Below, in pieces: positions 1-51,201 of a stretch of 51,201 bases of DNA (positions within the stretch are counted from its first letter, which is position 1; every line of letters starts with the position of its first letter). The DNA comes from Octopus bimaculoides (Eukaryota). Where the stretch lies: assembly GCF_001194135.2 (NCBI RefSeq), contig NC_068985.1, positions 11,698,211 to 11,749,411 on the forward strand, read 5' to 3'. The translations under genes and the position numbers were made by a program. Under the pieces are notes generated by a model. That model was not told the DNA's origin. It ran no database searches and saw only the letters and a list, made by a program, of their open reading frames with translations.

Positions 1-129
1 ATATATATATGTTGGCACACAAGTAAACACACATGCACACACACACACAAACAGATACACACACTCACACAAATATATGTTCAAACACATAGATGCACAT
101 ACCCACATGTATGTATATATAAATATATG

Positions 130-173
<44 letters not shown>

Positions 174-420
174 GAGAGAAAGAGAGAAAGAGGTGGATTT
201 ATAATTGTAGTGTAGGGGACATAATGACTGCTATATTGTGATACCCAGCGAACGAGAGAGGTAAAGGAAGACAGAGAGAACGAGACTGTGGACAGAATGT
301 AGAGAGAGAAGAGAGAGAGGTGAGAGAGTGAGGGGAGGGAGGGGGAGAGAAGATAGAGAGTAAGGGGAGGAGGTAAGAGACATAGAGAATGTGAAAGGGA
401 GATCATTTAATAATTTAGTA
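1..420. repeat. (CA)n/(TA)n/(GA)n microsatellite and purine-rich low-complexity block
   Basis: Direct reading: acacac, tatata and agagag runs. Confidence 0.95.
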
Positions 421-998
421 CTAATGAAGATTTTATCAAAACAATGTATCTGCCATTAATAATAACGAAAAAAAAAAACAATTATGGCACAAAAATTCTG
501 GATGATTACATGTCGCTGCATATATGTATGTGTTTGGGTACGTGATTATCCTTCTATCTCCCCCCCCACTCTCTCTCTTCTTACCTCTGTATTTTATATT
601 GCGTAGACATGTAAGCAATTTATTTCACATTGAAATTATGATTAAAAGAAGAAAGCTGATAAGTGATTAACAAAATTTATTGATTTCTTATATCTCCTGA
701 CATTTTATGGTTTATANNNNNNNNNNNNNNNNNNNNNNNNNNNNNNNNNNNNNNNNNNNNNNNNNNNNNNNNNNNNNNNNNNNNNNNNNNNNNNNNNNNN
801 NNNNNNNNNNNNNNNNNNNNNNNNNNNNNNNNNNNNNNNNNNNNNNNNNNNNNNNNNNNNNNNNNNNNNNNNNNNNNNNNNNNNNNNNNNNNNNNNNNNN
901 NNNNNNNNNNNNNNNNNNNNNNNNNNNNNNNNNNNNNNNNNNNNNNNNNNNNNNNNNNNNNNNNNNNNNNNNNNNNNNNNNNNNNNNNNNNNNNNNNN

Positions 999-1032
<34 letters not shown>

Positions 1033-1849
1033 CGTATATACCTACTGTGATTTCGAGATACGTGAAAGCTCAGTAGGTATGCTTTCAGCCTTGATGTCAT
1101 ACCTTTCTAACACTCTGTATTTACGGTCACACCTGTTAACTTTGTAACTCAGTACACTTTCTTCTAACCTTCACTGAGAAAACTATTAACTTCTTAGGTT
1201 TTTCTTTTTATTTGTATCGCAGTGTCTTTAATTACTTAGTGTTAAGAAACTCACAAGAGACCCGAACAGCAGAACATCTTGAGAGGACAAACCCCACTCA
1301 GGAAAGAGCTTCGGCTTTAAAATTCCTAACCTCTAAGCGGTCCGGGCCGCATCCACATGATGACTTCAGATACCCTTCTGCCTCCACTAGAATTGTCACT
1401 CGTGTTTGTTGAAATCATTAAAAACAATTCCAGTCTTGATATTTTTTCTACCACATAAATTATGTTCGCTGAATTAAAGTGCTAAAAACTAAATTTAGCA
1501 AAATATATCTGACTGCTTACCCTAAATAAAGTACAGTTAAACATAATATCAAAATATATTAAGTTTTCATTCATATTTTTTGTTAAGTTGTTCAGCCATG
1601 ATATGTCCAGCAATATAATATATTTTCTTAGAGATAAGGACAGATTATATCTCGTTCATAATGTATCACTTTCCATTGATATGTTTTATCCAGAATATCG
1701 CAACGTGGATAGACTAGAAAGTTTGTACCGTGTCACTTGGGTAATAGTCTTTGAATTTTTGGAGTAAAACTCGAGACCCAATTCCGGACATGTTTCAAGG
1801 CTTAAGAGCGACGTATGTATACATTCTCGCATACGCACACATAACCAAA

Positions 1850-1918
1850 CACATATACATACACATTCTTTCTCTCTCTCGCCCACACATATTCTTTTTC
1901 TCTCTCTCACACACACAA

Positions 1919-1949
<31 letters not shown>

Positions 1950-2250
1950 TACACACATGCACATATATGCTTTGCGATTGCGTGTGTATATAGTCATGCG
2001 TATATGTTAAACGTATATGTGTGCCTGTGTGTGTATTTTTGCGTTTGTGTGCTTGAGTGTGTGTATGTATATATATATGTGTTTATATGTATATGTGGCT
2101 GTGCGTGTTTGCTTATGTGTTTGTCTGCCATTAACTCTCACAATTCGTCTCTTAGTCACCCTTCACCTTTCACTCTCTTTGTCTGTCTGTATCTCTCTGT
2201 ATATGTATGTACACACACGCACACATATGTCTATATGTAAAGAGAAAGAA

Positions 2251-2281
<31 letters not shown>

Positions 2282-2480
2282 AAGAGAGAGAGGAGAGGAA
2301 AAGAAATTCAGAGACAGACAGAGAAACAATGAAGGAGAGAGAGAGAGGGGAAGCAAGCTTGTATGGGTGTTTCTCTACAATTAGCACACACACACACACT
2401 CTCTCTCTCACACACACATACATAGAGACACACACAAATACACACAGATGCACACACACACACACAACGCACGCAAAAAA
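1850..2480. repeat. Mixed (CT)n/(GT)n/(GA)n/(CA)n microsatellite block
   Basis: Direct reading; overlapping ORFs are dipeptide-repeat artefacts. Confidence 0.95.
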
Positions 2481-3528
2481 ACATTTACAGATTTAAAAAA
2501 AACAACAACATTTGTCACTAAAATAAACACGAAAGAGACAGTATTGTTTAAAACCTTGGCAACGGTAACCATGCCAACGCGAAAAATATCAACATCAACA
2601 GAAGAGAATTTGAATTCACAGAAATCTCATGAAATTCAACACTTCCAACTTACTGTAGATGGTAAAGGAAATAGCTNNNNNNNNNNNNNNNNNNNNNNNN
2701 NNNNNNNNNNNNNNNNNNNNNNNNNNNNNNNNNNNNNNNNNNNNNNNNNNNNNNNNNNNNNNNNNNNNNNNNNNNNNNNNNNNNNNNNNNNNNNNNNNNN
2801 NNNNNNNNNNNNNNNNNNNNNNNNNNNNNNNNNNNNNNNNNNNNNNNNNNNNNNNNNNNNNNNNNNNNNNNNNNNNNNNNNNNNNNNNNNNNNNNNNNNN
2901 NNNNNNNNNNNNNNNNNNNNNNNNNNNNNNNNNNNNNNNNNNNNNNNNNNNNNNNNNNNNNNNNNNNNNNNNNNNNNNNNNNNNNNNNNNNNNNNNNNNN
3001 NNNNNNNNNNNNNNNNNNNNNNNNNNNNNNNNNNNNNNNNNNNNNNNNNNNNNNNNNNNNNNNNNNNNNNNNNNNNNNNNNNNNNNNNNNNNNNNNNNNN
3101 NNNNNNNNNNNNNNNNNNNNNNNNNNNNNNNNNNNNNNNNNNNNNNNNNNNNNNNNNNNNNNNNNNNNNNNNNNNNNNNNNNNNNNNNNNNNNNNNNNNN
3201 NNNNNNNNNNNNNNNNNNNNNNNNNNNNNNNNNNNNNNNNNNNNNNNNNNNNNNNNNNNNNNNNNNNNNNNNNNNNNNNNNNNNNNNNNNNNNNNNNNNN
3301 NNNNNNNNNNNNNNNNNNNNNNNNNNNNNNNNNNNNNNNNNNNNNNNNNNNNNNNNNNNNNNNNNNNNNNNNNNNNNNNNNNNNNNNNNNNNNNNNNNNN
3401 NNNNNNNNNNNNNNNNNNNNNNNNNNNNNNNNNNNNNNNNNNNNNNNNNNNNNNNNNNNNNNNNNNNNNNNNNNNNNNNNNNNNNNNNNNNNNNNNNNNN
3501 TATATATATACATATATATATGTACGTA

Positions 3529-3604
<76 letters not shown>

Positions 3605-4042
3605 CACACACACATACAAACACACATACATAAACAGGCATACACATATATATATATATATATACATACATATATAAACACACACACATATACATACATA
3701 CATATACATATACATATACGTATATAGCAACACACACATATATACACTCACATTTATGTATTGTTTGCGTCGATATAGTTGAAAAAATTTGAGACGTGAA
3801 ATTGAAATTTTGACTTTTTATCGGTAGAATTCAAACAATAGATGAATCTATAATAGCGTATGTATGTATGTATGTATGTATGTATGTATCTATCTATCTA
3901 TCTATCTATCTATATATATNNNNNNNNNNNNNNNNNNNNNNNNNNNNNNNNNNNNNNNNNNNNNNNNNNNNNNNNNNNNNNNNNNNNNNNNNNNNNNNNN
4001 NNNNNNNNNNNNNNNNNNNNNNNNNNNNNNNNNNNNNNNNNN

Positions 4043-4085
<43 letters not shown>

Positions 4086-4487
4086 AATATGATACTAGAT
4101 ATGTTTGTGCACGTATGAATCATCATGTGGCAATATGTCTACATTGCGGATAATGTTTGATTGGTGAAGAATCCAAACTTCCTTCAAATTATAGCCAACT
4201 GTTTCGTGTCATATACTTTTATCAAAAAGAAGGAAACACTTATGTGACAGTTCGCTGAATCTCTCACAAATCACAACATATGTGTTGTATATTATGTTGT
4301 GTGAGCCACCGACGCTTCTACGTTTCAAATAAAACTATTAAAAAGAGCAATACTCTCTTGTGTGCACATACAAGTGAGCCAGCGTGCGCGTTGTTGCAGA
4401 ATAGCCAATTCTGTATGAAATCGCACTCTGCTGTTTCATGAATGATTTTATCAATATAAGCAATCAAATACTCTATCCAATGGATAG

Positions 4488-4667
4488 AGTGTGGGTCACA
4501 GGATATGACAATGATGGCCCTTTGAAGTAGAGGTACTACACATTTTTGCCAGCGAGTGACCAGGAGCAACGTGACGTAAAATATAGTGTCTTGCCCCTTG
4601 GAATCAAACTCACGACCTTACGATCGTAGGTCGAATGCCTTAACTGTTAAGTCACGCGCCTTCACAC
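4488..4667 (-). mobile_element. tRNA-derived SINE (head B + central domain + start of tail T), truncated
   Basis: Minus strand reads gtgtgaaggcgcgtgacttaacagttaagg...gagtttgattcc (A/B-box-like), then gcaagacactatatttt..cacgttgctcc..ctggcaaaaatg and tttcaaagggcc, as in the copies at 46271-46520 and 37600-37650. Confidence 0.75.
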
Positions 4668-5232
4668 GATCACTCCGATATTGTAGCCAAATCACAGCAT
4701 AATGTTTGTGTATGTATTTTAATAATGGACAGAGTACCAGTAAATATTTTGCCCTTAATAGCTAAGAATTAATTTTCTATTAAATATAATCCATCTCCAT
4801 CAAGCTGAAATCTTCTAAGTTATATTCAAGTCAACAAAGAGACCAGTAGTTGGTAGCTGTAGCTGATATATTTAACAACCACACTTTCTATGAAACCATC
4901 AACCCGGCTCACCACATATTTGCCATATTACACAATATGCCATAACAACATGAAGTCACATGACCTATATGCGCATTCATCTCAGGAAAATTCTTTTGAT
5001 GCAGTCTTTCTCATCCAGAATATTTTAAAGGCCAATTGACTTGATGTGAAAGTTTTAAAGGCCTGACATGGCTATCAGACTCAGCTAGGCTGTAAATATT
5101 ACACCAGACAGACACTTTGCTATAGCCATCAATACATTTCAAACCTACTTTATTGAAAATTTTGGATAAAATTATTTTCTTAACACTTTTTCTCTTTACT
5201 TCATGAAATATATCTCGAAAGAGATAAAACAA

Positions 5233-5408
5233 CGATCGCGCAGAATCGTTAGCATACTGGGCAAAGTACTTAGCGACATTTTCAGTTCAAATTTCACCGA
5301 GGTCGACGTAGCCTATCGATAAAATAAGTACCAGTTAAGTACTGGGGTCGGTGCAATCGAATTACCCCATTCTCCGAAATAGGCTGACCTTGTGCCAAAA
5401 TTTGAAAG
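5233..5408 (+). mobile_element. SINE family C copy, degenerate
   Basis: gcagaatcgttagc...gttcaaattt..ccgaggtcgac...gataaaataagtaccagtt..tactggggtcg...ccttgtgcc, matching the reverse complements of 11263-11427 and 12165-12389. Confidence 0.8.
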
Positions 5409-5649
5409 CAATATATCAAAAGAGAGAGACGCGAACGGTCTGTTTATCGAAACGTTACAGATCATAATCAAGAATATTAGTTTTGTGTTTGGTTCTAAAT
5501 CCTTATTGAAGGAGAAAATTTTGATTTCCTATATCGTTACTTGGTTGATTACTACTTATTTAGGAATGTGAGCCAAACTCAGCAATATTAGCTTATGATA
5601 TTACATCGTACATGTGTTGTATAGTGAAACTGTACACCCCTCTCGGTAA

Positions 5650-6030
5650 AAAGCGGTAGTAACCAGCCATTATAAGTAGACCAGTAAGCTGACGAGAAAG
5701 GTCGAGAGTACGTGTAGATTGTGTTGATAGTCGTGTCAGTTCTGATATAATAATAATACTATGATACTGAGTGGAGCTTATAACGGTCCAACATTTTGAG
5801 GATAATAACACTGTGAGACTGGGGGTCGTACAGTGCCAGAGGGAACCATTCTATTGACGGCTTTAGAATATAAAAATATCTGTCAGAGCGACAAGCGTCG
5901 TCAAAAGACAGATACAACAGTTGCAAAAGACTGCTTCCCAACAACATGCTACCAATGATTATATATGTGAATGTGTTTTGGGAATTTTGTCCTGTTCCAG
6001 CATGAATTTGAGACGTTTGTTTTGTGTTGA
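5650..6030 (+). mobile_element. Possible RTE-clade LINE 3' remnant
   Basis: Frameshifted translation RPVS*RERSRVRVDC / CETGGRTVPEG / KRRQK / NDYICEC loosely resembles the RTE C-terminus (GRP..RW.D / R..WR..V / terminal zinc finger). Confidence 0.3.
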
Positions 6031-6284
6031 CGTTTTGATAGTGCAATATCATTGAGTATCACACAATTTACTCATTGTATCACAGCGTTTGCACCATGTA
6101 AAACTCCATTATCACCACGAGATATAAATTGATCGGGTATCAACAGATCTATTATTTCTATAAAATCTACTGAACATTCGGGAACGGTGGACCTAAATGA
6201 ATACAATAAAATATACTAGAACTGAGGTCAATTCTTAGAAATGTACAAAGAGCAAAGAAGCCTTTCCTGTATAATATTTATATA

Positions 6285-6833
6285 GGCGTAGGAATGGCTG
6301 TGTAGTAAGAAGCTTGCTTACGAACCACATGGTTCCGGGTTCACTCCCACTGCGTGGCACCTTGGGCAAGTGTCTCCTACTATAGCCTCAGGCCAACCAA
6401 AGCCTTGTGAGTGAATTTGGTAGACGGAAACTGAAAGAAGCCCGTCGTATATATANNNNNNNNNNNNNNNNNNNNNNNNNNNNNNNNNNNNNNNNNNNNN
6501 NNNNNNNNNNNNNNNNNNNNNNNNNNNNNNNNNNNNNNNNNNNNNNNNNNNNNNNNNNNNNNNNNNNNNNNNNNNNNNNNNNNNNNNNNNNNNNNNNNNN
6601 NATATATATGTATGTATGTGTGTATATGTTTGTGCGTCTGTGTTTGCCCCCCCCCACATCATTTAACAACCGATGAAGGTGTGTTTACGTCCCCGTAGCG
6701 TAGCTGTTCGGTAAGAGAGAACGATAGAATAAGTACTAGGCTTACAAAGAATAAGTCCTGGTGTCGATTTGCTCGACTAAATAGGCGGTGCTCCAGCATG
6801 GCCACAGTCAAATGACTGAAACAAGTAAAAAAG
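6285..6833 (+). mobile_element. tRNA-derived SINE family A, full length, internal microsatellite spans an N-gap
   Basis: Head ggaatggctgtgtagtaag...ggttccgggttcactccc; body ccttgggcaagtgtc..gaaactgaaagaagcccgtcg; tail ggcggtgctccagcatggcc.cagtcaaatgactgaaacaagt; several homologous copies in the window. Confidence 0.92.
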
Positions 6834-8470
6834 TATGTGCATAGCTAAAGAACTAAGAAAAAAAGGAATATGATTGCTTTTCAAAATGAAGATTTCGAAG
6901 AATAAGACGATCATTTATGTTATGAAAATTCTTCCTCTATGTGCGTCTAGCTTATTTTCACAACTTAATTAAAAGACTGAAGATTCATAGAAATTAAGAA
7001 AAAGATATACACAAAATGGAAGTGCACACACCCACCACATTCACATACACACACGCACACACACAATCACATACACACATTCACACATTCACATACACAC
7101 ACGCACACACACAATCATGCAAATACGCACAGATCTAAGAACATACATATATATGCAAACGTAAACAGTAAGTTAAACATTGCAAGCGATAAATAGATCA
7201 TATTTCAAGGATGGATGTGTTATACAATTTTATTTTTCTGCGACCGATGTTATTTCGACTTCGTTCTTATTTTTGTAGAGCGAATCGTATCAGCTGCATT
7301 ATTTAGTCGAAGACATTTCATTTAAAATAATGTACGATATTAAGAAAATACATCTGCATCGTTATTTTCCCTAATCATCCTAGCTGTTATCATTGACATT
7401 GTTTTTCTAAAAAGACACAACGTTGAAACACACGTAAGGAACAAATGTTATGTAAATCGTAATCAGTAATACAACAAAATGTGGTAATAATGAAACCAAA
7501 TGACTATACAGGACGTTGATAATCTATAAGGCGGTCAAAACTGAACAGCAGCAGCCGTCTGTAGACACAAGATGAACAGTATGTAAATAAACATGTAATA
7601 TAATCCAGATCAGAAGACAGAGGTTTTAACACATTTTTAATGGCGTGTCATTAAAGACGTGTTAAAATCTTTCTTTGTCTTTTTCTTTGGATTATGTTCT
7701 GTACTAAACCCACGCAACAGATTTACCATTGTGAAACCAAATTTTCTTTATCCGAAGAATTCTAATATTAGGCTGGAATCCGTCAGTGTAAATAGCCTAA
7801 AGCTCAGATTGAATGCTGAATTGGAAACACTCGATCTCTTCACCATCACAGGACATTACATATGTGTATGTGTGTATATGTGTGTGTGTGTGTGTTTACG
7901 TCTGTGGGGGCGTGTATGTATATACATAGTTGGTAACCCACCCGCCACTTGCTAACTATAACCTTCCATCTGATCCATCTTGAAGCAGATTATCAAATCG
8001 AATTGATCCCCATTTTTTTTTTTTTTCTTCTCAGCTCTAGTCGGAATCCCATTTTTTATCTTTTGATTTCTTATTTGATTAGCCAAATGTTTGTGTTTCA
8101 TTTGTGGTTTGTTCTGATATCTCGTTTTACAAGATCGCTGTCGGCAGAGCATCTGTTTTGGCAACCGAGTTTAAATTCTTTGAAGATATTCAGACCAGCA
8201 GAAATTCCAGCTATATTTTTCACAATTCAATGGCAGACGTTTATGGAGACGGATTGAAAAACATTATATAACGTCATGAAAATCGCTAAGAACAACATAT
8301 ATGTACAGACACACACGCACAAACACACAAACCACACACAAGCATATAGGCACATATGTAGACACGCATATATGTATGCACACAAACATAAAAACATACG
8401 TATATACATACATATATGTGGGTGCATATATATATATATATATATACATTTATGACTACCTCACAAGTAT

Positions 8471-8728
8471 TATGGCCCCCGATACTAAAAGTTTCAAACA
8501 TATGGAACCCATGCACGTTCTTCAGGCGGATGCAATACCATCAGACTTCAGCAGTTTAAATACTAGACCGAATTTTAAAACAGGGCGAAAGAAACCCAGC
8601 ATCAGTTTGTTTCGCCCGTTTTTAAATTTAGTTTAGTGTTTAAACTGCTTAAGTCCGATGGTATGGTTGCCGCCCGAAGAACGTACATGGATTTCATATA
8701 CGTGAAACTTTCAGTAGCGTGGGCCATA
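8471..8728. mobile_element. Foldback MITE with TA ends (Tc1/mariner-type), about 258 bp
   Basis: Left arm tatggccccc.gatactaaaagtttc...gggcgaaa pairs with right arm tttcgccc...gaaactttcagtagcgtgggccata at roughly 80% by eye; arms of about 115-120 bp with a short spacer. Confidence 0.8.
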
Positions 8729-8850
8729 CATGTGAGGTGGTCATAAACAATTAATATTTACTCACGTTAGATGGAATACTCTTTTTGTTGAACCTGGGCA
8801 TACGGACCTATTCATTACATATATAGAAGGAGCACAATATACATATATAT

Positions 8851-9130
8851 ATATATATGTATATTGTGCTCCTTCTAGCTAAGACTAGGGATCTCATCAG
8901 ACGAATGAGATGGAAGGCCTTCTTCCACGATAACCAGACATATAGAAACGACTCAAGTGTTCTCTCCCTTTTTTCAGCGCATCACACTCTATACCACTTC
9001 ATACTAAAACTATCCGCCTATGGATATAATAATAGATTCCTTTATATTTTCTGTCTCCGATGAAGGGAAGTACTAGATCTTCCCAGAAACAGCTGTAAGA
9101 CTCTATCCATAAAATACTTCTCCAACCTTA
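8851..9130 (+). mobile_element. Penelope-like element fragment (N-terminal ORF piece plus HHR-bearing terminus)
   Basis: Translation KTRDLIRRMRWKAFFH resembles the RRxRWKAFF motif of Penelope ORF N-termini; an HHR motif follows at 9053-9101. Confidence 0.6.
9053..9101 (+). ncRNA. Minimal type I hammerhead ribozyme motif (core U4C variant)
   Basis: Stem I gtct/agac; core ccgatga; stem II gggaag/cttccc; GAAA; palindromic stem III acagctgt; GUA cleavage triplet. Confidence 0.7.
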
Positions 9131-9555
9131 TCATTGCTCTCTTTATCTTTTTATTTTTATATATTTACATATACACACGCTAATACACGACTTATAATCC
9201 CCAATCCTGTTCATACAACGACTGGGGCAAAACTAGTCGGTATACAGCACTTACTCGGTATTACCTGTATCCTCTTGGGTTTGGTTAAATCCAATACCCT
9301 CCTCAACCTTATATATATATNNNNNNNNNNNNNNNNNNNNNNNNNNNNNNNNNNNNNNNNNNNNNNNNNNNNNNNNNNNNNNNNNNNNNNNNNNNNNNNN
9401 NNNNNNNNNNNNNNNNNNNNNNNNNNNNNNNNNNNNNNNNNNNNNNNNNNNNNNNNNNNNNNNNNNNNNNNNNNNNNNNNNNNNNNNNNNNNNNNNNNNN
9501 NNNNNNNNNNNNNNNNNNNNNNNNNNNNNNNNNNNNNNNNNNNNNNNNNNNNNNN

Positions 9556-9719
9556 CCGATGCTGGTGTGTTTACGTCCTCGTAACTTAGCGGTTTCGGCA
9601 AAAGAGACCGATAGAATAAGTACTAGGGTTATAAAGAATAAGTCGTGGGGTCGATTTACTCGACTAAAGGCGGTGCACCAGCATGGCCGCAGTCAAATGA
9701 CTAAAACAAGTGAAAGAGA
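9556..9719 (+). mobile_element. SINE family A, 3' half (5' part probably in the N-gap)
   Basis: ccgatgctggtgtgtttacgtc...taaaggcggtgcaccagcatggccgcagtcaaatgact matches the family A tail. Confidence 0.9.
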
Positions 9720-10168
9720 TGCTCGATTGAAATATACAACTACAGTCCCAGTGTGAAGAACATTAGCACTAGTAAGCGTCACCAAGGGCCCACTCCTAGG
9801 TGTAGAAGAGGAGACTGAAGATAACCAACTTGACAAGACGTGTATGATAAACTCCGTCGTCTGTGCGGTAGAAGTCACAGTAGCGCTTCAAGGAAACCTA
9901 ACTGAAAGAAAAATTACATTAGTTTATGTGAAGTTAAGTTCAAACGATTTTATGCAAACCATCGGTCTTCTTTCCTGCATATCGACAATAGTAAAGCCAC
10001 TGAGTTGGATAGCATGTATAGGGTTTGAAAACCAAATGCACACCACATAAAATCAAGTGAGGAATCATAGAGAGAAAACCATGCTATATATAAATGGGCC
10101 TATGTAATGCAAATAATGAATCACTGAAAGATTGCACATTCTTTTTAGATCTAAGTATTCCAGGACAC

Positions 10169-10507
10169 TCTTTTACTGTTTTACTTGTTTCAGATATTTG
10201 ACTACGGCCATGCTGGAGCACCGCCTTTAGTCGAGGAAATCGACCCCAGGCCTTATTCTTTGTAAGCCTAGTACTTATTCTATGGGTTTCTTTTGCCGAA
10301 CCGCTAAGTTATGGGGACGTAAACACACCAGCATCGGTTATCAAGCGATAGTGGGGGAACAAACACAAACACACAAACACACACGCACACACATGTATAT
10401 ACATATACATATATACGACGGGCGACTTTCAATTTCTGTCTACCAAATCCACTTACAAGGCTTTCCCCAAGGTACCACGCAGTGGGACAGAACCCGGAAC
10501 CATGTGA
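10169..10507 (-). mobile_element. SINE family A copy with internal deletion
   Basis: Reverse complement of the family A tail and head (ccatgctggagcaccgcctttagtcgag; ccacgcagtgggacagaacccggaaccatgtg). Confidence 0.9.
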
Positions 10508-11262
10508 TTAGACAATTCCAAATCTGAAATTTTCAGGAAATGCAAGCATATGGTCAAATTTCTTTTGGTAAATAGAAGACACCGCCTTCTATGGATGTAG
10601 CAGCTGTCTCGCAGATTTGGACCCTACAAAAACTAGTATGATTATGGTTTCAACGGTTAAAAAGGACCAATTTTCTTCATTTTCCTTTCCCTATATTAAT
10701 TTTATTCATTCTTCCAAGTATTGCATCAACTTTCTCGTTTTTTACTCGTAATTCCTCATGTAGTAGCATCCTGATTTTCAAGTAAAACTGACTCTGTGCT
10801 CAGAGCTCTGAGACTGCTTGACACACAAAGCACGTTGCAAAAAATAGCTAGTCACGTGCGTTCACAACAAGAAACTCTAGGTAGCCCTTATCTCTATGCT
10901 GTTTAGAATACATTTTCTGTAACTTTATATATATATATATATATATATNNNNNNNNNNNNNNNNNNNNNNNNNNNNNNNNNNNNNNNNNNNNNNNNNNNN
11001 NNNNNNNNNNNNNNNNNNNNNNNNNNNNNNNNNNNNNNNNNNNNNNNNNNNNNNNNNNNNNNNNNNNNNNNNNNNNNNNNNNNNNNNNNNNNNNNNNNNN
11101 NNNNNNNNNNNNNNNNNNNNNNNNNNNNNNNNNNNNNNNNNNNNNNNNNNNNNNNNNNNNNNNNNNNNNNNNNNNNNATATATATATATATATAAACTTA
11201 AGTAAACTTAAATATGTTTCGACCAAAGATTGGTCCAGGCCATGTCTAACGTAATAGCACCA

Positions 11263-11427
11263 CCTTTTCTAGTCAAGGCACAAGGCCCGAAATTTTGGGG
11301 GAGGGCTGCCAGTCGATTACATTGATCCAGTACGCAACTGCTACTTAATTCATTAGACTCCAAAAAGATGAAAGGTAAAGTCGACCTCGGCGGAAATTGA
11401 ACGTACTAACGTTTCTCCCAGCTCGCC
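11263..11427 (-). mobile_element. SINE family C copy with internal deletion
   Basis: ggcacaaggcccgaaattttggggg...gatgaaaggtaaagtcgacctcggcgg...ccagctcgcc. Confidence 0.85.
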
Positions 11428-12164
11428 TCATATACATATAGTGAGAAATATCTAGACATATAGAGATAGACAGATAGATAGATAGAGACCGTATACATAT
11501 ATATAATATATACAAACACACTCGCACGCACACATACATAATTATTTTTCATATAAACTACGACATGCAGTATATGTGCTTCAGCCTATCGGAAATTTTT
11601 TGCAGCGAGAAAGATTTCATTCGTTGAGGATATAAGTATTAATCCTGTTACACTGAGAGTCCTATTTCTGCTAATCAATTACTGTTTCCTTTCGTATTTA
11701 CTACGAATACATACATACATACATACATACATACATACATACATACATAATACACATACACACTATATATACATATGTGTATATGTACATGTGCATAAAC
11801 ACATATACACACATATATATATATATATATATACAAACGTTTACATACATAAGCACAGATAAATATGACTATTTGTAGGTAATTCAACATACATATTAAT
11901 AAACTTATACATACACTAGTTCAAGCACTTTACATATATATATGCTGTTACATCTATATCTATAAATCTATCTATCAATCAATCAATCAATCAATCAATC
12001 TATCTATCTATCTACTTACGTATCTATCTACCTGTCTGTCTATCTACTTGTATGTCTATCTACCTGTCTGTTAGTTTATCTATTTATCTGTCTGTCTATC
12101 TGCTTGTCATCCTGTCTGTCTCTCTGCTTATGTATCTATCTATCTATATATCTATCTAGTTTCC

Positions 12165-12389
12165 TTATTACCCTCTAGGGGCTAAACATAGAGGGGTCAA
12201 ACAAGGAGAGACAAGGGGATTAAGTCTATTATATCCACCCCAGTGCGTTACTGGTACTTATTTAATCGACTCCGAATAGATGAAAGGCAAAATCAAATTC
12301 AGTGGAATTTGAACCCAGAACGTAAAGACAGACGAAATACCGCCAAGCATTTCGTCCAGCGTGCTCACGATTCTGCCAGCAAGCCGCCT
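12165..12389 (-). mobile_element. SINE family C copy
   Basis: ccccagtgcgttactggtacttattt..gatgaaaggcaaa..atttgaacccagaacgtaaagacagacgaaataccg..gattctgccagc. Confidence 0.88.
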
Positions 12390-12401
12390 TCTATCTATCT
12401 C

Positions 12402-12466
<65 letters not shown>

Positions 12467-12853
12467 GTCTGAGAACTCATCACAGCCTGATGAGACCCGC
12501 TACTGGCTCCAAGTAAACCACTAGTACCTATTCTATGTTGAAGTGACTACTTGACTACCTTACCACACTTGTGAGGAAGGTGCCTGGATACCAAGCAGGT
12601 CTAAAAGCAAGACCTGTCCAGGATTGGAACTGCTCCTTGTGTGCCAACGGCCACTTAGATGGGAAATGCAATGGCAAATCACCTCAATCTTTCTAGCAAT
12701 TGAACACGGCGACAAAGTCAACACTAAATAACGCTGTGGCTTCATCCGACGAGATATCTCGCACTTGATCGGAAAGACTTTCGTTGCAGTATCTTCAGTG
12801 TGCTGCAGAGCATACTATACATAATGGCGATGATAATGATACGTGTACATGTA

Positions 12854-13732
12854 CGTGGTCTGATCAATAATTATGCGGACTGTTTCCATTGTATCGAAGT
12901 GAAGCCGCTTTGCACAGACTAACCTTGAATTTTGCTGTGTACACGCACTAAGGCTTAACGTTTTAACTCACTTCCTCTGTTTACAGCAGTGCTTGGAAGG
13001 AACGTGTGTAACGTCTGATCGTCAAGTTGACCATGACAGGGAAAGTTGTCATGATGATAGCTGCTCAGAGGCCTACGCAAAGTTGTAGAAGTGTATGGAA
13101 AGGAATAAATGAGACGCACACAAGTGTACGAGTAGTTCAGACGTTTCCAAGATAGCAGTAAAAATGTCGATACTGACAAACGTTCTGGGAGACCCGCCAC
13201 CAGCAGAAGTGAGGAAAACATCGCAGATGTGAGTATACAGCTGTGGGGGAAAATCATCGAATCACCATCCTGAGATATCAGAGGATGTGCAGATTAGTTA
13301 CGGTTCAGTTCAGTACATTATCACAGACGATTTGCGTATGAGACGCGTGTCTGCAAAATTTGTGCCAAAACTGCTTCAGCTGACCAAAACGAAACTCGGG
13401 TTTCACCTGCACAAGATCTCCTTGATTGTGTCGAGAACGATGAAAACTTTTTGGAAACTTTGCATAGACCTCTGAGGAAGTATCGCCAAGCTTTTGGCAA
13501 AATTTGATGCAGATTCTCTGCTCAGCTTTCTGTGTTATTGTTAATGCGACGATCACATGCTACACACGTTCCTTCCAAGCACTGCTGTAAATAGCGGAAG
13601 CGAGCTAGAATGTTAAAACTTAGTGCGCATTCACAGCAGACGTGAAGCTCAATCTGTGACAGAGGGCTTTATTCATCATGCTTTAGCTTCGTTATTATGG
13701 CAACAGTCCGGATACTTATTGATCAGACCACA
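12854..13732. mobile_element. Non-autonomous mariner derivative built from two head-to-head 5' ends
   Basis: TIRs cgtggtctgatcaataa.tat.cggactg / cagtccggatacttattgatcagaccac. The + arm encodes mariner N-terminal pieces (RSGRP, ISYGSVQYIITDDLRMRRVSAKFVPKLL); the - arm encodes EQRICIKFCQKLGDT. Confidence 0.9.
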
Positions 13733-13887
13733 AATATACACGGGCACATGCACACGCTTCTCTCATTTCCTTTTTCTGTGTGTAGGCGTATAAGAGTGTG
13801 TGCGCGTGTGTGTGTGAGTGTATACTCAAACGAACGTATAAACAAAAATTGTATACCAAATGACATATACCAGAATCGATATATGAA

Positions 13888-14768
13888 TATGTGTCTCGAC
13901 CATAGTGCACTGATGAATAAAAGATGCAGTTTACTACATAGTTTTTGCTGTATTAATTATGAAACCAGTGGTTTGCTGTTAAGTTAAATGTTTTTAGGAG
14001 GTTAACTTTGAAAAATTGCATTTCCTCGCTTTCGGTAAATATGTGCCTATTTTTGGTAGTTTTGACTTATTTAGTCCCTCTACGCGTGAGGCATTATTAT
14101 ATAGTAATGCCCTTATATAAATTATATATATTTACGGAAAAAAACGATGGGTTTTTTTTTTCCTTATGTGTTTTTTCACGCTGGCTACTTGATAAGTTCT
14201 TATAAAGATTTTATCCTATATTATATTATAAATAATTAGAATATATTCAGTGCTGAATATTATTCTGTAAAAGCACGTGTTGCCGAGATGCAATTTGAAA
14301 AAGCTAGCCTCTTTCACGGATATATAAGGATGAACAGAAGTCATCGTACTGTGTTGGGTACATCGGGGTATGTTGATTTTTGTTTATTCTTTATGTGTCT
14401 CGACCATACGTGCACTGATGAATAAAAGATGCAGCTTACTACATAGTTTTTGCTGTATTAATTATGAAACCAGTGGTTTGCCGTTAAGTTAAATGGTTTT
14501 AGGAGGTTAACTTTGAAAAATTGCATTTCTTCGCTTTCGGTAAATATGTGCTTATTTTTAGTAGTTTTGACTTATTTAGTCCCTCTAAGCGTGAGGCATT
14601 ATTATATAGTAATGCCCTTATATAAATTATATATATTTACGGAAAAAAACGATGGTCTTTTTTTTCCTTATGGGTTTTTTTTCCTTATGGGTTTTTTTCA
14701 CGCTGGCTACTTGCTAAATTCTTATAAAGATTTTATCCTATATTATATTATATTATATTATATTATAT
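13888..14768 (+). repeat. Direct duplication of about 345 bp with period about 504 bp, running into a 1 kb gap
   Basis: tatgtgtctcgaccat...attttatcctatattatatta occurs at 13888-14230 and again from 14392; the duplicated ORFs 14008 and 14513 share MKNCISSLSVNMCLFL. Confidence 0.92.
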
Positions 14769-16266
14769 NNNNNNNNNNNNNNNNNNNNNNNNNNNNNNNN
14801 NNNNNNNNNNNNNNNNNNNNNNNNNNNNNNNNNNNNNNNNNNNNNNNNNNNNNNNNNNNNNNNNNNNNNNNNNNNNNNNNNNNNNNNNNNNNNNNNNNNN
14901 NNNNNNNNNNNNNNNNNNNNNNNNNNNNNNNNNNNNNNNNNNNNNNNNNNNNNNNNNNNNNNNNNNNNNNNNNNNNNNNNNNNNNNNNNNNNNNNNNNNN
15001 NNNNNNNNNNNNNNNNNNNNNNNNNNNNNNNNNNNNNNNNNNNNNNNNNNNNNNNNNNNNNNNNNNNNNNNNNNNNNNNNNNNNNNNNNNNNNNNNNNNN
15101 NNNNNNNNNNNNNNNNNNNNNNNNNNNNNNNNNNNNNNNNNNNNNNNNNNNNNNNNNNNNNNNNNNNNNNNNNNNNNNNNNNNNNNNNNNNNNNNNNNNN
15201 NNNNNNNNNNNNNNNNNNNNNNNNNNNNNNNNNNNNNNNNNNNNNNNNNNNNNNNNNNNNNNNNNNNNNNNNNNNNNNNNNNNNNNNNNNNNNNNNNNNN
15301 NNNNNNNNNNNNNNNNNNNNNNNNNNNNNNNNNNNNNNNNNNNNNNNNNNNNNNNNNNNNNNNNNNNNNNNNNNNNNNNNNNNNNNNNNNNNNNNNNNNN
15401 NNNNNNNNNNNNNNNNNNNNNNNNNNNNNNNNNNNNNNNNNNNNNNNNNNNNNNNNNNNNNNNNNNNNNNNNNNNNNNNNNNNNNNNNNNNNNNNNNNNN
15501 NNNNNNNNNNNNNNNNNNNNNNNNNNNNNNNNNNNNNNNNNNNNNNNNNNNNNNNNNNNNNNNNNNNNNNNNNNNNNNNNNNNNNNNNNNNNNNNNNNNN
15601 NNNNNNNNNNNNNNNNNNNNNNNNNNNNNNNNNNNNNNNNNNNNNNNNNNNNNNNNNNNNNNNNNNNNNNNNNNNNNNNNNNNNNNNNNNNNNNNNNNNN
15701 NNNNNNNNNNNNNNNNNNNNNNNNNNNNNNNNNNNNNNNNNNNNNNNNNNNNNNNNNNNNNNNNNAAAAAAAAAAAAAAAAAAAAAAAAGAAAGCAGCTA
15801 AATTTGTTTCGTGCCATACTTTACAGTTTTCTGTCTATATGTACGGGTAAATGAAGCAATCACGATGAATGAATGTGAATAATGACAATATATATGCAAA
15901 ATGTGTGCAATAGAATGAGATCTAGGCTTCTGCATGTTTACTTTTACCAAGACAAAAGAAGAAAAAAAAATTCTGAGAGGCAAATTGGCTGAGCTTGTTC
16001 TTTGTCATTCATTAAGATATGTTATTTCTAAGTTGTCATCCTCATTTTCATGTGTTGATTTTATATATGAGATTTTCAAACTCAATTTGTTTCGAAGTTT
16101 CCTTGATACTGAGGTTATAATTCTTGTGTTTGATTCAAGGTACATGATCATTGATAAATTGATGCACATAAATTAATCGAAATTTTTAAGCTGAACATTC
16201 TCTCTATGTTCCCATTAACTGTAGTCCATTATAATCTGCTAGTATTTGTACCTGCTGCATGATTAA

Positions 16267-16646
16267 CTCTTTTACTCTTCTACTTGTTTCAGTCATTTGA
16301 CTGCGGCGATGCTGGAGCACCGCCTGTAGTCGAGCAAATCGACCCCAGGACTTATTCTTAGTAAGGCTAGTACTTATTCTATGGGTCTCTTTTGCCGAAC
16401 CACTAAGTTACGGGACGTAAACACACAACCATCGGTTGTCAAGCGATGTTGGGGGGACAAACATAAACATATATATATACATATCTACGACGGGCTTCTT
16501 TCAGTTTCCGTCTACCAAATCCACTCGAAAGGCTTTGGTCGACCCGAGGCTACAGTAGAAGACACTTGCCCAAGGTGCCACGCAGTGGGAATGAACCCAG
16601 AATCATGTGGTAAGGAAGCTACTTACCACACAGCCACTCCTGCGCC
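16267..16646 (-). mobile_element. SINE family A, full length
   Basis: Complete reverse complement from the tail (cttgtttcagtcatttgactgcgg) to the head (cttaccacacagccactcctgcgcc). Confidence 0.93.
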
Positions 16647-17639
16647 TAAATTTGACGAAAAAAAAAAACAAACTCTAATGTCTATCTGACTATTGTTCGG
16701 AGAATCATATTTTGTTGGATTTCTCATGGTTATGTACTGCGACAGCAATGTCAGCATATGGGAAAACGTAGTGCACATTTCACGGGATAATGTCGTTAGA
16801 CAATCTAATGCCATCCCTGAGCAGAGAGACCAAATCTATAATTAAAGATACTGCAGCTATAACTATTAAAAGCTACTGCAGTTATATCTGAGTATTTGTT
16901 TTTTTACCAGTTATAGTATATTACAAATTTAGTAATGCGTCTATATATCGGTCCATATGTTTATATACGACTCAAAGAAAAAGTAAATATTAGCCTCATT
17001 ACCTGACCTTCGAAAATTAACAGCTAACCGTCCCTGAAATTATTTTCTCTCGTCTGAATTAAGGAAGGATACATGTGGTAGTACATGCGTACACAAAATG
17101 GGATTGTCAAAACTGGCAGATGTATGATCATAAGGCTGACATGAGGATAAACAACGGCAATACAAGCAGCAACGGCAAAATATCACAAAATAGCACAAAC
17201 GACAACAGCGATTTGGAGAAAACAAAGCAAATTTAACAATAAATACATATAATACACGTAAAAGAAAAAAAAATAGTAAATTCTAGCTGTATCATAAGTA
17301 AGAAACATTTTAAAGCGTTTTCAACTTTTAACACCATTAAACAATTGGAACTAACAATATTTGAATAATGATAAGAGTGTCACCAGCAATGTGCAAGTAT
17401 CCTGGCCGAGACATAAATAAATATAGAAATTTTAAAGAATTAGGATGGAAAAAAAATACTAGTAAAAACTTAATATAATTATATATATACGTTACAGTAA
17501 ACTTGAAGAAAATCCGCAAGGATTCTATTATTTAAAGATATGATTCTCAACAATGGTACCAAAGAGAATACGAAGTAAGTATGCCCTGACGCACAAACAT
17601 ACATGCACACATACATATACTCACAAACACATAGATACA

Positions 17640-17709
<70 letters not shown>

Positions 17710-17780
17710 AACTCAGGCACACATACAAAGTGATACACAAGACTATGATAAACATACCCAGAGTAGAACAAGTCATTGAC

Positions 17781-17824
<44 letters not shown>

Positions 17825-18209
17825 AAATCATATACATATGAAGCCGAGAGAGCGAGAGAAAGAAAGAAAGAGAAAGTGAGTACTGTTGAAGTTACAGTCA
17901 TTTGGGCGTCAGAGAGAATAACATGCAGTATATGGAGCTAGTTTCGCCTTCCTGCATACAAAATACGCTTACGACGATTTCATTTTGCAGTCGAGGAATA
18001 AGGCAGGAATATAGAACGATGGATTCATAGCAAAAATTAAAAACGTCGCAATGAGACCAATTTCGTTCAGTGTTCAAATTTATCGAAGACCCACCAATGC
18101 AGTAAAAGGCTTCAGAGTTCCAGAGGCAAGTGCCTAAATATTTCATCAGTTAATTGTCTGCCCGTCCAAATAAAATGTATGGTAGCATCGAACACAAAGG
18201 AGTTTCAGT

Positions 18210-18253
<44 letters not shown>

Positions 18254-18257
<4 letters not shown>

Positions 18258-18352
18258 AACATCAGTGTTGGATGCTTGGAAATTGTGTGCAGTCCTATTC
18301 ATAGGTTGGAGTATGTTGCACCATATTCCCATGTGTGCGTTGAGGAGTTTTC
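18254..18352 (-). mobile_element. Inverted copy of an internal segment of the downstream Penelope RT
   Basis: Reverse complement aligns to 18937-19035 with about 11 mismatches in about 98 nt; both translate to ..RTAHNFQAS..DVP. Confidence 0.9.
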
Positions 18353-18599
18353 TGTCCCAACAACATTCCACATACAGACAACAATACCAACCACATCATC
18401 CACACCACTCCCCAAAATACCACCCACATCAACACCCAAACCTCTCACAACCATAACAACAGAAATGGGCACAACACAAGAACTACCCCCACCACAATCA
18501 CTACCACCAATAACAACTATATTAACCATAACGATAATAACAGTCTACACTCTGTCTTCTATAACCCTAACAACAAATCTTATGACATGACGAGGATCT

Positions 18600-20420
18600 A
18601 CACCACAGACTTACCCTTCTAAAAAAAGATTATGTATCCCATCCCCAAATTGACAGTGAAACACAAGCAAAGATCTCCTTAGGTAGAAATGGACTCCGAC
18701 ACATCTTAGACTGGTACTACAAATCCACTAAAATACATACTGAGGAGAGGACCCACCAACCAACTCAGTTCATCTGTTGCCAAAGGTCTACAAAAACTGA
18801 AACAGCGAATTAGTCTGCCTTCCTACGGACAAGTCTGGCAGACTGTCAATAGACAGCCCACAAAACTGTGTCCACACCATGCAACAACACATCAGTAACA
18901 TGAGAGAAATTGCACGACAGGAACATGAAAGAGTGGAAAAACTCATCAATGCACAAATGGGAATGAGGTGCAACACACTCCATTCTATGAAAAGGACTGC
19001 ACACAATTTCCAAGCATCCAGCAATGATGTTCCTACACTATACAGTTTACATAAATACCATAAACCCTACATAAACCCTGACATGGGTCCCCCAACCTGA
19101 CCAGTTTGTGGAGCGAATATGTCCAGCAACTATAGACTGTCCTACTTCCTCTCACAGGTGTTACGAACTCTCATAGAGATGTCTCCAGATGTCTGTGTCC
19201 TCAGTGAAATCAGTACGTGCAACCACTCCAACGACTTCACAGATTGTATAGTGGGTAGTATGGATGTCATTTCACTCTACCCATCTATAGACATAGATTT
19301 TACTGTGGTGAAATGCATTGGGGTAATCTGTGAGAGTGAAGTAGAGTTCCGTTAGTTCAACACGAGGGAACTGGGCCTCCTCCTTAGACTAAGCTATAAC
19401 AGTGACTATTTAGACGACCATGACCTCAGTAGATTCTACCCCACCAGGTCCCAGAGGGGAATACCAGCTACCATCACCTCAGCAGTGAAGAAAAGAACCG
19501 CAGAGTGCTGGGGTGGCTGGACCGTACCCACCCAAGACCCTGAGAACAACAATCAGGTGAAAGAAATGCTTGCACATGCAATAGGGGCCAGTGTAAGAAC
19601 AACCTTGAAGAACCACATAGTAAATTTTAACAAAAACTATACACGCAGGTTCAAGGTGCAGTCATTGGTTTTTGTGTAGCTGTAGATGTGGCCGGCCTCT
19701 TCATGACCTGGTGGGACAGAAAACTTAAGCAATCCTAAGCAGAACAATCCATAACTCTTCTACTCTACAGAAGGCATGTAGATGTCATTAATATCCTAGT
19801 TAAGACCAACTCTAATAACGGTAATGTAGAAACTGAGTGGAACATGATGGAGAGCATCCAGCAAGTAGCTAACTCCATTCACCAAAGTGTCAAGGTAACT
19901 ATAGATTACCCCAGTAGGCACCCCAGCAATAGACTCCATGTCCTTGATACTGAGCTTTGGTTAGAGACTGTAAACAACAGAGTGCAGCTCGTCCACTACT
20001 GTAACATGAAACCCATAGCTTCTAAATATGTTGTTCACAAGAACTTAGCTTTGTCACAAAGCATGAAAATTAACATACTGATAGCAGACTTAGTTAGGAT
20101 AATGAACAACATGTCCCCACTATGCAAACCATATGAAACGCAAAAACATGTACAGAACTCCATGCACCACATGCAGTTCTCTGGATATGATCAGAAGGAT
20201 AGTGTTCGAGTACACAAGGGTGCTAGAAAGAAATTAGATAACATGATATGTAATGATGCCAGTGGTACCTACTCTAGATATAGAAACAAAGACTGGAATA
20301 GGATACAAAGAGCTTGTGACAAAGCAAACAGGGTGCTTACGTGGTATAAAACCGAAAAATATCAACGAATGATGTTTGTAGAGGCCACAGTCCATGCAGA
20401 ACTAGTCCAGGTACACACAC
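18600..20420 (+). mobile_element. Penelope-like element reverse transcriptase, decayed (stops and frameshifts), no GIY-YIG domain seen
   Basis: Motifs GLQKLK, PTDKSG, PTLYSLHKYHK..(R)PVC, SMDVISLYPSI, NHIVNFN, LYRRHVD, IDYPS..LHVLD, HY..KP.ASK, KINIL..LVRI..N.S appear in Penelope RT order. Confidence 0.88.
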
Positions 20421-22298
20421 ATACCTAAAAACAAACACGGACACGCAAACACATGAATATGCAGAATACATACATACAAATGTACACACATACATACATA
20501 TATACATATGCACACACATACATGCATACACACATGCATGCATACATACATACACGTGTATGCACACACACGTTGACCCACACACATGCGCGCAAACTAA
20601 AAGAAAAATGAACGCACGAAGTGTGATAACTGTTAGAGTCAACAGCTATCGAAAAGGTTGCAACACGCAACGAAGATTTTAGAGAAATAAAGAATGAAAT
20701 GAGTGGAAATTTTACCGGTGAGTGTGTTAAATTATAAGGCACTAAAAGAGAATGACTCTCCCCAGACACAACAGAGTATGCTTCAACACACGAACTCACA
20801 TAAAGTATCTTTCAGACCAAAACCAAAAACGAAATATATATATATATATTATATGCAAGTACACAAATATACACGCATACAAAACTATATACATACCTAC
20901 ATACATACATACTTACATTCATTCATACAAACATACATTCATACATTCATAAATACATACATACATGCATACATTATCTATACCAGTGAGTACGCATTCA
21001 TAAAAACCGGCCTCTCTAATTGTATGTGACGCGAAAACCAAATATAAATTTATATTTAAGTTGCAAGCTTTCATATGTAGATATACACACGTATGAAATA
21101 CACGAATTTGCTTACAGATAAAAGAAGTGAATAGCTACATAAACACACAACAACATACACATATGCACACATACAAGCAGATATGATAACATGTATTTTT
21201 ACGTCTATACCATAAAGAGTTGGCACGATTAATGTATTTTGATGTTTATCATTATATATATTCTAAAAACGAGTTCTTGCTAATATCAGATATGCGTATC
21301 TATTCTTTGAGCTCGTGTTGTACATACAATTACGCGCATGTAAATAAAAGTATATACTTGCATGCATGTATATATATGAATATGTGTATTTGTATCCATA
21401 AACCATTTGACCCAAAAGGAATACATGAGACATATTGTGCTAAAAATGAATCAAATTTTAAACAAAAGCAAATATTTCTAAATACGCCAAATAAGACTGT
21501 ATATATATATATATNNNNNNNNNNNNNNNNNNNNNNNNNNNNNNNNNNNNNNNNNNNNNNNNNNNNNNNNNNNNNNNNNNNNNNNNNNNNNNNNNNNNNN
21601 NNNNNNNNNNNNNNNNNNNNNNNNNNNNNNNNNNNNNNNNNNNNNNNNNNNNNNNNNNNNNNNNNNNNNNNNNNNNNNNNNNNNNNNNNNNNNNNNNNNN
21701 NNNNNNNNNNNNNNNNNNNNNNNNNNNNNNNNNNNNNNNNNNNNNNNNNNNNNNNNNNNNNNNNNNNNNNNNNNNNNNNNNNNNNNNNNNNNNNNNNNNN
21801 NNNNNNNNNNNNNNNNNNNNNNNNNNNNNNNNNNNNNNNNNNNNNNNNNNNNNNNNNNNNNNNNNNNNNNNNNNNNNNNNNNNNNNNNNNNNNNNNNNNN
21901 NNNNNNNNNNNNNNNNNNNNNNNNNNNNNNNNNNNNNNNNNNNNNNNNNNNNNNNNNNNNNNNNNNNNNNNNNNNNNNNNNNNNNNNNNNNNNNNNNNNN
22001 NNNNNNNNNNNNNNNNNNNNNNNNNNNNNNNNNNNNNNNNNNNNNNNNNNNNNNNNNNNNNNNNNNNNNNNNNNNNNNNNNNNNNNNNNNNNNNNNNNNN
22101 NNNNNNNNNNNNNNNNNNNNNNNNNNNNNNNNNNNNNNNNNNNNNNNNNNNNNNNNNNNNNNNNNNNNNNNNNNNNNNNNNNNNNNNNNNNNNNNNNNNN
22201 NNNNNNNNNNNNNNNNNNNNNNNNNNNNNNNNNNNNNNNNNNNNNNNNNNNNNNNNNNNNNAATAATAATGATAATAATAAGAATAATAATAACGATG

Positions 22299-22352
<54 letters not shown>

Positions 22353-22717
22353 TGAGTACAATAAAAAGAATAACAGGAAAAGTAAAATAACGAGGCCTTG
22401 GCATCCATAATAGCAACAACAATAATGTGTGCACCGAAAATAGACTGCGAGGGAAGTGTGGTGTCAGTGGTGTCAAATGTCCGCATAACAGATCTACTAT
22501 TGTCGAGGATATTGCAATAGTAAGAAACCTGTATGTAATATACGTACAGACACATTGCCGCACTCCTACACACACGCGCGCGCGCGCGCGCACACACATA
22601 CCAGCATACAAAAGACGCGCATAAAGACACACATATAAGCATGTGGCTGTGTAATTATGTGTATATGAATCCTTGTATAGCATTATCTGTCGATTCAAGG
22701 CGACCGTAAGAAACCCA

Positions 22718-22818
<101 letters not shown>

Positions 22819-23384
22819 TCTGTATATACGCATCTATGTCGCCGAATTCCTTGTATATTTTGAATACTTAATGCCATCTGTTATTTAGCCTATATTTTAA
22901 GCCTATATTTAGCCTATATTTGTAGACCCTGCGTCTTATTGCTGAATTGTTTTATATCCTATTTTGTTTAAACTATTTCTTTCGTTTCTTCATTTTAGTC
23001 GTAGTTGTAGGATTTCTTTGGAAACATTCTTGATATTTCCGTATTTTGTGGTTGAGTTATGCAGACAAACTTTACATTGCTCAATTCGGAACTCGCTAAA
23101 TTAGCTAGAAGAATCTTAAGACTACCATAACATTACTAAGTGTATTGTTTTTCCTTATTAATATCAAAACTTTTAATTTTTATCTAAAACATACCATTCA
23201 CTATTTCTTTCAGACGATTGCAATGTAGGTTGTTCGTAATAATTTAATACCTAACTTTCAGAAACTTACCTATGTCGTTTCTTCAAATTCATTCAGAGCT
23301 CAGCTCATTTTCTCTCATGTCCTGGTATTCATGAAATAGATTAATAAATTTATCACTCATAAGAGAATTTGCTTCAACCTTTAT

Positions 23385-23415
<31 letters not shown>

Positions 23416-23721
23416 ACATATGTAAAATATTTTATGATGTTATGCTACTATCTAATTTAGATGTATTGTATTAAACTATGTCAAAAAGTATGTGATTACA
23501 TTAAAAACCTAATTTAATGGATTCTATTTTGAATAATGTTGAAACCATATGAATGACCAGACAGAAATTTTGTTTTTAAAATATGTAACGAAATGTATTT
23601 CTTTCGATACATATATTTGAGGAGTAAATTTAGCTTAGTCTCAGGCATGTGACTAGTGAGACTGTAGTTTCGTGTGCAGAATGAAACTAGTTTTTGTATA
23701 TCTCAATAAATAATATGCCAC

Positions 23722-23801
23722 GGGCATATGGTGGAGTGATTAAGAGCGCGGGCTACTAAAACCAAGATTCCGAGTTCGATTCCAAGCAGTGAGCTGAACA
23801 C

Positions 23802-23833
<32 letters not shown>

Positions 23834-24005
23834 TCGAAAAATACCTTAGGAATGAGAACCCAGGTTCGAAATTTCCCCACGACACCTGATGAAGGCTGGA
23901 GGGTATATCAGCCGAAACGTTGTGTTAACAACAAACAAAATGAGGACAACTATCCGTCGAATGTAAATAATGTACAGAATTCCTCATCTCTTAAATATAG
24001 AACTG
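23722..24005 (+). mobile_element. tRNA-headed SINE-like element with (AAT)n linker and Penelope-like HHR tail
   Basis: A-box-like tggtggagtgatta, B-box gagttcgattcc (23772-23783), (aat)n 23802-23831, then the HHR motif at 23881-23926. Confidence 0.75.
23881..23926 (+). ncRNA. Minimal type I hammerhead ribozyme motif
   Basis: Stem I gacac/gtgtt; ctgatga plus extra A; stem II ggctg/cagcc; GAAA; palindromic ACGT stem III; GUU triplet. Confidence 0.8.
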
Positions 24006-24796
24006 TGTCAATGAATAATAATTTGAAATCGCTGCTCACAGGTCCAATATATTCTTGGATGAACGATAGTTGTGCTTAAATATTAAATATCATGGGAAGC
24101 TGAAGGGTTGTTATGAACTGTGCACCTAAGAGAGAGAAATATTACAATCAAGCTTGTTTGTGTGGTTGCAATTTTCCATTGCAGTCACTAATTGTGGATC
24201 GCTCTCATAGCGTGACATCATGGCTACGTATTTGCTGGCGTAGCGTGGAGGCGACGAAAAGCCTTACGGATGAAATTTGTTAGTTGTGTGAAAACCAAGC
24301 ATCAACATTTCTCTTTTCGTATTTAGATCGTTAACTTTATCCATTATCTGCTTTAAAACATCCATTCGGTTATTGAGTGTGTTTAGCGTTGGCAAATATA
24401 GAAACTAGCTTTCCACACTGAGGCTAACTTATCTAATATCTGTTCACCGTTCATGGACGCCATGATAAATGCTATGTACATTGATATTCTTTTCTGACCA
24501 AGCATCCAAATTCCCTAGTAATACAGTTTGTTACTGTAATATAACAAACTCTGTCAATCTAATATAATCATTCATCTTCACATGTATGTGCAGGCCTTGG
24601 GAAGACTTTTGGAAGATGACTGCCAAATACCCATGCATGCAACAACTTCTCTACATTACCAATGTTGTATAAAGGAAAGGCCACCCATTTCGCATTAGTG
24701 ATGTTGAAGAGCAGTTATTTTGTTCAGTATAAAAATCTGTAATCACAGCTCGACTTGATAAGGTCAGCTACAGCATCACTCACATTGAAGGATAAC

Positions 24797-24955
24797 TGGA
24801 ACTCTGTTACGTCGAGCGTTCCAGTTGACCCGATCAACGGAAGAGCCTGCTCGTGTAATTAACATCAAATTGGTTGAACGCTCCACAAACACTATTTGTT
24901 CTTAATGTAGTTCTCAGGGAGATTCATTGTAACACCGAATGATACCAGGCTGGCC
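24797..24955 (-). mobile_element. SINE tail T fragment
   Basis: ttccagttgacccgatcaacggaagagcctgctcgtg is the reverse complement of the tail at 29240-29349 and 37600-37777. Confidence 0.8.
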
Positions 24956-26140
24956 ATTTGAATTACTTTTTGCAAATCAATTTTACCAGGTAAATGTAAA
25001 AATTCTATCCTGCCGAAACGCACCTCACTTGTTCGTCGCATATTTAAACAGTTGTGTTTGACAAGAAGATATGTGTTCTATACCTGGAACGTCAAGCGAT
25101 CGCAGAACGACTCTGCTGCCATTTCATACTGCTAATTCTACAATTATATATTGGATACACCGCTACACATTTCCATAAGATTGCTTTAATATAAAAGTAC
25201 GTAAATACATACAAAGAAACACACATACATATATAGCAAAATATAGATAGATATATAAAGAGAAAGAAAGAGAGAGATAGAGAGAGAGAAAGAAAGAGAG
25301 AGAGAGAGATAAAGAGAGAGAGAGAGAGAGAGAGAGGGGGGAGATAGAGACTGAGTGGTTACGCGGACAGAGGTCTGTCTTTGAACAATCAGATTAAAAG
25401 TCGTAGCAACCATCTCTTTATGTTGCTTGATTGACGAGAACTAAGAGCTATTTTTCTATTTCGCGACAATATTGCAGGTGTGTGAATTCTTTAGTAAGAT
25501 CTAATCGAGGAGATTTATAATCAAATTCTTTCCAGCCTTGACTTTTCTACCAATTCTTTTGCTAAACAAATTTATGCGACTGTGTTCTGTTTGAAGACAT
25601 TAAGCTTTCATTTGAAGATGGCTTCCGTTTCGTAGAGTATTGCGCGTTGATTCCTGTAGGTATGAGTGAAAAAGTTTGTTCCAGAATAACACACTACGTG
25701 AGATTTTGTTTCCAAAGTGTGTGTGTGTGTGTATGAGAAGAATGTTTGGATTTGTATGCAAGTATGTGTGTATTTGTGTGCGATTGTGTATGTGTGAACG
25801 TCATGTTTGTTTGCATATTTGTGTGTGCCTGTGTGTGTATGCCTGTGTGTTTGTTTGCCATCTGAAATTGGAAGAAACGCCGGTAAGCAAATGCGATCGG
25901 TTTGATTGGTGGATACAGCAACATGAAATTTCAGAAAATTAGCTACTTAATCTTCATTTATCTTCCACGATGTGAGACCGATAAATGTCTTTCTAGATCG
26001 CTGGCGGTACTAACAAGCAATTTTTGGTTGACATCTTTAATTGTTTCTCTCTGTTCTAAATATGTACTCTTACATTTTTCGTAATACAGATCAGTTTTCT
26101 ACATATTATAAAAGTAACACTTTAACATACTTCAACAGTA

Positions 26141-26530
26141 GTCGCAGGAGTGGCTGTGTGGTAAGAAGTTTGCTTACCAACCACATGGTTCCGAGTTCAG
26201 TCCTACTGCGTGGCATCTTCGGCAGAAGTCGTCTACTGTAGCTTCGGACCGACCAAAACCTTGTGGGAGGATTTAGTAGATGGAAATTGAAAGAAGCCTG
26301 GCGAATACGTGTATATATATATATGTGTGTATATATATGTATATATATATATGTATGCAATTGTGTGTCTGTATGTGTTCCCCACCATTGATTGGCAACT
26401 GATGTTGATGTGTTTACGCCCCCGTAAGTTAGGCTTACAAAGAATAAGTTCTGGGTCGATTTGTTCTACTAAAGGCGGGGCTCCAACATGGCCGCAGTCA
26501 AATGAGTGAAACAAGCAAAAGAATACAGAA
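26141..26530 (+). mobile_element. SINE family A copy with small deletion
   Basis: gcaggagtggctgtgtggtaag...ggttccgagttcagtcc...taaaggcggggctccaacatggccgcagtcaaatg. Confidence 0.9.
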
Positions 26531-27036
26531 CGCAAAGAGCAGTTTAGCACACGGTCCGGTCTCACTCATTTTTCAAATGAATATAACACGGAAATATTAA
26601 ATTCGTTGTTTTCGCCAATTACTGAAAACGACCACGTGTATGCTTCTTTCTTATTCTCACCTCGACAGTAACGCATAACGCATTCCGTACATGAAAATAT
26701 AGTGACAGGTGAATAAATCTGAATACATGCAAGCATGTAAATTTTCTTACGAGGGAAAATACTATTGTCTAAGCAAATATATTACTCGGACACAGCACCT
26801 ACATGGATACCAAAAATTCGTTTAAAGATATTAAAAATAATGTCAATGTTCAACATTATCTATTTTCCTTCAACAAGTAAAGATAAAACCCTAATCATAT
26901 TTCGGTATTATTCTGATCTAATCTGCGAAAATTTTTTTTATGATATTTGCCAATAGAGCTATAGAGGAATCTCAATGTAAATATACAAGTCTATACACAT
27001 GATTGTGCAGTGAAAAAACAGAGTTATTTTATCCCC

Positions 27037-27499
27037 GTATCACTGTATTGACCAGAATACCAAATGTTACACATCGCTGTTCACAATAAGATCCAATTCT
27101 TTCTTGACTGCGGTATTCTTTTTCTTCTTGGCACAAATCGAGTCACTAAATAATCTTTCCATCATCGTTGAGGTATTTCAAGTGGCCCTTTCAGACCACT
27201 AAGATATCTCTTAAAAAATCATGAGTCGATCTGTTTTCTGTGAACCTTGTGACATGTCTGACTCAACAGACCTTTTGATTTCAATATCCTTCGATCTCTT
27301 CATTCACTCCGATCCGTTCTCGAATTATCTGAACTCGGATATCTTTTAGCATGGCAACAATATTCCTAGTATGGTTCATTCATGGCCCTAGGCATCGCAG
27401 CCATTAGGTATGTTTCCTTCTACTAAGCAGTATTCCTCGTCTCATAAGCTGGGCAAGACTCTAAAAGTCAGAATCTTCAATAACACCGTCCTACAAATG
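27037..27499 (-). mobile_element. RTE-clade LINE 3' remnant with a short inverted 5' segment
   Basis: Minus strand: AYETR..KE..LMAAMPRAM / KDIRVQIIRERIGVNEEIEGY*NQKVC*VRHVTRFTENRS / GPLEIPQR*WKDYL. Plus strand 27449-27499: LGKTLKVRIFNNTVLQM. These are consecutive RTE C-terminal motifs. Confidence 0.75.
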
Positions 27500-27648
27500 A
27501 GAATTATATATAATTGATGTTTGGAACTGCAACTACAATATTTCATATTTTATTTCTACTTGCATTCTCTTATTTCCCTCTATATTCCCCATCTCCTTTT
27601 CCATAATAATTCCTTAACTCGAACTCAAACGTTTAACCATCTCACATC

Positions 27649-27696
27649 GTCTCTGATGAAGGGATATCCATAATATCCCAGAAACAGCTGTAAGAC
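27649..27696 (+). ncRNA. Minimal type I hammerhead ribozyme motif, best-preserved copy
   Basis: gtct-ctgatga-a-gggata-tccataa-tatccc-a-gaaa-cagctg-ta-agac: intact core, 6-bp stem II, palindromic stem III, GUA triplet. Confidence 0.85.
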
Positions 27697-28827
27697 TATA
27701 TCTATATATTTTTCCAAATAAATGTACTTAAAACTCCTCACAGCCATGGCTTTGTTATCTCATTTTGTCTTATATATATATATATNNNNNNNNNNNNNNN
27801 NNNNNNNNNNNNNNNNNNNNNNNNNNNNNNNNNNNNNNNNNNNNNNNNNNNNNNNNNNNNNNNNNNNNNNNNNNNNNNNNNNNNNNNNNNNNNNNNNNNN
27901 NNNNNNNNNNNNNNNNNNNNNNNNNNNNNNNNNNNNNNNNNNNNNNNNNNNNNNNNNNNNNNNNNNNNNNNNNNNNNNNNNNNNNNNNNNNNNNNNNNNN
28001 NNNNNNNNNNNNNNNNNNNNNNNNNNNNNNNNNNNNNNNNNNNNNNNNNNNNNNNNNNNNNNNNNNNNNNNNNNNNNNNNNNNNNNNNNNNNNNNNNNNN
28101 NNNNNNNNNNNNNACACAGTCCACTCTAAACTATAAGAAAAGTTATTAATCCTTACTTTTCTCATAGTTTCCTTGATGTTGTTTATTTCATAGCAAAATT
28201 AGTAACTTCATTTCTTTTTTCCGGTTTTATCGACTTAAAAAGATAACAAATTTTCGTTAGCGTGAATTTCGTTGCTCCGCTGATGACGGATTAATAATCT
28301 TTCACACGTTTGTAATAATAAAGGGTCAGAAAGCAATTTCCTTGAAGTTTAATATTTATAACCGAAATGAAAAATTATCACCGTATTTTATGACGTTATA
28401 CATACAAAGAAGAGCGATTTCGCTAAATCTTCTTCCGTTGTTGAATGTCTAATTTGCAAGTGTCGTTTCTTTAATACATTTATAAATTAAGACGGTTACT
28501 GTTGGTAGTTGTTTTATTACAATTCACTCAACTTCAGTAATAGATACTTTGGCCGATACGGAAAATTAACAGGAATATCATATTACTTCGGCATCGACAT
28601 CATCTTCATCGTTGATATAATCGTCGTCGTAATCCTCCTCTCCTCTCTCTTTCCTTTCGTCATTATGCCTACCATCTTACTCACCCCTTTCTCTTCCTGC
28701 TTTTTATCATCATCTTCATCATAATAACGTTTTATCACTGGTTGATGTTTGCGCTTTCCTAATAATTCCACATTACAATTATCTTCCCCCTCCTCCTCCT
28801 CCTCCTCCCCCTCTAATCTTCTCTGCA

Positions 28828-28992
28828 GTCGGCTGTTAGAATCCTGAAAGCTTTGAATTAAATGCTTTGTATTATTCTGGCTCTTGACGTTGTGAATTCA
28901 AATCTCGCCGATTTTAATTTCGTCGTCCACGCTTTCGAAGTTGATAAAAAAGATGTAGACTAACCCCTCCCATTCAAAATAGGTTGCCTTGA
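28828..28992 (+). mobile_element. Highly degenerate SINE family C copy
   Basis: gttagaatc..aaatgctt..gacgttgtgaattcaaatctcgccg..taacccctccc..ccttg aligns loosely to family C. Confidence 0.5.
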
Positions 28993-29011
28993 TTTAAATT
29001 TAAAAACTTAT

Positions 29012-29349
29012 GTCAGTCTTGCAGAATTGTTATAGCGTTAAGAAAAAGCCATGCATTATGTCATCCGGTTCGGTAAATTTTGAGTTCAAATCCTGGCAAG
29101 GTGAACTTTGCCTTAAATCCTTTCCGTACTGTGATAGATGGAATCCATTGAAACTCTCCTTAGTATTGTGAAGGAGTATCAATAGTTTGCTGGGTAGAAA
29201 TAATGACAGTTAATTCACAGCTAAGGATACATAGTTAAGGGTAAACGTGTCTGTGGAGTGTTCAGCCACTTGCACGTTAATTTCACGAGCAGGCTGTTCC
29301 GTTGATCGGATCAACTGGAACCCTTGTGGTCCTAACCGATGGAGTGCCA
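29012..29349 (+). mobile_element. Degenerate family C head followed by tail T
   Basis: gcagaattgtta..tgagttcaaatcc..aactttgcctt, then gtgtctgtggagtgttcagccacttgcacgttaatttcacgagcaggctgttccgttgatcggatcaactggaacc..ggagtgcca. Confidence 0.75.
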
Positions 29350-29619
29350 CGAATAAACAACAATAGTAGAAACAGCATCAGGAACAAGAACAGCAACAAG
29401 GACAATAACAACAAAAGCAACAGCAAACTAAGTCAACAAAACGCTATGCCTTATGTGCTCACTTCTGTCATATCTTTATTTGAAAATACCTTCAATATTT
29501 CCGGGGTCGCTAAAGCAAAGTAACAGTGAAGTACAGAATCAATGTATTGACTAAAACCCTCCCCTTAAAATCATTGTACTACATGTTCATATTAGAAACA
29601 TTATTAATGTTGTAAATGG

Positions 29620-29825
29620 TGTATCGAGAAAATCGTTTGCGTGTCGGACAAAATACTTTGTGGTATTTGTTGTGACTCTTTACATCCTGAGTTCAAATTC
29701 CAAATTTGCCTTTCATCCTTTTGAGGCAAATAACATAAAGTAACAATCAAGTGCTCGAGTCGATATAATCGATTAATTTCAACCACACTGCATTTCTGGC
29801 TTGGTGCCTGTATCATAAACAATTA
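29620..29825 (+). mobile_element. Degenerate SINE family C copy
   Basis: aatcgtttgc..ggacaaaatac..ctgagttcaaattcc..tttgcctttcatccttt..gtcgatataatcgat..ggtgcct. Confidence 0.7.
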
Positions 29826-30129
29826 CTTTTTATAATTGTTGAAGTTGTTAGAAATCATTTGTATCGTATTTTTTTGTTCTTATTACCAAAATAATTCAGA
29901 CAAATTACACTCGTCAATATAATGTATGAATTGAAAAAATACAATCAATATTTGGTGAGTGATTATGTATGTATTTTCTCTTCCAATAACATTTATCATT
30001 GAGATGGCACATAATAACAATTTTTCGATTACTGAGCATGGTTTGACTTTAACTAGAGTTCCGTTGCTATAATTACATGGAGAATTAATTTGATATTTCA
30101 GGTTCGATGATTCCATTTGTAGATAGATT

Positions 30130-31402
30130 TTCTTTTTATGTTTCTCTCACTTAAATGTTGATATTTATTCTTCAATCTATGTGAGCCATAACGGTTTTCT
30201 TCTTCTTTTTTTTTTGTTTGTTTTTGCTAGCCCCAGTTCAAACGTTCCAGGTTCCAGTTTAAGTCTTACTAATCCCTTTTTTTTTGGCAATTGTCTTCTC
30301 CAACTCTAAATTCTTGTTGTAAAAAACCACTGTTCTGATATTTTTAATATTCTACTTTTCTAGCTACCTTTCCTTCTATCCTCGCTCTATCCTTCTGGTT
30401 TATCATCGTTTACCACCAATTTATCCACTTCTCCCTTCTTGTTAAATTTTTTTCATGCTCTGTGTCTTGGGTTCGATTCTCAGTTTCGTCTTTTTCGGTT
30501 TCCTTTTCGTTCTCTGTCTTTTTCTTTCCCCCTCTCTCTTTTCTTGGGGGGTCTTTGGCGGCGATTCAGTCCGCATACGTTTTCTATCTGTTCCTTCTAA
30601 ACTTTCCTCGCTCTCCACAATCTCCTCCTGCTTTTCCTCTACCTCTTCTTGTTCGACCTCTACCATTTGCTCTTCACAGATCTCTGTTTCTACCACTTGA
30701 ACATCTCTACGGGGAAACACCACCTGTATGTGTCCCCTACTTCCACATCTATAGCATACGGGTGGCTTCCCCTCTACCACAACCCTCAGTCGGGTGTCAT
30801 CGGGGAGCACCAACTCCTCTGCGACGTTATGCAGGTCAGGCAGTGTTATATGGGTTAGAATTTCCAACCCAAAACCCCACCAGTTGATCTCCTTAGACCT
30901 CTCCACTTTTATGATTTTCACCTCGTCTTTGCAATTATAGATTACTGCTGCCACCAGCCAATTCTAAATCTATTTCCAGTGGTACTTTTTCGATTCTTAT
31001 CCTTGCGGCTCTTCTGCCGCAATATACTGGCAAAAGAGCCCACTTCTCCGTTCTTAGAGGTATGGTAGAATACCTATTCGCATCTGCCTCGTTCTTAAAA
31101 TACACCTTTACAGTTCCGTATTTCTTTCCTCCCGTGTAGAACACTATTTCTTCCTTAATTCCGCTTCAACTTCCGCTATATCAACTTTTCTTTACTGTTA
31201 CGTTTAGTGTCTTATACGTTATAATTCTTTTTTCAGCGTTTCCCATCACTTCTTTGGGAGGACTAAGCCGCAGGCAGTCCCCCTCCTTCTTTAACAACTT
31301 AAAGTGTTTCTTTATATTTGCAATTTCCACTTTAACTTCCTTCATCTCCATGTCGTCGGCCGGCCGACACTTGCCAACCGCTGCCGCGTAACTAGTAGTC
31401 AT
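30130..31402 (-). mobile_element. L1/Tx1-like ORF1 (gag-like) remnant with zinc knuckle, frameshifted, no adjacent ORF2 seen
   Basis: MTTSYAAAVG start (ATG 31402-31400), RIRIEKVPLEID, LVLPDDTRLRVVVEGKPPVCYRCGSRGHIQVVFP (CX2CX4H with the last C lost), acidic then basic C-terminus. Confidence 0.75.
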
Positions 31403-32267
31403 TACAAACTTCACAGCATAACAACAGCAATACTTCAACAATTATTAATAGGAGTATTTTCAAAACTTCAAACTAATAACAGCAACTTCAACAATTTTTC
31501 AACATTTTCAATTACGATATTCATCAATTTACGTTCTCCGTTCACAAAATCACAACATAACTCCAAAGAGTTAACCCTCTTAATCATCATTCGTCTCATC
31601 TCATTAATGTGTTTGTCCAGCCGGTAGCTACTCCTCTGTGTACTGCCTTTATGGCAAATTGAATGAAATAAAGTAGCAACACTAGCTGGTTGATAATTCT
31701 TTATTACAGGCACAACGCCTAATTACAGAGGGGACATACAAAGACATGCGGGAACATAAAACATATGAAGGATGATGGTAAAATGAATATTGTATAATGC
31801 AAATGACACGGCCATCTCGCTCCCGCTTCGAGATGGAACCGGGGATTCCTTTTCCTTAAACCTTTGCATAACTTCTTGCCTCGTTCCGAGGCGAAACCAC
31901 GACTTCCCTCTTCGCTTTCACCCTACAATTATAAACCTTTTAATCAAATGTTCATACACGACTTACAGATTTCTTTTCATTTTAAACTAAAAGTTACCCA
32001 AATATTTATTACCAGTTTCGAAATTTACTNNNNNNNNNNNNNNNNNNNNNNNNNNNNNNNNNNNNNNNNNNNNNNNNNNNNNNNNNNNNNNNNNNNNNNN
32101 NNNNNNNNNNNNNNNNNNNNNNNNNNNNNNNNNNNNNNNNNNNNNNNNNNNNNNNNNNNNNNNNNNNNNNNNNNNNNNNNNNNNNNNNNNNNNNNNNNNN
32201 NNNNNNNNNNNNNNNNNNNNNNNNNNNNNNNNNNNNNNNNNNNNNNNNNNNNNNNNNNNNNNNNNNN

Positions 32268-32272
32268 ATATA

Positions 32273-32337
<65 letters not shown>

Positions 32338-32520
32338 GTTGTTGTTGTTGTTATCGTTATTATTATCATTTTTATTATTATTGTTATTATTATTATTATG
32401 ATTATGATTATTATTAATGAAATTAATAGTAATAATAATAATAATATTAATTAATAGTAATAATGATAATAATATTATTATCATCATAATCATCATTATT
32501 ATTATTATTATTATTAATTA
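32268..32520. repeat. (ATT)n/(AAT)n trinucleotide block
   Basis: Direct reading. Confidence 0.95.
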
Positions 32521-32843
32521 TTGTAATTTCAGACAGCCAGATATTCAAGGGTCGAGACATTTCAGTTAGAGAACAGTCAACTACATGTTGGTAAAGATCC
32601 CCCACGGCTTGCCCTCCTGAGCCATACAGAGGCGAGCCTTTCCTTAAACATCCTCACCGTCCCAAGAATTGCTGTCTTCTGCATAACCTGTAAACCTTGC
32701 ATCGATTCCTATTTTCTTTACACCATTCTCAAATCTGTCCGAATATCCATCCCAGTGCTCAGACCATCGCTGGAATCAGTAAAACCCTTTTTTAACCCTT
32801 ATAACTTCCCAGTCTCCTCCTTCGGTGGCTCATACTTCTACTC
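32521..32843 (-). mobile_element. R4/Dong-like non-LTR retrotransposon 3' end (restriction-like endonuclease C-terminus)
   Basis: Minus-strand translation across frameshifts: KYEPPKEETGKL*GLK..LIP..V.ALG...IGID..VMQKTAILGTVRM; followed directly by a (TAA)n tail. Confidence 0.75.
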
Positions 32844-32854
32844 TTTATTGTTAA

Positions 32855-33385
<531 letters not shown>

Positions 33386-34373
33386 TGGTTTCTGAAGTAT
33401 TTCAAGCGCTGCACTTCTTTAAAATTAAGTTCGCACTCACTCTGAAAAGTTGCAGGAAAACGCTCAATCTACGAGAAGTGTGAGAGATTAATTCCATATC
33501 GTTGGTGTTTCGTGTCAGATACTCCCACCGTGTCGTCATATTCACGGCTAATTGCAGGAAATTAATGAGTTAATAGATGATCTCTGCAACTTTGACTACC
33601 TTCTTAAACTGACTGAGAATCACCTATCAACGTTTACAAATCCCAGCATTACTACATATATACGATACATTGTCGATGATTGTGATTATATTCAATCTTT
33701 GAATGTCTTTTAAAGAAGACTTTACATATATTTTCAGTTATACCAATTAGAAATAAGGTGACAGACACAGTTATTTGCTCCCCTGAGCGTTTTTATTTTA
33801 ATTTAAAGAGCAATACTGTATACCTCTTTTACATTTGAGGCAGCTTCACCAATTGTGGTAACATATAGTATTGTTATGTCGATAATTAGTGCGGTATTGT
33901 TACGTATGTCATGGACATGAATTCAGAATAATTATGTGTCGTCTTGTCTTTTGTATGTATGATATGAAAGAGAAAGTTTAAGTCAAAGGTACAGATTGTA
34001 TTTGTGATATCATTTTTTTTTTTTATTTTAAGATTAATTAGCTGCAACAACAATGGCACAAGTTAAATGGTTGAATCAAATGATATAGACTTACCGTCGA
34101 GATTATTACTGCCAGAACATTTATTCCTGAGCACATATGTTCATATTTAAAAGCAAACGGAAAATCTCTCTCTCTCTCTCTTTCTCGCTCACGCCGATTT
34201 CGAAAGAGTAATTATCACACACACACAAGTACACAGACCTCCAAAGGATAATTAACGCACAAACGCACATTGACACATATATACATTCACGAAGATTTCA
34301 AATAGCTATTACCGATACTAAGGCAAGTAGCGGCATAATGATCTAATTTGATGTGAGACATCTTGGCCTTGTA

Positions 34374-34661
34374 GTGGAGGCAAATAGCTTAGTGGTTAGA
34401 GCAGCGGACTGGAGGTCGATGGATTGCGGGTTCAAATCTCAAACCGGTCAATGCGTGTGTTTATGAGCGAAACACCTAAACTCCACGCGACTCTGACAGA
34501 AGGTAATGGCGAAATTCTGCTGACTCTTTCGCCACAACTTTCGCTCATTCTCTCCTCCTGAATCGAGCAACTCATCTGCGACGGAACGATGTCCCGCCCA
34601 ATGAAACCGGGAAATTGGTCCGTATTAGCCAAGCATGTCTCGAGAAGGAACAAACAACAAC
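34374..34661 (+). mobile_element. tRNA-derived SINE (head B-like, distinct body)
   Basis: gtggaggcaaatagcttagtggttagagcagcggac...gggttcaaatc A/B boxes; 3' atgaaaccgggaaa..ctcgagaaggaacaaacaacaac tail, partly shared with 46271-46330. Confidence 0.75.
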
Positions 34662-34929
34662 TTTGGTCTTGTCTGAATTGATGTAGAAACATTTACGGAG
34701 CTATTTTTGCTGGAAATAAGAACCAATTGTCCTTCTACGAAAGTTTATTGCTTTAAATAATATCAAATGATATAAATAGTAAACGAAATATTAGACGTAT
34801 TGGTAAAATAATATAAAGCGTAACAAGATGATACTTAAAAACGACATGGTTTGAATGTACATCGGTATAGCTTCTCGATAAGGTATGAAGGGCTGAATGA
34901 AAAGAGCAGCGTCACAATACTTATCGACA

Positions 34930-35089
34930 TGAAGGACATTCTCATCAGCATCATCATCATCATCATCATCACGGATCATATGATCGTGATTATGAGCATG
35001 ATAATAATGATGATGATGAAGATGACGATGACGACGATGATGAAAAACATGACGATCATCACGATCGTCAACGTTATCCTTATCATCAT

Positions 35090-35125
<36 letters not shown>

Positions 35126-35400
35126 TATCATCATCATTCCAAAACTACCATTGCTAACATCCATTATTATTGTCATCGTCGTTCGTCGTCATCATCAACA
35201 TCATCACCATCGTCTTCGTCGTCCTTCTCAAAATCATCATCACCGTCACCATCATCATAATTAACATCATCAACATAATCATCAACACCATCATCAACAA
35301 CACCGCCACCATCAACACCATCACAATCAACACCATCACCATCATCATCACTACCACCGTCATCACAATCATCCTAAAACAGCACGCATTCCCAATTTCC
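34930..35400. repeat. (CAT)n/(GAT)n trinucleotide low-complexity block
   Basis: Direct reading. Confidence 0.93.
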
Positions 35401-36103
35401 TCTTCATTATCATCACCATCGCCAGCCCCCCTCGGCTTCGTCTCCACCATAACGCTTTACGCATCCCGAGGTGACGTCAACGTCGAAACTGACAACTAAG
35501 ATAATAATAACAATGAAGTCCATCACATGACAACCTAATCTCATGTTATTTAAATGAGAAAAATCCAACGGGCTGTTATTAGGACAGGCAATGGCAGCTT
35601 TGAACAAATGTCTTTCTGTGTCTGCCTTTTCAGAAGTACCGATAAACCTAAATGCGCGCGCGCGTGTATGTATGTATGTATGTATTTATATGCATATAAA
35701 TATGTATGTATATGTGTATAGATATATATGTATGTGTATGTGTATGGATATATATGTATGTATATGTATATATATATATATATATATATNNNNNNNNNNN
35801 NNNNNNNNNNNNNNNNNNNNNNNNNNNNNNNNNNNNNNNNNNNNNNNNNNNNNNNNNNNNNNNNNNNNNNNNNNNNNNNNNNNNNNNNNNNNNNNNNNNN
35901 NNNNNNNNNNNNNNNNNNNNNNNNNNNNNNNNNNNNNNNNNNNNNNNNNNNNNNNNNNNNNNNNNNNNNNNNNNNNNNNNNNNNNNNNNNNNNNNNNNNN
36001 NNNNNNNNNNNNNNNNNNNNNNNNNNNNNNNNNNNNNNNNNNNNNNNNNNNNNNNNNNNNNNNNNNNNNNNNNNNNNNNNNNNNNNNNNNNNNNNNNNNN
36101 NNN

Positions 36104-36135
<32 letters not shown>

Positions 36136-37070
36136 AGTTTGTGTGTGTGTGAGTTTGTGTGTGTGTGTGAGAGCTTGTCAGTGTACGCATGTGTGTGTAC
36201 GTACATATACGTGTTTGGCTGTGCGTGAGAAAGAGAGAGCGTGTACGTTTGTGTGTATGTATATACATATACATGCGTATGTATATTATTATACATATAT
36301 GCTTATGCATACATACACCTGACCCACACATATGTACGAATGTGAGTTTGCCCGCACTCGTACGAAGCCCGTACGCACGCACCAGTGTCTGTGTGTGTGT
36401 GTTTCTGAATGCGCACGTGTCTAACTGTGAGCCCGTTTGTCAATGTATTTGTGTATTCTGCACCAGACTTTGCCAGACGTTTTAATTACGGAAGTAAATA
36501 ATTACAAAAGAATAAAAAATGCATATAAATATACACAATAATTACGGAAATGAATGAAATAAAAATGCAAAAACAGGTAATTCAAAACACGAAGAAAAAC
36601 GAATATTTTGCAGGAAACGGGACATGTTAACGTTGACACTAAATGATAACCCTGTTACTACACCAAAAGTAGAAAATCTCTTTATGAGGTTGCTTGATGT
36701 GTGGGCAGCGACAACCAAACCTCCGTCAAATATCACCCTTTCCGTTTCTTAAAAACTCGACTGTTACAATAGATAATGCATTCTCAATGATAGAAAGTGA
36801 TTGAATGATGATAGTGGCGGAAAGATGAATACATTTTATTTGTACTGGTTGAGCATTGACCATGGTGAAAACAACATAATCAGCAACTTGAACAACAGGA
36901 ATAGAAGTACATGATATTAGCAACAACAACAATAACATTAACAAAAACAATAACAAAAGCAACAATAACAGCAACCGTTATTCTGAGCCATTAAAGCCCA
37001 AAAGGATCCAATGTTTTGGGTAGAAAATTCTCACAAGAAATTTCGTTTTAAATGACCTTATCACGTCTTT

Positions 37071-37302
37071 TTAAATCCATTAGTCGTTAAACTGGCTATA
37101 TCTGGCTCAAATATTCTATGTTTTATATCCAAAACTGACCAGATATGGCATCTTACATCTACCTTACAATGTCATTCGAAAAATAAACAATTACATAATC
37201 GAAATGTTGAAATTACGAGACAATTCAACTTTATTTGAAAACAATGTGAAAGATTGAGGACTACATATGGTACTACAGTATTACTGTATGCTAGAGGGTT
37301 AA
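37071..37302 (+). mobile_element. piggyBac-like MITE, degenerate
   Basis: Bounded by ttaa at both ends, 3' end atgctagagggttaa; interior (ggctatatctggc..ctaccttacaatgtcatt..aaataaacaat) matches a TTAA-MITE I recall from octopus; the 5' TIR is eroded. Confidence 0.5.
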
Positions 37303-37430
37303 TGTTTGACGTTGAATAAAGTCTTCTCTATTTAATGCCTACTTAAAACCTTTGATAATTCTTGACTTTTTTGTTTTAATTGCTAATGTAATACGCTTAA
37401 TCATTTTCCATACGGTGAATTTTTCCTTTA

Positions 37431-37777
37431 CAGAAGTGGCTGTGTGGTAAGTAGCTCGCTTACCAACCACATGGTTCCGGGTTCATTCCCGCTGCGTTAC
37501 ACCTTGGACAAGTGTCTTCCACTATAGCCTCGGGCCGACCAAAGCCTTGTGAGTGGATTTGATAGACGGAAACTGAAAGAAGCCCATTTCTGTTGTACCT
37601 ATATTTCAAAGGGGCCAGCCATGTCACACTCTGCGTCACGCTGAATCTCCTTGGGAACTACATTAAGGGTACACGTGTCTGTGGAGTGCTCAGCCGCTTG
37701 CACGTTAATTTCACGAGCAAGCTGTTCCGTTGATCGGATCAACTGGAACCCTCCTCGTCGCAACCGACAGAGTGCCA
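37431..37777 (+). mobile_element. Chimeric SINE: family A head joined to tail T
   Basis: Family A sequence runs to gaaactgaaagaagccc (about 37585), then tacctatatttcaaaggggccagcc...gatcggatcaactggaaccc..gagtgcca. Confidence 0.9.
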
Positions 37778-37789
37778 CGAATATATGTA

Positions 37790-37830
<41 letters not shown>

Positions 37831-38198
37831 TACAAGAAAAGGACAACAAAAACCAAGGCAGGATGAGTATCTCAAATAATTTATAATAATTTAATTAGGG
37901 CAAGGCGAAGTTTTACATCTGTTTGTAGTATAGCCAAAGTGATAAGCTGGCATGTCCGTACACTGGGTAGACAAGGCGAGTACGTATGAACGTTTTAGAC
38001 AGGGAAATTCTTAGTTTATACGGAATAGAAGAATAAAGAGTAAAAGTAGAGAGAATAGAGACATGAGAATAAAAACAGGAGAATAAAAACAGTAAACTCT
38101 ATTCTTTGTGAACTTCATTCTCCTGCCTGTATCCTATTTACTTTTATTCTTTATTTTTCTATTTTATTCCTTATAAAACTTTCATACATATTCACCTG

Positions 38199-38274
38199 GT
38201 CTCTGATGACGGAGTACCCAATGTACGGACATATTAGCTTACCACTTAGGATATCCCAGAAACAGCTGCAAGAC
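38199..38274 (+). ncRNA. Decayed minimal HHR motif of the 27649 family
   Basis: gtct-ctgatga...tatccc-a-gaaa-cagctg-ca-agac; enlarged stem II region and GUA changed to GCA. Confidence 0.6.
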
Positions 38275-38692
38275 TTCAACTTCACCTTAGTCGTATTAAA
38301 TGATTATAAATGACTCGAGATACTCATTCTGCCTTGGATTTTGTTGTTCTTTTCCTCTAATAGATATCTGCTAACACGGAAGCCTAATACGGATCCCTAG
38401 CCCCAGCCTCCGCTATGAAACTGGAACCTAACGATTGACCAATTATAGCACTTACTCGGCGTACCTACTCGTTTAGATCACCAGTGCGCTAAACTTCTCA
38501 TATTCTCACTCGATATATGATTGTATATACATAATAAATATATAAATATATATTTTTGTGTGTATAAATATGCATATATCAAAATGATATGCAATTTAAT
38601 GCAGAAACATTTCAAGCACTGCGCTATAAGATCACAAATGCTCCACAACCGGCATTTACAGGACCCGGAGGTACTGCAATCCTCCGTCTCCT

Positions 38693-38727
38693 GTTTCTGA
38701 CGAAGAGCTTTGCTCGAAATGTAAAAC
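38693..38727 (+). ncRNA. Minimal type I HHR motif of a different family
   Basis: gttt-ctgacga-a-gagc-ttt-gctc-gaaa-tg-ta-aaac; stem III ATGT is consistent with CpG decay of the ACGT palindrome. Confidence 0.7.
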
Positions 38728-39439
38728 TACCGTTCTTTCTTTCCCTGAGCGTCTGCTAATATTTTGCATGTACCTTGCTCTCGCGTTGTTGTTTTTTTTC
38801 CTTGTGTTTAATTTAAGATATATATATAAATACAGAAGATGGAGGTGGAAATAGCAGAGAAGTAAATCTTAGACATTTCAATGGAAGAAGGAATTAAAAA
38901 AAAAAATTGCCAGTATTATATAAGCAAAACATTACCGATTTGGATGTATCTTATCTCATCAAATATCAGTAAAAAATTTATAAAAAATTGTAGTAAAAAC
39001 AGTTTATCTTCTGTCTGCTGAGCTCTAANNNNNNNNNNNNNNNNNNNNNNNNNNNNNNNNNNNNNNNNNNNNNNNNNNNNNNNNNNNNNNNNNNNNNNNN
39101 NNNNNNNNNNNNNNNNNNNNNNNNNNNNNNNNNNNNNNNNNNNNNNNNNNNNNNNNNNNNNNNNNNNNNNNNNNNNNNNNNNNNNNNNNNNNNNNNNNNN
39201 NNNNNNNNNNNNNNNNNNNNNNNNNNNNNNNNNNNNNNNNNNNNNNNNNNNNNNNNNNNNNNNNNNNNNNNNNNNNNNNNNNNNNNNNNNNNNNNNNNNN
39301 NNNNNNNNNNNNNNNNNNNNNNNNNNNNNNNNNNNNNNNNNNNNNNNNNNNNNNNNNNNNNNNNNNNNNNNNNNNNNNNNNNNNNNNNNNNNNNNNNNNN
39401 NNNNNNNNNNNNNNNNNNNNNNNNNNNNNNNNNNNNNCC

Positions 39440-39686
39440 CACAATTATTGAATTCATCCATGAAAATCCACAATCACATATAGAAAAATTTAATAAGTAA
39501 ATACACTAAAAAGACCTATGATTAAAATAAAAACAAAAGTACAAAGTAATAAATTTTATTATTATTATTTTAATATTTATTACTTTGTACTTTTCTGATT
39601 TTTATTATAGGTCTTTTTAGTGTATTTACTTATTAAATTTTTCTATATATGATTGTGGATTTTCATGGATGAATTCAATAATTGTG
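39440..39686. repeat. Near-perfect AT-rich inverted repeat, arms about 113 bp, 20-nt spacer
   Basis: cacaattattgaattcatcc...aaagtaataaat versus atttattacttt...ggatgaattcaataattgtg. Confidence 0.92.
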
Positions 39687-40564
39687 TTTTTTTCTCTAAA
39701 TTATATATATGTGTGTGCGTGCGTGTGTCTGTGTCTGTGTCTGTGCGTGTGTGCGTGTGTGCGTGTGTGTGCATGTGAGTGTGTCACATACCACATAAAC
39801 ATTCTGACTAAAAAGAAAGAGTTCGCTGTTGGAGCCACAAACGTCGAAATCGACGGGAGAATCCAGCATGTATATATATATACATGCTGGATTCTCCNNN
39901 NNNNNNNATATATATATATATACGTGCTGGATTCTCCCGTCGATGAACGGATGGATGGCTGGTTGCATATACATGATGTTTGTGTCTAAACGCGTATGTA
40001 TATGATTCTTCCCAACCAAGAACTCCGTAGGAATACCTTGCAGTATGTCGGCAAAGCGATTAATACATTGTTCTTATTCAAAAAGACAGTCTTCTAGAAG
40101 AAACCCACGATGACAAGTGACACCAATAGCAGAGGACCAGACGTGTTTTTGACTCATATTAAAAGAAAAAGAAAAAAAAAACAGTAAGAAAGAAATAAAG
40201 ACCGCCACCGATGAAACAGTCAACGGTACTTCGAGTATATTTGCTATCTTATTCCATGTTCATCTTATGGCAGTTATTATGTGTTTATTCGTTTATTGAT
40301 TTCACATACACTTCTGCCATAACTAGTTTTAGTTTGTTTTAATAACTACGTGAGTACATTAATGTACAATACACTAATGGACCGAGAGGAATTGTGCTGT
40401 ATTTCGTTGATATCTCAGTTTAATTACCTCTCTCTGATACACACTCACGCAAACACACACACATATATGTGTGTGAGTGTGTGTGCGTTTGTGTGGAGAT
40501 AAATTGATACATATGCGTTTGTATGTGCATCAATTATGGTGTATGTATACACACGCACACACAC

Positions 40565-40623
<59 letters not shown>

Positions 40624-43539
40624 NNNNNNNNNNNNNNNNNNNNNNNNNNNNNNNNNNNNNNNNNNNNNNNNNNNNNNNNNNNNNNNNNNNNNNNNNNNNN
40701 NNNNNNNNNNNNNNNNNNNNNNNNNNNNNNNNNNNNNNNNNNNNNNNNNNNNNNNNNNNNNNNNNNNNNNNNNNNNNNNNNNNNNNNNNNNNNNNNNNNN
40801 NNNNNNNNNNNNNNNNNNNNNNNNNNNNNNNNNNNNNNNNNNNNNNNNNNNNNNNNNNNNNNNNNNNNNNNNNNNNNNNNNNNNNNNNNNNNNNNNNNNN
40901 NNNNNNNNNNNNNNNNNNNNNNNNNNNNNNNNNNNNNNNNNNNNNNNNNNNNNNNNNNNNNNNNNNNNNNNNNNNNNNNNNNNNNNNNNNNNNNNNNNNN
41001 NNNNNNNNNNNNNNNNNNNNNNNNNNNNNNNNNNNNNNNNNNNNNNNNNNNNNNNNNNNNNNNNNNNNNNNNNNNNNNNNNNNNNNNNNNNNNNNNNNNN
41101 NNNNNNNNNNNNNNNNNNNNNNNNNNNNNNNNNNNNNNNNNNNNNNNNNNNNNNNNNNNNNNNNNNNNNNNNNNNNNNNNNNNNNNNNNNNNNNNNNNNN
41201 NNNNNNNNNNNNNNNNNNNNNNNNNNNNNNNNNNNNNNNNNNNNNNNNNNNNNNNNNNNNNNNNNNNNNNNNNNNNNNNNNNNNNNNNNNNNNNNNNNNN
41301 NNNNNNNNNNNNNNNNNNNNNNNNNNNNNNNNNNNNNNNNNNNNNNNNNNNNNNNNNNNNNNNNNNNNNNNNNNNNNNNNNNNNNNNNNNNNNNNNNNNN
41401 NNNNNNNNNNNNNNNNNNNNNNNNNNNNNNNNNNNNNNNNNNNNNNNNNNNNNNNNNNNNNNNNNNNNNNNNNNNNNNNNNNNNNNNNNNNNNNNNNNNN
41501 NNNNNNNNNNNNNNNNNNNNNNNNNNNNNNNNNNNNNNNNNNNNNNNNNNNNNNNNNNNNNNNNNNNNNNNNNNNNNNNNNNNNNNNNNNNNNNNNNNNN
41601 NNNNNNNTATATATATTAAGGAAGAAAGAGAGAGATACATACATACATACAAATACAGTTGTACGTACCAAGAAACAACCATTACTTGTATTGTCTTGTC
41701 GATTTAGACAAAGGAGCATCCAATCTGTTACTCATTTACCGAATACTTATGTATCAAACTCTCTTTAGATTTACAGTGAAACCTATTATCTTAACACATT
41801 GCAACAAAATTCAATCAAACACAAAATAATTGGTTTTGAAGTTTCGTTGTTTCCTGTTTTGTGCTAGCCTTTTTTTTCTTTTAATTCTGAAGGCTTGATA
41901 TTGTTTCGTGCACTGTTATATAGTTGTATCCGAAATTTAAGTACATTGTCATACTTTCGATTGAATCGAAGAATGTTAATGTTAAAGGAATAGTTAAATG
42001 GCATAAATTGGTTTCGGTTTATTTTATATCTTAAGAAATATATCCAATCATTTCTTAGAATAGATAGTCCTTGGGTAGGCGTTTCTCATGCCACTAAATT
42101 ATATTAGAAGTCTCACTAAAATGAAGCAACATATCAAAATTTTGTATACTATCTGAAATGCTATATTTGTGAAAAGGAAGAACATTACAAATGATACGCA
42201 TGGAACATATAAGAAATAAGGTTTCCTACTAGGACACCAGGTCCCAGTTTCATGATATTAGTAGAAAGCACAGCTTCATAGACACCTTTGTTCCTTTCAA
42301 CGTAAGACCTTTCCCGCAATAGACATGTCACTGCAATTTACCGAAGATGTCAGCTGCTCTGGATAACATATTTATGATCTGGTCACCCAAAGAAGCATTT
42401 TCGTTAATTTTACTCACCAAATGCGGAAATTATTTACAGACTTCTGATCATAAATGTTTTCTGTTGCTTGATTTATTGCAAAAGTATAGGTAGAGTACAT
42501 GGCCGTAACTGATGCATGGCATCTCATTTCGGAATTCATTTATATTTCTTTAAAATGATTAGACGAGAAGATTTAAAAGATTATACACTTAAATGAACTC
42601 CTGATATGATTCCACAAGTGCTGTCTTGATTAGCAAATAGCTGTACCAAGAATGAATTTTGTCCCGTTCATTGTTCGTGTATTAAATCTCTCCTGATGAA
42701 ACAACACCAACCTACTAGTAAGAGATATAAACTTAACTTCTTTGTCTTAATATGTAACCAAGCACGGTAAATCTGAAAAAATAAAGAACAAAAAAAGTAG
42801 GGATTGCAACACGTTGCTGTCACTGAAAATTTCTTAGGATAATCTGTCCAGGTTAAATAGAGCTCTCATATCCCAGTGAATGTAATTAATGACGTTAAAC
42901 AATTTATCTGATTGCTTTTAGTACTTTGTTGTTTTCTGTATCGAATGTCATACCAAGATTCACGCAAGTGATGTGTAATTAGTGATTTCTCTTCTGCAGC
43001 TGATTTGTCAGCTGTCAAAAAGTACATAGCAGAGAAGTGTTCCCTCAAGTTTAAATCGATGTTAAGAGTCAGCCTGAATTTGTTTTCTGCAACTTCACTA
43101 GCCAGTCTCCTCAGGATAAGATGAGCTGTGACTTTACATGTATAACAAAGAAAGGTAAATTTGTAATGCTTATCACGATTATATTGTTTAAAAATCAAGC
43201 GCTGGAGAACATGTTTATTACTGCATGTCAGCGAAGACATTCTCAAACGTTTTTGACACAGTCTTTCTGAAATCACATTCATAGACCTCTGAACATGGGC
43301 TCGCAAGCCAAATAAATTTCTTAGACATGTTTTTCAGTATGAAATTATTCAAGTTTATATAGAGATGCCAGTGGCACTCTTTCAGATCTTTGTAGAAAAG
43401 ATGACAGAATATCTTTGTTGACTTTTCTTGGAATAACTTCAAATGATTTTTATCTGCTTTAAGAAATGAAATGAAAAATTTCATTTGGAATATATTAAAG
43501 TTAAATACCATCTAAAAAGACTAGAATAAATGTATTAAT

Positions 43540-45540
43540 GGTAAATCTTGCTCCACTTCACGTCGAAACTTTCACTAAAGCTGTGAGAATTCTGTATAAT
43601 GAGGGTGCACTAGGAATTGACGTAATACATGGATATAGATGCAAGTCTTCGTGGTCGGTAGTAAAAAAAAAACAAAACAAAAAAACACTGGTATGCCTAT
43701 TTAAAAGAACCATGAAGTGCCAGATTAACACACAAGATTAGCTTACCGTTGCACGGATAAATTCTATTGCCAAGAATAAAAGCACTGACTTGTCTGAAAA
43801 ATTAAGGCCTGAATATTGACTACATTCTTTCCACAGACGCTCTCCCTTCATTCCTACAAATGAATGGGCGCTCACGGGAATCTGGTGTCACTACATTTAA
43901 CTAAAAATACTTGCTATTTACGTCGCTGCTACGAAACATCAGGTCAGCAAACCTCGCTCTTTTACAGAAAGCAGAAGTATTATCTTACATGATACGAAGG
44001 ATTATCTGATGTGATAAAAACAGTCCGTAGTGAACATCATATTCTCAGAGGACAGTTTGGTTATACTTCAGTTTATTTTTGCCCAATATGCACTGATATT
44101 TGTTATATAAAATTCCACTGGCCATATGCTGACAAACAAGACACACCATTGTGACTCTTAGTTTGTTTATGGACAATGTAAAGATCTCTATTCGGAATAT
44201 ATGCAATACTAAGAAAGAGCGGCATATAATATCAATATGTTTCTGCGATATTCAAATGGAATTTGCACCCATTCCTTACAAGCATTTACTATTTGAACAG
44301 GAAAAAAAAAAAGAAGTAAAGCAGTTTTATCAATCACGAATATTTTATTTATATGACATCCTATCTCCTCTTTGTGCTATAAATACCTCGATATAGACGA
44401 AGATATATCATGCAAACTTACTCTGAACAAAATCAGAATGACCAAAGAATAGTCCACCTGACTGAAAGGATATGGCAGTCGTATCTTGTATTTCATATTG
44501 AAGCAATATCTCAAAACTCCTTTGCAACACAAGGATTATTTCGAACGTATGGGATACTTCCTCTATGGAGGAAATGCGTTTCGCATATTTCAAACAACCA
44601 AGAAGCTGATTCCAACTGGGAGCATCCAGATGAATAGTAATAGTAACAAGGTCTACCGCAGAAAACAAGGGATGGAAGTGTTTCATATCAAGGCATACCT
44701 TTTAGAGCCGTATGGTGTCAATCAGGGAATATCAACGAAGCAACAGCAGTTGAAATACACAGAAAAACTAATTTGTAAGTAATAAAACGAACATGCCCTG
44801 GGTTGAAAGTGAACACCTCAAGAAGTACTCATTTTTTGTGAAGATCATACACGCGACCTCAGAATCTTTAGATTAGCATAAGCAAAAAACCGTATGAGAA
44901 ACAATCAGCAACAATAAATAAATAAATAAATATTAATAAATAAATAAAAGCTATGCACGGATATGTTTTCCGTAAGCTTGAGTACAGTGCTAACTTAAAC
45001 AGGAAATGTAACCTCTTTTGGACTTATGAAAGCAATGTTTTTGCAATCTAAGTGAAGGAGAAAGCTACAAATTACCTAACGAACAAAAGAGGCAGTGAAG
45101 CCTGCAAACCTCACCAGATGCAGCCCAAAATGTTGTGGAAGACATACATGTGATCAGCAGCTGCTTAAATGTGTCATTAAAGCACTGTCTTACAATGCGT
45201 TGTGATGCTGTTAAAGCAATATGTGTTGATGTTTGAAAGACTTCCGTGGAATACATATGGAAAATACTTTTTTTGTTGAATGCGTACGTAGCTATCAACA
45301 CCCAGACTGTTGGTGGGGCATTCCAGTCAAAACCTCAGCCAATAACAAACCTAAGCAGATTTAATACTATTGTTCAATATGGAAAAGAATATAACTATCT
45401 GCAGTTAAAGTGACCATCTGCACCGAAGAAGCAAATATTGTTTCACAAACTAATGACAAAGAAATAATTTTGCCCAATATTTCGAAACCTACGCTAATCT
45501 TATAAAGTTTTTAAGATTACAGATATAACTACATGCGAAG
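43540..45540 (+). mobile_element. Heavily decayed R4/Dong-like (RLE) non-LTR retrotransposon: RT, zinc knuckle and endonuclease
   Basis: Ordered remnants GIDVIHGY, INSIAKN..LRP, IFSEDSL (QGDSL), LFMDNVK (DD motif), DIQMEF, YKYLDIDE, NSFAT..YGIL, VEDIHVISSC..MR, WWGIPVKT, EANIV. Confidence 0.7.
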
Positions 45541-45581
45541 ATTCCGATAAGAAAACTCAAATACTTAAAAAGTAAAACTAA

Positions 45582-45852
45582 CAGGCATGGCTGTGTGGTA
45601 AGTAGCTTGCTTACCAACCACATGGTTCCGGGTTCAGTCCCACCGCGTTCCACCTTGGGCAAGTGTCTTCTGCTATAGCCTCGGCCCGACAAAAGCCTTG
45701 TGAGTGGATTTGGTTGAGGGAACTGAAAGAAGCCCGTCCTATATATANNNNNNNNNNNNNNNNNNNNNNNNNNNNNNNNNNNNNNNNNNNNNNNNNNNNN
45801 NNNNNNNNNNNNNNNNNNNNNNNNNNNNNNNNNNNNNNNNNNNNNNNNNNNN

Positions 45853-45887
<35 letters not shown>

Positions 45888-46158
45888 ATATGTATGTATG
45901 TATATATGTACGTATGTATGTATGTACGTATGTATGTATGTATGTATTTGTGTAACTGTGTCTGTTCCCCCACTATCACTTGACAACCGATGCTGGTGTG
46001 TTTACCGTCCTGTAACTTAGCGGTTCGGCAAAAAGAGATCGACAGAAAAAGTACTTGACCTACAAAGAATAAGCCCTGGGATCGGTTTGCTCGACGAAAC
46101 GGCGGTGCTCCAGCATGGCCACAATCAAATGATTGAAACAAATAAAAGAATAAAAGAA
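45582..46158 (+). mobile_element. SINE family A, full length, internal microsatellite spans an N-gap
   Basis: ggcatggctgtgtggtaagtagcttgc..ggttcagtccc through ggcggtgctccagcatggcc..aataaaagaataaaag. Confidence 0.93.
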
Positions 46159-46270
46159 CACTGACCTACATAAATTAAGGATTCCCCATTACGCTGAACG
46201 ATAAATATATCGATCAGTTTGCTAATTCATTGAATTATGATGTAAGGGCTGAGTACTCCACATACAAACA

Positions 46271-46520
46271 AAATGCGCCCTTTTTAAAGCCTAGCCAGGC
46301 TCATAGGCCAGTTTTCCCGGTTTCAATGGCGTATGTGTTCCCCAGCTGGACGGGACGCCAGTCCATCGCAGTGTTACTCATCTTTGCCAGCTGAGTGGAC
46401 TGGAGCAACGGGAAATGAAGTGTTTTGCTCCAGAACACAACGCGTCGCTCGGTCCAGGAGTCGAAACCACAATCTTATTATCATGATTCTGACACCCTAG
46501 CCACTAAGCCACGTGCCTCC
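46271..46520 (-). mobile_element. tRNA-derived SINE family B, full length
   Basis: Minus strand ggaggcacgtggcttagtggctagggtg..gtttcgactcc head, gcaaaacacttcatttc..ttgctccagtccactcagctggcaaa domain, tgcgatggactggcgtcccgtccag domain, tail ctggctaggctttaaaaagggcgcatt. Confidence 0.9.
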
Positions 46521-47261
46521 CCACATATACGTCCATCTAAATAATAACCCCCAGAAAAAATGAGCGTGGAAGAATATGTGACAGTTTGGGCATATTGAAT
46601 AACCATGAACTNNNNNNNNNNNNNNNNNNNNNNNNNNNNNNNNNNNNNNNNNNNNNNNNNNNNNNNNNNNNNNNNNNNNNNNNNNNNNNNNNNNNNNNNN
46701 NNNNNNNNNNNNNNNNNNNNNNNNNNNNNNNNNNNNNNNNNNNNNNNNNNNNNNNNNNNNNNNNNNNNNNNNNNNNNNNNNNNNNNNNNNNNNNNNNNNN
46801 NNNNNNNNNNNNNNNNNNNNNNNNNNNNNNNNNNNNNNNNNNNNNNNNNNNNNNNNNNNNNNNNNNNNNNNNNNNNNNNNNNNNNNNNNNNNNNNNNNNN
46901 NNNNNNNNNNNNNNNNNNNNNNNNNNNNNNNNNNNNNNNNNNNNNNNNNNNNNNNNNNNNNNNNNNNNNNNNNNNNNNNNNNNNNNNNNNNNNNNNNNNN
47001 NNNNNNNNNNNNNNNNNNNNNNNNNNNNNNNNNNNNNNNNNNNNNNNNNNNNNNNNNNNNNNNNNNNNNNNNNNNNNNNNNNNNNNNNNNNNNNNNNNNN
47101 NNNNNNNNNNNNNNNNNNNNNNNNNNNNNNNNNNNNNNNNNNNNNNNNNNNNNNNNNNNNNNNNNNNNNNNNNNNNNNNNNNNNNNNNNNNNNNNNNNNN
47201 NNNNNNNNNNNNNNNNNNNNNNNNNNNNNNNNNNNNNNNNNNNNNNNNNATATATATATAT

Positions 47262-47436
47262 ATAGGGTTGGTGCATAATTGTTGCGGCTTCTTTTCAACA
47301 AATTTTATTCAACAAAAACAATAAAATTATTTAACAAACACATCTTTAAATGACTGTCTGACTGTCTGCCAAGTAAAATTGGAAACAATAATTGAAATAG
47401 ATGGTGAATATGCTCCGGTATAATCATTTAAAGATG
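47262..47436. mobile_element. Mariner-derived MITE fragment (MADE1/Hsmar1-like TIR), right arm truncated
   Basis: tagggttggtgcataattgttgcgg TIR; internal inverted pair catctttaaatga / tcatttaaagatg around a transposase C-terminal remnant (IIEIDGEY). Confidence 0.65.
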
Positions 47437-47458
47437 ACCCTAACTAATCTACTCATCC

Positions 47459-47850
47459 TTTGTAATTCGCAGATGGTGATTCGACGAGTTCCCTTCACAG
47501 TGGCTCGCACATCTGCGATGTTTTTCTCTGTCCTGCTAGCTGGGGGGCTTCAAGAACATTCGTCAATATCGACATTTTCTCGGTCATCTTGGAAACGTCT
47601 GAACAAATCATACACGTATGTGGCGCTCATACACTTCTTTCCATACACTTTCTGCAACTTTGCGATGATCACCCGCTACACATCTTCTTTCCAAGCATTG
47701 CTATAAACAGCGAAAGTGAGTTAGAACGTTATATCTCAGTGCGAAAGCATAACAGTGTTCAAGGTCAATCTTTGCCAAGGGGCTTCACGCTGCTTGCTTT
47801 AGCTCCGTTCCTGTGGCAATAGTCCGGATACTTATTGATCAGACCTCATA
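47459..47850 (-). mobile_element. Mariner 5' fragment, same family as 12854-13732
   Basis: TIR tagtccggatacttattgatcagacctca + TA; minus-strand AKLQKVYGKKCMSATYVYDLFRRFQDDRENVDID..NIADVRATV..RRITI. Confidence 0.88.
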
Positions 47851-47899
47851 TGTATTCAACGAGCACACACATATGTATATATATATGTGTACGTGTCTG

Positions 47900-48112
47900 T
47901 TTTGATTTGTGTTTGTGTCCTCCCACCACCACTTGAAAACCGGTGTTGGCGTGTTTATGTCTCCGTAACTTAGCAGTTTGGCTATAGGAACCGATAGAAT
48001 ACTATCAGGCTTAAAAAGAATGGCAGTAGTCAATTCATTCAACTAAAAGATTCTCAAGACTCTGCTCCAGCATGACTGCAGTCTCATGACTAAAGGAAGG
48101 AAAAGACAAAAG
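47900..48112 (+). mobile_element. SINE family A 3' half, degenerate
   Basis: cccaccaccacttgaaaaccggtgttggcgtgtttatgtctccgtaacttagc..ctgctccagcatgactgcagtc. Confidence 0.8.
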
Positions 48113-48569
48113 GTACGAGATGCCTCTCAAACGAGAACATGGAAATACTGCATAGTTTAGAATTCAACTCGTTTTTGCAATCATTGGGCGATTTTGTATG
48201 CAAGTAATGTTCAAATACCATTTTTGTGAAACCATGATTCACAAAACCAGAAATGAAGCACCTATGTAGAATGTAACACTATCAAACCATTCTTGGAACT
48301 GTTGGAATGTGTAAAATATTTGAGAAACCATTCCAGTAGTCTCTGGTCATATATGGAGATATACGAAATTTTGTATATGGACATAAACGTGTCATAACAT
48401 AAATTCACATTGTCTATGACATGTATTCGTTATATAATCCTTCGCAAAAATACGTACGTGCCCTGAGACAGTGGAACTGTCACTCCATCATTTACGACGG
48501 AAGTATATATTTGAGAAACCATTCCTGTAGTCTCTGCTCATATATGGAGACATACGAACTGTCACTCCA

Positions 48570-48778
48570 TCCATTAAGATGAAAACTGTTCTCCTTGATC
48601 TGCTGAGCGGGACAGCCTGCTCGTTAAGTAGCTGAGCACTCGTGTAAGTGGCTGAGCACTCCACAGGCACGCGTAACTTTGAAATTGTTCTAAGGAGAAT
48701 TAGCGTGACACAGAATGTGACAAAGCTGAACCTTGCCATCGTGAACCGAATGCTCTAACTAATTAGCCACGCGCCTTC
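48570..48778 (-). mobile_element. Degenerate SINE: head B joined to tail T with the centre deleted
   Basis: acagcctgctcg..gtggctgagcactccacag..gcgtgacacagaatgtgacaa, then gaaccgaatgctctaactaattagccacgcgccttc. Confidence 0.75.
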
Positions 48779-49188
48779 CTCGTGTGAACATATAAAACTT
48801 ATATACACGCATTCATAAACACACATANNNNNNNNNNNNNNNNNNNNNNNNNNNNNNNNNNNNNNNNNNNNNNNNNNNNNNNNNNNNNNNNNNNNNNNNN
48901 NNNNNNNNNNNNNNNNNNNNNNNNNNNNNNNNNNNNNNNNNNNNNNNNNNNNNNNNNNNNNNNNNNNNNNNNNNNNNNNNNNNNNNNNNNNNNNNNNNNN
49001 NNNNNNNNNNNNNNNNNNNNNNNNNNNNNNNNNNNNNNNNNNNNNNNNNNNNNNNNNNNNNNNNNNNNNNNNNNNNNNNNNNNNNNNNNNNNNNNNNNNN
49101 NNNNNNNNNNNNNNNNNNNNNNNNNNNNNNNNNNNNNNNNNNNNNNNNNNNNNNNNNNNNNNNNNNNNNNNNNNNNNNNNNNNNNNNN

Positions 49189-49252
<64 letters not shown>

Positions 49253-49414
49253 ATGTATATATGCATATATATATGCATATATATATGTGTGTGTGTAAGT
49301 TTGTGTGTATGTATGTGTGTTATGTGTGTGTGTGTGTGTATATAAAAGCTATACGGTACCTGTATAAAAAGGCTATTTTAGTTGTTTCATCGTACATTGA
49401 AAAACCAATGATCA

Positions 49415-49457
49415 ACCGTAATCGATTTTCGATTCCTTTTGGATTCTCATCAGAGGC
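49415..49457 (-). ncRNA. Candidate minimal HHR motif, degenerate
   Basis: Minus strand gcct-ctgatga-gaatcc-aaaa-ggaatc-gaaa-atcgat-ta-cggt; palindromic AATCGATT stem III; one mismatch in stem II and a weak stem I. Confidence 0.45.
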
Positions 49458-50074
49458 ATCTTCATCAGTTTCACCATTTACAGAGAAATAAGCAGCCAAT
49501 CTCTCTTTCTATATATACATGCATATATAATATAATATAATGTAATATATACACATATATGTATATAAATATCTCGGTCAGTTTGATCGTTCATTTCAAT
49601 TATTGTGTTGAGTTCATTTGAATTATTGTATTGGTTTGGGTACTCCACAAATATGTCTACCTAAATAATCATCCACAGACAGAATGAGCGTGGGAGTGTA
49701 TGTGACATTTTGAGTGCATTGAATAACGATGAAGTCGGGAAGAGGGATGCAACGTATGAAAGCGGACCCTCTAAAATTTGGACGGGACAATGAAAGCACT
49801 TGGCTCGGATTTGGGTTTGCACCTACAAAGTAAATTTCGTTCTCGTACTTATGCGAACAACAGTTAAAAATCATCCAACAGGTCCCCACGTATTTTAGGC
49901 CTTTTCAGTTTACCTCAGAAAGCATTCGTCAATCCCAGGATCTGTATAGTAAGGGACATTTGAGCATAGTGGTAAAGCAGCGGTTGGAACCCAAATCTCA
50001 TGGTTGCACAGCGAATTTCTCGAAGTTACATACACACAAACACACGTGCACACACACACACATACACACACGCC

Positions 50075-50180
<106 letters not shown>

Positions 50181-50455
50181 GTTGCATTAAGAGATGGAGA
50201 AAAGAGTTCTGGAATCATGATGCTAGAATAAAATGCCGTGCTTATCGATTCTGACAAACTTCAGAAGATTATAGGCCGGGTTTCACGTAATCGATCAACA
50301 GGTACAATTGAAACTTTTAAACATGTATTTCATATATTCACTTCAGCCCATTGACTGATTAGTTTTTTTAGGTTCAATAAAACAATACATATATGTGTGT
50401 GTGTCTGTGTATGTGTGTGAGTGTGTGTCTATATTTGTTTGTGTATGTATATGTG

Positions 50456-50508
<53 letters not shown>

Positions 50509-50713
50509 ATTATTCGGTTGCCATAATAAAACTCCGAGTTTCGGAGTTAGCTCTTTTGTTTTGTCGTAATTACGGCGAACTTCATGGTAATTTCATTTTG
50601 TTTAACGGTCATTTTCAAAGCATTTTTGTTTTGGCTAAATAACTGACGAAATGCGGAGCAGGTTTCCGCCCCGACATCCAAAACTCGGAATTTAATTATG
50701 GCAACCGAATAAT
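50509..50713. mobile_element. Mariner-type MITE, about 200 bp
   Basis: TIRs tattcggttgccataat.aaa.tccgagttt / aaactcgga.ttt.attatggcaaccgaata with TA at both ends. Confidence 0.85.
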
Positions 50714-50818
50714 TGTCACATATTATTTTACAGATACATTCCTCCATTTACATAATATCGAGGTTTCATTTATTCTTTTGTTGTCATACTATTACCATTA
50801 ATATGTATGTATATATAT

Positions 50819-51201
50819 ATAGAGTTATTAATATTTCTAAGTCTCTCTAAAGGAGACTACGGCAGCGGTACTGGAAATTAATAGTTATCGCCAAGCCAAC
50901 ATGGCAGTCCCAAAATTAGGACGAAAGCTGCCGTGAATTAGCTCCAAGAAGCCATCGCCTCTAGCTAGCTATGTGACACACGAACCTGTGTCCTTTATAA
51001 CCTTCGAACAGGGGAGGTCAGCAGTGTCCCCCTGCTGGTTTGGCATCTGCAGACTAGACTAGTTTCAGGGTGTTGCCCCTTGTCAATGCAGAGTAGCCAA
51101 GCCTTAGCCAGGCGGCGCTGCTGACTATCTGCTCGAAGGTTATTTATCTAATTTCAGTGGAATCTATCCACTGGTTTTCAGAAATAGAGTTATTAATATT
51201 T
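50819..51201 (-). mobile_element. Retrozyme-like 365-nt structured unit bounded by an 18-nt (or longer) direct repeat
   Basis: atagagttattaatattt at 50819-50836 and 51184-51201; the GC-richer interior folds into consecutive hairpins; a type I HHR-like motif sits at 51046-51092 on the minus strand. Confidence 0.6.
51046..51092 (-). ncRNA. Decayed type I hammerhead ribozyme with extended stem I
   Basis: Minus strand tctgca-ttgacaa-gggg-caaca-ccct-gaaa-cta-gtc-tag-tc-tgcaga; all three stems present and a GUC triplet; the core differs from CUGANGA at two positions. Confidence 0.65.

What the first reader, a model, noticed from the sequence alone, without database searches (positions are those of the whole stretch)
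50819..51201. Retrozyme-like unit: 365-nt fully hairpinned repeat carrying a type I hammerhead
Seen: an 18-nt direct repeat 365 nt apart (the window ends inside the second copy). Between them almost every base falls in a hairpin: agtctc/gagact (50840-50858), acggcagc/gctgccgt (50859-50934), gacaca/tgtgtc (near 50976-50992), a long interrupted stem 50997-51143, and cagtgga/tccactg (51155-51173). At the apex of the long stem the minus strand reads stem I UCUGCA/UGCAGA, core UUGACAA, stem II GGGG/CCCU, GAAA, stem III ACUA/UAGU, GUC. Known: metazoan non-LTR retrozymes (cnidarians, Mytilus, axolotl) are about 170-400-nt non-coding repeats with a type I HHR that produce circular RNAs. Inference: this is a cephalopod retrozyme monomer. 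This copy is probably inactive (C3U, G8A; two of the three changes fit CpG decay), so the active form would be the family consensus.
Basis: partly seen in the sequence, partly recalled or inferred. Interest (0 to 1): 0.85.

Follow-up and report, generated by a model that had tools for sequence, protein, structure and literature searches.

The report
Hammerhead-ribozyme repeat unit in an octopus-like genome
The last 383 bases of the window hold a compact, heavily self-paired, non-coding unit carrying a credible hammerhead self-cleaving RNA motif like those of animal "retrozymes" and Penelope-like retroelements; this is a likely new example of a known kind, but it could not be shown to be tandem, multi-copy or active.

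Summary
An exact 18-nt direct repeat lies 365 nt apart, with the window ending on the last base of the second copy. All five hairpins are present. On the minus strand, 51092..51046 forms a complete type I hammerhead with cleavage predicted between 51052 and 51051.

The motif is unlikely to be chance. A covariance model built only from four experimentally validated retrozyme hammerheads (coral, mussel, two axolotl) ranks it first in the window at 25.5 bits, E about 3e-5. The next hit scores 15 bits. A descriptor search finds it alone, with about 0.0025 hits per shuffled window.

Its architecture matches the coral retrozyme ribozyme: a 6-bp helix I, a 4-bp helix II with a 5-nt loop, and a palindromic helix III.

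C3U and G8A together keep the C3-G8 tertiary pair as U3-A8, a natural covariation already reported in Penelope-like-element hammerheads.

The only homologue found for a nearby gag-like ORF is from Octopus bimaculoides, which supports a cephalopod origin.

Tandem arrangement, copy number, expression and cleavage could not be tested. No other copy lies in the window and no relative was found in any searchable collection. Rfam gives no hit.

Verdict: probable new member of a known kind, of moderate interest.

The parts
50819..50836 (.). Direct repeat, copy 1 (ATAGAGTTATTAATATTT), directly after a (TA)n/(TATG)n microsatellite
51184..51201 (.). Direct repeat, copy 2, 18/18 identical and cut by the window end. 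It could be the start of a second tandem unit, terminal redundancy from rolling-circle reverse transcription, or a target-site duplication
50837..51183 (-). Unit interior: 347 nt, GC 0.49 against 0.31 for the window, no ORF longer than 29 aa from a start codon, multibranched fold
51046..51092 (-). Type I hammerhead motif. Helix I is UCUGCA/UGCAGA (6 bp). The core is UUGACAA (U3-A8). Helix II is GGGG-CAACA-CCCU (4 bp, G10.1.U11.1). Then G12-A13-A14. Helix III is ACUA-GUC-UAGU (starts at A15.1, ends at U16.1; near-palindromic). C17 follows
51051..51052 (-). Predicted self-cleavage site (C17 at 51052 | U1.1 at 51051). This would also be the circRNA junction
   Evidence: inferred from the motif parse; not shown experimentally
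50997..51143 (-). Long interrupted hairpin that extends helix I beyond an internal loop ('loop 1') and carries the hammerhead at its tip
50840..50992 (-). Hairpin domain inside the multiloop: 50840-50858, 50859-50934 (itself branched) and 50976-50992. In the MFE there is also a hairpin at about 50937-50970
51155..51173 (-). Terminal hairpin CAGTGGA/TCCACTG

Best explanation
The unit is a copy of a non-autonomous, hammerhead-bearing retroelement of the metazoan non-LTR retrozyme type, sitting in a cephalopod genome. It is either a monomer or the first unit of a tandem array.

Proposed mechanism:
1. Read-through transcription of the minus strand yields an RNA in which the long hairpin 51143..50997 presents a type I hammerhead at its tip.
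2. The ribozyme cuts between C17 (51052) and U1.1 (51051). It may act alone, or as a double hammerhead formed through the near-palindromic helix III of two neighbouring units.
3. [quoted passage not shown]
4. A host RNA ligase circularises this RNA.
5. The compact circle is reverse-transcribed by the machinery of an autonomous element, most likely a Penelope-like element, and re-inserted as monomers or multimers.

Shown here: the motif, its fit to validated retrozyme ribozymes, the fold, the direct repeat, and the non-coding, GC-distinct nature of the unit. Inferred: transcription, cleavage, circularisation and mobilisation.

The U3-A8 core is read as a compensated, possibly functional variant rather than as decay.
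For: (1) Covariance model R1 was built only from the coral, mussel and two axolotl retrozyme hammerheads of PMC7229834 Suppl. Table 2. It finds 51046-51092(-) as the top hit: 25.5 bits, E 2.6e-5, full length, all 13 pairs standard. The next hit scores 15 bits and the noise is at or below 12.4 bits.

(2) An RNAmotif-style descriptor accepting C3-G8 or U3-A8 finds only this locus. One of 400 window shuffles has any hit. There were no hits in 20,000 shuffles of the element and none in 82 Mb of Markov simulation.

(3) The architecture equals the 'canonical metazoan' type: helix I 6 bp, helix II 4 bp, short palindromic helix III (PMC4209133). It is nearly superimposable on coral Amil224, whose helix I strands likewise contain CUGCA and UGCAG, and which has a 4-bp helix II with a 5-nt loop, GAAAC, a palindromic helix III and GUC|U.

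(4) U3-A8 preserves the C3-G8 pair and is a documented natural covariation.

(5) Unit features fit the retrozyme definition: 365 nt, GC 0.49, non-coding, circle z = -8.3.

(6) Two copies cofold into a double hammerhead at -35.7 kcal/mol, against 2 x -12.7 for monomers.

(7) The window is enriched in hammerhead motifs. A relaxed descriptor gives 5 loci against 0.06 per shuffle, and one of them belongs to a 3-copy family with the PLE-type 'minimal' architecture. This matches the reported co-occurrence of retrozymes and PLEs.

(8) The octopus affinity of a neighbouring ORF fits an invertebrate host.
Against: - No second unit is visible and there is no other copy in 51 kb.
- No relative was found in protein collections via six-frame translations, nor in metagenome or viral contigs. 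These collections probably hold little cephalopod DNA, so this is weak negative evidence.
- Rfam release 15 gives no hit, even at E <= 10.
- The strict core CUGANGA that the retrozyme authors used as a filter is not met, and 10.1-11.1 is G.U.
- As a monomer, the hammerhead fold (-9.3 kcal/mol) lies 3.4 kcal/mol above the MFE of the isolated 47-mer.
- Scaling the model's E-value to a 2-3 Gb genome gives about one chance hit of this score genome-wide, so selection by the first-stage scan matters.
- Strong folding is not unique to this unit in the window.
Confidence: 0.5

Rival explanations
1. The unit is the terminal repeat (pLTR) or a solo or truncated end of an autonomous Penelope-like element, not a separate non-autonomous retrozyme. 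The hammerhead would then process the PLE transcript, and the RT-endonuclease ORF would lie beyond the window end or have been lost.
For: PLE pLTRs always carry type I hammerheads. The U3-A8 covariation was described precisely in PLE (Cercyon) hammerheads. PLE-type minimal hammerheads occur elsewhere in the window. Some PLE clades insert preferentially at microsatellites, and the unit abuts a (TA)n tract. Retrozymes and pLTRs are reported to be homologous, so the boundary between the two is soft.
Against: The motif has the canonical retrozyme architecture: 6-bp helix I, 4-bp helix II and a real helix III. PLE 'minimal' motifs instead have a 4-5-bp helix I, a 6-8-bp helix II, an extra unpaired base and little or no helix III. 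There is no ORF or RT-like sequence on the low-coordinate side within the window. A 365-nt period fits retrozymes; PLE tandems repeat at about 3 kb.
Confidence: 0.2
2. The unit is an unrelated structured repeat (a SINE, a hairpin-rich non-autonomous element or a local duplication) inserted with an 18-bp target-site duplication, and it resembles a hammerhead only by chance. The U3/A8 'core' would then have no meaning.
For: It is a single copy in the window. Rfam is silent. The core departs from consensus at two positions, and the 10.1-11.1 pair at the base of helix II is a G.U wobble. Genome-wide, about one model hit of this score and some tens of loose descriptor hits are expected by chance. 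The finding was selected by a reader looking for such motifs. Hairpin-rich DNA supplies stems for free.
Against: The match to a model built from independent validated ribozymes is full length with 13/13 standard pairs, and it scores 10 bits above the next hit. The two core changes fall exactly on the one pair of core positions that can compensate each other. The motif sits at the tip of a hairpin that extends helix I past an internal loop, as in type I ribozymes of circRNAs. No tRNA-like sequence was found and there are no terminal inverted repeats. An 18-bp TSD is long for DNA transposons.
Confidence: 0.25
3. The unit is a satellite-type tandem DNA repeat with no retrotransposition, whose transcripts self-cleave, as first described for newt satellite 2. 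The 365-nt period would arise by unequal exchange rather than by reverse transcription of a circle.
For: The direct repeat at exactly one period is what a tandem array would show. Hammerhead-bearing satellites are known.
Against: Such satellites are now interpreted as retrozymes. There is no partial unit upstream of 50819, and the array, if there is one, starts cleanly next to a microsatellite.
Confidence: 0.05

Closest known systems
Metazoan non-LTR retrozymes (Cervera and de la Pena 2020, PMC7229834), e.g. Acropora millepora Amil224, Mytilus galloprovincialis Mg353, axolotl Rtz331/353
   Same: A unit of 170-400 nt, GC below 50%, non-coding, with a highly self-paired predicted circle. A type I hammerhead with a 6-bp helix I, a 4-bp helix II with a 5-nt loop, a short palindromic helix III, GAAAC and GUC|U. 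The helix I strands contain CUGCA and UGCAG, as in the coral ribozyme. PLE-type hammerheads co-occur in the same genome region.
   Different: The core is UUGACAA (U3-A8) instead of CUGANGA, and 10.1-11.1 is G.U. Tandem arrangement, copy number, circRNA and cleavage are not shown. There is no sequence similarity outside the ribozyme, which is expected because these repeats are species-specific.
[quoted passage not shown]
   Same: Type I topology, a palindromic helix III suited to dimer formation, the U3-A8 covariation, and association with retroelements in invertebrates.
   Different: PLE motifs are 'minimal': helix II 6-8 bp with an unpaired base, helix I 4-5 bp, and little or no helix III. 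They flank an RT-GIY-YIG ORF of about 3 kb. Here the helices are canonical and no ORF is adjacent within the window.
Schistosoma Sm-alpha/Sj-alpha SINE-like elements and newt satellite 2 (own knowledge, plus the review PMC6765202)
   Same: Repeats of about 330 nt with one type I hammerhead each, dispersed or tandem, producing self-cleaving transcripts.
   Different: Sm-alpha carries a promoter ahead of the hammerhead (by my own knowledge a tRNA-like pol III promoter). No tRNA-like sequence was detected here.
Plant LTR retrozymes and viroid-like circRNAs
   Same: Hammerhead-processed, compact circular RNA intermediates.
   Different: Those use type III hammerheads and have LTRs, PBS/PPT and 4-bp TSDs, with GC above 55%. 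None of this applies here.

Membership tests
Metazoan non-LTR retrozyme | Type I hammerhead with three helices of canonical size (helix I about 6 bp, helix II about 4 bp, short palindromic helix III) | tested here: met
   Parse. Full-length match with 13/13 standard pairs to a model built from four validated retrozyme ribozymes: 25.5 bits, E 2.6e-5.
Metazoan non-LTR retrozyme | Conserved catalytic centre CUGANGA / GAAAY / RUH, the filter used by the authors (legend S1) | tested here: not met
   GAAAC and GUC are present, but the first box is UUGACAA. The two departures (U3, A8) are the isosteric covariation of the C3-G8 pair known from PLE hammerheads. The letter of the criterion fails; the structural logic may hold.
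Metazoan non-LTR retrozyme | Occurs as tandem repeats (dimers to multimers) of 150-450 bp | tested here: inconclusive
   An 18-nt exact repeat lies one 365-nt period downstream, but the window ends on its last base. Attempts to extend the sequence failed.
Metazoan non-LTR retrozyme | Multi-copy family in the genome | tested here: inconclusive
   There is no second copy in the 51-kb window, and none in the searchable collections. The host genome itself is not searchable with these tools.
Metazoan non-LTR retrozyme | Non-coding, GC below 50% | tested here: met
   GC is 0.487. The longest ORF from a start codon is 29 aa, and the longest stop-free stretch is 51 aa.
Metazoan non-LTR retrozyme | Monomer predicted to form a stable, highly self-paired circle | tested here: met
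   The 365-nt circle has MFE -142.5 kcal/mol, z = -8.3 and 64% of bases paired.
Metazoan non-LTR retrozyme | Self-cleavage, and accumulation as linear and circular RNA in tissues | not testable with these tools
   This needs in vitro transcription assays and RNA data.
Metazoan non-LTR retrozyme | Co-occurrence with PLE-type hammerheads or PLEs in the same genome | tested here: met
   PLE-type minimal motifs lie at 27649-27696, 23881-23926 and 38693-38727, with degenerate relatives at 9053-9125 and 38192-38275. That is 5 loci against 0.06 expected. No PLE reverse transcriptase was confirmed.
Penelope-like element pLTR | Hammerhead-bearing repeat flanking an RT plus GIY-YIG ORF | tested here: inconclusive
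   There is no ORF on the low-coordinate side. The other side lies outside the window.
Penelope-like element pLTR | 'Minimal' hammerhead architecture (long helix II with an unpaired base, short helix I, no real helix III) | tested here: not met
   Helix I is 6 bp, helix II is 4 bp with no extra base, and helix III is 4 bp.
Rfam Hammerhead_1 (RF00163) and other Rfam hammerhead models | Score at or above the gathering threshold | tested here: not met
   There was no match at gathering thresholds on the whole window, and none at E <= 10 on 50700-51201.

The most novel reading that the evidence does not exclude
Cephalopods host an active retrozyme family whose otherwise canonical three-helix type I hammerhead runs on a U3-A8 core. 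This would be a natural, selected exchange of the C3-G8 tertiary pair in a circRNA-producing element. The family would yield abundant 365-nt circular RNAs in octopus tissues and would be mobilised by resident Penelope-like elements.
Probability: 0.25. Interest if true: 0.55.

Novelty: new member of a known kind. Interest (0 to 1): 0.38.

Why it matters
If confirmed, this would extend ribozyme-made circular RNAs (retrozymes) to cephalopods. Neither of the two key retrozyme papers I searched mentions that lineage. It would also give a natural example of the U3-A8 core inside a canonical, retrozyme-type hammerhead rather than a minimal PLE one. That would be useful for understanding how much of the catalytic core can be exchanged. 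In practical terms, descriptor and Rfam screens that insist on CUGANGA would miss such families. It would not change the general picture, because hammerhead-bearing repeats are already known to be widespread in invertebrates, molluscs included.

Tried and rejected
(1) Rfam scan of the whole window at gathering thresholds, and of 50700-51201 at E <= 10: nothing.

(2) Other copies of the unit in the window by blastn with word size 7: none beyond the 18-nt repeat.

(3) Relatives through a concatenated six-frame translation against 5.8 billion proteins: no hit at E <= 10. An exhaustive phmmer of the 50-aa minus-frame stretch against 1.84 billion representatives gave one hit at E 9e-4. It is an unrelated tandem-repeat protein, rejected as chance.

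(4) Exact-pattern scans of metagenome contigs (the hammerhead with degenerate positions 3/8/11.1, then the unit-end/repeat junction) and of viral contigs: zero.

(5) Extending the window through exact look-ups of five window ORFs (three close to the window end, two further upstream): none on record.

(6) tRNA-like or SINE head: ARAGORN found nothing.

(7) MITE reading: the unit has no terminal inverted repeats. The only inverted match at its ends is the AT-rich palindromic repeat itself.

(8) An empty-site paralogue of the upstream flank: none.

(9) Similarity of the unit to published coral and mussel retrozymes outside the ribozyme: none.

(10) A PLE reverse transcriptase in the ORF cluster at 18.6-20.4 kb, which I suspected from motifs recalled from memory: Pfam negative at E <= 1, so this is not claimed.

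(11) CpG decay as the sole explanation of the core changes. It is not excluded for G8A and C11.1U (unit CpG o/e 0.53), but it cannot explain C3U or the fact that positions 3 and 8 changed together.

Full report
**What is there.** The window ends with a discrete element. The 18-mer ATAGAGTTATTAATATTT occurs at 50819-50836 and again, identically, at 51184-51201, which are the last bases of the window. The spacing is 365 nt. The 347 nt between the copies have GC 0.49 against 0.31 for the window. They contain no ORF above 29 aa from a start codon. They lie directly after a (TA)n/(TATG)n microsatellite.

The interior folds far better than its dinucleotide shuffles on both strands, with z = -6.8 and -6.5. 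A 365-nt circle of the minus polarity gives -142.5 kcal/mol, z = -8.3 and 64% paired bases. The fold is a long interrupted hairpin (50997-51143) closing a multiloop of five or six small hairpins.

Folding alone is not distinctive here. Four of 45 other 347-nt segments of the window reach z <= -5.5, and the ones examined carry simple repeats or lie over a neighbouring inverted-repeat element.

**The ribozyme motif.** On the minus strand, 51092..51046 reads UCUGCA-UUGACAA-GGGG-CAACA-CCCU-GAAA-CUA-GUC-UAG-UC-UGCAGA. It parses as follows:
- Helix I is 6 bp.
- The core box is U3 U4 G5 A6 C7 A8 A9.
- Helix II is 4 bp with a 5-nt loop, with G10.1.U11.1 at its base.
- G12 A13 A14 follow.
- Helix III is A15.1-CUA / UAG-U16.1 with a GUC loop.
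- C17 is at 51052 and N1.1 at 51051.
- Helix I continues, past a small internal loop, into the long hairpin. Stems II and III are capped and stem I is the open one, which makes this a type I topology.

**Is it more than chance?** I used three tests.

First, an RNAmotif-style descriptor accepting either C3-G8 or U3-A8 finds this locus and no other in the window. One of 400 dinucleotide shuffles of the window had any hit. None of 20,000 shuffles of the element did. Neither did 82 Mb of first-order Markov sequence with the window's composition.

Second, as an independent test, I took the four ribozymes of the experimentally characterised retrozymes (coral Amil224, mussel Mg353, axolotl Ax353 and Ax330) from Supplementary Table 2 of PMC7229834. 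I aligned them and built a covariance model that does not include the window sequence. Searched with filters off over both strands of the window, it ranks 51046-51092(-) first at 25.5 bits, E 2.6e-5, full length, with every pair standard. The next hit has 15 bits and the rest 12.4 bits or fewer.

Third, the architecture is the one described as canonical for metazoan type I hammerheads: helix I 6 bp, helix II 4 bp, and a short helix III with a palindromic sequence (PMC4209133). It is almost superimposable on the coral retrozyme ribozyme, ACUGCA-CUGAUGA-GGCC-AGAAA-GGCC-GAAA-CAGUACUG-UC-UGCAGU.

Some limits apply. The model's calibration is rough. Scaling its E-value to a 2-3 Gb genome gives about one chance hit of that score genome-wide. 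The locus was selected by a reader looking for this motif. Rfam 15 reports nothing, even at E <= 10 on the 502-nt region.

**The core changes.** In the active fold, C3 and G8 form a Watson-Crick pair (Martick and Scott 2006, confirmed by two further studies, as summarised in PMC3884650). C3U plus G8A gives U3-A8, which keeps that pair.

Exactly this covariation was reported in nature. A U3-A8 core was found in Cercyon Penelope-like elements of Schistosoma mansoni and retrieved about 1,300 further motifs (PMC4209133). Of all pairs of conserved core positions, only this pair can compensate each other. Two independent decay events landing on it in the compensating combination is unlikely. I therefore expect the family consensus, if a family exists, to carry U3-A8 itself.

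The wobble at 10.1-11.1 weakens helix II. However, an axolotl retrozyme ribozyme that was cloned and assayed has a U.U mismatch at the same place.

CpG decay remains a possible source of G8A and C11.1U. The unit's CpG o/e is 0.53 from 11 CpGs, while the window's is about 0.82 once the N runs are removed from the length. CpG decay does not explain C3U.

Whether this copy cleaves can only be settled experimentally.

**Monomer or dimer.** In isolation, the 47-mer's hammerhead fold (-9.3 kcal/mol) lies 3.4 kcal/mol above its MFE. Two copies cofold into a double hammerhead with a 10-bp helix III (one U.U mismatch) at -35.7 kcal/mol, against 2 x -12.7 for monomers. This fits the dimer mode proposed for metazoan type I and PLE hammerheads. 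Invertebrate retrozyme ribozymes with a stable helix III are also reported to cleave as monomers.

**Context.** The window is a gap-ridden, microsatellite-rich eukaryotic draft with 17 N runs and 31% GC. The only homologue found for a gag-like CCHC ORF at 30442-30954(-) is a UniRef protein of Octopus bimaculoides at 63% identity.

The window holds further hammerhead-like motifs. One family, at 27649-27696(+), has degenerate relatives at 9053-9125 and 38192-38275. It shows a canonical CUGAUGA core, a 6-7-bp helix II that differs on both strands between two copies while staying paired, an unpaired base 5' of helix II, a 4-bp helix I and an AGCU-looped helix III. Single minimal motifs lie at 23881-23926(+) and 38693-38727(+).

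With a relaxed descriptor the window has 5 loci against 0.06 per shuffle. These have the minimal architecture described for PLEs. Retrozymes and PLEs are reported to co-occur and to be related. I could not confirm a PLE reverse transcriptase in the window.

**What could not be established.** The defining properties of a retrozyme are tandem repetition, many copies, self-cleavage and circRNA. All are out of reach here.
- There is no other copy in the window.
- Six-frame translations of the unit find nothing in 5.8 billion proteins. An exhaustive search with a 50-aa frame returned only a chance match.
- Exact-pattern scans of metagenome and viral contigs were empty.
- Five attempts to recover the source contig through exact ORF look-ups failed.

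The second 18-mer can therefore be read three ways. It may be the start of a second unit. It may be terminal redundancy from reverse transcription running slightly more than once round a 365-nt circle. Or it may be an 18-bp target-site duplication around a 347-nt monomer. Monomers are common in retrozyme families.

**Verdict.**
- Most likely (about 0.5), this is a retrozyme-type, non-autonomous hammerhead element in an octopus-like genome.
- About 0.25 goes to a chance look-alike in an unrelated structured insertion.
- About 0.05 goes to a non-mobile satellite.

The 'inactive copy' claim should be replaced by 'compensated U3-A8 core, activity unknown'. This is at best a new member of a known kind. 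Its modest special interest is a canonical-architecture hammerhead with the U3-A8 core, in a lineage absent from the retrozyme papers I could search.

Noticed in passing
window 27649-27696 (+); relatives at 9053-9125 (+) and 38192-38275 (+): A small dispersed family with a PLE-type hammerhead: GUCU-CUGAUGA-A-GGGAUAU-CCAUA-AUAUCCC-A-GAAAC-AGCU-GUA|AGAC. It was the second-best hit of the retrozyme model (15 bits, E 0.04). The copy at 9053 has helix II changed on both strands while staying paired (GGGAAG/CUUCCC) but has a U4C core change. The copy at 38192 has helix II split by an insertion and U16.1C.
   Followed up: partly
window 23881-23926 (+) and 38693-38727 (+): Two further single 'minimal' hammerhead motifs with canonical cores (CUGAUGA and CUGACGA), an unpaired A before helix II and a 1-bp helix III with a 2-nt loop. 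Together with the others, this makes 5 loci against 0.06 expected per shuffled window. A sixth-type hit at 3775-3821 (+) is AT-rich and probably chance.
   Followed up: partly
window 50509-50713: A MITE-like element of about 205 bp immediately upstream of the unit. It has 37-nt terminal inverted repeats at 92% identity (CATTATTCGGTTGCCATAAT... / ...ATTATGGCAACCGAATAATTG). It accounts for the strong folding of the neighbouring segment.
   Followed up: partly
window 30442-30954 (-): A 170-aa ORF with a CCHC zinc knuckle (gag-like). Its only database homologue is an Octopus bimaculoides CCHC-type protein (UniRef A0A0L8GKK6, 63% identity), which gives the best clue to the host lineage.
   Followed up: yes
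window 18586-20428 (+): A cluster of frame-shifted open stretches. The last of them (194 aa from its ATG) has three homologues at 41-44% identity in ENA assemblies, one of them on a 1-Mb contig (ERZ25066843). It looked like a decayed reverse transcriptase to me, but Pfam finds nothing at E <= 1.
   Followed up: partly
window 6280-6835, 9556-9718, 10167-10464, 16266-16651, 26139-26525, 37431-37585, 45582-46157: A dispersed repeat family of about 150-400 bp, present in at least seven copies in both orientations at 72-91% identity. It is probably a SINE-like element of this genome.
   Followed up: no
window 13888-14246 and 14392-14768: A local direct duplication of about 370 bp at 90% identity, ending at an N gap.
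   Followed up: no
whole window: There are 17 runs of N (6,970 bases) and more than 90 tandem-repeat rows. This is a short-read draft assembly in which repeats such as a tandem retrozyme array could easily be collapsed or broken.
   Followed up: no
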